Assembly (NCBI GenBank): GCA_965197645.1
Contig: OZ240219.1
Coordinates: 1,472,001 to 1,536,000 of the forward strand
DNA from: Dehalococcoidia bacterium
GTDB lineage: Bacteria > Chloroflexota > Dehalococcoidia > Plut-88900
Reading direction: 5' to 3'
Length of the DNA: 64,000 nt
Part shown: positions 1-64,000 of the stretch, in pieces
Numbering within the stretch: position 1 is the stretch's first letter
Layout of the letters: the number at the start of each line of letters is the position of its first letter
Notes under the pieces: model-generated
Told to the model about the DNA's origin: nothing
What the model saw: only the letters and a program-made list of their open reading frames with translations
The model's database searches: none
Made by a program: the position numbers and the translations under genes

Positions 1-252
1 GTCCACGGAGCCATGCCCAATGTCAGCGATGACCTGAGGTGGAGCTTCGATCTACGCTACAACCCCACGGGCCAGGACACGGGCCGGCCATGGTTCCCTG
101 GCTTCGTGGCGAGGAGCCGGGCCAACCCCGACTCTAAGCTGAAGGACGCGGTGGTATGGGCGGAGATGTGGAGAGAGGCCCGGTCCCAGCTGGCACGAAT
201 GGAAGCCCCCAGGTTCAACCGGTGGGACCCCAACGATCCGATGTGCGCTTGA
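1..252 (+). CDS. Phytanoyl-CoA dioxygenase (PhyH)-family Fe(II)/2OG dioxygenase, C-terminal part (truncated by window edge)
   Basis: Frame is open from base 1: VHGAMPNVSDDLRWSFDLRY fits the H-x-S/A-x-x-N-x-S-x-x-x-R distal His/Arg motif of the PhyH family. Confidence 0.7.
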   Translation, partial: VHGAMPNVSDDLRWSFDLRYNPTGQDTGRPWFPGFVARSRANPDSKLKDAVVWAEMWREARSQLARMEAPRFNRWDPNDPMCA

Positions 253-422
253 ACCCGACGCAGCTCCTATGCCCTCGGGGAACGTTGCAGCCGGAAGATC
301 GTTGAAACTTGTGACCCGGCTAGGCGATGCACGGCGCCACCTTATCCGGCATTGCCGTCCTGTTGAAGGCTAGAACCATCGAAGCTAGAATAAGGGCCTA
401 ACCTGGAGGAGGGATACCCGCT

Positions 423-1373
423 TTGGCCGATCCCCGCGATATAGCTGAGAAGGTAATTGATAACGTCGAGAAGGTGATCATAGGCAAGAAGGAAGAGGTG
501 ACCCTTGCCCTGATCACCCTCATGTGTCACGGCCACGCTCTCATTGACGATGTGCCCGGTGTGGGCAAGACGATGCTGGCAAGGAGCGTTGCCACGTCGA
601 TAGGGTGCAGCTTCAAGCGCATCCAGTTCACGCCGGACCTTCTGCCCAGCGATATCACCGGCGTTTCTATCTATAATCAGCAAACTACCCAGTTCGAATT
701 CCGCCCCGGGCCCGTCATGGCCCAGGTGGTCCTGGCCGACGAGATAAACAGGGCTACGCCCAAGACCCAGTCGGCGTTGCTGGAGTGCATGGAAGAGCGG
801 CAGATAAGCGTGGACGGGGTCTCCTATAACATGCCGGCCCCCTTCATTGTGCTCGCTACCCAGAACCCGGTGGAGTACGAAGGCACCTTCCCCCTGCCGG
901 AAGCACAGTTGGACCGGTTCATGATGCGAATCAGCCTGGGCTACCCCTCGCCGGACGAGGAGATATCGATAATAGACAGCCAGAGACACGCTCACCCCAT
1001 CGACAAGCTGGAGGCTGTAACCGAGCAGGAAGAGCTGCTGTCGCTGCAGGCCGAGGTCGGCAAGGTCTACGTGGACGAACTGATCAAGAAGTACATCGTC
1101 TCTGTTGTCGAAGCGTCCCGTAATCACCCGGACGTCTACCTGGGGGCCTCTCCCAGAGGGTCCCTGTTCCTGACCAGGACGGCCCAGGCCAAGGCCTTCC
1201 TCGAGGGTCGGGACTTCGTGCTTCCCGACGATGTCAAGACACTGGCGGCCCCGGTGCTGGCCCATCGGGTCATCATCAATCCCACCCTGCGCTCGCAGGA
1301 TGTTACAGGGAACACAGCCATCTCCAACATTCTGGAAACGGTCCCCGTTCCCGGCGTAAAAGTAAGAAGCTAG
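423..1373 (+). CDS. moxR: MoxR-family AAA+ ATPase (copy 1)
   Basis: Walker [50 protein letters not shown]; GGAGGA SD upstream of TTG. Confidence 0.95.
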
Positions 1374-1383
1374 GGTCCTTCAA

Positions 1384-2628
1384 ATGAGCGGCCTCAAGCT
1401 TAGGGGGTTCGTGGATTTCTTCACCAGGCTCAAGGTGCTGGTGATCCTGCTGGCCATCATCGCCTTCATGGCGATATCCACCAACTACGGTCTCTACTAT
1501 CGATTGGCGTACGTGTTCGCCCTCCTCCTGGTCTTCAGCTTCATCTGGACGTGGCTGAACGGACGGTGGGTGAAGGTGAACGTGGAACGAAGCGTCAACG
1601 CCATCGGAGTAGGGGGCATGCTGGAGGAGAGGATAACCGTATCGAACCCCTCCAGGTTCTTGCCGGTAGCCTGGATAGAGGTGCGGCAGACTTCGGACAT
1701 GCCGGGTCACCAGCAGGGGATGGTGATCAGCCTGCCCAGAGCCAGCCAGGGGACGTGGAAGCTGAACACCCGGTGCCGCCAGCGGGGCAAGTTCACCCTG
1801 GGACAGCTGAGCGTGATCAGCAGCGATCCGATGGGCCTTTTCAGAGTGTCCCGGGTGCTGGGAGAGCGGTCGGATTTTCTGGTGTACCCGGCCATGGCCG
1901 ATCTTCCCTCCCTGGACATGCCCGTCAGCGATCTTCCCGGCGAAGCTCCCATGCGGCAATTTACCAACGTGGTCACCCCCAGTGCCAGCAGCGTGCGAGA
2001 CTACGCCCCCGGCGACACTTTCAACCAGATCCACTGGAAGTCTACTGCTCGGATGAGCAAGCTGATGGTGAAAGAGTTCGACCTGGAGCAGTCGACCAAG
2101 CTGTGGGTCCTCCTCGATATGCAACAGAACGTGCAGGCGGGGCACGAGGAGGAGAGCACTGAGGAATACGCCGTTACCGCAGCGGCATCGATAGCCCGGA
2201 AGTATCTGAACGCGGGATTGGCTGTGGGACTGATAGCCCACGGAGACCAGGACTGGCTGGTCCAGCCCAACCACGGCACAGGCCAGCTGCCCTTGATCCT
2301 GGAGAGCCTCGCCCTGATTCGGAGCGAAGGGACCCGCAGCCTCAAGGAGGTACTCAACCTAGAGGACCACTGGTTCGACCGCTACTCCAGCGTCTGTATC
2401 CTCACGCCGACCCAGGACGATTCCTGGGTCTACTCGTTGAGGGGGTTGATCCAGCGGAGAGTGAAGACATCGGCGGTGCTGCTAGAGTCGCAGACCTTCG
2501 GCGAAGGCGATGGCATCTTGGACCTGGTCGGCAACCTCGCAGCCCATCGCGTACCCAACTGTGTGGTGCAAAAGGGCGATTCCATAACCGAGGCACTGGA
2601 CTTCGGGCCCAGGACGGGGCAGAGGTAG
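1384..2628 (+). CDS. DUF58 domain protein (vWA-like MoxR partner), copy 1
   Basis: N-terminal TM segments; VRDYAPGD..IHWKSTAR..LMVKEF signature; follows moxR. Confidence 0.9.
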   Translation: MSGLKLRGFVDFFTRLKVLVILLAIIAFMAISTNYGLYYRLAYVFALLLVFSFIWTWLNGRWVKVNVERSVNAIGVGGMLEERITVSNPSRFLPVAWIEVRQTSDMPGHQQGMVISLPRASQGTWKLNTRCRQRGKFTLGQLSVISSDPMGLFRVSRVLGERSDFLVYPAMADLPSLDMPVSDLPGEAPMRQFTNVVTPSASSVRDYAPGDTFNQIHWKSTARMSKLMVKEFDLEQSTKLWVLLDMQQNVQAGHEEESTEEYAVTAAASIARKYLNAGLAVGLIAHGDQDWLVQPNHGTGQLPLILESLALIRSEGTRSLKEVLNLEDHWFDRYSSVCILTPTQDDSWVYSLRGLIQRRVKTSAVLLESQTFGEGDGILDLVGNLAAHRVPNCVVQKGDSITEALDFGPRTGQR

Positions 2629-2634
2629 GATAGG

Positions 2635-5223
2635 GTGGAGGACACAGGAAAGCTCCAGCTCCAGTTCCAAAGTGACGCCACCTTCAAGGAGGTGGGTGAC
2701 GAGTTCGAGGACCCCAGGGACAAGACTCCCTTCCCGTTAGCCATCCGCGAGGGCTGGCTCACCTTTGTCATCCTTCTGTTCCTGCTTTTCTGCGTGGTGT
2801 GGTCCGTCCAGGCCGCGGAATGGGTGGAGGACCTGCCATCGATCATATTGATAGGGTTGTTGGCGGCTTCGGCGGGGTTGGGAGTGTCGAAGATCCGCTT
2901 CAACGGCCTTCCCCTGTTCCTCAGCGGCCTCGTGCTGTGTTTCATCATGGTCCTGTGGCAGACCTGGTCGCTGACCATCGACGAGGGCGTATTCGGCAAA
3001 ACGGCGGATCTCGTCGATCGGTTCAGGATATGGGTCTCCGCCATGCAGACTGGGGGCATCAGCGCCGATCCCGTTCCCTTCGTAACCATAATAGTGACCC
3101 TGACCTGGCTGCTAAGCTTCTATTCGGCCTGGTTCGTTTTTAGAGGACTGGGGTTGTGGCCGGTGATAATACCCACGGCCATCGCGCTTTCCCTGAACCT
3201 CCTCTACCTGCCGCGGGAATATTGGATATGGTTCTACCTGTACATCCTTGCCGGGCTCCTTCTGGCGATGCGGCTGCACCTGGTAAAGAGGCAGCTCAAC
3301 TGGAGCAAGGACAAGCTGCCCTACTTCAAGAGGGCCCATTCATCCTTTCTGATTGCCGCCGCCATACTGGGCTCTCTGGTCATAGTGGTCACCTGGGCTC
3401 TGCCCGGCGTCGACTTCTCGGTGGGCTACCTGAGGAAGAACTGGTCGGTGCTGAGCACGCCTTGGAAATCGATGGAGACGGAGATGGGCAGGGTCCTGTC
3501 CTTCCTGCCCGCCAAGAAGCCGTTCACCATCTATCGTTTCGGCGAGGCGTTCCCCTTCCGGGGGGCCAGCAGCCTGGGACAGCACGTGGCAATGAGGGTC
3601 CAGTCCAACAGGCCCGAGTACTGGAAGGCAGAGACCTTCGACGTGTACACCTCCAAGGGTTGGCTCACAGGCGATAGGGCCGAGTTGGCCGACAGCCTGA
3701 TCCCCGATAACGCACTGTTGACTTACGTATCGACCAACAGGGTAGACCTGGCCGTCAGGCTAGGAGTCGGGACCGACTCGATATACACGGGCGGAGTGCC
3801 GCTCTACAGCACTGTGGAATTCACGCTTGAGGTGGCTCCGCCAATGAGCTTTATCATCGATCTGGACGATCCCTCCGGTGACGAGCTTCTGCCCCAGGAC
3901 CTGAAGGGCGTGGCCGAGTCGTTCCGAGAAGAGGCCAGGCAGGGAACGTTGACCTTCACGGAAGAGGGGTCTCTGAGGCTGCTGCCCAAGGGCAATGAGA
4001 TCATCGACATTGTCCGGGACGGGAATCGGGCATCCAAGATCGAGGTCGCCAGGTCGCCTCCCAATCCGCCCGACATCACGGCCATGAGGCCCGTACAGGA
4101 CCTGGACCCGCGGGAGTCCTACCGAGCGGTCTCCTACACGTCGGCGGCTACGGAAGCGATGCTCAGGTTTGCCGGAACGGACTACCCAAGCTGGGTTACC
4201 GACAGGTATCTGCAGCTCCCCGACGAGCTACCGGACCGGGTAAGGCGGTTGGCCGTCGGTCTGACGCCCGATAGCCACCACCCGACAGCCTACGATAAGG
4301 CGGTCCAAATAGAGTCCTGGCTCCGCAAGCAGATGTTCTACACCACCGATATCGAGCGGGTGCCCGAGGAAGCCGACGGCGTCGACCATTTCCTCTTCAC
4401 CACCAAGCGGGGATACAGCAGCTACTACGGCTCCGCTATGACGGTCATGCTGCGGGCCGTTGGGATACCCGCCCGGCTGGCGGTGGGCTACTCCACGGGT
4501 GAATGGGACGAGGCCCAGCAGATTTACGTGGTGAGGAGCGCCAACGCCCACGCCTGGCCCGAGGTGTATTTCCCCACCTTCGGTTGGATATCCTTCGAAC
4601 CGGTTCCCATTTATGCCCCTATTGTCAGGGGCGGGATCATACAGGACCGGTTCTTCACCGACACCGCCGGGGGCGGTCCGGGAGGCCCCATACGGAACCC
4701 AGCCCAGCTCCAGGGCGCCGACCCGCCTGTACTGCCCAGAAACGTGGATCTGCCCGAAGAGGCCAGTATGTTCGTTTGGCTGGTGCCCGCTATCTTGGGC
4801 GGCATGGTGATAGTGATCGCCGGGGTATGGTACTGGTATAACCGTGGCCTGCGTCGGATCGGGTACCCTTCCCGCGTCTACGGCAAGATGGCCAGGTTGG
4901 CGGCCATCGGCGGCTATGGGCCCAGACCGTACCAGACACCCATAGAGTACGGCTACGCCCTGGCCACGGAGATGGATGTTATCGAGGGGCACGTCGAGAG
5001 AATCTCCGAGGCTTACGCGCACACCAAGTACCGCTCTCCCGATTCCCGCGCGTTCATGAAAGCGCCCTCCCGGCCCATAGACCCCGCCGAGGACCCCGAG
5101 TCGATTAAAGAGGTGGCCGTCGATGACAGGGAGACTTTGGGACAGGCCTGGCGCTCGCTGAGGCGGCCGCTGCTGTGGTGGTCACTGAAGAAAAAGCTGG
5201 CCTTCTGGAGAGTCGGCTGGTGA
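2635..5223 (+). CDS. Multi-pass membrane transglutaminase-like protein (TgpA-like, probable C-terminal DUF4129)
   Basis: About 8 N-terminal TM helices, YWKAETFDVY, GYSSYYGSAMTVMLRAVGIPARLAVGY, AHAWPEVYFPTFGWISFEP, then QTPIEY; canonical Cys is Ser. Confidence 0.88.
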   Translation: MEDTGKLQLQFQSDATFKEVGDEFEDPRDKTPFPLAIREGWLTFVILLFLLFCVVWSVQAAEWVEDLPSIILIGLLAASAGLGVSKIRFNGLPLFLSGLVLCFIMVLWQTWSLTIDEGVFGKTADLVDRFRIWVSAMQTGGISADPVPFVTIIVTLTWLLSFYSAWFVFRGLGLWPVIIPTAIALSLNLLYLPREYWIWFYLYILAGLLLAMRLHLVKRQLNWSKDKLPYFKRAHSSFLIAAAILGSLVIVVTWALPGVDFSVGYLRKNWSVLSTPWKSMETEMGRVLSFLPAKKPFTIYRFGEAFPFRGASSLGQHVAMRVQSNRPEYWKAETFDVYTSKGWLTGDRAELADSLIPDNALLTYVSTNRVDLAVRLGVGTDSIYTGGVPLYSTVEFTLEVAPPMSFIIDLDDPSGDELLPQDLKGVAESFREEARQGTLTFTEEGSLRLLPKGNEIIDIVRDGNRASKIEVARSPPNPPDITAMRPVQDLDPRESYRAVSYTSAATEAMLRFAGTDYPSWVTDRYLQLPDELPDRVRRLAVGLTPDSHHPTAYDKAVQIESWLRKQMFYTTDIERVPEEADGVDHFLFTTKRGYSSYYGSAMTVMLRAVGIPARLAVGYSTGEWDEAQQIYVVRSANAHAWPEVYFPTFGWISFEPVPIYAPIVRGGIIQDRFFTDTAGGGPGGPIRNPAQLQGADPPVLPRNVDLPEEASMFVWLVPAILGGMVIVIAGVWYWYNRGLRRIGYPSRVYGKMARLAAIGGYGPRPYQTPIEYGYALATEMDVIEGHVERISEAYAHTKYRSPDSRAFMKAPSRPIDPAEDPESIKEVAVDDRETLGQAWRSLRRPLLWWSLKKKLAFWRVGW

Positions 5224-5711
5224 ACTACACGGTGTTCAGGACCAGCCTGGGATGGATAGGTGTGGTGGGTTCCGAGAAGGGCCTGAAACGGATGACTACT
5301 CCCGTCTTCACCCCCGAGCAGGCCATGCGAGACCTTGAAGACTTCCTGGAGGACGCCGAGCAGGACGATGAGTTCTTCGGCGACCTGCCGGATAGAGTTT
5401 CCCGGCTGTTCCGGGGTGAGAAGGTGGAGTTCCACGAGGAGCTGGACCTGGAAGGCGCAACGCCTTTCAAACGGGCGGTCTGGGAGGCGACCCGGTCGAT
5501 TCCGATGGGGGAGACGAGGAGCTACGGAGATATCGCGATGCAGGTGGGCCGGCCCGCGGGCGCCAGGGCGGTTGGACAGGCGATGGCATCCAGTCCCGTG
5601 TCAATCGTGATTCCCTGCCACCGCGTGATAGCCTCCGATGGAGGGCTGGGGGGATATGGGGATCGCCTCGAAACGAAAAGACGGATGCTGGAGGCGGAAG
5701 GGGCGATCTAG
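5220..5711 (+). CDS. ogt: Methylated-DNA--protein-cysteine S-methyltransferase
   Basis: IPMGETRSY, ARAVGQAMA, active site IPCHRV, GGY; GTG start overlaps the upstream TGA (GTGA). Confidence 0.93.
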   Translation: MNYTVFRTSLGWIGVVGSEKGLKRMTTPVFTPEQAMRDLEDFLEDAEQDDEFFGDLPDRVSRLFRGEKVEFHEELDLEGATPFKRAVWEATRSIPMGETRSYGDIAMQVGRPAGARAVGQAMASSPVSIVIPCHRVIASDGGLGGYGDRLETKRRMLEAEGAI

Positions 5712-5717
5712 CCCGGC

Positions 5718-5945
5718 CTAGCTTTCCTCGGCATCCTCCGCCTCTTTCCCGCTGTCCAACACGGCCCTGGCTTCTTCGATCCTGTCCTCCAAGACCAGGA
5801 GACGGCACGGGTGGGCCGAGACTCCGAAGAAGGAAGGGGCGTCTTCCGGCCGGACTATGGCGGGAATCCCGTTGTTCTCCAGCAACGTTCTCCACATCTC
5901 AGCGGCGAGCTGGTTGGGCGCCGTGACCAGTAGCGCCCACCTCAT
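5718..5945 (-). CDS. DUF2007-like small protein
   Basis: AEMWRTLLENNGIPAIV...RLLVLEDRIEEARAVL pattern; ATGA overlap with the dnaE stop. Confidence 0.7.
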   Translation of the reverse strand: MRWALLVTAPNQLAAEMWRTLLENNGIPAIVRPEDAPSFFGVSAHPCRLLVLEDRIEEARAVLDSGKEAEDAEES

Positions 5946-8900
5946 TGGACGGTGGGCCCCAGCGATATCGCGTCCTCGGAGAGCATGTTGACCAGAAGCT
6001 TATGGAAGGGTGGGTCGTAGGATATTCCGGCGTCGGGCATCTGGAGCCTGGTCGTCGTGCCCTGCTCCACTATCTCCAAGGTAACCCGGTCGTTTCCAGG
6101 GTGGCCCCGGAGCAGGGATATCACCCTCCGAACGGTCTCTACGTCGGCCGGCTCGTCGCCGGTAGCCTTGATTCTCACGGTAACCGTGCGGGGGGAATCA
6201 GCCGGAGCGGCTTCGGTCTCCGATGGGGTTTCTGGGACCGTTTCGGGTTGAACGTCAACATCCGGCGCGGGGCTGGGGAATGAGTCGGCAGGTTCTTCCG
6301 CAACTGAGACCTCCGGCGGGGGGAGAGGTACGTCTCCGTTGGAAGGCGGTATCAGAGGCTTTTCGGGGAGGGGATGAACCGGCTCGGGCTCACTCTCGGA
6401 TTCCTCCTCGTCGGCGGGAGGAAGGTAGACCTCTACCGAATCGCTGTAGACGGATATCTCGTCTTCATCCCGGCCCGATTTCACCTTGCCTTTGATGATT
6501 AGAAGCTGACCCTCGGCCCAAAGACCTTCCGTCCGGCTGTACACGTCGGGCCAGGCGATAACCTCGGCGTTGCCGCTTATGTCGCTCAAGACGGCCTTGG
6601 CGAACATCTCGTTTTTCCTGGTCATTATGGTCCGGATCGAGGTCACCTCACCGACCACGGTCACCCGCTTGTTTCTGATCTCGGGGGTAACGTCGTTGCA
6701 CAGGGTCACGGTGCTGGTATCGACTTTTCGGAGGGCCACTCTGGTACGGCTTTCGGATAACGGGGTGCCCAGCAGCTCCTTCTCCCAGGCCTCCTTCTCC
6801 GCGCCGGTAACGGGCGATTTCTCCAGCTCCAGGGAGGGCACCGGTATGGGCACGCTATCGCCCAGCATGTCGAACATGGTGGCCTGCCCCGAGCCCTTGA
6901 GGTCCCACTCCCGCTGGGACGCCGATAGTATCCGGTCGACGCCGCCCAGGAGCGCCCCTCTGTCCTCCAGCGAGTCCAGGGCGCCCACCTTGACCAGGCT
7001 CTCCAACGCTCGCTTGTTGAGGTTGCGGAGGTCCGCCTTGCGACACAGGTCTTCGATGGACTCGAAGGGGCCTTCACTGTCCCGGACTTCGAGGACCGGG
7101 GCCACCGCTCCGGCGCCCACGTTTTTGACCGCTGAGAGACCGAAGCGGATGGCGGGACTCTCAGTCTCGCCTGCGTCTATAATGAAGCCGATCCCGGAAT
7201 GGTTAATGTCGGGGCCCAGGACCGGAATGCCCAACCGCTGGCATTCGGCCACAGCAGAGGCGGTCTTATCGGACTGACCCAGATTGCAGCTCAACAGGGC
7301 GGTCATGAACTCGGCGGGACGGTTGGCCTTCAGGTACGCGGTCCAGTAGGCAATCATAGCGTAGCTGACGCTGTGGGCCTTGTTGAAAGCGTATCCGGCG
7401 AAAGGCTCGATCAGGTTGAACATCTCCTTCGCCGACTCCTCGGTGAAACCCTTGCCTGTGGCCCCTCTCATGAAGTTGTCCCGCTCTTCTCGCATCAGCG
7501 AGGCGATCTTCTTGCCCATGGCCTTCCGCACTATGTCGGCCTGGCCCAGGCTGTATCCGGCGAAAGTCTGGAGGATATGGAGCACCTGGTCCTGGTAGAC
7601 GATGACGCCGTAGGTCTCTCTGAGGATATCCTTCAAGACGGGGTCTGGGTACTGCGGCTCTTTGCCGTGCTTCGCCTGGATGAAGGTGGAGATATGCTCC
7701 ATCGGCCCCGGACGATAGAGGGCTATCATGGCCGAAACGTCGTTGACGGAGTTGGGCTTGAGCTCCTTGATGTGGCGCCGCATGCCGGCGCTTTCCAGCT
7801 GAAAGATGCCCGTGGTCTCGCCGGTGGAGAGCAGATCGAAAGTGGCCTTGTCGTCGAGGGGGATGTCCTGAAGCTCGGTCCTGACGCCGCTGGTCTGGGC
7901 CATGAACTCCAGTGCCTTGCCCAGTATGGTCAGGTTGATTAGCCCCAGGAAGTCCATCTTGAGCAGCCCGAGCTTGGCGATGGGCTCCATGGCGAACTGA
8001 GTGACCGCGATATCGTTGCCATCTCCCTTGGAGGCCCGCTGCAGGGGAACGTAGTCCGTCAGCGGTTCCTGGGAGATGACGACTCCGGCGGCGTGGGTGC
8101 TGGCGTGTCGAGCTACGCCCTCCAGCTTCTGGGCCTTATCGATCAGGTCCCGATAGGGCGGGTCCTTGGCGTAGGTATCGCTGAGCTCGACGCTGTTGTC
8201 CAGTGCTTCGCTGATAGTCTTGGCGCCGAAGGGTACCATGCGGGCCACCCGATCGACGTCCGGGTAGGGCAGACCCAGCGCCCGGCCTACGTCCCTCAGT
8301 GATCCCCTCGCTCCCAGGGTGCCGAAGGTGACGATCTGGGCAACATGGTCGTAGCCGTACTTTTGCGTGACGTACTTGATCACCTCGTCTCGGCGGTCGT
8401 CCTGGAAGTCCAGGTCAATATCGGGCATCTCCTTTCGCTCGATGTTGAGGAACCGTTCGAACACCAGCCGGTACTCCATGGGGTCTACGTCGGTGACGCC
8501 CAGGCAGTAGAGGACCAGGCTGGCGGCGGCGCTGCCCCGGACCCCGAATAGTATCTCGCTCTTTCGCGTGAACTCTATGATGTCCCGGACCACCAGGAAG
8601 TAGTTGGCAAACTGGGTTGTACGGATGACATCGAGCTCATAGGCCAGCCGCCGATGGACGTCTTCGCCGGCATCGGGATAGCGCCATCTCAGTCCCTCCC
8701 TGCACACCTCCTCAAGATACTCGTCGGCGTCCTCCCCGTTGGGGGTCTGGTAGAGGGGGAGGCGGAGCTTGTTGAACTCCATGCTGATGTCGCACGCATC
8801 GGCAATTTTCATCGTGTTGCTGACGGCGTCGGGCATCTCGGAGAACAGGTCGGACATCTCCTGGGGACTCTTCAGATAAAGGGAGTCATCGGACATCTTG

Positions 8901-9631
8901 AGGGTGCGATTGTTGTCGTTGACCGTGGTATTGGTCTGGATGCAGAGGAGTAGGTCCTGGATGCTTGCGTCTTCCCGGTGGATGTAGTGGACGTCGTTGG
9001 TGGCCACCAGCGGGATGTCCAGCTCCCTGGCTATCGGCCCCAGCCCCTTGTTTATCTCGGTCAGGATGTCCAGGTTCTCGTGCTCCTGGATCTCAAGGAA
9101 GTAATTGCTATCGAAAACCTCCCGGTACCACTTGATCGTCTCGATAGCCTCGTCAACCTGGCCCCCGGAAATCAGCCGGGGTACCTCGGCAGTGGGGCAC
9201 CCGGAGAGGACGATCAGCCCTTCGTGGTGCTGCTCCAGGAGCTCCCTATCGATCCTCGGCTTGTAGTAGAAACCCTCCAGGTGGGCCTTGGTGATGAGCT
9301 GGATAAGGTTGCTGTAGCCGGTCTGGTTCTTGGCCAGAAGAGTGAGATGGTAAGGGCTCTTGTCGCTGGACTCCCTGGAGGTACGGCTGCCCGATGCGAC
9401 GTAGGTCTCGCAGCCGATGATCGGTTTGACGCCGGCGTTCTTGGCGGCCGAATAGAAGTCGACGGCGCTGTATAGAGCGCCGTGATCGGTGACGGCGATG
9501 CTCTCCATCCCCAGCTGCTTGGCCCGCTCCATCAACGGGTCAATACGACATAGCCCGTCCAGGAGGCTGTACTCGGTATGTAGGTGGAGGTGTGTGTACA
9601 AGGGCCGAAAAGGTTGGAGATTCGTTGTCAT
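5942..9631 (-). CDS. dnaE: DNA polymerase III alpha subunit
   Basis: PHP motif HLHLHTEYSLLDG, RGSAA, PDIDLDF catalytic Asp motif, GLLKMDFLGL, YAFNKAHS, OB fold; Pro/Glu-rich linker near C-terminus. Confidence 0.98.
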   Translation of the reverse strand: MTTNLQPFRPLYTHLHLHTEYSLLDGLCRIDPLMERAKQLGMESIAVTDHGALYSAVDFYSAAKNAGVKPIIGCETYVASGSRTSRESSDKSPYHLTLLAKNQTGYSNLIQLITKAHLEGFYYKPRIDRELLEQHHEGLIVLSGCPTAEVPRLISGGQVDEAIETIKWYREVFDSNYFLEIQEHENLDILTEINKGLGPIARELDIPLVATNDVHYIHREDASIQDLLLCIQTNTTVNDNNRTLKMSDDSLYLKSPQEMSDLFSEMPDAVSNTMKIADACDISMEFNKLRLPLYQTPNGEDADEYLEEVCREGLRWRYPDAGEDVHRRLAYELDVIRTTQFANYFLVVRDIIEFTRKSEILFGVRGSAAASLVLYCLGVTDVDPMEYRLVFERFLNIERKEMPDIDLDFQDDRRDEVIKYVTQKYGYDHVAQIVTFGTLGARGSLRDVGRALGLPYPDVDRVARMVPFGAKTISEALDNSVELSDTYAKDPPYRDLIDKAQKLEGVARHASTHAAGVVISQEPLTDYVPLQRASKGDGNDIAVTQFAMEPIAKLGLLKMDFLGLINLTILGKALEFMAQTSGVRTELQDIPLDDKATFDLLSTGETTGIFQLESAGMRRHIKELKPNSVNDVSAMIALYRPGPMEHISTFIQAKHGKEPQYPDPVLKDILRETYGVIVYQDQVLHILQTFAGYSLGQADIVRKAMGKKIASLMREERDNFMRGATGKGFTEESAKEMFNLIEPFAGYAFNKAHSVSYAMIAYWTAYLKANRPAEFMTALLSCNLGQSDKTASAVAECQRLGIPVLGPDINHSGIGFIIDAGETESPAIRFGLSAVKNVGAGAVAPVLEVRDSEGPFESIEDLCRKADLRNLNKRALESLVKVGALDSLEDRGALLGGVDRILSASQREWDLKGSGQATMFDMLGDSVPIPVPSLELEKSPVTGAEKEAWEKELLGTPLSESRTRVALRKVDTSTVTLCNDVTPEIRNKRVTVVGEVTSIRTIMTRKNEMFAKAVLSDISGNAEVIAWPDVYSRTEGLWAEGQLLIIKGKVKSGRDEDEISVYSDSVEVYLPPADEEESESEPEPVHPLPEKPLIPPSNGDVPLPPPEVSVAEEPADSFPSPAPDVDVQPETVPETPSETEAAPADSPRTVTVRIKATGDEPADVETVRRVISLLRGHPGNDRVTLEIVEQGTTTRLQMPDAGISYDPPFHKLLVNMLSEDAISLGPTVQ

Positions 9632-9762
9632 TATAGCACTCGATATCTCGCACCCTTTCTCGGATTAATTGCGTTTTTCGAGCGCTTTTCAATGCGTCCG
9701 GTTCGTTGACACTCCCATAGCACTCTGCGAACATTGAACCAGCTACGAATGTGAGGAGTGCC

Positions 9763-10704
9763 TTGATTCTGGTTACCGGGTCCACGGGATACGTGGGCCG
9801 CCGCATAGTACAGAGGCTGGTGGAGGAAGGACAACCGGTGCGATGCCTTGTGCGGTCCACGTCGGACCGGACGGTCGTCGAGGGTCTGGGCGTTGAAACC
9901 CGGCAAGGAGACGTGACCGACCTCCCCTCTCTGAAGTCAGCCTGCGAAGGCGTGGACTCGGTGGTACATACGGTTGCCATCATCCGAGAGCGTGGCAAGG
10001 CCACCTTCGATGCTGTCAATCATATGGGCACTCGTAACGTGGCGGAGGCGGCCCGGGAGGCGGGCGTCGGCCGGCTGGTCCACCTGAGCGCCATCGGCGC
10101 CGGGCCGGACACCCGTTACCCCTATCTCTACTCCAAGTGGCAGGCCGAGGAGGCCGTACGTGAGAGCCAAGTCCCCCACGTCATATTGCGGTACTCCATC
10201 ATCTTTGGACCGGGCGACGAGTTCATCAACGCGCTGGCGGCTGTCGTGAAACTGGCGCCGGTCACGCCTATAATCGGGTCTGGGAAGACCGCTTTCCAAC
10301 CGATTCACGTGGAAGACGCCGCTCGATGCGCTAGCCTGGCATTGAGAGATGAGGGTCTGCTGGGCGAGGTCCTAGAGGTCGGGGGGCCGGACCGGCTCAG
10401 CTACCGGCAGATAGTAGACGCTATAATCAGTTCACTGGGAGTCCGGCGAATCAAGGCTCGGGTGCCGGTAAATCTGATGAAGCTGGCGGCGCCCCTCCTT
10501 GGTGTAGTCGTCCCCCACCCTCCCATTACGCCGACCCAGCTGGCGATGATAGGGCTGGACAACGTCGCCGAGCCGGACTCGGTAGAACGGCATTTCGGAT
10601 TCACGTCCCGGCATCTGGAGGGCAACATCGAGTACATAGTAGAAATAGGATGGCGGGAGGCGGCGGCCATCTCCCTGGGACTGAGGTCGGCCAGACGATG
10701 GTAG
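9763..10704 (+). CDS. NAD(P)-binding epimerase/dehydratase (NDUFA9-like atypical SDR)
   Basis: ILVTGSTGYVG Rossmann motif, YLYSK (YxxxK), FQPIHVED; GAGGAG SD before TTG at 9763 (ORF track starts at 9751). Confidence 0.85.
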   Translation: MILVTGSTGYVGRRIVQRLVEEGQPVRCLVRSTSDRTVVEGLGVETRQGDVTDLPSLKSACEGVDSVVHTVAIIRERGKATFDAVNHMGTRNVAEAAREAGVGRLVHLSAIGAGPDTRYPYLYSKWQAEEAVRESQVPHVILRYSIIFGPGDEFINALAAVVKLAPVTPIIGSGKTAFQPIHVEDAARCASLALRDEGLLGEVLEVGGPDRLSYRQIVDAIISSLGVRRIKARVPVNLMKLAAPLLGVVVPHPPITPTQLAMIGLDNVAEPDSVERHFGFTSRHLEGNIEYIVEIGWREAAAISLGLRSARRW

Positions 10705-10733
10705 CAACCTCTTATACTTAGTAGATTAGCTAC

Positions 10734-12071
10734 ATGGACTACAAAGCCGCGCTCGAATACATCCTCGGCCTGACCAACTTCGAGAAGTCGCTCAAAGACC
10801 TGTACTCGCCGGGCAACGTGGACCTGGAGAGGGTCAGACTGTTGCTGGCCCGGCTGGGCTCCCCTCATTACGGCCCGGGCATCGTGCACATTGCCGGGAC
10901 CAAGGGGAAGGGCAGCACCGCGGCCATGGTGGCATCGGTGCTCAGGGCGTCGGGTTACAAGACGGGACTGTACACCTCGCCCCACCTTCACACATTCAGA
11001 GAGCGGATCAGGATCGATGGCCGGATGATATCGCAGCACGACTTCGCCAACGGGTTGGCGGAGGTCAAACCGTTCGTCGAGGAGATAAACCGGGAGGCCC
11101 GGTACGGACGGTTGTCCACCTTCGAGGTGCTGACGGTGCTGGCCCTCCTATACTTTCATAAGAAGAAGGCCGAGATAGAGGTGCTGGAGGTTGGGCTGGG
11201 AGGCCGGTTGGATGCGACCAACGTTGTGGACCCGGACGTGGCGGTCATAACATCGATAAGCCGGGACCACACCGAGCTGTTGGGCGAGACTCTGCCGGAG
11301 ATTGCCGGCGAGAAAGCGGGGATCATCAAGCAGGGAAACATCGTCGTTACGGCGCCCCAGGAAGAGGAGGTGGACAGGGTGCTCGACCGGATATGCAAGC
11401 AGCGGGCGGCCCATCGCATCAGTGTGGGGACGGAGATAACCTGGGAGAGCGGCCCCACCGGAATCGAGGGGCAGGAGTTCGTGATCGAGACGCCCCACCG
11501 CAGGTACGATGTCAAGACGCCCCTCCTGGGGGACCATCAGCTGGAGAACGCCGGCGTCGCCATCGGTGTGCTGGAAGTGCTGAAAGCCCAGGGCTGGAAC
11601 ATACCCATGGATGAGATTCGCCGAGGCTTCGAGGATCTGAGCTGGCCGGGCCGTTTCGAAGTGCTGTCGCAGGAGCCGCTTCTTGTCGTGGACGGCGCCC
11701 ACAACGGGGCTTCGGCACGTCGCCTGCGCCAGTCGTTAGACAGGTACTTCGCCGGGCGGAACGTGACGCTGATAGTAGGGATTTCATCCGACAAGAACAT
11801 CGAGGAGATAGTCGCCGAGCTGGCGCCGGTCGCCTCCCGGGTGGTTGTGACCCGGTCCCGGCATCCTCGCGCCGCGCCTGCTGCACAGGTTGCCGCCGCG
11901 TTCCGGGAGGCGGACGTAATTGTCGATGAGGCGGAGAGTGTAGCTGATGCGTTGGAGCTGGCTACCTCGGCCGGGGGACGGGAAGACCTCATCTGCGCCA
12001 CCGGCTCCCTGTTCATCGTTGGCGAGGTAATCCAGGCCGTGAAGAAGGTACCGGCGGAGCAGTACGTCTAG
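10734..12071 (+). CDS. folC: Folylpolyglutamate synthase/dihydrofolate synthase
   Basis: HIAGTKGKGST, YTSPHL, LEVGLGGRLDATN, WPGRFE, DGAHN, TGSLF. Confidence 0.96.
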   Translation: MDYKAALEYILGLTNFEKSLKDLYSPGNVDLERVRLLLARLGSPHYGPGIVHIAGTKGKGSTAAMVASVLRASGYKTGLYTSPHLHTFRERIRIDGRMISQHDFANGLAEVKPFVEEINREARYGRLSTFEVLTVLALLYFHKKKAEIEVLEVGLGGRLDATNVVDPDVAVITSISRDHTELLGETLPEIAGEKAGIIKQGNIVVTAPQEEEVDRVLDRICKQRAAHRISVGTEITWESGPTGIEGQEFVIETPHRRYDVKTPLLGDHQLENAGVAIGVLEVLKAQGWNIPMDEIRRGFEDLSWPGRFEVLSQEPLLVVDGAHNGASARRLRQSLDRYFAGRNVTLIVGISSDKNIEEIVAELAPVASRVVVTRSRHPRAAPAAQVAAAFREADVIVDEAESVADALELATSAGGREDLICATGSLFIVGEVIQAVKKVPAEQYV

Positions 12072-12086
12072 CGACAACGGTGTGCA

Positions 12087-13364
12087 ATGAGCAACGCGGA
12101 CACCAAGCTAACAGATCATCGAGGGCGGCCCCGAGTTGTCATAACGGGTACCGGGGCCCTCACTCCCCTGGGTAAGTCCACGGCCGAGTTCTGGCAGGGG
12201 TTGGTCGATGGACGCTCGGGCATCGGACCCATGACACTGGCAGATACGACGGACTTCCCATGCAAGATATCCGGCGAGATACCGGGCTACGACCCAAAAG
12301 ACTACCTGGACTCCAAAGAAGCGCGACGGATGGCCCGGTTCAGCCAGATAGCTGTCATCGCCAGCAGGATGGCGGTGGAGGATGCGCAGCTGGACCTGGG
12401 CGGAGAAGAGCTGGACCGAACAGGAATAGTGCTGGGCAACGGCGCCGGCGGGTTTCCCACCATCGAGGAGGGCGCCCGGACCCTGGTTTCCAAGGGAGGG
12501 ATGCGCATCAACCCCTTCTTCTTCCCGATGATCCTTCCCAACATGGCCGCCTCCCAGGTGAGCCGCACTCTGGGTCTCAAGGGGTATACCTCTACGATAA
12601 CGACCTCCTGCGCCGCCGGCACCCAGGCCGTCGGCGAGGCCATGGAAGTAATTCGACGAGGCGCCGCCGACCTGATGGTTACCGGAGGCGCCGAGGCGGG
12701 TATCAGTCAGCTGGGTCTGGGCGGGTTCAGCGTGATGCGCGCCCTTTCGACTCAGAACGACGACCCGTCCAAGGCCAGCAGGCCCTTCGATGCCAAACGG
12801 GATGGGTTCGTGCCGGCGGAAGGGGCCGGAATCCTGGTCATGGAGACGCTGGAGCACGCATTGAGACGAGAGGCGCCCATACTGGTCGAAGTGTCGGGGT
12901 TTGGCGTCTCTTCGGACGCGTTTCACATGGTACAGCCGGACGAGGCGGGTGTGGGGGCTGTACGAGCTATCCGGTGGTCGCTGGAAGATGCCGGCATGGA
13001 CCCTTCAGAAATCGAGTATATCAACGCCCACGGCACGTCGACTCCCCTGAACGACGCGGTGGAGACGAAAGCGATCAAGAAGGCCTTTGGCGAGCACGCT
13101 TGCCGGGTGCCGATCAGCGCCACGAAATCGATGATAGGACACGCGCTGGGCGCCGCGGGAGGCATGGAGGCCGTAGCCAGCGTCAAGACTATCTTGGAAG
13201 GCGTCATACACCCGACCATCAACTACGAGTTCGCCGACCCGGACTGCGACCTTGACTACGTCCCCAACGAAGCGAGACGCCAGCCGGTGCAGACGGTCCT
13301 ATCCAACAGCTTCGGGTTCGGGGGGCAGAACGCCTGCCTCGTCTTCAAGGCATACGAAGAGTAG
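12087..13364 (+). CDS. fabF: 3-oxoacyl-ACP synthase II
   Basis: TSCAAG catalytic Cys, SRPFDAKRDGFV, YINAHGTST, KSMIGH, SNSFGFGGQN. Confidence 0.96.
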   Translation: MSNADTKLTDHRGRPRVVITGTGALTPLGKSTAEFWQGLVDGRSGIGPMTLADTTDFPCKISGEIPGYDPKDYLDSKEARRMARFSQIAVIASRMAVEDAQLDLGGEELDRTGIVLGNGAGGFPTIEEGARTLVSKGGMRINPFFFPMILPNMAASQVSRTLGLKGYTSTITTSCAAGTQAVGEAMEVIRRGAADLMVTGGAEAGISQLGLGGFSVMRALSTQNDDPSKASRPFDAKRDGFVPAEGAGILVMETLEHALRREAPILVEVSGFGVSSDAFHMVQPDEAGVGAVRAIRWSLEDAGMDPSEIEYINAHGTSTPLNDAVETKAIKKAFGEHACRVPISATKSMIGHALGAAGGMEAVASVKTILEGVIHPTINYEFADPDCDLDYVPNEARRQPVQTVLSNSFGFGGQNACLVFKAYEE

Positions 13365-13392
13365 GCCGCGGCGTAATGTCTGTGGCCGGGTG

Positions 13393-13650
13393 CTAACCGG
13401 CCGGTGAGTCGACGGAAGTGGACTGGGGTACCATTACCCCTAGCAGCCTTTCCAGGGCCATGGTATGGCTGCAGGTTTTCCAGGACGCAAAGAAGCTACA
13501 GTCGCAATGCCACTTCTTATCGCGAAGGCTGATCTCGTGAGAGCTGTTCTCTCCCCTGAAGGAAGCCTTCAGCTCAGAAAACTTAATACGCTCGGGCTCT
13601 TCGGCATACCGCTTGGCCTTCTCGATCTTTCCGATGAGGCTGGACTGCAT
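13393..13650 (-). CDS. Small SWIM zinc-finger protein
   Basis: WHCDC-x8-CSH (CxC..CxH); AAGGAGGTG SD just upstream on the minus strand. Confidence 0.8.
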   Translation of the reverse strand: MQSSLIGKIEKAKRYAEEPERIKFSELKASFRGENSSHEISLRDKKWHCDCSFFASWKTCSHTMALERLLGVMVPQSTSVDSPAG

Positions 13651-13799
13651 GGCACCTCCTTACACATCCAATAACGGCTTGGGACCCCTAAGGATATTTT
13701 AATTGTAGGGGGATAGTTGGTCAACGAAACTATCTTGACCGACCGGCTGACAACCTACTACGAAATGCGGCCAATGCCCCAAGATGCAATCAATGGTTG

Positions 13800-13828
13800 T
13801 TGACACCTCATCCGACCCTACCTATAAT
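13800..13828 (+). promoter_or_regulatory. Consensus sigma70 promoter upstream of the pyrG leader
   Basis: TTGACA (13800-05), 17 nt, TATAAT (13823-28): perfect consensus. Confidence 0.85.
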
Positions 13829-14093
13829 CCACCGCAAGGAACCCGTTGATGCCACGGTCTCCCAAGAACCAGCAAGGTCTCTCCCTCTTTACCGGCATCG
13901 CTTCCTCTAATGCGTTTTCAGTGGTTCGGAGCGCCCTATTAACTCGGTCTACTCGCGATTGAGTCCCAAAGGAATAGGACCCTCGAGCTCCCGGGCAACC
14001 TGCGTAAACACCGGGCGAGCTAACCGCCCCTCCTCTCCTCGTTGCGCGTTCTCGCGTAGATTTCGCTTCAATACTCTTCAAAGCTGAGGTTCA

Positions 14094-15740
14094 ATGACCA
14101 AGTTCATATTCGTTACAGGCGGCGTGGTTAGCTCCGTTGGCAAGGGGGTTACGGTGGCCTCCATCGGCCGGATTCTCAAGAGCCACGAGATTTCCGTCTC
14201 TGTGCAGAAGCTGGACCCCTACCTGAACGTCGATCCGGGCACCATGTCTCCGTATCAGCACGGAGAAGTGTTCGTCACCAGCGACGGTGCCGAAACGGAC
14301 CTCGATCTGGGCCACTATGAGCGCTTCATAGACTTGGATCTCACTAAGTCCTCCAACGTCACCGCCGGGGACATATACAGCTCGGTGATATCCAAGGAAC
14401 GGAGAGGCGACTTCCTCGGCGGGACCATCCAGGCCGTCCCCCACGTCACCAACGAGATAAAGGCCCGTATGCGCAGTCTGGCCGAGGAATCGGAAGCGGC
14501 GGTGGTGATAGTTGAGGTGGGAGGCACCGTAGGTGACATAGAGAGCCAACCCTTCCTGGAAGCCATAAGGCAGATGAGGAACGATATCGGCCGTGAGAAC
14601 GCCCTCAACATACACGTCACCCTGCTTCCCTACATCTCCGCTACGGGCGAGCTGAAGACCAAGCCGACCCAGCACTCGGTGAAAGAGATGCGCAGTATAG
14701 GACTTCAGCCCGACGTCATTATCTGTCGCAGCGACTATCCGGTACCCCCAGACGTCAACGAAAAGATCGCCCTGTTCTGCGACGTGGAGCAGCAGGCCGT
14801 CATCGCCGCTCCGACGGTGGAGACGATTTACGAAGTGCCTTTACTACTTCAGGGACAGGGGTTGGGAGATCTGGTAATCGATCGGTTGTCACTGCCCAAG
14901 GGAGAGCCGGACCTCGAGGAGTGGAGAGACCTCGTAGACAGGATCAAAGCTCCCAAAGATCCCATACCCATCGCGGTAGTGGGGAAGTACGTGGAGCTGC
15001 CTGACGCCTACACGTCCGTGAGAGAGGCGCTGTATCACGCGGGGCTTCACCACCAGCGAAACATCGATATCTCCTGGATCCACTCGGAGGACCTGGAAAA
15101 CGGCAGCTGCGAAGAGTACCTTCGATCGGTTAGGGGCATCGTAGTGCCCGGAGGGTTCGGGCCCCGGGGCATAGAGGGTATGATCAGGGCCGCCCACTAT
15201 GCCCGGAAGTACGAAATTCCCTACCTTGGTCTGTGTCTTGGAATGCAAGTCATGGTGATAGAGTTCGCTCGACACGTGCTCGAATCCGCTGAGCCGAACT
15301 CCACGGAGTTTGACCTCGAGACCGATGAACCGGTTATATACCTATTGCCGGACCAGAAGGACGTCACCAACAAGGGCGGCACCATGCGCTTAGGTTCCTA
15401 TCCCTGCCGGGCCGTGTCCAAGACCCTAGCAGGTCAGGCCTATGGCGACGAGGTGGCGCAGGAGCGTCATCGGCACCGGTTCGAGTTCAACAACGACTAT
15501 GTAGATCGGCTGGGCGAAGAGGGCTTGGTTTTCAGCGGCCTTTCGCCGGATGGGAACCTGGTGGAGATAGCTGAGCTTCGCGGGCACCCGTTCATGCTGG
15601 GCTGCCAGTTCCACCCGGAGTTCAAGTCCCGGCCCAATTTCCCCCACCCACTATTTCGAAGTTTCATCGGAGCCGCCAAGATGAAGCTGCGGGAAGGCGG
15701 CCAGCACCCTCTCCCGGTATCCGAGGAGGTCCAAGCGTAG
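14094..15740 (+). CDS. pyrG: CTP synthase
   Basis: [44 protein letters not shown]. Confidence 0.98.
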
Positions 15741-15758
15741 ACGGAGTATTGCGTCCCG

Positions 15759-15767
15759 TGATACAAT
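15759..15767 (+). promoter_or_regulatory. Extended -10 promoter for the rho leader
   Basis: TG-A-TACAAT just after the pyrG stop, about 375 nt upstream of the rho ATG. Confidence 0.5.
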
Positions 15768-16143
15768 AGCTTCGAGGCTCTAGTACAACGCAACTCCAGA
15801 CAGAACTCGTTCGGGCCTCGATACCGACAACTCTCTTCAATTCCTTCCGACTTACCAGAGCACATCACTTTACCGCAAGTCAGCCATACCGGTATACGGT
15901 GTTAGCGCTCGACCGTTGACAAAAACAGCAGGATGGTCGCGCATTGGGTTCCGGGCCGCGGTCAGCCGTACTCACGGATAGATACAAGGTAAGCGTCGAT
16001 TGCGGATCCATCACCCTCTACAGGCAAGGCGGGAGCCACCGCAGGGATGCAGGTGTGAAAGTCGCCCTTGCTTCCAAGGAAACTAGGCGAAACCAAGTTG
16101 TTTACCGATACCGATAGGCAGAAGGAAGTAGAAGCAGAGGAAA

Positions 16144-17427
16144 ATGACCACTCAAGTTGAACGCATAGACATAGCGGCCCTGGAATCCCGGAGTCGAGAA
16201 GAGCTGATGGACCTGGCTCGGGAGGCCAACATCAGCGGCTACGTAGGCCTGCGTAAAGAGGAGCTGGTCTTCAAGCTGCTCCCAACGAAGACCGACAACC
16301 AGGTAGCCATCATCAGCGGCGGCATACTGGAGTTGGTGGACGATGGTTACGGGTTCCTTCGCCACGACGGCCTGCGACCCGGTGTGAACGATGTCTACGT
16401 GTCCCAGTCCCAGATCCGCCGCTTCGGGCTCCGCACCGGCGACCGAGTTTCCGGCCAGGTGAGGCCTCCGAAGAACGGCGAGAAGTACTACGGCCTATTG
16501 CGGGTGGAATCGGTCAACAGTATGGAGCCCGACGTCGCCAAGGGCCGCCCCGCTTTCGATGACCTGACCCCCATCTTCCCCGAACAGCTGGTCAACTTGG
16601 AGGAGGCCGACGGCGATCTTTCCTGCAGGCTGCTGATGATGCTTTCGCCAGTAGGCCGCGGCCAGCGGGGCCTGATAGTTTCGCCGCCCAAGGCCGGCAA
16701 GACCATCCTTCTCAAGCAGATCGCCAACGGCATGGCAGCCAACCACGATGATCTTCGTCTCATGGTTGTCCTGATCGGTGAGCGGCCCGAAGAGGTCACC
16801 GACATGAAGCGCTCCGTCAAGGGGGAGGTGATAAGCTCCACCTTCGACGAACCCGTAGAAGACCACACCAAGGTCGCCGAAGTGGCTTTGGAGCGGGCCA
16901 AGCGGCTGGTGGAGTGCGGCGAGGACGTGGTGATATTGCTCGATAGCATCACCCGGCTCACCCGGGCTTACAATCTAGCCATTCCCACCAGCGGCAGGAC
17001 CCTCTCCGGCGGCATCGATCCGGTAGCGCTGTACCCTCCCAAACACTTCTTCGGCGCCGCCCGCAAGTGCGAGGAGGGCGGAAGTCTCACCATACTGGGC
17101 ACCTGCCTCGTCGATACGGGCAGCCGCATGGACGAGGTGATCTACGAGGAGTTCAAGGGCACCGGCAACATGGAGGTCCACCTGGACCGGAAGCTGGCCG
17201 AGCGAAGGATATTCCCCGCCATCGACATTCAGAAGTCGGGCACCAGGCGTGAGGAGAAGCTGCTTGCGCCCGACACTTTGAAGCAGGTGTGGCTGCTGCG
17301 CAGAATGGTCTCCATGATCAGCAACGACCCGACCAGCTACTCCGAGGCCACCGGCAAGGTTCTCGAGCGATTGGCCAAGACCTCCACCAACGCCGAGTTC
17401 CTGACCAATCTCACCAGGGAAGCCTAG
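16144..17427 (+). CDS. rho: Transcription termination factor Rho
   Basis: [60 protein letters not shown]. Confidence 0.98.
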
Positions 17428-17441
17428 CCCCCACCCCCACT

Positions 17442-17490
17442 GTCATTCCGTGTCCATCGAGGAGTTCTCTTTGCCGGAGCGTGGCAATCT
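17442..17490. repeat. Dispersed palindromic repeat (GTCATT...GCGTGGCAATCT family)
   Basis: gtcattccgtgtccatcgaggagttctctttgccggag closely matches 33450-33487; the 3' end gcgtggcaatct matches 19619-19630. Confidence 0.6.
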
Positions 17491-17825
17491 TGTGGGGGTG
17501 CCCCCAACGTAAGTCCTCCCTCCCACCCGTCCCGGATTGCATCCGCCAGCTCCCTACCCTCCGACTGAGATTACCAAGCCAATCACTCATTGGCCTGGCA
17601 ACAACGGTTTGCGGGAGCCTGTGGACTCCATCCGGGGAAGGTAATTCACCTGAGAGACAAAACCAACCTGCGTGGGGCGGTTGTGTTATCATCACCCTGG
17701 CGGTTTCGCCAATCTCTTTGGTGTGTTTCAAGGTGTCTAACTAACCCGGTGTCTGAGCTAGTCTGCAACCCGATAGGCCCGTTCTCCGTACGGAGTGGTG
17801 CCCAGACGTTCAGAAGGGCCGGCCT

Positions 17826-18287
17826 GTGACCCTCAAGCTGGCCATAGGCGCCGACCACGGCGGCTATCCCCTGAAAATCGAGCTGGTGCCCTGGCTCCAG
17901 ACCCAAGGGTACGAGGTGACGGACAAGGGTGCTCACCGCCTCGATCCTGCCGATGACTACCCAGATTTCGCCGATGCCGTTGCCGTGGCGATAGCTGCCG
18001 GAGAGGCCGACCGCGGCCTCATCATCTGCGGCAGCGGAGTCGGCGCCTGCATAGCGGCAAACAAGGTCCCGGGCGTGCGTGCGTGCCTCTGCCAGGATAC
18101 CTACTCGGCCCACCAGGGGGTGGAGCACGATGACATGAACGTCCTGTGCCTGGGCGCCCGCATCACGGGAATCGAGCTGGCCAAGGAGCTGGTCGCCTCC
18201 TTTCTCAACGCCAGGTTTACTCAGGAAGAGCGGCACAAGAGACGCATGGCCAAGCTACTGGAGATCGAGCGAAGAGGGGTCAGCTAG
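17826..18287 (+). CDS. rpiB: Ribose-5-phosphate isomerase B
   Basis: [43 protein letters not shown]. Confidence 0.96.
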
Positions 18288-18301
18288 AAGGAGTCCGTTC
18301 A

Positions 18302-19402
18302 ATGACCAATCCCGTTCTTGAAGCCCAGCAATTGGGACAGTCCACCTGGTACGACAACATCAGTCGCGGGCTGATCTCTTCCGGTGGACTACAGCGCATG
18401 TTGGAGTCCGGAGTCACCGGGCTGACCTCCAACCCCTCGATCTTCGAAAAATCGATCTCGGGTACCACGGACTACGACGATGCCCTGAGCGAGCTGGCAA
18501 AACGGAGCGACACCGCCAAGGATATTTTCGAATCGCTGGCTATCGAGGATATCCGGGACGCTGCCGATCTCCTTCGGCCCGTTTACGACCGGACCGGTGG
18601 AGTCGATGGGTACGTATCCCTGGAGGTGGGCCCTGAGCTGGCCCACGATACCGAAGAGACGGTAGCCGAGGCGAGACGTCTGTTCCACGCGGTGGACCGG
18701 CCCAACCTCCTCATCAAGGTGCCGGCCACCCCCGAGGGGATTCCGGCCATCCGTACCCTCATCGGAGAAGGCGTCAACGTCAACGTGACCCTTATCTTTT
18801 CCCTCGACTTCTACCGCGAAGTTCGGGAGGCTTATCTGTCGGGACTGGAGGACCGTCTGAGCAGCGGAAAGGACATAGGCGGCGTGGCTTCCGTGGCATC
18901 CTTCTTCGTCAGCCGTGTGGATAGCGCCGTGGATGCCCTCCTCAGCGACAAGGGGCTTCCGGGCCTTTTCGGCAAGGCCGCCGTGGCCAACTCCAAGCTG
19001 GCCTTCCGCGACTTTCAAGAGACCTTCAACAGCGAGCGTTTCGCTCGATTGAAGGAGCGTGGCGCCATGGTGCAGAGGCTGCTGTGGGGCAGCACCAGCA
19101 CCAAGAACCCCGACTACAGCGATCTCCTGTACGTCGAGGAACTGATAGGGCCCGACACCATCAACACGATGCCCCAGGCCACCCTGGACGCCTACCTGGA
19201 CCACGGCACGGCTCTCTCCACCCTCGGCGAGGGCCTGGAGGAGGCACAGCATACCATCGAGGATCTGGAGGCCGCCGGCATCAGCATGAAGCGGGTCACC
19301 GATCAGCTTCTGGCAGAAGGCGTCAAGGCCTTCGCCGACTCCTTCGATAAGCTGCTGGCCCACATCGAGGACAAGCGGGCCAGTCTCATCGCCGCAAGCT
19401 GA
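18302..19402 (+). CDS. tal: Transaldolase (type 2)
   Basis: GQSTWYD, TSNPSIF, GYVSLEV, IKVPAT Schiff-base Lys, [15 protein letters not shown]; GAAGGAG SD before ATG 18302. Confidence 0.96.
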
Positions 19403-19470
19403 CGCCTCGTCCGGCTTCAGCTATCACGACCGTTATCTCCTCGGAGCCGGTGGGAAACACGGCTCACGCC

Positions 19471-19631
19471 GGGAAGGGAGCCATGGGGGATGGTCGAGGC
19501 GCACCAGACTGCTTCGCTCCCTTCAACCCCCTCAGGACTAACTACCCCTCGCTGGCAACGACGACCACAGTTGGATTGAATCCATGACTTCGTCATTGCG
19601 AGCCCCGACTTTGTCGGGGCGTGGCAATCTC
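19471..19631. repeat. Cluster of REP-like palindromic repeat modules downstream of tal
   Basis: GTCATTGCGA-GCCCCGAC-TTT-GTCGGGGC-GTGGCAATCTC (19592-19631); degenerate inverse-orientation-like module at about 19505-19563; GGGGATGGTC module at 19486-19495 shared with 23051-23060. Confidence 0.6.
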
Positions 19632-19903
19632 AGGCTAGGCTTTCCTCCAAGTAGGTGGGGCTTGTGTTGATGGATGGGTGCCCGACTCCAGGTTAGTTTT
19701 CCCACCCACCCGCCCTGAGATGTATTCTATCTGGGGGCACGTTCCCTGAACCCCCTGCCTGCTGGGGCCGGTAGTCTGAGATCGCCCCCTGGTAAGGTCA
19801 TTCCGAGTCCTTCTAGGAATCCTCGTTGCCGGTGTCACCAGGTCCGTGATAGCTTGGCGGCGAATGTAGCGGTTGAGTTTCGTTTCTGCTAGTATTCGCT
19901 GGC

Positions 19904-21160
19904 TTGAGCACGACTGTAGACACCGTACCGGCCACAAACAGACCTTCCTCCTACCGCTGGGTGGTAATAGTCACCTGGATGATCTCCCATATCTGGGGGT
20001 TTATCGCGGTAGAAAGCCTCGGGTTTCTGCTTCCCAGCATGCGGGACGAACTGGGCCTCGAACCTATTCATGAGGGGCTGCTGGGAGCCGCACCTCTCAT
20101 CGGCGTGTTGTTCCTTGCGATAGCGTCCGGCATGGTCATGTCCAGGTTCAGCCCAAAACGCCTCACCACTATCACGCTGCTCGTCGGTACCGGACTGCTG
20201 GTCTTTCAAGGCTGGGCCCCGACCTTTGCGGTGCTGCTGGTGGGCCGCCTCCTCTACGGCATCTCCATCGTTGCCAGAGAGCCGGCCCGCGCCTTGCTGA
20301 TAAGGCAATGGATCCGACTCAGGGAGATAGTGGTAGCCAACGCCTCCATGAACCTCCTGTGGGGCATCAGCTCTATAGCGTTTATCCTCATCCCCCAGAT
20401 TCTCAAGCTTCTGGATGATAGCTGGCGGGACACCCTTTACCTGTTCGCAGCGATCTCGTTGGGGATGACCTTCGCATGGCAGATACTGGGTAGGGAGCGC
20501 GTAAACCCGGAATACTCCGGTGACCCCGCGTCTAGAGAGAGACCCCAGATAACCGCCGTCCTGAGATACAAGGAGCTGTGGTTGATCGGCATGGGAGTGG
20601 TGGGAATAGACATGGCGTTCGGAGCGCTGGCGGTATTCTGGCCCAGCTACATGCTGGACACCTACGATTTTTCCCTGCAGATGAGCGCCATAATGTGGGC
20701 TGTCAGCGGGCTTACCTCCGCTGTATCGGCGCTGGGAGTAGGCCTGATAGCTCAAAAAACGGGCAGACGAAGACCATTTCTAACCGCCGCAGGGATATTG
20801 ATGACCGTCACTACTATAGGGCTGCTCCTTACTGGTCACCTTCCCTATCTGGTATTGATATCCATCTCCCAGGGGTTGGCGTTTTCGATATTCCCCATTC
20901 TCATGACCATCCCCTTCGAGCTTCCCAACATAAAGCCCCGGGAAATAGCAGTGGCCAACGGGTTCATCGAGACCTTCTTCGTGGGCGGCGCCATGCTGGG
21001 TCCGATAGTGGCGGGCGGAATCCAGCAGATAACCGGTGATCAGAGACTGGCCCTGATGATCACCAGTGTCTGCGCGCTGACCCTTACGGCCACCGGGTTA
21101 CTACTGCCCAGGCAGGTGGACCAGATAGGGGGCCGGCAGCCCGCGCCCCAGACCGCCTAG
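19904..21160 (+). CDS. MFS transporter
   Basis: 418 aa with about 12 hydrophobic segments, SRFSPKR and QKTGRRR loop motifs. Confidence 0.88.
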   Translation: MSTTVDTVPATNRPSSYRWVVIVTWMISHIWGFIAVESLGFLLPSMRDELGLEPIHEGLLGAAPLIGVLFLAIASGMVMSRFSPKRLTTITLLVGTGLLVFQGWAPTFAVLLVGRLLYGISIVAREPARALLIRQWIRLREIVVANASMNLLWGISSIAFILIPQILKLLDDSWRDTLYLFAAISLGMTFAWQILGRERVNPEYSGDPASRERPQITAVLRYKELWLIGMGVVGIDMAFGALAVFWPSYMLDTYDFSLQMSAIMWAVSGLTSAVSALGVGLIAQKTGRRRPFLTAAGILMTVTTIGLLLTGHLPYLVLISISQGLAFSIFPILMTIPFELPNIKPREIAVANGFIETFFVGGAMLGPIVAGGIQQITGDQRLALMITSVCALTLTATGLLLPRQVDQIGGRQPAPQTA

Positions 21161-22176
21161 ATCGCCCGGACGGCCTTGATGGTCTTCTTGAGCTGAGCTT
21201 CGTCCTCTGGATCGTCCTTGGGAAGAGGCAGCGAGGTCTGGGTGGCCCAGGCGCCGAAACGAGCCTTGACGGCATCGGCGATCTTGTCGTAGGTGCCGAT
21301 GGCGGAGAAAGCCTCCACCATTTCGTCGGTAATGAGGCCGACCATATTCTTCCACTCGCCGTTGAGGGATAGCTGATGAAGCTCTCCGGTCAGGTGTCCC
21401 CAGCCGTGTATGTCGAACACCGGGTTGTAGGTGCGGGTGGACCCGTAAAAGGACATCGACTCCCTGATCTGCTCTACCCCCCGGGCCACGTCCTCATCGG
21501 TGGCGCCCGTAATCACGAACCCACCCCCGGTAATCTCCAGGTCCTTGATCGATCTATCGGACTTCTCCAGCCCCTTTTCTAGGTTGGGCAGCACCACCTC
21601 GTCCACGTACTTGCCGGTGCAGAACCCGTGGAGCCGCAGGCTATCGCATACCTCGCCGGCCGACCGGATGTTGTATGTGTTCACCGCGGAAATTCCTATG
21701 GGAATGGTGGGATGATCGATGGGTCCGGGATCGAAGAAGGGGGTCATCAGGTTGAAGTTGTAGAACTTGCCCTGGAAGTTGAGCGGGGTGCGGTTCTGCC
21801 AGCAGTCCCAGATGACCCTCAACGATTGGACGTACTCCTTCAACCGGGGGCCCGGCGAGTCCCAGGGCACGCTGAACCGGCGCTGAATATGCCCCTTGAC
21901 CTGCGTCCCCAGGCCCAGTTGGAACCTGCCACCGGAGAGGTCTTGAATGGCCCACGCCTGATAGGCCGTGGTCATAGGGCTGCGGGGAAACGCCAGCGCT
22001 ATGTCCGTGGACAGCTGCACGTTGCTGGTGTGCTCGGCGGCGAGGGTGGAGGACAGGAAGGGGTCCAGCTTGATCTCGGGCACGGTGACTCCGTCGTAGC
22101 CCAGGTCCTCTATCCGCTTGGCCTCACCGGCTATATTCTTCAGACTGTCGTCACCTACGGAGGCGTAAACTTTCAT
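21157..22176 (-). CDS. LLM-class F420-dependent oxidoreductase (TIGR03617-like)
   Basis: E-x-x-x-DPF, IALAFPRSPM, SGGRFQLGLGTQVKGHIQRRFS, FYGSTRTY. Confidence 0.9.
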   Translation of the reverse strand: MKVYASVGDDSLKNIAGEAKRIEDLGYDGVTVPEIKLDPFLSSTLAAEHTSNVQLSTDIALAFPRSPMTTAYQAWAIQDLSGGRFQLGLGTQVKGHIQRRFSVPWDSPGPRLKEYVQSLRVIWDCWQNRTPLNFQGKFYNFNLMTPFFDPGPIDHPTIPIGISAVNTYNIRSAGEVCDSLRLHGFCTGKYVDEVVLPNLEKGLEKSDRSIKDLEITGGGFVITGATDEDVARGVEQIRESMSFYGSTRTYNPVFDIHGWGHLTGELHQLSLNGEWKNMVGLITDEMVEAFSAIGTYDKIADAVKARFGAWATQTSLPLPKDDPEDEAQLKKTIKAVRAI

Positions 22177-22194
22177 TCGATGGTCCTCTAATCT

Positions 22195-22806
22195 TTACTC
22201 GTAGACCTCCAGCATCAGGTCCGTGCATTCATCGCCGTTTATGGAATCCAGGTCCCAGGAGCAGGAGGTCACCACGACAAGCAGGTCCTTGAGAGCTTCC
22301 AACAGCACGTAGTCCCCCGGCTTGGCAGGAGAGGTCTTGGACTCCCAGTGGCCCTCCAGGTCCACGATGGGGGTATTCTGGAACAGGTTCACGGGGTGGG
22401 GTGGATGTGCGGGTGTGAAGTCGAACTCCTCCAACACCTCATTCAGGTTGTCCCGGCAGTTGCGGTGGTCGGACGAGGCGCCCACGGCCTCGAAAAGGGC
22501 GGGACTTCAGGCATTCAGGAGGAAATCGTGCACTCCTACGGTATCCTCCTCCAAATTGAGTAGGGGGTCCAGCTTGTTGCTGTAGAGGGGCTGGCCGAGG
22601 ATGGGGTAGATGCGACGCAGCTGGCTCCAGCTGCCATCGGGCGATAGGTACTCTCCCGGATCGTCTAGAACGAAGGCGAACAGATCGCCTATCTGCTGGC
22701 CATGGGTGTTGACGACTTTGACCCTCTGGCCCTTCTTGGCCAGTACGCCACCGCCGTGATAGGCGGGCACCAGTCGTTCCGATAACAGTTTTCTTCCGGT
22801 GGTCAT
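22195..22806 (-). CDS. DUF1989 (urea carboxylase-associated / CgdA-B-like) protein with in-frame TGA at codon 100; candidate selenoprotein
   Basis: ORFs 22507..22806 and 22195..22485 are in the same frame. Read-through gives 203 aa: ...GQQIGDL...GVHDFLLNA-[TGA]-SPALFEAVGASSDHRNCRDNL...PVNLFQN...PGDYV...VTSCS. GGAGG SD upstream. Confidence 0.85.
22450..22506 (-). promoter_or_regulatory. Putative bacterial SECIS hairpin
   Basis: mRNA 3' of UGA: A-GUCCCG-CCCUUUU-CGAGGC-[CGUGGGC]-GCCUCG-...-CGGGAC. Two 6-bp stems; the G-rich loop starts 20 nt after UGA. Confidence 0.55.
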
Positions 22807-22926
22807 GGGCGTCCTCCCCTCCTGAATATCAAGCAGCTAGAGCGGTGTCAACGATACCGTCGAGACACGAGATGTGTCAAACACCGCCCTCCATGCCCGA
22901 CTGCTGTCACCAGGCCGATGGGGCAC

Positions 22927-23060
22927 GGGGTCTGGAAAGGGGCGAAGCCCCCTTGTCGGAAGCCTGAGAGCCTGCCCTGAACTCGCCGAAGGGGTGTCCC
23001 TCAGAATTTTTCTTTATCTCTTCCTCCTTCCAGGCTTGGAAGGGGGGCAGGGGGATGGTC
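22927..23060 (+). repeat. MITE/REP-like dispersed element
   Basis: GGGGT..AGGGGCGAAGCCCC..GGGTGTCCCTCAGA..GGATGGTC; the reverse-complement copy lies at 63125-63230. Confidence 0.7.
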
Positions 23061-23115
23061 GTCAAAACCTTGCCCTGTGCCTGCATCGCCGTTATCCTCA
23101 TAGAGGAGTCCATCC

Positions 23116-24102
23116 ATGGTAGAAACCGACACACAATCCATCGCTGCCACCGCCAACCGGCTGTACGAAAACATCGGGCGGGTCATCGTCGGCAAACGGG
23201 AGGTGGCAGAGCTGTTCCTGGTAGCCACGCTGTGCGAGGGCCACGTGCTGATCGAGGACGTGCCGGGCATCGGCAAGACCATGCTGGCCCGTTCCGTGTC
23301 TCGCTCCTTGGGCTGCTCCTTCCGGCGCATACAATGCACCCCCGACCTGCTCCCCTCCGATATCACCGGCACCTACATATACAACCAGCAGACCAGCGAG
23401 TTTCAGTTCCGACCCGGCCCCATTTTCGCCCAGGTGGTGCTGGCCGACGAGATCAACCGGGCCACTCCCCGCACCCAATCTGCGATGCTGGAGGCCATGG
23501 AGGAAGGCCAGGTGACGGCGGAGGGCGAGACCAAGGCTCTGCCAAAGCCGTTCCTGATAATGGCCACCCAGAACCCCATCGAGCTGGAGGGCACCTTCCC
23601 GCTGCCCGAGGCCCAGCTGGACCGGTTCCTGCTGCGAGTCAGAATGGGCTACCCAACCGAGGAGGACGACCAGCTGATTCTCGACCGGTTCGCCGAAGAT
23701 AATCCCATACATGCCCTGGAACCTGTAATCTCGGCCGAGGAGCTGACCGGATTGCAGACCAGCTGCCGCGGGGTAAGGGTAGGCCCCGAGGTCCGGCGGT
23801 ACGTAATCCAGCTTGTCCATGCCACCCGAGAGCATCCCCAGGTGGAGTTGGGCGCCAGTCCCCGCGCCATGCTGGGCATGTTCAGAACAGCCCAGGCCCT
23901 GGCCGCCGTCCGGGGGAGCGACTACGTTATCCCGGACCACGTCAAGTACCTGGCTCCCTTCGTGCTGGAGCATCGGATCATCGCCGATGCCCAGAGCCAC
24001 ATTCGCGGGCTTACCGCCTCGGGTATCCTGCGCGAGGTGCTGGACTCGGTGCCCGTTCCCGTGGAAGACGAGGAGGGCGTCGCGTCGGAAGCGGGGCGCT
24101 AG
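23116..24102 (+). CDS. moxR: MoxR-family AAA+ ATPase (copy 2)
   Basis: [52 protein letters not shown]. Confidence 0.95.
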   Translation: MVETDTQSIAATANRLYENIGRVIVGKREVAELFLVATLCEGHVLIEDVPGIGKTMLARSVSRSLGCSFRRIQCTPDLLPSDITGTYIYNQQTSEFQFRPGPIFAQVVLADEINRATPRTQSAMLEAMEEGQVTAEGETKALPKPFLIMATQNPIELEGTFPLPEAQLDRFLLRVRMGYPTEEDDQLILDRFAEDNPIHALEPVISAEELTGLQTSCRGVRVGPEVRRYVIQLVHATREHPQVELGASPRAMLGMFRTAQALAAVRGSDYVIPDHVKYLAPFVLEHRIIADAQSHIRGLTASGILREVLDSVPVPVEDEEGVASEAGR

Positions 24103-24104
24103 AG

Positions 24105-25346
24105 GTGCTGAGCGGCGCCTGGATCAGCTTTACCCTGGCGCTGGTCCTGATAGGGGTGCTGACCCAGCAGACCCTCATACTGCTGGCGGCCCTCCTTTTC
24201 TTTTTCACCTCGGGAGTAGCCAGGCTGTGGACCAGATATGCCCTGGACCGCATGGAGTACAAGCGCAGCTTCAGCGTAAACCGGGCCTTCTTCGGCGAGA
24301 CCATCAACCTGGAACTGGGCATAGCCAATCTCAAAATCCTGCCCGTGCCCTGGCTTCACATCCGGGACGAGGTCCCCGAGGAGCTGACCTTCCTGAAAGG
24401 CGTCACCATTCCTACCCACAAACCCTCCCGCCTGACGCTGCCCAACTTCCTATCGTTGGGGTGGTACCACCGCATAACCCGCCGCTATCCCATCCAGTGC
24501 CTGAGGAGGGGTTATTTCTCCTTCGGTCCGGCCACCATCCGCTCCGGCGACCTTTTCGGCTTCTTCAACAAGCAACTCACCGAGGAGAAGGTTGACCGCC
24601 TGCTGGTCTATCCTCGCATCGTGCCTCTGGAGAGCCTCGACATCCCATCTCGAAACCCCTTTGGCGATATGAAAGTGAGGCGGCACCTCTTCCAGGACCC
24701 AGTCCGGGTGGCGACAATCAGGGAGTATCAGCCTGGCGACCCGTTGAAGCATATCCACTGGAAGGCCTCGGCCCGATTGAGGCGGCTCCAGTCCCGCGTC
24801 TTCGAGCCCACGACGGCGGTGGACCTGAGCATCTTTCTCGATCAGACCACCGGGGATGACTCCTTTTTCGGCGCTCCCGTACAGCAGGAACTGGAAACGG
24901 CCGTGCTGGTGGCAGCCTCGGTGGCCAGCTACGCTGTCAACAATGGGTACCGCGTTGGCCTGTACGCCAACGAGCTGTACGCCAACACCAGGCGGCTGAT
25001 GAAGCTCTCTCCATCGGACCACCCGGACCAGCTGACCCTGGTGCTGGAGGCCCTGGCCCAGGTACGGGGCCTCCCCTTCGGTGGGCTGGACGAGATGTTG
25101 GACCGGGAGGCGCGCTCGCTGCCATGGGACAGCACAATGGTAGTGATTTCGGCGTCGCCGCAGCGGTCCTCCATGGCCACATTGCACCGGTACCGTCGCG
25201 CAGGCCGGCGAGTGGCCCTAATCCTCATAGGTGAGCGGGCCGGTCGCATCCAGCCCAAGGGAATTCCCGTCTACCACGTTTCGGACCAAGTCTACTGGCG
25301 AGAGGTAGAGTCGCTGCGGCTGACGCCTCTGGGAGATTCGACCTAG
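24105..25346 (+). CDS. DUF58 domain protein, copy 2
   Basis: IREYQPGDPLKHIHWKASAR, N-terminal TMs; follows moxR. Confidence 0.9.
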   Translation: MLSGAWISFTLALVLIGVLTQQTLILLAALLFFFTSGVARLWTRYALDRMEYKRSFSVNRAFFGETINLELGIANLKILPVPWLHIRDEVPEELTFLKGVTIPTHKPSRLTLPNFLSLGWYHRITRRYPIQCLRRGYFSFGPATIRSGDLFGFFNKQLTEEKVDRLLVYPRIVPLESLDIPSRNPFGDMKVRRHLFQDPVRVATIREYQPGDPLKHIHWKASARLRRLQSRVFEPTTAVDLSIFLDQTTGDDSFFGAPVQQELETAVLVAASVASYAVNNGYRVGLYANELYANTRRLMKLSPSDHPDQLTLVLEALAQVRGLPFGGLDEMLDREARSLPWDSTMVVISASPQRSSMATLHRYRRAGRRVALILIGERAGRIQPKGIPVYHVSDQVYWREVESLRLTPLGDST

Positions 25347-25348
25347 CC

Positions 25349-26890
25349 ATGCGCCAGGATCGTCCTCTTCTGTGGCTTCCCAACGCCGAGCGGATCATGC
25401 CGGTCCTGGTAGTGTTCGCCGAGGTGCTGTGGCTCTATCCGTGTGTGGTCTGGATTAGCGGTTGGGACATCCTCGGCCTGGAAGAGCCGCCTCTAACCCT
25501 GGTTGGGGCCCTGATGATCGCCATTGGGGCGGAAAGATTGCCGAGACTGTTCCTCGCCCTGGGGGGACCGCTGGAGCGGGCGCGTGTTACCTCGTTGTTC
25601 GGCGTCGTCCTCTTGCTGGCCCTGGTCGTGCGGCTGGACTCCGGGGGAGGCTACATACTGTGGGACACCGGTTGGAGAGAGTACGCGCAGGACAACGTGG
25701 TCCTCATCGTCGGCGGACTGGCCTTGGGAGCCGTCCTCGCCTACCGGGGCCTCTCGATGGGCGTGGAGCTGCCTTCTTTTCATAGCCTGTATCGCAGGTT
25801 CGTTGTGGGGGCTGTATCCCTGCTCGTGCTCATGGTGACGTGGAGCGTCACTGCCCACGCCGAGGGGTTCTCCTCCATTCCCGCCTCCACCGGTGTCTAC
25901 CTGGCCTCCTACTTCTTCATGGGGCTTCTCGTCCTCGCCCTTTCCCACCTTCGCACCTTCAAAGAGACGATGGCCGAGCACCAGGAGTCGACCAGCTTCC
26001 TGAATCGATGGTCTCTCTCGCTGCTGCTGGGCGTTCTAGGCCTCATCGTAGCTGCATCCCTGGGCATCGCCAGCATCTTCTCCTTCGATCTGGCCGCCCT
26101 GATGCTAAGCCCCTTCAAGGCCCTGGCGGAGTGGATACTCATCGGCTTCACCTACGCAGTCATTCTGCCCTTGGCCCTAGCCGTCGGAGGGGTCCTGTGG
26201 ATCATAAACCAGCTCCGCGGAAGCGGAGATGAATTCGATCCGCCGGATCTGTCCCCGCTTCAGGACCCGGAAACCATCGAAGATCCTACCGCAGACCTGC
26301 TCCCGGGAGCCGAGATGGTCGAATCCGGAGGCATCCCCCCGGAGCTGGTGCTGGCCTTGAAGTGGGGACTGTTTGCCATAGTCGCCATCGTTGTGTTCTT
26401 CTTCCTGGCCAGGGCACTGGCCCGCTATCGCAAGGGCCGTTCCGACGACGAGGTCGAAGAGGTAAGCGAGTCGTTGCTGTCCTGGTCCGTCTTCGGTGCG
26501 GACCTCCGAATCTTCCTGTCCGGCCTCTTCGACCGCTTCCGCAAACGGGCCGACGAAGCGGTGGCATCGGTCTCTCCTCCCCTTTCCGTAACCGATATAG
26601 AAGACGACGTCGAAAGCCAGTTCACCACCCGCGAGATCTACCAGGGCATGCTGTGGGAGGCCCGCCTGTCCGGTCTCCCTCGACTCCATCCGGAGACGCC
26701 GTACGAGTACCAGGGAAAGCTGGAACGCCATCTTGCAGACGACGTCGAGCTCCATGCCATCACCCAAGCCTATGTGGACGAACGCTACGGTGGCGTCCAG
26801 ACCGATTCGCAGCGCCTAAGGTTGTTGAACATGATGTGGCGTCGGCTCCGGTCGATGCTGAGAGGGCTGAGAGACCCGCCCGAGCCCTGA
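25349..26890 (+). CDS. Multi-pass membrane protein with C-terminal DUF4129-like domain
   Basis: About 9 TM segments; C-terminal REIY..GLPR..ETPYEY..ITQAYVDERYG; third gene of the MoxR operon. Confidence 0.8.
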   Translation: MRQDRPLLWLPNAERIMPVLVVFAEVLWLYPCVVWISGWDILGLEEPPLTLVGALMIAIGAERLPRLFLALGGPLERARVTSLFGVVLLLALVVRLDSGGGYILWDTGWREYAQDNVVLIVGGLALGAVLAYRGLSMGVELPSFHSLYRRFVVGAVSLLVLMVTWSVTAHAEGFSSIPASTGVYLASYFFMGLLVLALSHLRTFKETMAEHQESTSFLNRWSLSLLLGVLGLIVAASLGIASIFSFDLAALMLSPFKALAEWILIGFTYAVILPLALAVGGVLWIINQLRGSGDEFDPPDLSPLQDPETIEDPTADLLPGAEMVESGGIPPELVLALKWGLFAIVAIVVFFFLARALARYRKGRSDDEVEEVSESLLSWSVFGADLRIFLSGLFDRFRKRADEAVASVSPPLSVTDIEDDVESQFTTREIYQGMLWEARLSGLPRLHPETPYEYQGKLERHLADDVELHAITQAYVDERYGGVQTDSQRLRLLNMMWRRLRSMLRGLRDPPEP

Positions 26891-27016
26891 CCTATCCCCG
26901 GCGTGCGTGTTGACCCCAATCCCCTGCTGATGTAGCCTACATAGACCTCTGGAGCCCCCGGAAAACGAGTTTCCCCCTTCCGGGCAGGGGCCCCAGGCAA
27001 GTGTGGAGGAGGCGCC

Positions 27017-28024
27017 GTGACCGACAGGCTGATCACCTATTACACCGGGTTCCCATCCTTTTTCAACGCTCCGATCAAGGAGATCGACCAGGTAGAAGAG
27101 GGAATGGTGGTTGTAGCGGGAGTGCCCATCGATCAGGGAGTGGTCACGGCCCGGAACGGTGCTCGGTTCGGGCCCCGAGGCATACGAGAGGCCTCCATGA
27201 GCCTTCGAGGCGCCTACGAGGTCGCTTCCGAACACACCCTCCGTGAACCGGACAGCGATCTCTGGCTGCGGCCCAAGGAGGCTCCCAGCTTCGGCGACAT
27301 CGGCGATTTCCACGTTAATCCCACCGACATCCGGGACACGACCAAGACCGTCATAGAGGGGGTGGGCGATATCGTCAAGCGCGGCGGCATGCCGGTGATC
27401 CTCGGCGGTGACCACTACGTGGCCTATCCCGGTTTCGCCGGGTTCGCACGGGGTATGCTGGAGCGGAAGTCCAACCCTCGCCTGGGGTATCTCCACATCG
27501 ACAGCCACCCCGACTTCAGAGACCGGCACGGGGTGGGGGGCAAGTACACCCACGGCACCCAGGTGCGACGCCTGAGCGAAGATACCACCATCTCCTACAA
27601 GAATATGGCCTGGGTCGGGCTCAACGGGGCGGTCATCGATCCAGCCCAGCATCGTATCTTCGATAAGGAGGGGATGAAGGTGATGTCGGCCAAGGTGGTA
27701 CGAGAGCAGGGCCCGGCAGAGGTTGTGAGACAGGCAATGGAGGTGGTGGCCGATAGCGCCGACGCCGTCTACGTGAGCATCGACATCGACGTGGTCGACG
27801 GCTCCTTCGCTCCGGGCACCGGCGCCGCCGTCTTCACCGGCATCACCACCGATGAGTTTATCGGCATCACCGACGCTCTCAGCGGGTACGACGTCATCGC
27901 CGCAGTGGACATGTGCGAGGTATCGCCACCGCTGGACCCCATGAACCGGACGGTGTTCCTCGCCGCCAACGGCCTCTTGAGCGTGCTCACCCCAAAGCTG
28001 CTGGATGTGGTGGACGTGGACTGA
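27017..28024 (+). CDS. Ureohydrolase (arginase/agmatinase family) 1, metal motifs intact
   Basis: GARFGPRGIR, GGDH, HIDSHPD, HGT, SIDIDVVD, PGTG, CEVSP; GGAGG SD; TTGACC-17-TAGCCT upstream. Confidence 0.92.
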   Translation: MTDRLITYYTGFPSFFNAPIKEIDQVEEGMVVVAGVPIDQGVVTARNGARFGPRGIREASMSLRGAYEVASEHTLREPDSDLWLRPKEAPSFGDIGDFHVNPTDIRDTTKTVIEGVGDIVKRGGMPVILGGDHYVAYPGFAGFARGMLERKSNPRLGYLHIDSHPDFRDRHGVGGKYTHGTQVRRLSEDTTISYKNMAWVGLNGAVIDPAQHRIFDKEGMKVMSAKVVREQGPAEVVRQAMEVVADSADAVYVSIDIDVVDGSFAPGTGAAVFTGITTDEFIGITDALSGYDVIAAVDMCEVSPPLDPMNRTVFLAANGLLSVLTPKLLDVVDVD

Positions 28025-28048
28025 ACCCCGGTGTAACGGCTACGGCCA

Positions 28049-28057
28049 TGCTATAAT
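28049..28057 (+). promoter_or_regulatory. Extended -10 promoter (TGcTATAAT) before ureohydrolase 2
   Basis: Perfect TG-n-TATAAT in the 68-nt gap between copies 1 and 2. Confidence 0.6.
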
Positions 28058-28092
28058 ATCGGTCACTCCCAGCTTCCTTAGAGGGCAACCGG

Positions 28093-29070
28093 ATGTACGA
28101 AAGAGACCTGCTTCCCTCTTTTGCCGGAATCAACACCTTCGCCCGAGCGCCGGAGGGCATCATTGACAATCTCTCCGCGGGCGACGTAGCGGTGGTTGGC
28201 ATCCCCTTGGAGATAACACCCGGCGCCAGGCAGGGCACCAGGGAAGGCCCCCGCTCCATCCGCAACGCCAGTGCCGATTTCATCTACGAGCTGCAGGCCT
28301 CCACCTCCGGCGCTCTCATAGACATCAACACCGGGCGAACTCTCCGTATGCCCTCCGAGCTGCGCCTGACCGACCTGGGCGACCTCAGCGTCGACCCATC
28401 GGCCCTGAACCAGGCCACGGACCGGTCACGAAGCATTATGGAGGCCATCGTTGGGAAGTCCGCATTCCCCGTGGCCATCGGCGGCGATCACATCATCACC
28501 TATCCGCTGGTCGAGAGCTACGTCGCCGCCACTGGCAAGAAGGTGGGGCTGGTCCAGCTTTCCAGCCAGCTTGATCTGGCCGATCCCGACACCGAGTGGG
28601 GAGAGAACGGCTACGGCGCAACCCTTCGCCACATCATCGATGGTGGAAGCATCGATCCCAAGAACATTGTCTTCGTAGGTACTCAGGGCTACATCACACA
28701 CAAGGAGTGGAGCCTGGCCCAGTCCCTGGGCGCCACCGTCATAACCGCAGACTCGGCCAGGGAGAAAGGGCCCGAGGCCACGGCTCAACAGGCGCTGGAA
28801 ACGGCCGGAGCAGGCGCCGACATCATCTACCTGAGCCTGGACGTGGACGTAGTGGACTCGGGGTACGCATCGGGCACCGGCGAGGTGGTGATCGGCGGTC
28901 TGAAGCCCATCGAGGTGCTCTCCCTGATGCGCGAGCTCTCAAAGTCCGATGCCATAGGCGCCATGGATGTGGTGGAGGTTGCCCCTTCCCTGGACGTTCG
29001 GGGCAGGACGGAACGGCTCGCCGCCGAGGCCATCATAGAGCTCATCGCTCCCAAGGTGTTCGGAGCCTAG
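28093..29070 (+). CDS. Ureohydrolase-fold protein 2, degenerate metal site
   Basis: GTREGPRSIR, GGDH, QLSSQLD in place of D-x-H-x-D, SLDVDVVD, VEVAP. Confidence 0.88.
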   Translation: MYERDLLPSFAGINTFARAPEGIIDNLSAGDVAVVGIPLEITPGARQGTREGPRSIRNASADFIYELQASTSGALIDINTGRTLRMPSELRLTDLGDLSVDPSALNQATDRSRSIMEAIVGKSAFPVAIGGDHIITYPLVESYVAATGKKVGLVQLSSQLDLADPDTEWGENGYGATLRHIIDGGSIDPKNIVFVGTQGYITHKEWSLAQSLGATVITADSAREKGPEATAQQALETAGAGADIIYLSLDVDVVDSGYASGTGEVVIGGLKPIEVLSLMRELSKSDAIGAMDVVEVAPSLDVRGRTERLAAEAIIELIAPKVFGA

Positions 29071-29087
29071 TACCTGAAGAGTCGAGC

Positions 29088-30080
29088 ATGACTTCGCCAT
29101 CCAAAACACTGTTAGCTCGCATCCCGGGCATCGAGACCTTCATGAACTTGCCGGAGGGCGATGTCGAGGACCTGAAAGAGGGTATGGCGGCCATCGCCGG
29201 CGTCTCCTACGATCTCTCCTGCACATCCCGCATCGGTTCCCGGTACGCGCCCCGTGCCATCAGGTACACCTCCCAGTACTACGGCGGCAAATTTCATCGC
29301 GGCGGCGAGGTGGTGGAGATCACCACGGGCGACCATATCAAGGGCTCGGACAGGATGAAGTTTCTCGACCTGGGGGACCTGAACGTGTTCCCCCTCGATT
29401 GGCCCCGTACCGAGGCTTCTCTACGCCAGTCAATGCTGGAGGTAGCATCCACCGGCGCCAGGCCGATAATCCTGGGCGGCGACCACTTCATCACCTACCC
29501 CCTGACCCAGGGCTATGGAGACGCCATCGCAGAGCGTACCGGCCGCAAGATAGGCTACATCCAGTTCTCCAGCCAGCTGGACCTGGGAGACGAGGACCCG
29601 GTCTGGGGAAAGGTTTGGCGAGGCTCCACGGCCCGCCGCATCCTCGATTCCCAGGCCGTCGATTCCGGCAACATGGTCTGGGTGGGAGTAAACGGCTATC
29701 AGCGGGCCGAGGACTGGGCCCTGGCCCACGAGCTGGATCTGTCCGTTTTTACCCTGGACGACGTTCGAAAGCTGGGTATACTGGAGGTCGTTGAGAGAGC
29801 CACCGAGATAGCCGGAGAGGGCTGTCAATCCGTCTACGTCAGCGTCGATTTCGACGTATTGGACGGGGGCCTGGTGTCCGCCACCGGCTCTCCGCGGCTG
29901 GATGGCATCTCCAACACGGAGCTGCTGAAGTCCATGGACCTGTTGCGCCGTACCAAGGCCGGTGCTTTGGACATCGTGGGGATGAACCCAACGGTCAACA
30001 TGCTCTCCCACACCGGCCAGAGGTTCGCCGCCTGGCTGGTGATCCGGTACCTATCAGGAAGTATCCTAGCGCCCCCGTAA
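29088..30080 (+). CDS. Ureohydrolase-fold protein 3, degenerate metal site
   Basis: GSRYAPRAIR, GGDH, QFSSQLD, SVDFDVLD, DIVGMNP (Glu lost); ATG 29088 chosen by paralog length. Confidence 0.88.
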   Translation: MTSPSKTLLARIPGIETFMNLPEGDVEDLKEGMAAIAGVSYDLSCTSRIGSRYAPRAIRYTSQYYGGKFHRGGEVVEITTGDHIKGSDRMKFLDLGDLNVFPLDWPRTEASLRQSMLEVASTGARPIILGGDHFITYPLTQGYGDAIAERTGRKIGYIQFSSQLDLGDEDPVWGKVWRGSTARRILDSQAVDSGNMVWVGVNGYQRAEDWALAHELDLSVFTLDDVRKLGILEVVERATEIAGEGCQSVYVSVDFDVLDGGLVSATGSPRLDGISNTELLKSMDLLRRTKAGALDIVGMNPTVNMLSHTGQRFAAWLVIRYLSGSILAPP

Positions 30081-30085
30081 CGGAC

Positions 30086-31072
30086 ATGACAAAAAAGAGT
30101 GAATTCGGTCTCAAGTCAGGCGCCGTCACCTACATGCGGTCGCCCCGGGTCACGATGGACGAAATCGAGCCGGGCATGACGGTCATAAGCGGCGCGCCCC
30201 ACAGCATGCGAGACCGTTTCGGCGAGCGGTACGGCCCACGAGGCATTCGCGAAAACTCCTTGAGCATCGCCGATCGGTTCGAACGGGCCGGCGGCGAGGG
30301 TGTAGTGGACATGTCCTCCGGCAAGATCCTGGCCCTGCCTTCGGAGACCCGGCTGGTGGACGTGGGCGATTTCGGCATGCACCCGTCGGACGTGATGAAA
30401 GCCACCGAGTCGATGGCCTCGGGAGTGGCGGAGGTGGTGCGGCGGGGCGGCTTCTCAGTATGTCTCGGGGGAGACCACTACGTCGGCTACCCCTCTTGTC
30501 TCGGATATACCAGGGCCCTTACAGAGCAGCGGCCCAACGCCAAGGTGGGATATGTCCACATAGATGGACACCTGGACTTCGCCGAGGGCTATGAAGGGGG
30601 AGGCCGCTTCAACAACGGCACCAACGCCAAACGGATATCGGAGCTGGACCCGATGGTCGAGAGCAGCATGGTCTGGATCGGGATCCAGGGGCCTTGCAAC
30701 ATGGACGAGGTCGAGCCTATCCGCCGCATGGGAGGCCACATCTTCACCAGCGAGGACGTCGAGGAGATGGGCCCCGCCGAGGTCGGCAGGCGAGCCTGCG
30801 AGCTGGCGCTAAAGGGGTGCGACTACATCTACATGAGCTTCGATATCGATGTCATCGATGCCGGCTTCTCTGACGGCACCGGCTCGGTGACTATGGGCGC
30901 CATGCCTCCCTCGACCCTGTTCAAGATTCTGGAGCCGATAGCGGAGTACCCTATCGGGGCCTTCGATCTGGTGGAGACGGCCCCGCCCCTGGACCCCGCC
31001 AACCGCACTCCCAGATATGCGGCCGAGGCCCTGCTGAGGCTGATCACGCCCAAGATACTTAATGTGCACTAG
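30086..31072 (+). CDS. Ureohydrolase 4, metal motifs intact
   Basis: GERYGPRGIR, GGDH, HIDGHLD, NGT, SFDIDVID, VETAP. Confidence 0.9.
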   Translation: MTKKSEFGLKSGAVTYMRSPRVTMDEIEPGMTVISGAPHSMRDRFGERYGPRGIRENSLSIADRFERAGGEGVVDMSSGKILALPSETRLVDVGDFGMHPSDVMKATESMASGVAEVVRRGGFSVCLGGDHYVGYPSCLGYTRALTEQRPNAKVGYVHIDGHLDFAEGYEGGGRFNNGTNAKRISELDPMVESSMVWIGIQGPCNMDEVEPIRRMGGHIFTSEDVEEMGPAEVGRRACELALKGCDYIYMSFDIDVIDAGFSDGTGSVTMGAMPPSTLFKILEPIAEYPIGAFDLVETAPPLDPANRTPRYAAEALLRLITPKILNVH

Positions 31073-31081
31073 CCCAAAATC

Positions 31082-32074
31082 ATGCCGATAAGAAAAGCCA
31101 GACTCCCCAGGACCTCGGGCATTCTCACCTTCGCCGGCGCCCAGCAAGCCACCATCGACGATCTGGAACCAGGAATGGTTGCCGTCTTCGGCGTTCCCTA
31201 CGAAAGCTCTTCGCCGACGAAGCTGGGGCCCCAGGATGCTCCCCGGGCCTATCGGGAGACCTCCAACTACTACCTGAGCAGCACCGACCCCGGTGCGCAG
31301 ACCATCGAGGTCAACACCCGGGAGAGGTTCGAGAACAAGCTGTTCTCCGGCAAGCTCCGGGACATCGGCGACCTGAGGGTTGCCCACCACGACTGGGCCA
31401 TGACCGAAGGCTGGACCAGAGATGCCGTCCACGGGATAGTCTCGCGAGGCGCTGTACCGGTGGGGTTGGGCGGGGACCATTTCGTCACCTACGGCCTGAT
31501 CCAGGGCTACAAGAAGGCCATATCGGGAGGGAACATCGGGTACATCCAGTTCTCCAGCCGCCTGGACATGGGGGGCGTAGACCCGGTGTGGGGGGAGGTG
31601 TGGCGGGGCGCCACGGTGCGCAGAATCATCGACTCGGGGATAGCGAGACCGGAAAACGTGGTCTGGATCGGCGCCAACGGCTACGTCCGCCTGGAGGAGT
31701 GGGAGAGGGCTAACGCGTTCCCAGACAACATCTTCACCGTCGAAGACGTGCAGCGAGATGGGATCGAGGCCGTTACCGCCAAGGCCCTGGAGATCGCCGG
31801 AAAGGGTACGGACGGAATCTACGCCAGCGTGGACATGGACGTGGTGGACGGAGGGTACGTGGCGATGACGGGTGCCCCTCAGCTGAACGGCCTTAGAAAC
31901 GTCGATATGTGGAACGCGATGGACGTGCTGGCAGCCGGCAAGGTCGGCGCCTTGGATCTGTGCGGTCTGAACCCCCTCATCGAGACGATGAGCCTGGGTA
32001 AGACGGGGCAGCGGTTCGGTACTCACCTGGTGCTCAGGTACGCACACGCCACGGTCGTGAAGCTGGCAAGTTAG
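31082..32074 (+). CDS. Ureohydrolase-fold protein 5, degenerate metal site
   Basis: GPQDAPRAYR, GGDH, QFSSRLD, SVDMDVVD, DLCGLNP (Glu lost). Confidence 0.88.
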   Translation: MPIRKARLPRTSGILTFAGAQQATIDDLEPGMVAVFGVPYESSSPTKLGPQDAPRAYRETSNYYLSSTDPGAQTIEVNTRERFENKLFSGKLRDIGDLRVAHHDWAMTEGWTRDAVHGIVSRGAVPVGLGGDHFVTYGLIQGYKKAISGGNIGYIQFSSRLDMGGVDPVWGEVWRGATVRRIIDSGIARPENVVWIGANGYVRLEEWERANAFPDNIFTVEDVQRDGIEAVTAKALEIAGKGTDGIYASVDMDVVDGGYVAMTGAPQLNGLRNVDMWNAMDVLAAGKVGALDLCGLNPLIETMSLGKTGQRFGTHLVLRYAHATVVKLAS

Positions 32075-32076
32075 AC

Positions 32077-33072
32077 ATGACCCAGTCCCACCACATAGGC
32101 ATGCCACATGGCCAGGCTACTTTCCTGGACTCGTCCCTGGTCGGGTTGGACCAGGTGAGACCTGGAATGGTGGTCATAGGAGGAGCGCCTCACGATAGCA
32201 CCCACACCAGCCGCTTCGGCGCCAGGATGGGTCCCCGGGGCATAAGAGACGGCTCCCTGGCCCTGGCAAGGACCATTCATCAAGGGGGCGCCGATGGGAT
32301 AGTGGACGTATCCTCCGGCGCCAGGCTGATGCCCTCCCAGCAGGCTCGCCTGGTCGACGTTGGGGACTACAACGTCTACCCGTCGGACGTGATGAAATCC
32401 ACCGAAGGCATCGCCGGGGGAGTGAAAGAGGTGGTCAAGAAGGGCGGATTCTCGGTATGCCTGGGCGGCGACCACTACGTCGGATACCCTTCCTGCCTTG
32501 GCTACGTTCGCGCCCTCGAGGAGATGGGCGACAAGCCCAGGATCGGCTACATCCACATCGACGGCCACTCCGACTTCTACGACGAGGCTACCCCCTGGGG
32601 CAAGTACAACCATGGCACCAACGCCCGTCGTATCTCCGAGCTTGGACTGATCAGCAAGGCCAACATGGTCTGGATAGGCCTACAGGGGTGGGAGTCGGAG
32701 AGTATCATCACAACCATCGAGGGCAACGGCGGTAAGATTTTCACCGCCGAGAACGTCCACCAGCGGGGACCCGTAGAGGTTGCTCGGGCCGCCGGGGAGC
32801 ACGCCAGCGCCGGGTGCGACTTCATCTACATGTCGGTGGACATCGATTTCATCGATACCGGATTCTTCCCCGCTACCGGCTCCGTTGTGAACGATGCCAT
32901 AACCCCGGAGATCATGGCCACCATCCTGAGAGAGCTGACCCGGTACCCCATCGGCGCCGTGGACTTCGTCGAGGTATCGCCGCGCATCGATCCTAGTGGA
33001 AGGTCGATGGTGATGTCCTCGGAGCTGCTGATGGCCCTCCTGGCGCCCAAACTCTTCGATTTTCAGACGTAA
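32077..33072 (+). CDS. Ureohydrolase 6, metal motifs intact
   Basis: PHD..GARMGPRGIR, GGDH, HIDGHSD, HGT, SVDIDFID, VEVSP. Confidence 0.92.
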   Translation: MTQSHHIGMPHGQATFLDSSLVGLDQVRPGMVVIGGAPHDSTHTSRFGARMGPRGIRDGSLALARTIHQGGADGIVDVSSGARLMPSQQARLVDVGDYNVYPSDVMKSTEGIAGGVKEVVKKGGFSVCLGGDHYVGYPSCLGYVRALEEMGDKPRIGYIHIDGHSDFYDEATPWGKYNHGTNARRISELGLISKANMVWIGLQGWESESIITTIEGNGGKIFTAENVHQRGPVEVARAAGEHASAGCDFIYMSVDIDFIDTGFFPATGSVVNDAITPEIMATILRELTRYPIGAVDFVEVSPRIDPSGRSMVMSSELLMALLAPKLFDFQT

Positions 33073-33167
33073 CGCTCCGGGCCGGCGCACAACCCCGGCC
33101 CTGCCTGCTATTGCCGGGCCGCGTTCTGCTCGGTAGAGTATCGGTACAGGCCCGATAGGAGGAGGAG

Positions 33168-33368
33168 ATGAGCAAGTTCAAGAAGGGTGACAAGGTACGC
33201 ATCCGGCGGTTTGGCGCGGAGGGAACCGTCGTAAAAGCAGGGGCCAAGATGGCGCCCCAGTATTCAAGGGACCTGTCCAATGTTGAGCAGCTCTGGCTGG
33301 TGAAGTTGGAAGGCCGGGGCTACCCGAGGTTGCTGGCAGAGTCGCTTCTGGAGCCTATCGAAGGGTAG
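33168..33368 (+). CDS. Small hypothetical protein (KOW/SH3-like)
   Basis: Strong AGGAGG SD; SKFKKGDKVRI..GTVV KOW-like pattern; 66 aa. Confidence 0.65.
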   Translation: MSKFKKGDKVRIRRFGAEGTVVKAGAKMAPQYSRDLSNVEQLWLVKLEGRGYPRLLAESLLEPIEG

Positions 33369-33449
33369 GGTTACACATGCGCCTGCTTGATGCGGGCTCA
33401 AGCCTAGCCCCACCCCAGGCGGTTCTTCCCTTCCACCCGCCTTGGTCGG

Positions 33450-33502
33450 GTCATACCGAGTCCATCGAAGAATCCTCTTTGGCGGAGTCTGAGGGACACC
33501 CC
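33450..33502. repeat. Composite dispersed repeat
   Basis: 5' part matches 17442-17479; the 3' part TCTGAGGGACACCC matches 63176-63189. Confidence 0.6.
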
Positions 33503-33703
33503 TGGAAGTAATACTTTCGTAACACGATACTCACTACCCTGACTCCAGCTTCGAGTGACGAGACCCGGAGACCGGCCGAAAAGATGACAACATTCACGCC
33601 TGCGATGCATGAAACTCCCGGAGTTTGGCGCCGTCCCGTCGATGGGACTAGGCCGGCGTTCCAGGGCGCTTTTCCAGGCCCTTCGATCCGCCTGGGTAAG
33701 GGG

Positions 33704-33771
33704 TTGACAAAGCAAAGCGCAATGTTAATATTGTCACGAATTGTCACGGGCTTGACATCTAGTGTTACGAT
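33704..33771 (+). promoter_or_regulatory. Promoter region of the S-layer-like gene with about 10-bp periodic TGTCAC-like boxes
   Basis: TTGACA (33704), 16 nt, TAATAT with extended TG; TTGTCACG direct repeat at 33731 and 33741; a second TG-n-TACGAT at 33763. Confidence 0.6.
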
Positions 33772-33995
33772 ATTCGAACGGAATCTTAGAATCGGTTTAA
33801 AATCAGTTTGATGGGCCGCCGCCGGATGAGGGACGTACACCGGGCGGCTTGTTGCTGTATCAAGGAGGTGTGATATTGGCCCACTGTCCCGGAGGAGCGT
33901 TGGGACTCTCCCAACACCGGCTTTTTTCAGCACTATTCAGCACTATTTTTTAGTGGTTGCCGAATCCCAGACGACGATACAAGAAAGGGGCTAAC

Positions 33996-36900
33996 ATGAG
34001 TAAGAAGGGTAAGATACTGTCCATAGCGGCGGTATTGTTTTTGGTCTTATCCTTGGTGGCAGTTGTGCCGGCGGCCATCACCGGCGCTCAGACTGCCGGA
34101 ACAGTACAACTGAACAGGAGCGTCTACTCCCTGGCCGATGGCCAAGGGACGGATGACTTCGACAACGACGATGCGAAGTTCAACGTGGTTGAGGTTAAGG
34201 TGACCGACGCCGACCTCAACACCCTGAGGACGGCCACCGCCAGGTTCCTTACGCCGGACAATACAACATATGGCATTGGGAACACTGGTGCGCTCATTGC
34301 CGATGCCATCCAGGGACAGGACGTGATGGGCGAGACGCCCACCGGCGCTGTGGACGGCACCAACAGGATCTTCAAGGTTGCCAACACCGTCCTGGGCGAC
34401 AGGGCCAGCAGCACGGAAGATGTTGAAGGTCCCGACGGCCGTGTGGACACCGCTGACGTGACCGTCAGGGTTGGCGGCGTCAAGGTCGACGTAGTCGCCA
34501 TCGGTGCCTACACCGGAACCCATGATGCCGCGGATGACGCGGTCGAGTTGACCGACGCTGACGGCGGCTTCCCCGTACAGAATGCTGATGGTGGGCTCGT
34601 CGGCGGCACCGTTTACAACGTCACCGATGGGTCATCGGGTCCAATCACCGCCAACGACGCCACAACCATTACAGCGAAACTAGGCGGTGGCGACGACGAC
34701 GACTGGGACACCGACGACGTCTACACCATCACGGAGCCTTCGGGTACCCACACTGGGGATGATGGCCAAGAAACGGTTTTGACCGATGCCAGCGCCAGCT
34801 TCCCTACGGAAGATCTGAACAACCCGGTCACTCCGGACGACCCGGCGGACGATGACGGACTCCTGATTGGTGGTACGGTGTACAACATCACCGATGGATC
34901 ATCGGGTACAATCACCGATAACACCGCCACGACCATAACAGTGGGCGGGCGCCTGTCAAACACTGACGACCCTGATTCCGAAAATGACTGGGACACGGGC
35001 GACGTCTACGTTATAAACCGGGCCGTTAACAACGCCGCTCTCGGGATGGTGGCCCTGGCAGAGGCGCCGAGGGTCGGCTCCGCCATCACCGTGGACTACA
35101 ACTTCTACGAGTTCGATAGGGCGAACCCGGAGGACAGCCCCATCAACGCCGTAGCCTTGGTGAAGCGTGGCGACGCCACCCTGGGCGTCAGCCACTTCAA
35201 CTCCGGGGACGGCATAGTTGAAATAACCACTCTACCAGCGGGCTCTGGCACGTTGGCGATCACCTTCAGCTACAACCTGATCGACACCATCTCCGACGTG
35301 CCCATATCCAGTGACAGCACCCGGCTGGCCGGCGCCGAGAGGACGATCGACCTGAAAGAGACTGAACATGGCAGCGGTGTCTTCACAGGCGAGAAGATAC
35401 TGCAGGATGCCGGTGTCGACGACGACGAGATTGATGACGAGATGCTCCAGGTGGCCGACGGCGACACCATCATGGTGTCCTACAGCGATGCCAGCCCCCT
35501 CGGCAGCCGGGTGGACACCGCCGTCGTCGACCTGACGGCGCCCGTCATAACCCTGGTGGAGCCGGAGAACAACCTCTCCACCCAGGACCCCACCCCCAGC
35601 TTTACGGTTGAGGTAACCGACGCTGTGGCGCCCATCACTGACGCCGACTCGGTCAGCCTGATAATATCCGGCCAGACCGTGAGCGCCGCCAAGACCAACG
35701 TGGTGGGCGGTTTCCGCCTCAGCTACCTCCAGGCCTCGCCATTCGCCGATGGGCCGGTGAGTTGGCACGTGTCCGCCGAGGACGCCGTCGGCAACGACGT
35801 CGCCGTTAACACGGGTACGGAGGAAGAGAAAGCATACCAGCTGGGAAGCAGCGAGAATCCCTTCACGGTGACCGTCGACAACACGTCGATAGCCGCCATG
35901 GATTCGGTCAAGGCCGGCTTCGGCCTCAACGACGCTGGGAACATGAGGACGAGGAACGACAACACCGGCATCGAGATCACCTTCAACGAGGCCATAGACG
36001 GGGACAGCGTGGTCCCCGGCGACTTCAACGTGGTGGGAAGCCCGGACATCCTAAGCGCTCGCCACTCCGCTACCCAGAGGAACACCGAGAGCACGGACGA
36101 CGTGCTTGACGACGGCGAAAAGAAGGATGCGGAGGACGCGGTTGAGGCGAAGCCTGCGGTCTTGGATGACGAAACCACGGAAGGTGTGGACGAGAGCAGG
36201 GATGCTATTGAGGCGGCCGATGCGGTTGAGGCCAAGGATGCCATACCGGCCAGAACCGTCTACAGCCTCACCGAGTTCACCCCCATCGACACCAACGACG
36301 ACGGGAACGTGGACGAGGACGACGTCACGGCAACCGTGGACGGAGACGCTGAAAACGTCCTGTCCGTAGATGGCAGGAACGTGACTGTGGAGGGCCACCA
36401 CACCAAGACAGTGGCCATCACCTACACCTACGACTCCAACGCCCAGGTCTTCCTGAAAGTTGGAGCAGACCTGGACAGCGACGCCACACCGGCAGTCAGC
36501 CTTCCCGGCGACCTGCTTGACCTGGCGGGGAACAACGCAATTAGAGGGTTGCAGAGGACTGCATCCGACGACATCGCCCCCACCATCACCGTGACCCTCG
36601 ATGCCGATACGGTGGGCGACCCCGACAACAACGGCGATGCCGAGGGCACCGTGACCATCGTTTCCAGCGAAGCGCTGGCCGGAAAGCCCACCCTGTCCGA
36701 TAAAGGCACCTACACGGTCGTCGAGAAAAACGACGATGATGAAGATGTAGAGGTGGAAAAGACGACTAGGAACCCCGACTTCACCTTCGGCGACGTGACC
36801 AACGTGCCCGGCACCGCCACCCAGTGGACGGCCACCTACCGCTCCACCAAGTCGGCAGACTACGAGGTCACCGCATCGGGCACGGACAGTGCGAGCAACA

Positions 36901-37859
36901 TGGCCACCTCCGAGGCGGCGATGGTGAACGTCGACATCGATGACCCGGCGCTGGTCAAATTCACGCCGGCAGCGGTTGAAGAAGGCGAGGACCTCAACGT
37001 CTCCCTACAGGGTCTGGACAACGTCATCAGGGTCGAAGCCGACTTCGGCGAAGAGACCACGGTGATGAGCTCCATGCTCAACGGTGAGGACGTTTCGGCC
37101 AACACCTTCTCCGACGGCAACATCCAGATCCTCGCCCTCCCCGGCGAGGCCGATGACGAGGCTACGGAGGACGTAGACGAAGGCCTGCACACCTGGGTAA
37201 TCACCGTCCAGGACGCAGCGGGCAACGTCAGCGAAGAGGCGGAAGTCGCCTTCATGGTGGCAGCGCCCACAACCTTCACCATCCCGTTGGAGCCCGGCTG
37301 GAACCTGATCTCGGTCCCCGGTAGGCTCGACGCCGCCACACCCGGCAAGGTGTTCGGCAACGAGTCGCCGAGCGTGACCAAGGTCCGCACCTGGAACTCC
37401 ACAGACGGATGGCTGGTCTCCTCCTTCGTCCCCGGTGAGGCCGATGACCCGATGACCGAGGACGTAGACGAGTCGACCGAGAGCGCATGGGTTGGAGACA
37501 TCCTGGCCCTCAAGCAAGGCTTGGGCTACTGGGTACTCTCCGCCACCGCCGAGGACGTGCCAGTTCTCCTACGGCGCTTGGCCGGCATTCCCGCGGCCCC
37601 TCGGGCCCAGTCCCTCGATGCCGGCTGGAACCTCGTAGGTCCCCAGTTCTTCAACCTGCCGCCTCCCAAGGCTGACGACATCGCCGATCTGGACGCCGAT
37701 GACTACTTCATCAGCGTGGAGTGGAGCGTTGCCTACGGCTTCGATCCAGACCCGAGCGTGGGATTCCAGCGGATCGCACCAAAATCCACTGAGGACAACC
37801 TCCACGCAGGCAGCGGTTACTGGGTCTTCCTAACCGAGGCTGGAGAGCTGATACCGTAG
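33996..37859 (+). CDS. Large acidic secreted surface (S-layer-like) protein with Ig-like domains
   Basis: Signal peptide MSKKGKILSIAAVLFLVLSLVAVVPA; Asp/Thr-rich with no Cys; Ig-like D-x-x-AP...D-x-x-GN modules; C-terminal GWNL/GYWV repeats; AAAGGGG SD before ATG 33996. Confidence 0.75.
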   Translation: MSKKGKILSIAAVLFLVLSLVAVVPAAITGAQTAGTVQLNRSVYSLADGQGTDDFDNDDAKFNVVEVKVTDADLNTLRTATARFLTPDNTTYGIGNTGALIADAIQGQDVMGETPTGAVDGTNRIFKVANTVLGDRASSTEDVEGPDGRVDTADVTVRVGGVKVDVVAIGAYTGTHDAADDAVELTDADGGFPVQNADGGLVGGTVYNVTDGSSGPITANDATTITAKLGGGDDDDWDTDDVYTITEPSGTHTGDDGQETVLTDASASFPTEDLNNPVTPDDPADDDGLLIGGTVYNITDGSSGTITDNTATTITVGGRLSNTDDPDSENDWDTGDVYVINRAVNNAALGMVALAEAPRVGSAITVDYNFYEFDRANPEDSPINAVALVKRGDATLGVSHFNSGDGIVEITTLPAGSGTLAITFSYNLIDTISDVPISSDSTRLAGAERTIDLKETEHGSGVFTGEKILQDAGVDDDEIDDEMLQVADGDTIMVSYSDASPLGSRVDTAVVDLTAPVITLVEPENNLSTQDPTPSFTVEVTDAVAPITDADSVSLIISGQTVSAAKTNVVGGFRLSYLQASPFADGPVSWHVSAEDAVGNDVAVNTGTEEEKAYQLGSSENPFTVTVDNTSIAAMDSVKAGFGLNDAGNMRTRNDNTGIEITFNEAIDGDSVVPGDFNVVGSPDILSARHSATQRNTESTDDVLDDGEKKDAEDAVEAKPAVLDDETTEGVDESRDAIEAADAVEAKDAIPARTVYSLTEFTPIDTNDDGNVDEDDVTATVDGDAENVLSVDGRNVTVEGHHTKTVAITYTYDSNAQVFLKVGADLDSDATPAVSLPGDLLDLAGNNAIRGLQRTASDDIAPTITVTLDADTVGDPDNNGDAEGTVTIVSSEALAGKPTLSDKGTYTVVEKNDDDEDVEVEKTTRNPDFTFGDVTNVPGTATQWTATYRSTKSADYEVTASGTDSASNMATSEAAMVNVDIDDPALVKFTPAAVEEGEDLNVSLQGLDNVIRVEADFGEETTVMSSMLNGEDVSANTFSDGNIQILALPGEADDEATEDVDEGLHTWVITVQDAAGNVSEEAEVAFMVAAPTTFTIPLEPGWNLISVPGRLDAATPGKVFGNESPSVTKVRTWNSTDGWLVSSFVPGEADDPMTEDVDESTESAWVGDILALKQGLGYWVLSATAEDVPVLLRRLAGIPAAPRAQSLDAGWNLVGPQFFNLPPPKADDIADLDADDYFISVEWSVAYGFDPDPSVGFQRIAPKSTEDNLHAGSGYWVFLTEAGELIP

Positions 37860-37885
37860 TAGGATAGCCGTTACGAATGGATAAC

Positions 37886-37929
37886 AACCCCTCCCTCCCC
37901 GCCGACGTGGGGAGGGAGGGGTTTGCTTT
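37886..37929 (+). terminator. Intrinsic terminator after the S-layer-like gene
   Basis: AACCCCTCCCTCCCC/GGGGAGGGAGGGGTT 15-bp stem followed by TGCTTT. Confidence 0.8.
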
Positions 37930-37955
37930 AGCAGACGATTAACGTAGTTCCGACA

Positions 37956-38495
37956 ATGGAAGCAACCAACAAGATCCATCGTAGAGTGGCAGGGCCCGTG
38001 CGGTTGACGCTGGTGGGAGCGGTCATCGTTGGCCTGCTGACGGTGGGCCTCTGGCTAACCTCTACGGAAGCATCGGCCCAGCCACCCTTCCCCATCGTCT
38101 ACTCAGGCCGGGCGTTTATCGGCGGAGAGCCGGCCCCCGTCGGCACGATGATAACGGGACGCATCGCCAACACCGAATCCCGGCCGGTGATAGTCAGCGA
38201 TGGAAGATACCTACTACTGGTAGTTGACCCATCCCTCGAGTACGAGCACAGCGAGGATGCAGCGGGCCTACTCATCACCTTCTATGCCGATGGTGTGCGC
38301 GCCGTAGAGACGGACAGGTACGAAGAGGGGACATTCATAGAGAAGCAATTGGACCTTCACTTCCCCGAGCTGCCCCTCGCCGGAGATGATACCCTCAACC
38401 TGCTGTGGCCGATTGCGGCGGGACTGGGCGCGCTTAGCCTAGCGGCCGGGGTTGGGATACTGGTCTGGTCGCCCAGGTGTAAACGGACAAGCTAG
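37956..38495 (+). CDS. Secreted protein with LPxTG-like (LPLAG) sorting signal
   Basis: Signal peptide ending ASA-Q; C-terminal LPLAG, TM helix and basic tail RCKR. Confidence 0.7.
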   Translation: MEATNKIHRRVAGPVRLTLVGAVIVGLLTVGLWLTSTEASAQPPFPIVYSGRAFIGGEPAPVGTMITGRIANTESRPVIVSDGRYLLLVVDPSLEYEHSEDAAGLLITFYADGVRAVETDRYEEGTFIEKQLDLHFPELPLAGDDTLNLLWPIAAGLGALSLAAGVGILVWSPRCKRTS

Positions 38496-38500
38496 CGGTA

Positions 38501-39148
38501 CTAGCTGCGGTCTTCTAGGACCACGGCCTGGGTCTGCTGAGGAAGGGAGGTGGGGGTCACGTGGAGACGTCTCTGGACCTCGTACTCCTTGGCACCCATC
38601 TCCTTTATGAACCGCTTCAGTGTGTCCGGCTCTTCCTCTTCCTTGGGGTTTGACCATGGGTAGGCCATGGGTATCACCAGCTTGGGCTCCAGCAGGCTTA
38701 TGGTGTCCATAGCCGGCCTGAACGTCTCCGGATCCCCGATAGGCACCAGCAAGACGCTGACCTCGCTCAGTCGCTCCGTGTGCTCCGAGGTTAGAGGACT
38801 GTTCAGCTCGCCCAAGTGGCAGACCACCAGGCTTTCCAGCTCGATGGTGTAGACGGTGTTCTTCTCCCGGGTTATCTCGCCCTCATCGCTTCTTATATGG
38901 TAGGGTGTACCGACACCGGTGAGGAACACGTTGGCGACCTCGTACTCGCCGGGGCCATTGACCACGTGAGGGTAGCGGCCGCCGGCCAGAGATAGCCCGT
39001 TAGCCATGTGAGGTCGGCTGAGGGTTATAGCTGTGATCTCCTGGCCTTTCAGAGTCTTGTCTATCGCCTCCCCGTCGGGATCGGTTACAACGGTAACATC
39101 GCGTCCGCGGACGCTGAAACATCGATTGCCCAGCCAAGTTAGGTCCAA
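38501..39148 (-). CDS. Metallo-beta-lactamase-fold protein (Lactamase_B_3-like), degenerate metal motif
   Basis: LTWLG, VVTDP, GPGEYEV, VCHLGEL, LLVPIG, LEPKLVIPM; HxHxDH region reads SRPHMANG. Confidence 0.8.
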   Translation of the reverse strand: MDLTWLGNRCFSVRGRDVTVVTDPDGEAIDKTLKGQEITAITLSRPHMANGLSLAGGRYPHVVNGPGEYEVANVFLTGVGTPYHIRSDEGEITREKNTVYTIELESLVVCHLGELNSPLTSEHTERLSEVSVLLVPIGDPETFRPAMDTISLLEPKLVIPMAYPWSNPKEEEEPDTLKRFIKEMGAKEYEVQRRLHVTPTSLPQQTQAVVLEDRS

Positions 39149-39221
39149 GTGGGATGCCTCGCAGCTATGTGTAGTTCGCCTAGAATCCAGTATATGAAGC
39201 AGCCATAACTAACGCAAGCTC

Positions 39222-39250
39222 TTGACAGTGGAGACAACCGATGCTACAGT
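39222..39250 (+). promoter_or_regulatory. sigma70 promoter of the hrcA operon
   Basis: TTGACA, 17 nt, TACAGT with extended TG. Confidence 0.75.
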
Positions 39251-39259
39251 CAAACAACC

Positions 39260-39286
39260 CTGGCAGTCCTACCCGAAGAGTGCCAG
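39260..39286. promoter_or_regulatory. CIRCE operator (HrcA site)
   Basis: CTGGCAGTC-N9-GAGTGCCAG versus consensus TTAGCACTC-N9-GAGTGCTAA, between the promoter and hrcA. Confidence 0.85.
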
Positions 39287-39326
39287 ACCGGACAGAAATT
39301 GGCCTACTCTTATGAAGGAGGCCTTT

Positions 39327-40340
39327 TTGTTAACTAAGCGAAAAGAAGCGATCCTGAACTCGATTGTAAGTGGTTACATCGACACAGGGATTCCCGTAGC
39401 ATCCCAGATCATCGCCAAGAACAAGAAAGTTCAGGTAAGCTCGGCCACAATCCGATCTGAGATGGCGGGCCTGGAAGAGGAAGGGTACATCCTCAGGCCT
39501 CACACCTCGGCGGGTAGTATCCCCTCGGACAAGGGATATCGATACTACGTAGAGCACGTGACCCATCGAGAAGCACTCGCGCCCCAGGATAAGCAACTCA
39601 TCCTCGAGGAGTTCAAGCCCGCAGAGTTGGACTTGGAGAAGTGGGTACGGATCGCGGCTACAGTGCTGCCTCAGGTGACCCACAATCTCGCCCTGATCAC
39701 CATGCCAAAGGCCACCGAGGTGAGACTGAAAAGAATCGAGATAGTCTCGGTGCAAGAACTGGTAATAATGCTGATTCTGATCTTCCGAGAGACCAGGATC
39801 ATCCGGCACCTGCTTCCCTTGGATGAGCCAGTATCTCAGCAGCAACTCACCAGAATGTCCAACAAACTCAACGATCTCTTCGAGGGCGTGAACCAGGACG
39901 AGATCAGCCCGTCCGAAGCGGAGCTCTCCCCCATCGAAAAGCGGCTCATGAGCACAGTCAAAGAGTTGATGGTCAACGAGGAGCAGAAGAACTTCGATGA
40001 ACCCTACCTGGACGGGTTGCACCAGTTGTTCGAGCAGCCCGAGTTCTCCAAGGCGGAGGTCTTGCGGGACCTCATAGAGGTCATGGAGGCGCGAGGGTAC
40101 CTGCGGGAGCTCGTGGAACAGGTCTACTCTGCCGGGGTACAGGTGGCCATTGGAGAGGAGTTGGGGGATGCCAGTGTACGCCACTTTAGCCTGGTGATCG
40201 CCGAGTACGGTGTCAAGGGACAGATCAAAGGCGTAACGGGGTTACTGGGCCCCACCAGGATGGACTACGTGAAGAACATATCGGCGGTCAATTTCATGGC
40301 CGATCTGATGAGCCACATGACCGAAGAGGTCTACCGTTAA
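39327..40340 (+). CDS. hrcA: Heat-inducible transcription repressor
   Basis: SSATIRSEMAGLEEEGYI..PHTSAGSIPSDKGYRYYV, GPTRMDY; AAGGAGG SD before TTG 39327. Confidence 0.95.
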   Translation: MLTKRKEAILNSIVSGYIDTGIPVASQIIAKNKKVQVSSATIRSEMAGLEEEGYILRPHTSAGSIPSDKGYRYYVEHVTHREALAPQDKQLILEEFKPAELDLEKWVRIAATVLPQVTHNLALITMPKATEVRLKRIEIVSVQELVIMLILIFRETRIIRHLLPLDEPVSQQQLTRMSNKLNDLFEGVNQDEISPSEAELSPIEKRLMSTVKELMVNEEQKNFDEPYLDGLHQLFEQPEFSKAEVLRDLIEVMEARGYLRELVEQVYSAGVQVAIGEELGDASVRHFSLVIAEYGVKGQIKGVTGLLGPTRMDYVKNISAVNFMADLMSHMTEEVYR

Positions 40341-40357
40341 TCGCGGGACGAACCGGC

Positions 40358-40999
40358 GTGGACATGGCTGTCGAGGAGAACCAGAAATCGGAAGGGGCTG
40401 ATGCCTCGAACGAAGAGTCTAACTCTAACGAGTCCGGCTCGGAAGAAGAGCCGCAAGTAGCCTCCCTCGAAGAGAGCCTGAAGAAAGAGAAGGAGCAAGC
40501 CGAGAGATATCTGGCCAACTGGCAGAGAGTTCAAGCGGACCTGGTCAACTACAAGAAGAGGGTAGAACAGGAAAGATCGGAATCGGCGAAATACGCCAGC
40601 TGGGCGCCGATCAGCAGCCTTCTGCAGGTGCTGGATGACTTCGATAGGGCGCTGCGAAGCATGCCCGCCAACCTGATGGGGTTGACCTGGATAGAAGGGG
40701 TCTTCCTCATGCAGAAGAAGCTCCAGACGATTCTGGAAGGGCAAGGCCTATCGGAAATCACTGCCTTGGGCGAGGACTTCGATCCGAACCTCCACGAAGC
40801 CGTAATGTATGGGGAAGGTGAGGAGGGCAAGGTGGTGGTGGAACTTCAAAAAGGGTACATGTTGCATGATAGGGTCTTGCGGCCATCGATGGTGCAAGTA
40901 GGCCAGGGGACCAGTTCCCAGAACGAGACCACAGGTACAGAAGGGGCGGAGGAAACCGATGGCGGCCCCATTGACAGCCAGCCCGGATCATCCGATTAG
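40358..40999 (+). CDS. grpE: Nucleotide exchange factor GrpE
   Basis: QRVQADLVNYKKR, LDDFDRAL, FDPNLHEAV, KGYMLHDRVLRPSMVQV. Confidence 0.96.
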   Translation: MDMAVEENQKSEGADASNEESNSNESGSEEEPQVASLEESLKKEKEQAERYLANWQRVQADLVNYKKRVEQERSESAKYASWAPISSLLQVLDDFDRALRSMPANLMGLTWIEGVFLMQKKLQTILEGQGLSEITALGEDFDPNLHEAVMYGEGEEGKVVVELQKGYMLHDRVLRPSMVQVGQGTSSQNETTGTEGAEETDGGPIDSQPGSSD

Positions 41000-41035
41000 C
41001 GGTTCACTGGCGCGCAACCTTAGAAACGTAAGCTG

Positions 41036-42154
41036 ATGAAGACCAAAGCTGATTACTACGAGGTACTGGGGGTATCCAGGAACGCCACGGTCGAGGAGGT
41101 CAAAAAGGCGTTCCGGCGGCTGGCATTCCAGTACCATCCCGATAGAAACAAGAGCGCCGGCGCCGAGGAACGGTTCAAGGAGATCAACGAAGCGTACGAG
41201 GTGCTGAGCGACTCCGAAAAACGTGCCGCTTACGACAGGTTCGGACATGTGGGCACAGGGTCATCTTACGGACGCGGGTTTGAGGGAGCCGGCGGCTTTG
41301 GCGGATTCGGTGATATCTTTGATGCATTCTTCGGCGGCTCGACCAAGGCCAGGACCGGCCCGCAACGCGGCGCCGATCTGAAACACACAATCTCGATATC
41401 CTTTGAGGACGCCGTTTTTGGATGTGCCCGGGAATTCAACCTGGAACGCACCGAGGTGTGCAGCCACTGCCGAGGAGACCGCGCCGAGCCGGGAACCAAC
41501 CCGGTGACCTGCTCTAACTGCAATGGCTCGGGCGAGGTGCGACGAGTGCAGCAAAGCCTCTTCGGGCAGTTCATGAACGTTTCCCCCTGCGACCGGTGCC
41601 GGGGCCAGGGCAAGCTGATCACTACGCCGTGCAGCCAGTGCAAAGGGTCCGGTCTGGAAAGAAAGTCTCGTAGGATATCGGTGAAGATACCCGGCGGCGT
41701 CGATAATGGCTACCAGATCAGGCTTTCGGGCGAGGGCGAGCCGGGCTCGCGAGGCGGAAACCCCGGTAACCTGTATGTCAAGGTCCAGGTGAAAGAACAC
41801 GAGATATTCGAGCGCTACGGCGACGACATCCTGGTGGAGTACCCGGTCAACTTTGCCCAGGCGGCTTTGGGGGATGAGGTGGAGATCCCAACCGTTGATG
41901 GGATGGTGATGCTGAAGATTCCGGAAGGCATTCGGGGCGGTAAAGCCCTGCGGCTGAAGGGTAAGGGATCCTACCGGCTACGAAAGAGCGGAAGGGGAGA
42001 CCAGTTGGTAATTATCGACGTGGTAACGCCTTCATCTCTAAGCAAGCAAGAGAGGAGCCTCTTTAACGAGCTTTCCGACACACTTGAGAAGCCCGGAGAA
42101 AACGGCGGTAACGGAAAGGGCTTGCTAGAGAAGATCAAGGGCGCTTTTTCCTAA
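41036..42154 (+). CDS. dnaJ: Chaperone DnaJ
   Basis: J domain with HPD, G/F-rich region, four CxxCxGx(G) repeats. Confidence 0.97.
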
Positions 42155-42175
42155 CGGCATATTTTAGGCAAGAAC

Positions 42176-42208
42176 TTGCGGCCCTCCCAGATTCTGGGAG
42201 GGCCGCAA
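42176..42208. terminator. Hairpin/terminator after dnaJ
   Basis: TTGCGGCCCTCCCAGA/TCTGGGAGGGCCGCAA perfect inverted repeat; no U-tract. Confidence 0.65.
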
Positions 42209-42320
42209 CGCGTCGGTTAGACTGAGCACTTCCAACCTACATGGTCTATCGATCGGGTTTGGTTGCTATAATGCCGTTCGGTCATCTAGCCTGGAGTTGT
42301 TGCACACGGAAGGACTGGCC

Positions 42321-43208
42321 TTGGACTGGTGTGAGATCAGCATAGAGGTGGACCGGGAGTTCGTCGAACCGGTGACGGAGATGTTTCGACGCTATGGCGG
42401 CCGTGACGTGGTGCTGGAGTATTCCGAGCCGTCCAAGTTCTCGAAACAGGTGCTGGTCAAGACCTTTCTCCCCGTGGACGAGCTCCTGCCCGACACCAGT
42501 GCCCAGCTCGACCTGGGGGTGCGGCTGCTGGGCCTTGTACGCCCCGTGGGTGACTTGAAAGACCGGATAATCTCCGAGGAGGACTGGTCGAAGGCGTGGA
42601 GAAAGCAGTTCCACGTGCTGCACATCGGTGAGAGGCTGGTGATATGCCCCACGTGGCGAAACTACTCGGCCAAGCCCGACGAGGTGGTGGTCCAACTGGA
42701 CCCCGGGATGGCATTCGGCACGGGTCTTCACCCGACCACACAAATGTGTCTCGAGCTGCTGGAACGACATATCGAGCGCGGTATGAAGGTGCTGGACCTG
42801 GGCACCGGTTCGGGCATTCTGGCCATCTCCGCAGCTAAGCTGGGAGCGAGCCGTGTTCTCGGCCTGGACATCGATCCGGTAGCTACAAAAGTTGCAGCCG
42901 AAAACGTTGTGCTCAATGGCGTACAGGATAGGGTGAAGATCGAAAAGGGGACCCTAAGACCTTCAGACAAGGGAGTCTCAGGGGAATATGACCTGGTGGC
43001 GGTCAACATTACGGCCAAGGCGATAAGTGACCTGGCGCCATTGATCAGCCGGCGCCTCAAAGAGGATAGGGTGGTGGTCTGCTCGGGGATTCTGGATACC
43101 CAGGCCGATCAGGTGACGGGAGCGTTTGCAAAGCTGGGCCTGGAAACGCTGGATATCGCCTGCGTGGAGGACTGGCGCGGCGTGGTGTCGAGGAAGGAAA
43201 GAGGATAG
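42321..43208 (+). CDS. prmA: 50S ribosomal protein L11 methyltransferase
   Basis: EEDWSKAW, LDPGMAFGTGLHPTT, VLDLGTGSGILAI; TGcTATAAT at 42264; TTG start after AAGGA (ORF track starts at 42297). Confidence 0.94.
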   Translation: MDWCEISIEVDREFVEPVTEMFRRYGGRDVVLEYSEPSKFSKQVLVKTFLPVDELLPDTSAQLDLGVRLLGLVRPVGDLKDRIISEEDWSKAWRKQFHVLHIGERLVICPTWRNYSAKPDEVVVQLDPGMAFGTGLHPTTQMCLELLERHIERGMKVLDLGTGSGILAISAAKLGASRVLGLDIDPVATKVAAENVVLNGVQDRVKIEKGTLRPSDKGVSGEYDLVAVNITAKAISDLAPLISRRLKEDRVVVCSGILDTQADQVTGAFAKLGLETLDIACVEDWRGVVSRKERG

Positions 43209-43212
43209 AAGG

Positions 43213-43824
43213 CTAATCTACGGGTGTCGCTCGGACCAGCTTACGCTCCGTCCCGTCGATGAGGTTTCGTATGTTCTCCCGGTGGGTGAAGATGATCAGG
43301 GCCGGTACGATGACTACCTGGCCGAGGTAGCCAACGGGTCGCTTACCGGCGGCTATCATTCCCAGAAGAGACGAGGCTCCGACCAGGGTGCCCGTCAGCG
43401 AACCCAGCGAGGAGTATCGCCATATGGCGATCACAGCTCCGCCCACTATGGTTGCCAGCAGCGCAGACGGGGGAGCCAGGACATAGAGGCCTCCCAATGC
43501 GGTCAGTACACCCTTGCCGCCCTTGAACCCGAGAAATATCGACCAGAGATGGCCGGTTACGGCGGCCAGTCCCACCAGTACATGACCGGACGGCCTTTCG
43601 AGGGTCGCCTTCGCCAGGTAAACGGGAACGGCTCCTTTGACCAGGTCCAACGCCAGCACGCAGCCAGCGATGCGAGGGCCGGCCGCCCTGTAGACATTGG
43701 CTGCTCCGGTGTTGCCGCTGCCGTGTTGCCGTAAATCGGTGTTTTTCAGCCACCTTACCAGCACGGGGCCCGTCGGTAGAGACCCGAGCAGATAGCCCAG
43801 AAGAACAAGGCCCAGGAGGATCAT
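43213..43824 (-). CDS. plsY: Glycerol-3-phosphate acyltransferase PlsY
   Basis: YLLGSLP, GSGNTGAANVYR, DLVKG, GH..SIF..FKGGKGV, HRENI. Confidence 0.94.
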   Translation of the reverse strand: MILLGLVLLGYLLGSLPTGPVLVRWLKNTDLRQHGSGNTGAANVYRAAGPRIAGCVLALDLVKGAVPVYLAKATLERPSGHVLVGLAAVTGHLWSIFLGFKGGKGVLTALGGLYVLAPPSALLATIVGGAVIAIWRYSSLGSLTGTLVGASSLLGMIAAGKRPVGYLGQVVIVPALIIFTHRENIRNLIDGTERKLVRATPVD

Positions 43825-45134
43825 CGCTCCTGGTTCCTGCGTTCGAAACGCAGCTGAAGGGGGGTGCCTCGGAAGGCGAAGGTCTGGCGAAGGCGGTTCT
43901 CCAGGTACCGTTCATAGGAGAAGTGAAGGAGGCTCGGATCGTTGACGAAAAAGGTGAAGGTCGGTGGGTGGGTATCGGTCTGGGTGGCGTAGAAGATCTT
44001 GATACGCCTGCCCCTGACGTTGGGTATCGGGTTGGTGGCCACCGCCTGCATCAGCACCCGGTTCAGCGCCGAAGTGGCGACCTTCTTTCCCCGGTCCTCG
44101 AATATCTCCTCGGCGGTGGGGATAACCTGATCGGTGTTCTCAGCTTGTAGTGCCGATACATAGAGAATAGGCAGGTACTGGGCAGCCTTGAGACGCCCTC
44201 GGATGAAGGGTGCTACGTCTTCTTCGGTCAGCCCCAGCTCCGGTGCCAGGTCCCATTTGTTCACCACCACGATAACCCCTTTGAAGGCGTCTTTCGTGTA
44301 GCCCCAAATGTGCAGGTCCTGGGAGCTCATCAGCTCGGAAGCGTCGACCACCAGGAGCACTACGTCGGCACGGTAGATGGCCTGCATGGTGCGCAGGACG
44401 CTGTACTTCTCAACGCCCTGCTCTATGCGACCTCTTTTTCTCACTCCGGCGGTGTCTATTAGCAGAAGGGACGTTCCCTGGTACTCTACGTGGGTATCGA
44501 TAGCGTCCCGGGTAGTGCCTGGCACCTCGCTCACGATGGCCCGCTGCTCGCCCAGGATGGAGTTGAGCAACATCGATTTGCCCACGTTGGGACGCCCGAC
44601 TATGGCGATCTTCAGCATATCCTGTTGCGCGGAGACGTTCTCCGCCGGCAGGTGGGTCACGACCCGTTCCATCAGATCGTCCAGGCCCAGGTTATGATAT
44701 GCGCTGATTGGTATCGGATCGCCGATGCCCAGCCTGTAGAAATCGGGCAGATCCGCCTGACGCTTCTCGTTGTCGACCTTGTTGACGGCTAGGACAACCG
44801 ACTTCCGCCTTCTCCTTAGGAGATCGCTGACCTCCAGGTCTGCCGAGGTCAGGCCTCCTACGGCGTCGGCGAGGAACAACACCACGTCCGCATCGTCTAT
44901 GGCGGTGTACACCTGGTCCAGGACGCCCTTTTCGATCTCGGTCTGCGGGCCGGGGTCCAGGCCGCCGGTATCGACCAGGATGAAGTCCCGGTCTCGGTAC
45001 GAGATCAGGGCGGAAACCCGGTCTCTGGTAGTCCCCGGCACGTCGGTGACGATGGCCAGCCGCCTGCCGACAAACCGGTTGAACAGGGTAGACTTGCCTA
45101 CGTTAGGACGCCCTACTATTGCTACGATAGACAT
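43821..45134 (-). CDS. der: Ribosome biogenesis GTPase Der (EngA)
   Basis: Two GRPNVGKS/GTTRD/DT-x-G/NKxD G-domains plus KH-like C-terminus. Confidence 0.97.
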   Translation of the reverse strand: MSIVAIVGRPNVGKSTLFNRFVGRRLAIVTDVPGTTRDRVSALISYRDRDFILVDTGGLDPGPQTEIEKGVLDQVYTAIDDADVVLFLADAVGGLTSADLEVSDLLRRRRKSVVLAVNKVDNEKRQADLPDFYRLGIGDPIPISAYHNLGLDDLMERVVTHLPAENVSAQQDMLKIAIVGRPNVGKSMLLNSILGEQRAIVSEVPGTTRDAIDTHVEYQGTSLLLIDTAGVRKRGRIEQGVEKYSVLRTMQAIYRADVVLLVVDASELMSSQDLHIWGYTKDAFKGVIVVVNKWDLAPELGLTEEDVAPFIRGRLKAAQYLPILYVSALQAENTDQVIPTAEEIFEDRGKKVATSALNRVLMQAVATNPIPNVRGRRIKIFYATQTDTHPPTFTFFVNDPSLLHFSYERYLENRLRQTFAFRGTPLQLRFERRNQER

Positions 45135-45165
45135 CTCAAGTAGAGAACGGGGGAGGTTTGGCTGC

Positions 45166-46080
45166 CTAGCCTCGGCCTAGCAGTTCGGCCAGGATGGCTT
45201 TCTGGATGTGCAAACGGTTCTCGGCCTGATCGAAGACAACCGACTGGCTGTGGTCCAACATGCCCTCTTCGATCTCCTCGCCGGGGTGGGCAGGCAACGG
45301 GTGCATGAAGATCGCCTTCTTTCCGGCCGCGGCCATCAGCTGAGGATCGACCCTGTATTCGGCGAAATCTACCCGTCGTCTCTCCGATTCCTCTTCCTGC
45401 CCCATGCTGGTCCAGACATCGGTGTAGACGACATCCGCTCCGGAGACGGCCTGCCGGATATCGCTCGTGATCTCGATGCTGGCTCCATTCCTGGAGAAGA
45501 GGGATTCTATTCGAGAGAGGACCGGGCCATCGAGCTCGTAGCCTTCGGGGGTTGCTAGCGAGATGCTGGCGCCGACCAGCCCCGCGCCCATGGATAGGCT
45601 GGTAGCCATGTTGTTGCCATCGCCCACGTAACCGATCTTCAACCCTGATAGGTCGCCCTTTACCTCGTGGATGGTCAGCAGGTCGGCCAGGACCTGACAT
45701 GGATGCTCCTGATCGGTGAGACCGTTGATGACCGGCACCGTCGAGCTCTCGGCCAGGGTTACGACATCGGAGTGCCTGAATGTGCGGATCATAATGCCAT
45801 CGACGTAGCGGCTCAACACCTTGGCCACGTCGGGAATGGGCTCCCGGGTGCCCAGGCCGACCTCCTCGGGTGAGAGGTAGATCGTGTGGCCGCCAAGCTG
45901 CTTCATACCCGCATCGAAGCTCACCCTGGTCCGCAGTGACGGCATCCGGAATAGCAGGGCGAGGGTGCGACCGGAGAGGGGTGTAGACTGCTCACCCTTC
46001 TTCAACTCCTTGGCTCTATCTATGAGCGACCAGACGTCATCGGTCGAGAGGTCGGATATGGAGATAAGGTTCCGATTCAT
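45166..46080 (-). CDS. argF: Ornithine carbamoyltransferase
   Basis: PSLRTRVSF, HPCQ, GDGNN, DVWTSMG, HPLPAH, QAENR. Confidence 0.92.
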   Translation of the reverse strand: MNRNLISISDLSTDDVWSLIDRAKELKKGEQSTPLSGRTLALLFRMPSLRTRVSFDAGMKQLGGHTIYLSPEEVGLGTREPIPDVAKVLSRYVDGIMIRTFRHSDVVTLAESSTVPVINGLTDQEHPCQVLADLLTIHEVKGDLSGLKIGYVGDGNNMATSLSMGAGLVGASISLATPEGYELDGPVLSRIESLFSRNGASIEITSDIRQAVSGADVVYTDVWTSMGQEEESERRRVDFAEYRVDPQLMAAAGKKAIFMHPLPAHPGEEIEEGMLDHSQSVVFDQAENRLHIQKAILAELLGRG

Positions 46081-46195
46081 TCCTGGTTCCTCCAGCGTCC
46101 TTCATAATAACCTACTCCTCAACGGACGTTCAACAGACGACATGCCATCATAGCGGTCACCGCTGATCCGATACATCCTTGGGAGTTCGGCCTGT

Positions 46196-49087
46196 TTAGG
46201 CAGTACGCTGGGAACGCCGGTACCAGAACGCCAGCACGACAAGCATGATGGCAAACCCTCCGCACACGCCACCAAGAGCAGGCGTTAGCCAGCCGGCGAA
46301 AGTATCCTCCTCGATCGATGCGGCGGCCATAGCCAACTCGTCGCCATCCAACACGCCGTCCCAATCGCGGTCGATGCCTATGCGGTTCCCGTATCCTACA
46401 GGCACTACTGTGAAGGTGATCTCGTTTCCCGGCGCGGCCCGAGCAAGCAGTTCCTCGTACTCCAGGACATCTCCCGCCCGATCGGACTGGAACTGATTGG
46501 CGCCAACGTAGGTGTAACCCCGAGGGGCCATCTTGTATACGCCCTTGGCTACCAGGTCCACTCTACCTTCCGGCGCCAGGACCAGGGAGTTGGCCAGGAA
46601 CTGGGACTGGGCCGGTGAGAGGTTCGAGCCGTCGGCCACGGTGATCTGCTTTCCCACCGCTGCGTGGGCGTCCAGGCTGGGGGGACCGGGAGGCTCCATC
46701 CGCCCGCCCTTCGGCGCCGGCAGGTCAGAGCCGGAAAAGGCCATCAGGAACGCTATGATGTCGGCCAGCTCCTGCATGTTGTCTATCCCATCGAAACCCA
46801 AACGGAAGAACCGTGGCAGTGAATCGAAGGCGCCATCGTGAGCGAACCCGAATCCGACGAGATTAGTTTTTTGGGTTGTATCGAAGCCTACCCTCTCGTA
46901 TATGTTTCTCAGTTGCACGATCTTCAGGGTGACGTTGTTTGCTCCATCGACCGAGACGAGGCCGTGATGCAGCTCTCCGTTCGGCCCCGGCGGGATCTCA
47001 GCGGATGCAACAGGTCCGATGTTGGGCCCGATACCCGACGGTAGGGTATGACACGTCGAGCAAGAGAAGGGCGTATCGGCGAACTTGGGCGGCAGGAACA
47101 GCTCCAGTCCCCTTTGGGCATTGCCATCGGGCAGTGGAGAACCCCTGACACCGAAGCGACCGACGGCAAAATGCCCCTCCAAAGAGACGTTATCGGGCAG
47201 AGTGTTGTCAAAGTTGCGGAACGGATTGGGCGGAAAGTATATGGTGTGGAGAAAGTCCTCGAACTCCTGCATCTCGTCTGTAGTCAACGGCTCGTCGTCC
47301 CCAAGGAGAGTTAGGAAGGCGGCGTTGAACTCCTCCAAACCATCTCTGTCACCTCGCCAGTGGAAAGGCTCTTTGCCGATGATGTCCTGCAGCGTCTGGG
47401 TGATCATCGGGCCCTTCATCGGGTGCCAGTCCTCGAACCCGCTGCTCAGGCCGGGGTGCCAACGTCCCAGGTTCTGATGCAGAGAATCTTTGACCAGGCC
47501 TGCGGGATTGCCCAGGTCCCAGGCCAGGCGGTCCATCCGCGCGTCCACGTGGCACGAGGCGCATGAGACGTGGCCCAACCCGGATGTATCGTGGGTATTG
47601 TAAAGGTGCCTTCGACCAGCTTTGATCGCAGGAGGCGAAGGATCGAAGAAGGGCACTCGGGCCAGCTCTTGCTCGTCTTTCACGTCGATCACCGAGATGG
47701 CCGACTCAAACTTGTTCAGAACGTAGAGCTGCTGACGAGATTCGTCCAACGCTATGCCGGTGGGACCTTCGCCCACCGAGATGGGCGCTGACCCTATCCG
47801 GGCGCCCGTCTCGTCGATGACCACCACGTTGTTGGACCCCATTCCGGTCACGTAGCCGCGTGTGCCCGCCGTGTTCCAGACTATCCCTCGCGGGTCGCCC
47901 AGCGATCTGTTGCGCTCGGTCTGGGGAATGGTGGGGCCGGCGTAGTCCAGGTGCGGGTTCAAATCTACGACAGAGAGGACCTTCGGTTCCTGGGGCTCGA
48001 CCATGCCGAGGTTGACCCGCAGAAACCGACCGTTCAGGTTGGGCTCAAACCGCACTTCGTTCGTAGCGTCCGTGCCCACTAGGGTGACCAGCCCGGTGCC
48101 GGGGTTCACCGCCAGGGCCATGTTGATGTTCATGATCCTGCGTGCGTAGCGCACGTCGAGGGTTTGAGCGTCGATGATAGCCAGGTCCCTGTCCGGCAGG
48201 TCCCAGCCCCTGACACGCTCGGTCCTGAGCGACTCGTTGCCGCTGATGTATTCGCTCCAGTCGCCCCCGTTATCATCCATCCACCGGCCATCAGAGTCCT
48301 TTTTGACTATGAGGCTGACCTCCGGTGGAGTTGGGTTGTCGGGATTGATCGCAGGATAGAACTCATCCCCCGAGTTGGGTGGCGGGCTTAGACCGCCGTG
48401 AGGGCTGTCATAGTCATCTATCGGGGTCGGCAATGCGGTGGAGTCTCCCGAAATAATCGTCGAGCCGTTGCCGGACTCGAATACGGCTACGTACACTTCG
48501 TCGCCGGACGAGCTTACGGCCATCGCCTTGGGGTCTTCACCTTCTACCTGTATGACCTCCGGCTCGGCTTCCAGGTCCGTCAGGTCGAAGGCTATGACCT
48601 GATTGACCTGCGAACAGGAGACGAATGCCTTCTCCATGCCGCCGGCGAAGATGACGTCGGCAGGTTCATCGGCGGTCCACAGCGTCTTTACTACGCTCAT
48701 CCGGTCCAGGTCCACGATGCTGACAGTGTCCGATATGTGGTTGACGACCCACGCCTCGCTGTTCGTTCTTGCCCTGACGGAGACCGGGTCCAGCCCGACG
48801 GAGATAGCTCCCAGGGGTTCAATGGAGTGAGACGCTATCCGAAAGACCTCCAGACGGTAGTCCGGAGTGTTTACCGCCAGCAATCGGGCGCCGTCGGGGG
48901 TGATGTCCAAAGGGTGGACGTGGGGGGTCTCCCAGTTGACGAAGAAGTCCAGGGGTCCCGTGGGACTGGGCTCGACGTTCGGTAACACTGTCCTCTGCTC
49001 AGTCGCTTCTGAGCAACCCGAGGCTACTGAGCCCAATATCAAGGCTAGACCGAGTACCGGAAGGAGTAGTTTCTTATGCTTCATCAC
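46196..49087 (-). CDS. Lipoprotein with YVTN/YncE-type beta-propeller and diheme cytochrome c (peroxidase-like) domain
   Basis: Lipobox VASGC; VGLDPVSV and VGEGPTGIAL blades; CASCH and CSTCH heme motifs; PFHWRGDR; C-terminal TM plus RR. Confidence 0.8.
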   Translation of the reverse strand: MMKHKKLLLPVLGLALILGSVASGCSEATEQRTVLPNVEPSPTGPLDFFVNWETPHVHPLDITPDGARLLAVNTPDYRLEVFRIASHSIEPLGAISVGLDPVSVRARTNSEAWVVNHISDTVSIVDLDRMSVVKTLWTADEPADVIFAGGMEKAFVSCSQVNQVIAFDLTDLEAEPEVIQVEGEDPKAMAVSSSGDEVYVAVFESGNGSTIISGDSTALPTPIDDYDSPHGGLSPPPNSGDEFYPAINPDNPTPPEVSLIVKKDSDGRWMDDNGGDWSEYISGNESLRTERVRGWDLPDRDLAIIDAQTLDVRYARRIMNINMALAVNPGTGLVTLVGTDATNEVRFEPNLNGRFLRVNLGMVEPQEPKVLSVVDLNPHLDYAGPTIPQTERNRSLGDPRGIVWNTAGTRGYVTGMGSNNVVVIDETGARIGSAPISVGEGPTGIALDESRQQLYVLNKFESAISVIDVKDEQELARVPFFDPSPPAIKAGRRHLYNTHDTSGLGHVSCASCHVDARMDRLAWDLGNPAGLVKDSLHQNLGRWHPGLSSGFEDWHPMKGPMITQTLQDIIGKEPFHWRGDRDGLEEFNAAFLTLLGDDEPLTTDEMQEFEDFLHTIYFPPNPFRNFDNTLPDNVSLEGHFAVGRFGVRGSPLPDGNAQRGLELFLPPKFADTPFSCSTCHTLPSGIGPNIGPVASAEIPPGPNGELHHGLVSVDGANNVTLKIVQLRNIYERVGFDTTQKTNLVGFGFAHDGAFDSLPRFFRLGFDGIDNMQELADIIAFLMAFSGSDLPAPKGGRMEPPGPPSLDAHAAVGKQITVADGSNLSPAQSQFLANSLVLAPEGRVDLVAKGVYKMAPRGYTYVGANQFQSDRAGDVLEYEELLARAAPGNEITFTVVPVGYGNRIGIDRDWDGVLDGDELAMAAASIEEDTFAGWLTPALGGVCGGFAIMLVVLAFWYRRSQRTA

Positions 49088-49147
49088 CTGGCCTCCCTTC
49101 TTCCCAAACGGCCGGGTCTGCGAACCGATGGTGAGAAAATGAACAAT

Positions 49148-49187
49148 TATAACAGAATGTTATATGGTGAATAACCGAATGTTATAT
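49148..49187. promoter_or_regulatory. Tandem palindromic operator (ATAAC-N5-GTTAT twice)
   Basis: ATAACAGAATGTTATAT (49149) and ATAACCGAATGTTATAT (49171), 22-bp period, in an AT-rich tract upstream of the cytochrome lipoprotein. Confidence 0.65.
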
Positions 49188-49466
49188 TGTAACGTACCGT
49201 GCACACTTCGACCGTTTTGTGCCTACGACGACCCGGTTGGAGATGCGGCGAGCCGGTTGCGGCAGGCCTCGGGAGCAGCTCCATCGACCCATCAGGGAAC
49301 TCAAGATGAGAAGTCGAGGTAAGCTGTCGCCGGACTGTGCATCAAGGAGATTGTGGGAGGTGCCGTGCGGGGCGTCCTTCAGGCGTTTGCAAAATGCCGG
49401 CAAAAGGGATATCGTCAGCCCCGTCTGAGTCACGGTTTGTGTGAACGCAGGCGGGCAATCGGGCTC

Positions 49467-49553
49467 GCCGAGGTGGCGGAATTGGCAGACGCGTCGGACT
49501 TAAAATCCGATTCCCCTAGGGGAGTGAGGGTTCAAATCCCTCCCTCGGCACCA
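49467..49553 (+). tRNA. trnL: tRNA-Leu(UAA)
   Basis: Acceptor GCCGAGG/CCTCGGC-A-CCA; anticodon arm TCGGA-CTTAAAA-TCCGA; long variable arm; GGTTCAAATCC T-arm. Confidence 0.97.
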
Positions 49554-49614
49554 GCGTATCACGGTCCACTTATCTTCCGGGTAGAGGAAGGCTGTTGACG
49601 GAAAGGAGTCTCTA

Positions 49615-50025
49615 ATGTCCGAAGACCAGAGATCGTTAGGCGATAACGAAAGATGGGTATACGGGTCGGCGATGGGCTTGGGGGCCGTAGTAGTCGCCGT
49701 CGGCGCATTTCAGCCTATGGTAGAAGGCGGCGGTCCTTGGGGGCTGGTGTCAAACCTCGGTCTTCTCGTGCTGATAGCGAGTGTATCGATAGCCATACTG
49801 ACCTTGAGATTATTTATGGACAGCGGTACCCAGAAATACACGAGTGCGGCCGTCAGCATAGTTAGCCTCTATGTCGTTTTCGTTGCCATTCGACTTTTAT
49901 GGGACGTTCTCGACGCGGGTACCGCTAGCGATATAGGTTCAGGTCTGTACATAGCGCTGATAGGTGGAGCTGTATCGTTTGTCGGCAGCCTTGTAGCCCT
50001 GATTAGAATGATGGTACAGCGTTAG
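49615..50025 (+). CDS. Hypothetical 4-TM membrane protein
   Basis: AAGGAG SD; four hydrophobic segments; IGSGLYIALIG; visibly more AT-rich codon usage. Confidence 0.7.
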   Translation: MSEDQRSLGDNERWVYGSAMGLGAVVVAVGAFQPMVEGGGPWGLVSNLGLLVLIASVSIAILTLRLFMDSGTQKYTSAAVSIVSLYVVFVAIRLLWDVLDAGTASDIGSGLYIALIGGAVSFVGSLVALIRMMVQR

Positions 50026-50831
50026 GTCCGCATCCTCTCCAGCAGGGCGGCGTGCACAAGGGGCCAGGCCACGATCAACGCTTTCGACGCTGGGTCGGGT
50101 GTATCGTTTAGGTCCTTCCCCGTCTCATCGGTCACCCGAGTGCCCAGCTCCCTGGCTAGCACCACCGATCCTGCGGTATGTACGTTCACTTCCGTGAACA
50201 CGGCGCCATGCAGCCGGCCCAGCAGCACCTGGCCCAATGGGTAGGCAGCCGAGCCGAAGGTGTAGTGCCTGCCCGCTGCCTCCGCCAACGCTTTCTTGGG
50301 CCCGGCAAAGGGACGGGTCTCCCCCTCGATTGCGATGCCGACGTTCAGTGGGTCTCCGGGGGGTTCCGTTGTTTCAAGCCTCTCCCCGTTGACGTAGGCG
50401 CCTTCGCCTCGTATCGCACTCAGAATTTCCCCGCTGGCGGGTAAAGAGACCACTCCCATCTCCAGCCGGTCCTCAATGCGAAGGGCGATGCTGACCCCGA
50501 AGTGGGCCAAGCCAGTGCTGTATGGCAGCGTTCCGCACAGCGGATCGATCAGCCAGGTCAGCCGGGTATCTCCTTTGTCGTAGCTGCTCTCCTCTGAAAG
50601 CACGTTGCCTGGGGCATCGTGAAGCCGGAGCACTTCTGATATGGCTCGGTCCGCGGCTAGGTCGGCGTCGGTTATGGGGTCTCCCGGGCCTTTGTAGCGA
50701 AGATTGAGGGATTCATCCCGGGCTGGACGAAACCGGGCCATGAGGGTCTCCGAAGCGCTCTTGGCCGCCTCCACGGCAACGTCCATCAGGGCTTTCAGAT
50801 CAACCTCGCCATGGGATTGTCGCTTGTCCAT
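50022..50831 (-). CDS. Inositol monophosphatase-family protein (variant motifs)
   Basis: DPITDAD, LSEE, WLIDPLCGT, AIRGEGAYVNG; ATG 50831 after GAAGGAG. Confidence 0.85.
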   Translation of the reverse strand: MDKRQSHGEVDLKALMDVAVEAAKSASETLMARFRPARDESLNLRYKGPGDPITDADLAADRAISEVLRLHDAPGNVLSEESSYDKGDTRLTWLIDPLCGTLPYSTGLAHFGVSIALRIEDRLEMGVVSLPASGEILSAIRGEGAYVNGERLETTEPPGDPLNVGIAIEGETRPFAGPKKALAEAAGRHYTFGSAAYPLGQVLLGRLHGAVFTEVNVHTAGSVVLARELGTRVTDETGKDLNDTPDPASKALIVAWPLVHAALLERMRT

Positions 50832-50847
50832 CGGGCGTGGCTCTCCT

Positions 50848-52080
50848 TCACTCCAATCGGCGGATCCGGGGCAGTCCAATGGCGGTGGACAAGCTGACGG
50901 CCGTCAATACGCTGCCGTTGATCAGCAGTGCGACAGGAGCGCTCCAGATGGAGGCCATGCCGGCTACACCCAGGTGACCCACTGGCGCTACACCGATGCT
51001 GAAGGCCCAGGAGCCCATGGCCCTGCCCCGCTGCTCGTTGGGGACGTTGGCCTGCATCAACGTCTTGTACAAAGTATCGGCGATGGAGGCGCACACGTTT
51101 ATCAGAAACAGCGCCAGGAGGAAGAGGACCAGATTTTCGGATACGTAGGTCGCCATCTGGCCCAGCCCGAAAATGGTGGAGGCGGCGAACATGATCAACC
51201 CCTTGCGACTACCTCCACGAAGACCAGCGAGAAACAGGAGTCCCGTCAGTCCGCCCAGCTGGGTACAGCCTATCATCAGGCCGAGTCCGATAGAGCCCAC
51301 ATCGAGAACGTCACGGGCAAACACCGGCAGCACAGTCTGGTGGGTGAAGCCGAAAACCTCGGTGAATGCGGCCAGAAACATGAGGATCAGCAGTGTGCGG
51401 TTGTGACGAAGCTGCTCTACGTACCCGGCCAGGTTCCGCAGTACCGATTGCCGTTGAGTGAGAGCCAGTTGGCCAGGCTCTCTGGTCATGAGCAGGACTC
51501 CCGTAGCCACAAGATAGATGCCGCAAACGACGACGTATTGGCCCCCCGTCCCGATCCAGGTTATAACTACGCCGGCGATGAGGGACCCGATCAGGCCACC
51601 GATTCGGAACCCGATGGAAGTCAACGCCATCCCGTTCAGGGCGTAGCCGTGACCGACGATATCGTATGTGTAGGCCTGGCTGATGGTGTTCAGGAATGTC
51701 CTCAGACATCCAATGGCAGCGGCGAGTACGATGACCTGCCAGACCTGGAAGGCGTCCGTCAGTATTACCAGAGCGATGAGGCCCGCCACACCGCTCAGCA
51801 GGAACATGATGAATCTTAGGAACAGGCGACGATCGACTCTATCGGCTATCGCCCCGGATAAAATGCCCAGGAAGAACATGGGCGCCATGCTCGCCGAGAC
51901 GGCGACACCCACCATGAAAGGGGAGTCGGTCCTATCCAGCACCAACCATCCCAGGGTGACGTTCTCCATCCCCCAGCCCAGGGAGTGGCAGGTCAGCCCG
52001 GCCCAGAGTATGCGAAAGTCCCGATATTGAAAGGACGCTCCGATAGCGGTGCGCCCTCTTAGGGCGGACCTGACTGCCAT
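50848..52080 (-). CDS. MFS transporter (MFS_3-like)
   Basis: YRDFRILW, GAIADRVDRR motif A, QANVPNEQRGRAMG; about 12 TMs. Confidence 0.9.
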   Translation of the reverse strand: MAVRSALRGRTAIGASFQYRDFRILWAGLTCHSLGWGMENVTLGWLVLDRTDSPFMVGVAVSASMAPMFFLGILSGAIADRVDRRLFLRFIMFLLSGVAGLIALVILTDAFQVWQVIVLAAAIGCLRTFLNTISQAYTYDIVGHGYALNGMALTSIGFRIGGLIGSLIAGVVITWIGTGGQYVVVCGIYLVATGVLLMTREPGQLALTQRQSVLRNLAGYVEQLRHNRTLLILMFLAAFTEVFGFTHQTVLPVFARDVLDVGSIGLGLMIGCTQLGGLTGLLFLAGLRGGSRKGLIMFAASTIFGLGQMATYVSENLVLFLLALFLINVCASIADTLYKTLMQANVPNEQRGRAMGSWAFSIGVAPVGHLGVAGMASIWSAPVALLINGSVLTAVSLSTAIGLPRIRRLE

Positions 52081-52112
52081 ATGCGGGCGGCCGTTCCTTC
52101 GTTTACCCTGGG

Positions 52113-53285
52113 CTAGGCGAAGGGGGTATACCCGGTGGTGGTCATCTGCTTGAGACCGGTGGCGGTAACCTCGAACATGTCCTCCAGCTTCACAACGACC
52201 GTTTGACCACGGGACTCTACGGCCGTCTCCGGCTCAAGGGCGATGACCATGTTCTCCTCTAGGGCAACATCCTTGGTCATCATCTCCGGTCTGTAGATAA
52301 TGGGCAGCTCACAGGCGCGAAGGCCCACGCCGTGTCCCAGCGCATAGGGCGTGGTGGGGTAACCGGAGTTGCGCAGATAGTCGTTCAGCACCTTGTCGAT
52401 CTGGGACACCGGCACCCCGGGCTTGGCGACCTCTTGGGACGCCTGGTGGGCCTCCATCAGGACCTTGTAGGCCTGCTGCACCTCTTTCGGGGGTTCGCCG
52501 GCGAAGCCCGTGCGGCACATATCGGAGCCGTATCCGCCTTTAACGTAGCAGCCCCAGTCGAAGGCCATGGTGTCGCCGTCCCATAGCATGTTGCCCTTGG
52601 GAAACCAACCGCCGGTGACCTGGCTTTCGCCCTGTATACAGACGTTGTGAGTGATGTACTGGGCGCCCATCGATCGCATCGTGTGGTCCACGGCGGCGAT
52701 AACTTCGAAGTCTATGGCCCCTTCCCGGATGGCCCGGATACCCGACGCACCGCCCAGGGAGGCGATCTCGGCGCTGCAGCGGATCAGCTTGACCTCTTCG
52801 GGGTGCTTGATCTGTCTCGCTTCGGCTATCGGCATGTAGACGGAGCTGAACTGGACATTCGGCAGCGACTCGCCCAGAGCGCCGTAAAGCTGGAAGGGCA
52901 TGAAATCAACACCGACCTTCTTCGCCTGCACGGCCTGGAGCCTGTCCGATAGCGCCTTGATCCAGATCCCCTCCTGGGTAATGCTGGAGACCCACGAGGG
53001 CATGGGAACATACTCTCTGATCCAGGGGAAGTTGGGCAGAGGGTTGGGGATGACCTGGTCGACGTAGGGGATGAAGAGAGAGGCCTCGCCGTCGCTGGTG
53101 ATGACCGCGGCGAACCAGTCGAAGGCCTCGCAAACGAGGAAGACGCCACAGTCGGTGGCGTAGCGGATGTTATCGTGGCCCATGAAGACAAGGGTATCGA
53201 CGTCGGCGTTGCGCATTACATCTTTGACGACATCGGTGCGGTACTTTCGCAGAGCATCCCAATCTATGTCAGGAAACTGGTACAT
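52113..53285 (-). CDS. M24 (Xaa-Pro peptidase/creatinase-like) hydrolase
   Basis: Creatinase_N-like NIRYAT; RQIKHPEE; metal ligands FDWG, SDMCRT, GHGVG, LEPE, LEDM; GGAGGT SD. Confidence 0.88.
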   Translation of the reverse strand: MYQFPDIDWDALRKYRTDVVKDVMRNADVDTLVFMGHDNIRYATDCGVFLVCEAFDWFAAVITSDGEASLFIPYVDQVIPNPLPNFPWIREYVPMPSWVSSITQEGIWIKALSDRLQAVQAKKVGVDFMPFQLYGALGESLPNVQFSSVYMPIAEARQIKHPEEVKLIRCSAEIASLGGASGIRAIREGAIDFEVIAAVDHTMRSMGAQYITHNVCIQGESQVTGGWFPKGNMLWDGDTMAFDWGCYVKGGYGSDMCRTGFAGEPPKEVQQAYKVLMEAHQASQEVAKPGVPVSQIDKVLNDYLRNSGYPTTPYALGHGVGLRACELPIIYRPEMMTKDVALEENMVIALEPETAVESRGQTVVVKLEDMFEVTATGLKQMTTTGYTPFA

Positions 53286-53412
53286 CTCTACCTCCTGTAT
53301 GGATCAAGATTTGTGTTGCCCCGAACGTCCCGGCGTGCAGGACTACTCGGATTTCTGAGACGGGCCCCTTCTCCTGCTGGCAGTTTAACATAGGAACCAT
53401 CGGTCACAAGGA

Positions 53413-53441
53413 TTGACTTGTCATAAGATGAGGACTATGAT
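53413..53441 (+). promoter_or_regulatory. sigma70 promoter of SBP copy 1
   Basis: TTGACT-17-TATGAT. Confidence 0.7.
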
Positions 53442-53568
53442 TCCACTGAAAAGGTTATCGGCGCCGGGGGTGATTCAAATGTGAGAAGGGTTTGATAAGA
53501 CTGGAGTTGGACCGCCACAAGAGGTCGGCCGGATTCTATTGCACCAGATGTGACAAGGGGGGATCAAG

Positions 53569-55478
53569 ATGATTACCAGGACTAGAGTTCCCTGGATCTT
53601 ACTGAGCCTATTGGTCATCATAGGAATCATAGCGGCGGCCTGCGGCGAGGCCAGTACTCCCACGCCGGAACCGGCAACCGTTGCCGCGGTGCCCGAGACA
53701 GAGGAGACTACACCCGACGCCCCAGTCGCTACAACCACCGCCCCGGATGCCGAATCTTCTCCCGAATCGGCCACTGACGTTTCAACTCCGGCTTCCGTCA
53801 TAGCCCCCGAAATTGACGAGATGCCAGTTTGCTTAAGTCCAGAGGATAATCCCGTACACGGTGGGACCTTGCGTGTGACTTCCTATGAACCCGCCAGTTA
53901 CGACGCCGGCGGGGCGTTGGATTCCTACGCGGCCGCCTCTTCCCAGAGTTTTACCCACCTGACCCTGGCCACGTGGCACATCTGCGACTGGAGGGACACG
54001 CTGGACTTCACCCCTTACCCCTACCTGGCGGAGTCCTGGGATGTAAGCGAAGATGGGTTGAGCTACACCTTCCACCTCAGGAAAGGAGTCAAGTGGGAGA
54101 ATCGGCCTCCCCTCAACGGCAGAGAGGTCACCGCCCACGACGTGGTATTTTCCTTTAACCATCACATGGAGAACAGCCCCAACCTGGGCCTGCTGGGGCC
54201 GCTATCCTCCGTCAGAGCTATCGATGATTACACGGTGGTGTTTACCACTGACGCGGTCTACGTTCCATTCATGACCTATATGGCCCACCCCTACTTCCCC
54301 ATCTATGCACCGGAAGTACTGGAGGAGTTCGGCAGTTTCGATTCCGTAGAATCCAGCATAGGTGCGGGCCCTTGGAGGTTGATCGAACACCAGTCCGGCG
54401 TGAAGCAGGTCTTCGTGAGGAATCCGGACTACTTCCGGGGCCCCAACGGTATAACCGGCGAAGAACTGCCCTACATCGAGCGGGTAGAGTCCTTCTTCGT
54501 TACCGATGACGCCAAAAACTGGCCATGTACAGGGGACATGAGATAGACGTGGGGCCAGCCTTCTACTACTGGGGTCACTGGTCCGGCGACAATGACGTTT
54601 ACGAAGCGCTTAAAGGGACCGATCCCGCACTGGTCGAAGATTTCCGGAGCTTCAGCACCAGTCCCTTCCCACTCTGGAGGATGCAGGCTAAAGTGGACAG
54701 ACCTCCCTTCAACAACGAAAAGCTGCGCCAGGCGGTATCCAGGGTCATAGACCGCACCTTCACACCCTGGGCCGGCACCTGGGGCGTCGTCGAAGCCAGA
54801 GAGTTCAACTTCGATTATTCTATGTTCCTGCCGTGGGAGAATCTTACAGAGCTGGGCAGGGCCAACTACCCCAGGGACGCAGCAGACAACCCCATCAGGG
54901 ACATCGCCAGCGCCAGGGCATTGGTGAACGAGGTCAAGGAAGAGATGGGCCTGTCGCCCGACGAGAAGATCGACGGGGGCACGATTTACACTCACAATCT
55001 GGCCGATTATTTCGCCGGGATTGCGGAGTTGATCAAGGCCTGGCTGGACGAGATCGACATCGAAACGGAAATCGTGGTGCTCGACTACACCGAGTGGAAC
55101 AGCAGCATCGTCCTGCCGCCCTTCGACTGGTGCTGCATCCAGTGGTCCTACGGGTTCGCCGGCCTGGACCCCGACAACTACTTCTACCGGAACTTCCATC
55201 CCAACGGTGATGACAACCGGACCGGTATCGACGACCCACACCTCACCTCTCTAATAGAAGCCCAGAGGAGTGAGTTCGGGTCCGAGGCCCGCCTGGAGAT
55301 CATGTACGACATCCAGAGATATCTGGCGGAGAAGCAGTACGAGTGGCGGGTGCCCAACTTCTTGGGCCAGAACATCTACCCTCCGTGGCTGAAAAACGTG
55401 GCCGGCCAGAAGGCCAGCTCAACCCAGGGATACTCCTTCATGTGGGCTTGGTTGACCGAAGAAGCACCCGGTCGGTAG
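53569..55478 (+). pseudogene. ABC substrate-binding lipoprotein, family 5 (copy 1), apparent 1-nt frameshift
   Basis: ORFs 53569..54546 and 54525..55478 join into one paralog of copies 2 and 3. It has GCC-AAAAA-CTG at 54511-21 where paralogs have GCC-ACC-AAG-CTG. May be a sequencing error. Confidence 0.85.
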
Positions 55479-55497
55479 CAGGTCCAGATTCGACAGA

Positions 55498-55541
55498 CTC
55501 GCTAAGGCCCATCCCGCTGGAGCGGGATGGGCCTTAGCGAG
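55498..55541. terminator. Long hairpin after SBP copy 1 (related copies at 57674-57710 and 59865-59892)
   Basis: 21-bp perfect inverted repeat CTCGCTAAGGCCCATCCCGCT/AGCGGGATGGGCCTTAGCGAG. Confidence 0.7.
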
Positions 55542-55587
55542 CCCGCCTCAAAAGGACGCACGTCCTGGTCTCAGCCACCATTAAAAA

Positions 55588-55616
55588 TTGACTAGTCACA
55601 ACTTGAGGGCTATCAT
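55588..55616 (+). promoter_or_regulatory. sigma70 promoter of SBP copy 2
   Basis: TTGACT-17-TATCAT. Confidence 0.7.
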
Positions 55617-55730
55617 TCCGCAAACAAGTCTATCGATACCAGCAGCGACTCGGATGTGGAGATGTTCGGCGAGACCGGACTTGAGCCGCTGTAGGAGATC
55701 GGCGGCAACCTTTGACACAAGGGAGACAAG

Positions 55731-57650
55731 ATGATAGCCAGACTTAGAGGTTTATGGATACTGTTGAGCCTCGTGATCGTTGTAGGAGTCATAGGCGCGG
55801 CTTGTGGTGAGGCGGCTACGCCTACTCCCGCCGCATCTACGCCTGAGGCGATGATGGAAGAAACTCCTGCAATGCCCGAGGCTACCGAAGAGGCGGAAGC
55901 CATGGAGCCTACGCCTACCGCCATGGCTGAAACCACGGCGGAGGAAGCCGCAGAAGCACAGGCGATGGCCGCAGTGGGTGAGATGCCCCAGTGCATGGTA
56001 GAGGGCGAAACTCCCAGCCACGGCGGTACGTTGCGCGTTACCTCGTACGAGCCCGCCAGCTACGATGCCATGGGCGCTCTGGACCCTTACGCAGGGGCCG
56101 TCACCGGGAGCTTCACACACCTGACGCTTACGCAGGCCGACTTCTGCGACTGGCGCGACACGGCGGACTACACCGTATACCCCTACCTGGCCGAGTCCTG
56201 GGAGGTGAATGACGAAGGAACCGTCTACACCTTCCACATACGGGACGGCGTCGAGTGGGAGGACCGGCCTCCTCTAAACGGCCGCGAAGTGACCGCCCAC
56301 GACGTGGCGTTCTCCTACAACCGGGTACTGGAAAACAGTCAGATCAAGGGCAGCCTCGGGCCTCTGGCGAGCGTGGAGGCGATTGACGAGGACACGGTGG
56401 TCTTCACACTGGCTACCCCGTATCCGGCATTCCTGCCCCACACGGCCAACTCCTACTTCCCCATCTACGCACCCGAGATACTGGAGGAGTTCGGTGGCTA
56501 CGACTCGCCGGAGTCCAACATAGGAGCGGGCCCCTGGATGCTCCTGGAGCATGAGCCGGGGGTCAAGCAGGTCTTCGTGCGGAACCCGAACTACTTCCGC
56601 GGCGCCGATGGCATCACCGGAGAAGGACTGCCCTACATCGACAGGGTGGAGGCGCTGTTCATAACCGACGACGCCACCAAGCTGGCCATGTACCGCGGGC
56701 ACGACATAGACGTCGGCCCGGCCTTCTACTACTGGGGCTGGTGGTCCGGTGACAACGACGTGTACGAGTCCCTGAAATCCACCGACCCCGAGCTGGCCCT
56801 GGATTTCCGGAGCTTCAGCGACTCTGCGTTCCCTCTGTGGAGGATGCAGCCCAAGATAGACCGGCCTCCCTTCGACAACGAGAAGCTGCGCCAGGCTGTG
56901 TCCCGGGTGATCGACCGTACGTTCACCCCGTGGGCCGGCACCTGGGGCGTGGTAGAGGCCAGAGAGATGAACTTCGACCACCCCTGGTTCCTGCCTTGGG
57001 ACCAGCTGACCGACCTGGGCAAGGCAAACTACCCGAGGGACGCCGCTGGTAACCCCATCCGTGACATCGAGAGTGCCAGGGCCCTGATCGCCGAGGCCAA
57101 GGCGGAGATGGGTCTAGGGCCCGACGACACGATCGACGCCGGGATCATCTACACCCACAACCAGGCCGATTACTTTGCCGGCCTCACCGAGCTTATCAAG
57201 GCCTGGCTGGCCGATATAGGCATAGAGTCCGAGATCGCCGTGCTAGACATCAGCGAGTGGAACACCACCATAGCCGTTCCTCCCTACGAGTGGTGTTGCA
57301 TCCAGTTTTCCTACGGCCACTCCGAGCTTGACCCGGACGGTTACTTCTACCGGAACTTCCACCCCGACGGTGACGACAACCGGGGAGGGATTGACGACCC
57401 GGCGCTGACGGCGCTGATCGATGCGCAACGAGCGGAGCAGGACCAGGAGGCTCGTAAGCAGATCATCTACGATCTGCAGGAGTACCTGGCGGAGAGACAG
57501 TACGAGTGGCGGATGCCCAACTTCCTGGCACAGAACATCTACCCGCCGTGGCTGAAGAACGTGGGTGCCCAGAAGGGCACCCTGGTCCCCAACCAGGGCT
57601 TCGCCTTTACGTGGTCCTGGCTGACGGAGGACGCTCCGACGAAGCAGTAG
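55731..57650 (+). CDS. ABC substrate-binding lipoprotein, family 5 (copy 2)
   Basis: Lipobox GAAC; PYLAESWEV..YTFHIRDGV; TAHDVAFS; IGAGPW; PPFDNEKLRQAV. Confidence 0.92.
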   Translation: MIARLRGLWILLSLVIVVGVIGAACGEAATPTPAASTPEAMMEETPAMPEATEEAEAMEPTPTAMAETTAEEAAEAQAMAAVGEMPQCMVEGETPSHGGTLRVTSYEPASYDAMGALDPYAGAVTGSFTHLTLTQADFCDWRDTADYTVYPYLAESWEVNDEGTVYTFHIRDGVEWEDRPPLNGREVTAHDVAFSYNRVLENSQIKGSLGPLASVEAIDEDTVVFTLATPYPAFLPHTANSYFPIYAPEILEEFGGYDSPESNIGAGPWMLLEHEPGVKQVFVRNPNYFRGADGITGEGLPYIDRVEALFITDDATKLAMYRGHDIDVGPAFYYWGWWSGDNDVYESLKSTDPELALDFRSFSDSAFPLWRMQPKIDRPPFDNEKLRQAVSRVIDRTFTPWAGTWGVVEAREMNFDHPWFLPWDQLTDLGKANYPRDAAGNPIRDIESARALIAEAKAEMGLGPDDTIDAGIIYTHNQADYFAGLTELIKAWLADIGIESEIAVLDISEWNTTIAVPPYEWCCIQFSYGHSELDPDGYFYRNFHPDGDDNRGGIDDPALTALIDAQRAEQDQEARKQIIYDLQEYLAERQYEWRMPNFLAQNIYPPWLKNVGAQKGTLVPNQGFAFTWSWLTEDAPTKQ

Positions 57651-57760
57651 GTCCGGACAGTAACAGACCACAACTAAGGCCCATCCTGCTGCCGGCGGGA
57701 TGGGCCTTAGCGCGCCTGTCCTAAAAGGACGCACGTCCTGGTCTCAGCCACCATTAAAGG

Positions 57761-57789
57761 TTGACTCGGCACATCTTGAGGGGTATGAT
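57761..57789 (+). promoter_or_regulatory. sigma70 promoter of SBP copy 3
   Basis: TTGACT-17-TATGAT. Confidence 0.7.
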
Positions 57790-57903
57790 GCCGCAGATAA
57801 ATCCATCGACGGCGGCACCCAGTCGAATGTGAAGATGTTCGGCGAGACCGGACTTGAGCCGCTGTAGGAGATCGGCGGCAACATTTGACACAAGGGGGAC
57901 AAG

Positions 57904-59838
57904 ATGATAGCCAGACTTAGAGGTTTATGGATACTGTTGAGCCTCGTGATCGTTGTAGGAGTCATAGGCGCGGCCTGTGGCGAGGCGGCTACGCCTACTC
58001 CCGCCGCATCTACGCCTGAGACGATGATGGAAGAGACGCCTGCAATGCCCGAGGCTACCGATGAGCCGGAAGCGATGGAGCCGACACCTACAGCCATGGA
58101 GGATGAACCCATGGAGGATGAACCCATGGAGGAGGAGGCTCCCTCACAGGTGATGGCAGCCGTGGGCGAGATGCCCCAGTGTATCGTAGAAGGCGAGACT
58201 CCTTTACACGGCGGCACGCTGCGTCTTACTGCATACGAACCCGCCAGCTACGATGCCATGGGCACCCTGGACCCCTATGGCGGATCGGTTACCCAGAGCT
58301 TCACCCACCTAACGTTAACGCAGGCCGATTTCTGCGACTGGCGCAACACCGCGGACTACACGGTATACCCGTACCTTGCCGAGTCCTGGGAGGTGAATGA
58401 CGAAGGAACCGTCTACACCTTCCACATACGGGACGGCGTCGAGTGGGAGGACCGGCCTCCTGTAAACGGCCGGGATGTGACCGCCCACGACGTGGCGTTC
58501 TCCTACAACCGGGTACTGGAAAACAGTCAGATCAAGGGCAGCCTCGGGCCTCTGGCGAGCGTGGAGGCGATTGACGAGGACACCGTTGTCTTCACGCTGA
58601 GCAGTCCCTTCCCGGCATTCCTGCCCCACACGGCCAGCTCTTACTACCCCATCTACGCACCCGAGGTGCTGGAGGAATTCGGCGGCTACGACTCACCGGA
58701 ATCCAACATAGGCGCCGGACCCTGGATGCTCTTGGAGCACGAGCCGGGAGTCAAGCAGGTCTTCGTTAGGAACCCGAACTACTTCCGCGGCGCCGATGGC
58801 ATCACCGGGGAAGAGCTGCCCTACATCGACCGGGTGGAGGCGCTGTTCGTAACCGACGACGCCACCAAGCTGGCCATGTACCGCGGGCACGACATAGACG
58901 TCGGCCCGGCCTTCTACTACTGGGGCTGGTGGTCCGGTGACAACGACGTGTACGAGTCCCTGAAATCCACCGACCCCGAGCTGGCCCTGGATTTCCGGAG
59001 CTTCAGCGACTCTGCGTTCCCTCTGTGGAGGATGCAGCCCAAGATAGACCGGCCTCCCTTCGACAACGAGAAGCTGCGCCAGGCTGTGTCCCGGGTGATC
59101 GACCGTACGTTCACCCCGTGGGCCGGCACCTGGGGCGTGGTAGAGGCCAGAGAGATGAACTTCGACCACCCCTGGTTCCTGCCTTGGAGCGAGCTGAGCG
59201 ATCTGGGAATGGCCAACTACCCCCGAGACGCGGAAGGCAATCCTATCAGGGACATCGAGAGCGCTAGGGCCCTGGTTGCCGAGGCCAAAGCAGAGCTGGG
59301 TATTGACCCCGACGACATGATCGACGCCGGGACCATCTACACCCACAATCTGGCCGACTACTTTGCCGGCATTACCGAGCTGATAAAGGCCTGGCTGGCC
59401 GACATAGACGTAGAGACCAGGATCGTAGTCCTGGACTGGACCGAGTGGAACACCAGCATCGCCATTCCTCCTTACGAGTGGTGCTGCATCCAGTGGTCAT
59501 ACGGGCACTCTGAGCTTGACCCCGACGGTTACTTCTACCGAAACTTCCACCCCAACGGCGACGACAATCGGGGAGGGGTGGACGATCCTACCCTCACCGC
59601 CATGATCGACGCTCAGAGGGCGGAGCAGGACCCAGAGGCCCGTAAACAGATCATCTACGACATGCAGGAGTACCTGGCTGAGAGACAGTACGAGTGGCGG
59701 GTGCCTAACTACCTGGCACAGAACATCTACCCGCCATGGCTGGAAAACGTCGGCGCCCAGAAGGGCACCCTGGTCCCCAATTCAGGTTTCGCGTTCACGT
59801 GGGCCTGGATGAGCGAAGACGCGCCCACCCGTCAGTAG
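57904..59838 (+). CDS. ABC substrate-binding lipoprotein, family 5 (copy 3)
   Basis: Same motifs as copy 2; 15-nt tandem repeat ATGGAGGATGAACCC (MEDEP) at 58096-58125 in the linker. Confidence 0.92.
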   Translation: MIARLRGLWILLSLVIVVGVIGAACGEAATPTPAASTPETMMEETPAMPEATDEPEAMEPTPTAMEDEPMEDEPMEEEAPSQVMAAVGEMPQCIVEGETPLHGGTLRLTAYEPASYDAMGTLDPYGGSVTQSFTHLTLTQADFCDWRNTADYTVYPYLAESWEVNDEGTVYTFHIRDGVEWEDRPPVNGRDVTAHDVAFSYNRVLENSQIKGSLGPLASVEAIDEDTVVFTLSSPFPAFLPHTASSYYPIYAPEVLEEFGGYDSPESNIGAGPWMLLEHEPGVKQVFVRNPNYFRGADGITGEELPYIDRVEALFVTDDATKLAMYRGHDIDVGPAFYYWGWWSGDNDVYESLKSTDPELALDFRSFSDSAFPLWRMQPKIDRPPFDNEKLRQAVSRVIDRTFTPWAGTWGVVEAREMNFDHPWFLPWSELSDLGMANYPRDAEGNPIRDIESARALVAEAKAELGIDPDDMIDAGTIYTHNLADYFAGITELIKAWLADIDVETRIVVLDWTEWNTSIAIPPYEWCCIQWSYGHSELDPDGYFYRNFHPNGDDNRGGVDDPTLTAMIDAQRAEQDPEARKQIIYDMQEYLAERQYEWRVPNYLAQNIYPPWLENVGAQKGTLVPNSGFAFTWAWMSEDAPTRQ

Positions 59839-60129
59839 GCTTGGACGCACAGACAGACCAAAAGGGCCCATCCCGCTCCGGCGGGATGGGCCTTAGCGCG
59901 TCCGTATGACCTTGTCGAAAAAGCTCGGATGTTGTTGTCCCGGCCGCCCGCTCCAGGCCGATTTTGTAGTTGGGGGGCCACATCCCCACTCTCCTAGCAG
60001 TCGAAAACGGAGGCGCCAGCGTTCCCAGTCGGCTGTGTGCCCTACCCTGCCCTCACATTAAGGGAAAGAGACAGACCCTCTGGACTCCCTCTACACAGAG
60101 TTCTGAGGTAGGATCGTATGACAAGGGAG

Positions 60130-62181
60130 CTAGGGCACGAGCTTGGAGTCTTCAGGAGGGTACCGTGTCAATATCACGCTCCACCACCCCTGTTCTTCAG
60201 ACGGGCCGGAAACATTCAGCAGATAGAAGTCTAGCTTTTCCGTCCACTCCACGAAGAGATAGCCGCTCGCCGAAGTTACTCGCTCGTCTACCAGGAGGCC
60301 GAGGTCGTCACCGGTGGAGCGCTCCAGCAGATTGATCCTGAAGTCCACTGGCTCTGTCGATACGGCCTGCCAGTCTACTCTCCATCTGGAAGGAGCGATG
60401 AAGGGGTCGGTGTAGGCCTGTCCCGACCCTTGGTAGTTTCCGATTATCGAATTGAACGGATTTACCATTGGAAGGGGAGCGTCTATCGAGTCCCGCGGAA
60501 GGGTTACGAGACGCTCCCTTTCCGTTAGGAACCGGGTCGAATAGAGGGCCTCCTTGCAGCTCTCCTCCCCGTTGGGGTGGTAGGAAGCCCAGAAACATTG
60601 AAAGAGCCACTCCAGCTTATCCTTGAGCAGATAGACCTGAAGGGTCCTGTAGTCCAGCTCCGAGAAGAGGACCTCTTGGGACTCGTATCCGGCGAAAGTG
60701 GAGGAACTTCGGTCGTCCAACTCCGCCTCCGGGTTGTCCACGAGGAACTGGTCAACCTGCGGATCTATCAACTGCTCCAAGTTGGCGTCTGAGCCGACAA
60801 ATCGACGATAAACGTAGATGTTGGGGTTTTCACCAAAGCGGCTCGGTTTCCCCACTATGAGGACCAGTGACGTCGAGTAATCATCTCCTCCTACAGCAGC
60901 TGCCGCGGTGGACCTCACCTCTCTGGTTGCGTCCACCCAGTCGGTCGGGATCTCCAGGACGAAGTTGTTGCCCGAGTCGAAGACCTCTCGGGTAACTACG
61001 GGGACCTCTCTCTCGTTAGGTCTGAGGCCGAAGTCCACCCCGGGTATCAGCGGATTGAGGAGCAGTACGGCCAGCCCGCCAACCAGGCCCAAGCCCCACG
61101 TTGCCGTGGCAAAGGCGGCTATCACTCTCTTGGGCATCACCCTTGCCAGCCCCCAGAACGTGATGGGCCCTCCGGCTGCAGCAACGAACAGCAGAGTAAC
61201 GGCTGGGCCCGTCCCCATCCCCACCAGGAGGAGGGCTGCGACAAGGGGTATTTCGAACATCAAGGGTACGTTGATCAAGATCCCCAGCGTGGCGGCTATG
61301 ACTATACCCAACACGTTATCGCCCAGGTAGGTACCGACCGTATCGCGGCTGACCCACTGGATCGCCAGACCGCTGACGAAACCCGCTATCACCATTATCG
61401 GGCCAAGCCGGATCAGGTACTTCAAGCTGGTCTTGATCCAGACTCGGACGCCCTCCGTTAACGCTCGAGTCCAGGGGGCATTCTCTTGATCGACCAGGTC
61501 CGCGGCGGCCAGGTAACTTCCGGGCGCTCCCGCCCGTCGTTGCTTTATGAGGATGGCTACCACAGGCCCTATGAGCAGGCCAGCCATTATACTGAGGACT
61601 ATTCGTGAGCCGGCCAGCATGGGCGTGAAGATCAGAATGGCCATGAGTATCGCCGGGAGGTTCAACGTGGAGGACCCCAACGTGATGGCCAGGGTTGTCT
61701 CTATGCCCGCTCCCTTCCTGCGAAAAGCCGAGGAGACAGGCACAATGCAGGCGGAACAGAGGCTCATGGGGGAGCCAATCAGGAGCCCCTTCAGTGATCC
61801 CTTTATGCCGCTGCCCGTGAACGGTTGCCCATTGTCCTTTGGGAACAGGAATGCCTCGGTTAGGCCGGCGACCAGGAAGGCAAAGGTCATGCCCAGGGCC
61901 ACGAGTTGCAGGTAGGTTATCGAGAACTCCCACCACCTCGAAGCAAGGGAAGTATCGGGGCCGGTCTCGATGCAGAATCCCTGGAAACATTCGATTTCGG
62001 TGGCGCTGATCACCGCGAGGTCATCTTCGACCACATCCAGCTTGTCGATGCGGTTGAATAGCAGGAAGAGGACCAGCAGAGTAGCCAGCAGGACGAGACC
62101 GATCGCCCTCTTCTTTTTCAGGGTAGTATCGAACGTCGGCAGAGCCGCCAGTATGTTCCTGGGGTTGGCTATGGATTGCAT
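60130..62181 (-). CDS. Permease (DUF318/ArsP-like) fused to a C-terminal soluble domain
   Basis: SLCSACIVP, SSTLN, multiple TMs, NVPLMFEIPLV, GTGPAVTLL; followed by about 300 hydrophilic residues. Confidence 0.75.
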   Translation of the reverse strand: MQSIANPRNILAALPTFDTTLKKKRAIGLVLLATLLVLFLLFNRIDKLDVVEDDLAVISATEIECFQGFCIETGPDTSLASRWWEFSITYLQLVALGMTFAFLVAGLTEAFLFPKDNGQPFTGSGIKGSLKGLLIGSPMSLCSACIVPVSSAFRRKGAGIETTLAITLGSSTLNLPAILMAILIFTPMLAGSRIVLSIMAGLLIGPVVAILIKQRRAGAPGSYLAAADLVDQENAPWTRALTEGVRVWIKTSLKYLIRLGPIMVIAGFVSGLAIQWVSRDTVGTYLGDNVLGIVIAATLGILINVPLMFEIPLVAALLLVGMGTGPAVTLLFVAAAGGPITFWGLARVMPKRVIAAFATATWGLGLVGGLAVLLLNPLIPGVDFGLRPNEREVPVVTREVFDSGNNFVLEIPTDWVDATREVRSTAAAAVGGDDYSTSLVLIVGKPSRFGENPNIYVYRRFVGSDANLEQLIDPQVDQFLVDNPEAELDDRSSSTFAGYESQEVLFSELDYRTLQVYLLKDKLEWLFQCFWASYHPNGEESCKEALYSTRFLTERERLVTLPRDSIDAPLPMVNPFNSIIGNYQGSGQAYTDPFIAPSRWRVDWQAVSTEPVDFRINLLERSTGDDLGLLVDERVTSASGYLFVEWTEKLDFYLLNVSGPSEEQGWWSVILTRYPPEDSKLVP

Positions 62182-62325
62182 GGGAAGCCCAACCTTGGTA
62201 ACAAGGATATCCTAACCCAGGCCGCCATATCCGACAACACCAGCGGCCAAGGGAATATCTGGGATGGACGCACTACCGAGAATCGCTCCACGTGCCGTTC
62301 GCCTGACACCGCGGCCCGGCCGGTT

Positions 62326-63084
62326 CTATCGAACGTCTTTCCCACCGTCTATAACGTAAGCGGAGCCGGAAACGAACGCCGAGTCCTCGGAGGCGAGGTA
62401 AAGTATAAGACGGGCGACATCTTCTGGCTGTCCCGCCCTGCCCAGTGGGATGCCGGAGACTATCTCGTCGAAGGTGCCGGCGGCGCCTTCCACGGCCTGA
62501 GAGCCTGGGGTATCGATGAGGCCGGGAACGACACAGTTGGACCGGATGCCCTGGGAGGCGTACTGATTGCTGGTGGTCTTGGTGAGCTGTACCACTCCCG
62601 CCTTGCTGACGGCATAGGGGAACGAGAAAGAGGCGCCCCGCAGGACCACCGACGATGCGACGTTTACTATCGCTCCGCCACCCCGCTGCAGCATATGGGG
62701 TATGGAGTACTTGCAGGCGAGAAAGGTCCCCTTGACGTTGATATCCATAACCAGGTCCCACTCTTCTTCGGTGACGTCAACCAAGGGAGGGGTCGGCACC
62801 TGCCGTCCTGCAGCGTTGATGAGCAGGTCCAGTTGACCGTACCGGTCTACGGTGCGATGGATCATGTTTCGGACCTGGGAGGACTGGGACACGTCGGTGG
62901 GGACGAAGATAGCATCGCCGCCGGCCTCTCCTATCAGGGAAACGGTCTCCTCGCCGCCCTGGACGTTGACATCGGCCACGACGACCTTCGAGCCCTCCTC
63001 GGCGAACAGGAGGGCCGCGCCCCGTCCGATCCCCGAGCTTCCGCCGGTAACAATGCTTACTTTGCCGTCAAGCTTGCCTGTCAT
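62326..63084 (-). CDS. Short-chain dehydrogenase/reductase
   Basis: TGGSSGIG, NAAG, YAVSK, PGLIDT, DGG; start taken as MTGKLDGK. Confidence 0.93.
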   Translation of the reverse strand: MTGKLDGKVSIVTGGSSGIGRGAALLFAEEGSKVVVADVNVQGGEETVSLIGEAGGDAIFVPTDVSQSSQVRNMIHRTVDRYGQLDLLINAAGRQVPTPPLVDVTEEEWDLVMDINVKGTFLACKYSIPHMLQRGGGAIVNVASSVVLRGASFSFPYAVSKAGVVQLTKTTSNQYASQGIRSNCVVPGLIDTPGSQAVEGAAGTFDEIVSGIPLGRAGQPEDVARLILYLASEDSAFVSGSAYVIDGGKDVR

Positions 63085-63124
63085 CTCTTTCACCCGACTA
63101 GAGTCTGGTGTGGAACATCCTTCC

Positions 63125-63230
63125 GACCATCCATCTGACACCCTTTCCCGGCCAAGAAATGGAGAGGAAATAGTATCTGAGGGACACCCTCAGACTCCAG
63201 GCAAAGGGGCTTCGCCCCTCTGCACACCCC
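63125..63230 (-). repeat. MITE/REP-like dispersed element (second copy of the 22927-23060 family)
   Basis: Reverse complement reads GGGGTGTGCAGAGGGGCGAAGCCCCTTT..GAGGGTGTCCCTCAGA..GGATGGTC. Confidence 0.7.
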
Positions 63231-63260
63231 AAATGGCATCAGCCTGCGAGTCCGGGATGT

Positions 63261-64000
63261 TTAGCGGCCCTCCTTTATGAAATCTGCGACCCGTTCCGCT
63301 GTGGCCAGTACGGTGGCGTTGAGGTTGGCCCTCACGCAATGGGGCATCGTCGAGGCGTCTACGACTCGTAAACCCTCCGTGCCGAACACCTTGCCGTACT
63401 GGTCGACGACAGCCAGGGGATCGGAGGAAGGGCCCATCTTGCAGGTGCCGCAGATATGGTGGGCGGTCCTCACCTCCTGCTTGACCCAGAGATCGAGGGC
63501 GTCGTCGGATGCCAGGATCTCGTCCGAGGGGGCCAGCCGTTCCTCGACCATATCGTCGAAGACAGGGTGCTTGAACAGGTCGGCACAAAGCCTTATCCCC
63601 TCGCGGTACCTGGAGCGGTCCAGGGGGTCCTCCATGTAGTTGTAGTCCAGGTAGGGCGGTTGCCGCGGGTCAGTGGACTGAATCCGTAGCTCGCCGCTGC
63701 TGAGGCTGAGATACGTGCAAACATACACGCTTATGCCGTGGTCCATGCTTTCGTCCATGCCTCTGCCGGGCGCCTCGGCGAGACGGTTGTTCATATACAC
63801 GATCATATCGTTCTCGTAGGGAGACCCGGTGGCAGTGTAGCGAAGGGTAACGGCGCCGCCCGCAACCCGCTCCTCGTTTACCGGGTAGGAATCCTTCGTG
63901 CTCCAACCGATGTCAATGGAGGTGTGGTCCCGAAGGTTGAGTCCCACTCCGGGCAGGTCCTGGACCACCGGAATCCCCAGGCGGGTCAGCTGCTCGGCGG
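63261..64000 (-). CDS. GMC oxidoreductase (choline dehydrogenase/MftG-like), C-terminal part
   Basis: DLPGVGLNLRDH, HICGTCKMG, AVVD..GKVFGTEGLRVVDAS, ANLNATVLATAERVAD; runs off the window. Confidence 0.9.
   Translation of the reverse strand, partial: AEQLTRLGIPVVQDLPGVGLNLRDHTSIDIGWSTKDSYPVNEERVAGGAVTLRYTATGSPYENDMIVYMNNRLAEAPGRGMDESMDHGISVYVCTYLSLSSGELRIQSTDPRQPPYLDYNYMEDPLDRSRYREGIRLCADLFKHPVFDDMVEERLAPSDEILASDDALDLWVKQEVRTAHHICGTCKMGPSSDPLAVVDQYGKVFGTEGLRVVDASTMPHCVRANLNATVLATAERVADFIKEGR

Follow-up and report, generated by a model that had tools for sequence, protein, structure and literature searches.

An in-frame UGA at a zinc-ligand cysteine position identifies a candidate selenoprotein of the DUF1989 family in Dehalococcoidia

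Selenoproteins are almost always treated as redox catalysts. In formate dehydrogenase H (Mo/W) and [NiFeSe] hydrogenase (Ni), selenocysteine (Sec) binds the catalytic metal directly, and the SECIS element that directs its insertion lies within the gene. The DUF1989 family includes the carboxyguanidine deiminase CgdAB, whose subunits we take to be the urea amidolyase-associated proteins UAAP1 and UAAP2 (TIGR03424, TIGR03425); we know of no report of Sec in CgdAB proteins. A metal site in the family has been characterized in TMAO demethylase. In the available text of the cryo-EM study (PMC13619132), C285, C301, and C365 are termed a 'conserved 3Cys:Zn2+ motif', every Cys-to-Ala mutant of the motif aggregates, the zinc is coordinated by the oxygen of the substrate, and the iron site is described as absent. 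The equivalent cysteines of the Methylocella enzyme are C263, C279, and C343, and the crystal structures 3SIY, 3ORU, and 3DI4 have zinc-binding cysteines, according to the accessible part of a second report (PMC12560246).

The window analyzed here is a stretch of 64,000 nucleotides from a Dehalococcoidia bacterium (assembly GCA_965197645.1, contig OZ240219.1, positions 1,472,001 to 1,536,000). On its minus strand, at 22195..22806, lies a DUF1989 gene that is complete when read through one UGA: it has 203 codons, the sole internal stop is the TGA at 22509-22507 (codon 100), and there is no frameshift or other lesion. Under translation table 11 the gene is divided into half-ORFs at 22507-22806 (99 aa) and 22195-22485 (96 aa), which share a common frame, and direct reading of the minus strand agrees on each of these points with the sequence-only reading that first drew attention to the locus. 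The read-through product matches positions 3-168 of the 168 in the Pfam DUF1989 profile (PF09347) with an E-value of 3.5e-39 and 134.6 bits, against a gathering cut-off of 27, and the alignment to this profile, which the earlier reading had proposed as a check, gave a full-domain match; in the homolog alignments U stands in an invariant Cys column. An AlphaFold model of the product (mean pLDDT 87.4, pTM 0.87) adopts the DUF1989 fold, superposing in Foldseek on the crystal structure 3siy_A with an E-value of 6.8e-20 and a TM-score of 0.89 over 201 columns at 36% identity. Because the Pfam match spans the profile and the model superposes on 3siy_A, the two halves represent a single domain cut mid-way.

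No described activity can be assigned to the protein by equivalog models. It scores 70.5 bits against a cut-off of 284.7 for TIGR03424 and 44.4 against 205.95 for TIGR03425, the CgdA and CgdB equivalogs, and 111 against 1100 bits for the TMAO demethylase equivalog NF053776, with which it shares the core domain only, the three-domain GcvT-like architecture being absent. NCBIfam release 20.0 contains no model that claims it. We therefore class the window protein simply as a DUF1989 member, probably an enzyme that depends on a metal and has a small nitrogen compound as its substrate. The window genome encodes five other DUF1989 paralogs.

The UGA codon (22507..22509, minus strand) occupies the first ligand position of the 3Cys:Zn2+ site. 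Among the family members found in the window's order, 28 of 30 have Cys in this column, and the remaining two are the TGA genes. Cys is also found in all 22 full-length orthologs (41-71% identity). Seventy genome and metagenome loci gave 74 HSP rows, 73 of them with Cys and the last one stopping short of the column, and 39 named genome loci gave 43 HSP rows with Cys throughout. One of the Cys rows (L064) comes from genome G394, and no result rests on it. Only 11 columns are invariant in the family-wide alignment of 26 sequences, and C100, C117, and C182 are three of them. When the window protein is compared by phmmer with the TMAO demethylase chain 9q59_A (E-value 1.3e-16), U100, C117, and C182 align with residues 285, 301, and 365. 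The codons of Cys117 (22456..22458, minus strand; residue 301 of 9q59_A) and Cys182 (22261..22263, minus strand; residue 365) are both TGC, and both residues are invariant in two alignments (A1 and A4). The motif described from the DNA alone, HD-x(5)-U followed by two further cysteines, is present as H93-D94-x5-U100, Cys117, and Cys182, and its U falls on a column that is invariantly Cys across the homolog sets. The accompanying suggestion that the two further cysteines bind metal can now be put more firmly, since a 3Cys:Zn2+ site is demonstrated experimentally in relatives, in the available text of both reports (PMC13619132, PMC12560246). With Cys at positions 117 and 182 and UGA at 100, the protein lacks the first of three ligands of this kind unless its UGA is translated as Sec (or Cys). 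Judged from the alignments, the coincidence of the UGA with an invariant ligand Cys lies far beyond chance.

The genome, a single contig of 3.21 Mb, contains the machinery needed for Sec insertion. SelA (449 bits), SelB (347 bits), SelD (380 bits), and a tRNA-SeC gene were all found, which answers the question of sel genes raised by the sequence-only reading, and the SelD gene itself has a TGA, in frame and at the classic site. A genome-wide scan for in-frame TGA codons, based on codon usage on both flanks, yielded 211 candidates, which filtering reduced to 43; the three controls that should appear were picked up. Nineteen of the 43 filtered candidates, picked by recognizable motifs, were searched against Pfam. 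Sixteen of the 19 are genes of known families in which a single Pfam domain runs across the TGA: GrdB (three), GrdA, UGSC (two), AhpC/Prx or thioredoxin-like proteins (four), DsbA (two), ArsC, rhodanese, CMD, and OsmC. Together with SelD, which was verified separately, they make up the 17-gene SECIS reference set used below. Two further domains spanning a TGA belong to a CoA-transferase and a zinc alcohol dehydrogenase (L182), the latter with its TGA at the position of a zinc-ligand Cys. One other candidate of the scan (L163) was discarded as a selenoprotein because it consists of two adjacent genes.

A second DUF1989 gene with TGA was found in the same order. Twelve genomes of the order contain 63 DUF1989 copies, and exactly two of these have a stop codon, the window gene and a copy in genome G001, in which SelB is also present. 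The G001 copy is 40% identical to the window's and has TGA in the identical column, so the sequence-only reading's call for relatives that share the TGA codon and keep the frame behind it finds its answer in a distant homolog. A 441-aa protein encoded next to the G001 copy is 76-79% identical to its counterparts in 11 sister-genome loci, where TGC or TGT stands at the codon in question. Since this neighbor is shared with the 11 Cys loci, the G001 TGA copy and the Cys forms are syntenic orthologs. With the N-terminal half as query, an exhaustive HMMER search recovered the G001 type as a 99-aa representative. Its cluster holds seven distinct 99-aa sequences (94-99% identical) from 29 contigs, the longest of 18,195 nt, and all of these variants stop immediately before the Cys column; four of them (e.g., MCH7997460.1) are labeled 'urea carboxylase-associated family protein' by NCBI. 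At the level of sequence comparison, the TGA at the DUF1989 ligand column is an independent second occurrence in a lineage only 40% identical to the first.

Bacterial SECIS elements are stem-loops directly 3' of the UGA, whose apical loop contains a G and lies some 16-37 nt from the codon. In the window gene, RNAfold and a geometry-restricted score both point to a SECIS-like apical hairpin at 22474..22492 (minus strand), with a 6-bp stem and a 7-nt G-rich loop. Its arms are CGAGGC (22492-22487) and GCCUCG (22479-22474) and its loop is CGUGGGC (22486-22480). The minimum-energy structure predicts an outer helix enclosing the hairpin (22450..22505, minus strand), formed by GUCCCG at 22505-22500 and CGGGAC at 22455-22450. 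The arms, loop, and lower stem are those given by the sequence-only reading, whose distance of 20 nt from the codon has to be corrected: the upper stem begins at +17 counted from the U, 14 nt beyond the final base of the codon, and the loop follows at +23. The G-rich loop at +23 is in keeping with the bacterial pattern, and the stability of the structure is not above that of shuffled sequences.

Several measures of the hairpin gave no signal. The fold stability of the whole region compared with shuffles has a z-score of 0.17, and in an unrestricted scan for the best hairpin the window gene (-9.9 kcal/mol) is about 34th of 88 homologs, a middle rank in a scan that did not discriminate Sec from Cys genes. 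No SECIS model of Rfam was matched over 22380-22560. The only hit, to Guanidine-III on the opposite strand, reached 12.9 bits where the gathering score is 36 and was dismissed as noise. Geometry is more informative. The 17 validated selenoprotein genes of the genome have a compact stem and a small, usually G-initial loop that starts at about +20 to +30, and we scored genes for a perfectly paired stem of 5 bp or more and a loop of 3-8 nt starting +19 to +31 from the UGA, a criterion set after the data had been seen and hence supportive rather than decisive. Scored in this post hoc manner, 12 of the 17 validated genes reach a dG of -6 or lower, eight reach -8 or lower, and seven combine the latter with an early G in the loop. 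The corresponding counts among 124 Cys-encoding DUF1989 homologs are four, three, and three, and the frequencies at 3000 genomic Cys codons are 12.6%, 5.5%, and 3.2%. Both TGA genes pass, the G001 copy with -9.6 kcal/mol (rank 3 of 126) and the window gene with -8.7 kcal/mol (rank 4 of 126). In the two near-identical relatives for which DNA is available (runs X3 and X5), the stem is unchanged and the loop has one substitution, a synonymous change of its last base (22480, run X5), which is the sole natural variant observed in the hairpin. As evidence, the hairpin is weaker than the sequence-only reading implied, its stability being unremarkable, but its geometry is typical of the selenoprotein genes of this genome.

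The window genome also has its own copy of the ortholog of the G001 gene (L028), a Cys form that ranks fifth by geometry. It shares 70% protein identity with the G001 copy, and the 20-nt hairpin segment is identical in the two, while the other 10 orthologs score zero. The simplest reading of this copy would be a SECIS element common to two sister genera, one copy of which now encodes Cys.

The TGA of the window gene is maintained in independent data. Logan contigs from three studies (runs X1, X3, and X5) cover the whole gene, and 22507-22509 is unchanged in all of them. Run X1, which is possibly the source sample, shows no differences and no indels; runs X3 and X5, which belong to two further studies, show 11 and 10 differences, respectively, none of them at 22507-22509, and again no indels. 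The 17 unique variable sites in the gene comprise 14 synonymous and three non-synonymous changes (P about 7e-7 to 1e-5 under neutrality, where 24-30% of random changes are expected to be synonymous). Downstream of the TGA the numbers are five and two (P 0.01-0.03 on the same expectation). The seven codons from the TGA to the GTG at 22485 are identical in runs X3 and X5. In the protein databases, the 99-aa N-terminal half is represented by five distinct sequences (89-99% identical) from different contigs with the same last residue, the agreement of the more distant variants being one of protein ends, and the C-terminal half by nine variants, all free of lesions. The UGA is conserved, and the substitution pattern shows purifying selection on both gene halves. 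A metatranscriptome (run X11) yielded one contig of 191 nt covering only 22213-22403, for which DNA carry-over is possible; it is uninformative on the TGA and was set aside as evidence for read-through.

The sequence-only reading had said that it would fall if all close relatives encoded Cys and the TGA were unique to this assembly. The first part is what we found, in that orthologs at 41-71% identity all have Cys; the second is not, as the TGA is kept in the X3 and X5 contigs and in the N-half variants. Since the lineage of the window gene retains the TGA and a second lineage has it independently, that objection does not apply. Cys is what the two closest full-length relatives encode (71% and 63% identity), and scans of metagenomes and genome contigs for close relatives, over records other than those near the window's genome, gave matches that are all at most 57% identical and all Cys. 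The TGA form was absent from 79 metagenome and genome loci, and no full-length DUF1989 copy with a stop was present in a 401-genome sample of the phylum beyond the two TGA genes. Partial DUF1989 matches with stops in two genomes are pseudogenes or fragments rather than Sec genes: the one in G296 has its stop at another column plus frameshifts, and the one in G379 is a fragment. A 94-aa protein of a third subfamily that ends right before the Cys column (P0263) provides no evidence, as it comes from a 542-nt contig and has a full-length cluster-mate. Seven short family matches, from a search window of 30-95 aa that leaves halves of 96-110 aa outside, are uninformative C-terminal fragments. The putative Sec form is rare and young, and its distribution is narrow, comprising two small lineages of one order.

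Downstream of the DUF1989 gene lies a gene for an F420-dependent LLM-class oxidoreductase (21157..22176, minus strand; PF00296, E-value 2.4e-56), with which it is probably co-transcribed. The DUF1989 stop (22195) and the LLM ATG (22176) are separated by a gap of 18 nt, as previously described, and TIGR03617 identifies the neighbor with 390 bits against a cut-off of 278. The two genes form a unit between a convergent MFS transporter gene and a divergent MoxR/DUF58/DUF4129 cluster. A purine-rich, Shine-Dalgarno-like stretch can be read 5 nt upstream of the ATG (22812..22823, minus strand), and a promoter-like TTGACA, 18 nt, TATCGT arrangement about 45 nt upstream of the start (22851..22880, minus strand) is suggestive, with one such site found and 0.6 expected in shuffles, which is not above expectation. 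The LLM gene is adjacent to DUF1989 in none of 99 other homolog loci, and we rejected it as a conserved functional partner. No neighbor is universal across the orthologs, which adjoin genes for an M19 dipeptidase, a gamma-glutamyltranspeptidase, or an M20 peptidase; a subgroup of nine loci adjoins three tandem arginase-family genes. Neither a urea or guanidine carboxylase gene nor a gene for a heterodimer partner was found near the window gene.

We propose that the gene encodes a full-length enzyme of the DUF1989 fold, in which UGA codon 100 is decoded as selenocysteine by the Sec system of the organism, and assign this reading a probability of roughly 0.84. The Cys column, the sel genes, the conserved TGA, and its independent recurrence all support the Sec-for-Cys replacement suggested from the sequence. 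Sec would be inserted at codon 100 by SelA, SelB, SelD, and tRNA-Sec, and the intragenic hairpin some 20 nt past the codon would bind SelB and assist decoding. The Sec residue would replace the first of three metal-holding cysteines, giving a predicted site of Sec and two Cys around one metal ion, which by analogy with the relatives would be zinc. Sec may tune the reactivity of the metal or the oxidation resistance of the site. The family points to a small nitrogen compound as the probable substrate, and the co-transcribed F420-dependent oxidoreductase may take over the product.

The same stop codon could instead be the mark of a young pseudogene, left by a TGC- or TGT-to-TGA nonsense mutation that a small clade has inherited and that has not so far been followed by degradation. 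A single base change turns a Cys codon into TGA, the TGA form is seen only in relatives 89-99% identical while orthologs at 71% identity or less all have Cys, the five other paralogs could cover a loss, and the stability of the hairpin is unremarkable. However, the same invariant column was hit twice, in separate lineages with 40% identity between them, several variants in each lineage keep both the stop and the intact frame behind it, and the excess of synonymous over non-synonymous changes (14 to three) extends downstream of the stop. The actual DUF1989 pseudogenes look different, with a stop at another column and frameshifts in one and a mere fragment in the other, and we consider decay of the window gene very unlikely.

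Conservation of the downstream frame would be explained equally well if the UGA were read as Cys or Trp by a near-cognate or mis-charged tRNA, which would give a full-length enzyme without selenium. This organism, however, has a dedicated Sec system that is used in at least 17 other genes, the hairpin shares the geometry of those genes, and there is no obvious gain from an inefficient stop where TGC gives Cys directly; insertion of another amino acid appears even less probable to us than a pseudogene. The least probable alternative is that the gene is truly split, the 99-aa N-terminal fragment and the 96-aa C-terminal fragment, starting at GTG 22485, being made separately and assembling or acting alone. 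Gene callers do give exactly these two products in many assemblies, but neither fragment has the first ligand, and a Cys-to-Ala change at this position aggregates TMAO demethylase in the available account of that enzyme (PMC13619132). The GAGG two bases before the GTG appears too close for a normal ribosome-binding site, runs X3 and X5 show no change in the seven codons between TGA and GTG, and the G001 gene would by chance have to possess a matching internal start.

Selenocysteine in a DUF1989 protein thus remains the preferred reading, and it would describe a real, narrowly distributed, and apparently undescribed selenoprotein family. A full-text literature search, with key selenoprotein catalogues outside its coverage, found no link of DUF1989 or 'urea carboxylase-associated' to selenocysteine or selenoproteins, and none of the papers that it gave for DUF1989 deals with selenium. 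The main text of the BSepDB paper does not contain 'DUF', 'urea', or 'zinc', and in the same text Dehalococcoidia are among the groups with the richest selenoproteomes (PMC13326102). In public databases the genes are entered as two truncated 'urea carboxylase-associated' proteins, and because they are stored in this form, selenoproteome counts miss the family, as does the functional annotation of these uncultured marine Chloroflexota. A more extensive proposal is that DUF1989 is an unrecognized selenoprotein family in which Sec ligates a non-redox catalytic zinc, that the Sec form has arisen or been retained at least twice in one small order of Dehalococcoidia, and that a Cys paralog retains a 'fossil' SECIS; we regard the odds of this whole proposal as even.

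The decoding mechanism is the standard bacterial one, and it is the chemical position of the proposed Sec that is unusual. If Sec is indeed a ligand of a Lewis-acid zinc, the family would offer a natural system for the effects of selenium on a metal site, in a fold already solved with substrate complexes. Bond length, pKa, Lewis acidity, metal selectivity, and oxidation resistance could all be addressed at a Sec-zinc site, and comparison sets are at hand, namely the G001 gene (Sec) with 11 syntenic Cys copies and the window gene (Sec) with Cys orthologs of up to 71% identity. Taken with the zinc alcohol dehydrogenase of the same genome, a Sec-zinc site would point to a broader, undescribed use of selenium in tuning zinc sites.

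Among solved structures, 3oru/3siy (TM1040_0329) and 3di4 are the closest relatives of the window protein by sequence (E-value 3.5e-35) and by fold, but all of their ligands are Cys, unlike those of the window protein. The TMAO demethylases of Paracoccus (9q59, 9q5a, and 9q5l) and Methylocella (Tdm) have a homologous core domain in which the three ligand positions align one-to-one. They are three-domain proteins of some 790 aa that include a THF-binding domain and have Cys at all three ligands, whereas the window protein is a stand-alone protein of 203 aa with UGA at the first ligand. CgdAB (UAAP1/UAAP2) is more similar in organization, belonging to the same Pfam family, with a stand-alone size and small-nitrogen chemistry, and some orthologs of the window gene adjoin arginase-family genes; the window protein nevertheless lies far below the CgdAB cut-offs, and its gene has neither a carboxylase neighbor nor a heterodimer partner gene. 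Formate dehydrogenase H and [NiFeSe] hydrogenase are long-known selenoproteins with redox-active metals, in contrast to the homologous site of DUF1989 proteins, which holds a non-redox, Lewis-acid Zn2+.

The DUF1989 family is expanded in the order to which the window's organism belongs, where each genome carries 3 to 10 copies (63 copies in the 12 genomes G000 to G011, G000 being the window's own), whereas any copy at all was found in only 42 of the 401 sampled genomes of the phylum, the window genome counted. One G000 paralog, L028 (G000:C1:725278-725871, minus strand), encodes Cys and is the syntenic ortholog of the TGA-bearing DUF1989 gene of G001, another member of the order. L028 possesses the hairpin of the G001 gene 3' of its TGC codon, with an 8-bp stem and the loop GAC at +24; 20 nt of the hairpin are identical between the two genes, although the proteins share 70% identity. 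The L028 hairpin may be a fossil SECIS, or else a structure that predates selenocysteine. The appearance of true DUF1989 pseudogenes is illustrated by two degraded copies, L149 (OZ220745.1:2379261-2385596), with three stops within a partial match, and L184 (G296:C69:135300-136900), with frameshifts and a stop at another column.

The selenoproteome of G000 is large among Dehalococcoidia genomes, on a tally that covers 19 of the 43 TGA codons retained by the filters. The putative selenoprotein genes (L164-L181) encode GrdB (three), GrdA (one), UGSC (two), Prx/Trx-type proteins (four) and DsbA (two), together with ArsC, rhodanese, CMD, OsmC and SelD. A further unusual selenoprotein may be L176 (G000:C1:1709612-1710487, plus strand), a CoA-transferase family protein whose PF01144 domain (residues 9-223) includes codon 103, an in-frame TGA at position 1709918; its hairpin scored -6.4 in the geometry test, with the loop GGC at +26. 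L182 (G000:C1:2857715-2858800, minus strand), a zinc-type alcohol dehydrogenase with ADH_N and ADH_zinc_N domains, has an in-frame TGA at genome position 2858689, and the ADH domain extends across it. This TGA is embedded in the motif G-V-[TGA]-H-S-D-L-H, at the position of the catalytic-zinc Cys of MDR dehydrogenases. The hairpin 3' of the L182 TGA is weak, the geometry test (perfect stem of at least 5 bp, loop of 3-8 nt starting at +19 to +31) giving no match.

Within the window, genes for a MoxR-type AAA ATPase and for proteins of the DUF58 and DUF4129 families, the customary MoxR-associated trio, follow one another at 23116-26890 on the plus strand, divergent from the DUF1989 gene. DUF1989 relatives function in guanidine metabolism. 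A weak Rfam match to the Guanidine-III riboswitch at 22447-22503 (plus strand), lying within coding sequence and antisense to the DUF1989 gene, is almost certainly noise (12.9 bits against a gathering score of 36, E 1.3). In a nine-locus subgroup of orthologs (L128, L130-L136 and L142; approximately 49% identity to the window protein), the DUF1989 gene is directly preceded by three tandem arginase/ureohydrolase-family genes (about 1-3000 of each locus), the Pfam assignment having been made on one of the three, and guanidino-compound metabolism is therefore suggested. Five Cys orthologs in the alignment (P0014, P0018, P0099, P0115 and P0121) have an extra 30-50 N-terminal residues in which a hydrophobic segment comes after an S-R-R motif of twin-arginine-like type, a sequence feature that suggests export. 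Unlike these five Cys orthologs, the window protein lacks the N-terminal S-R-R extension.
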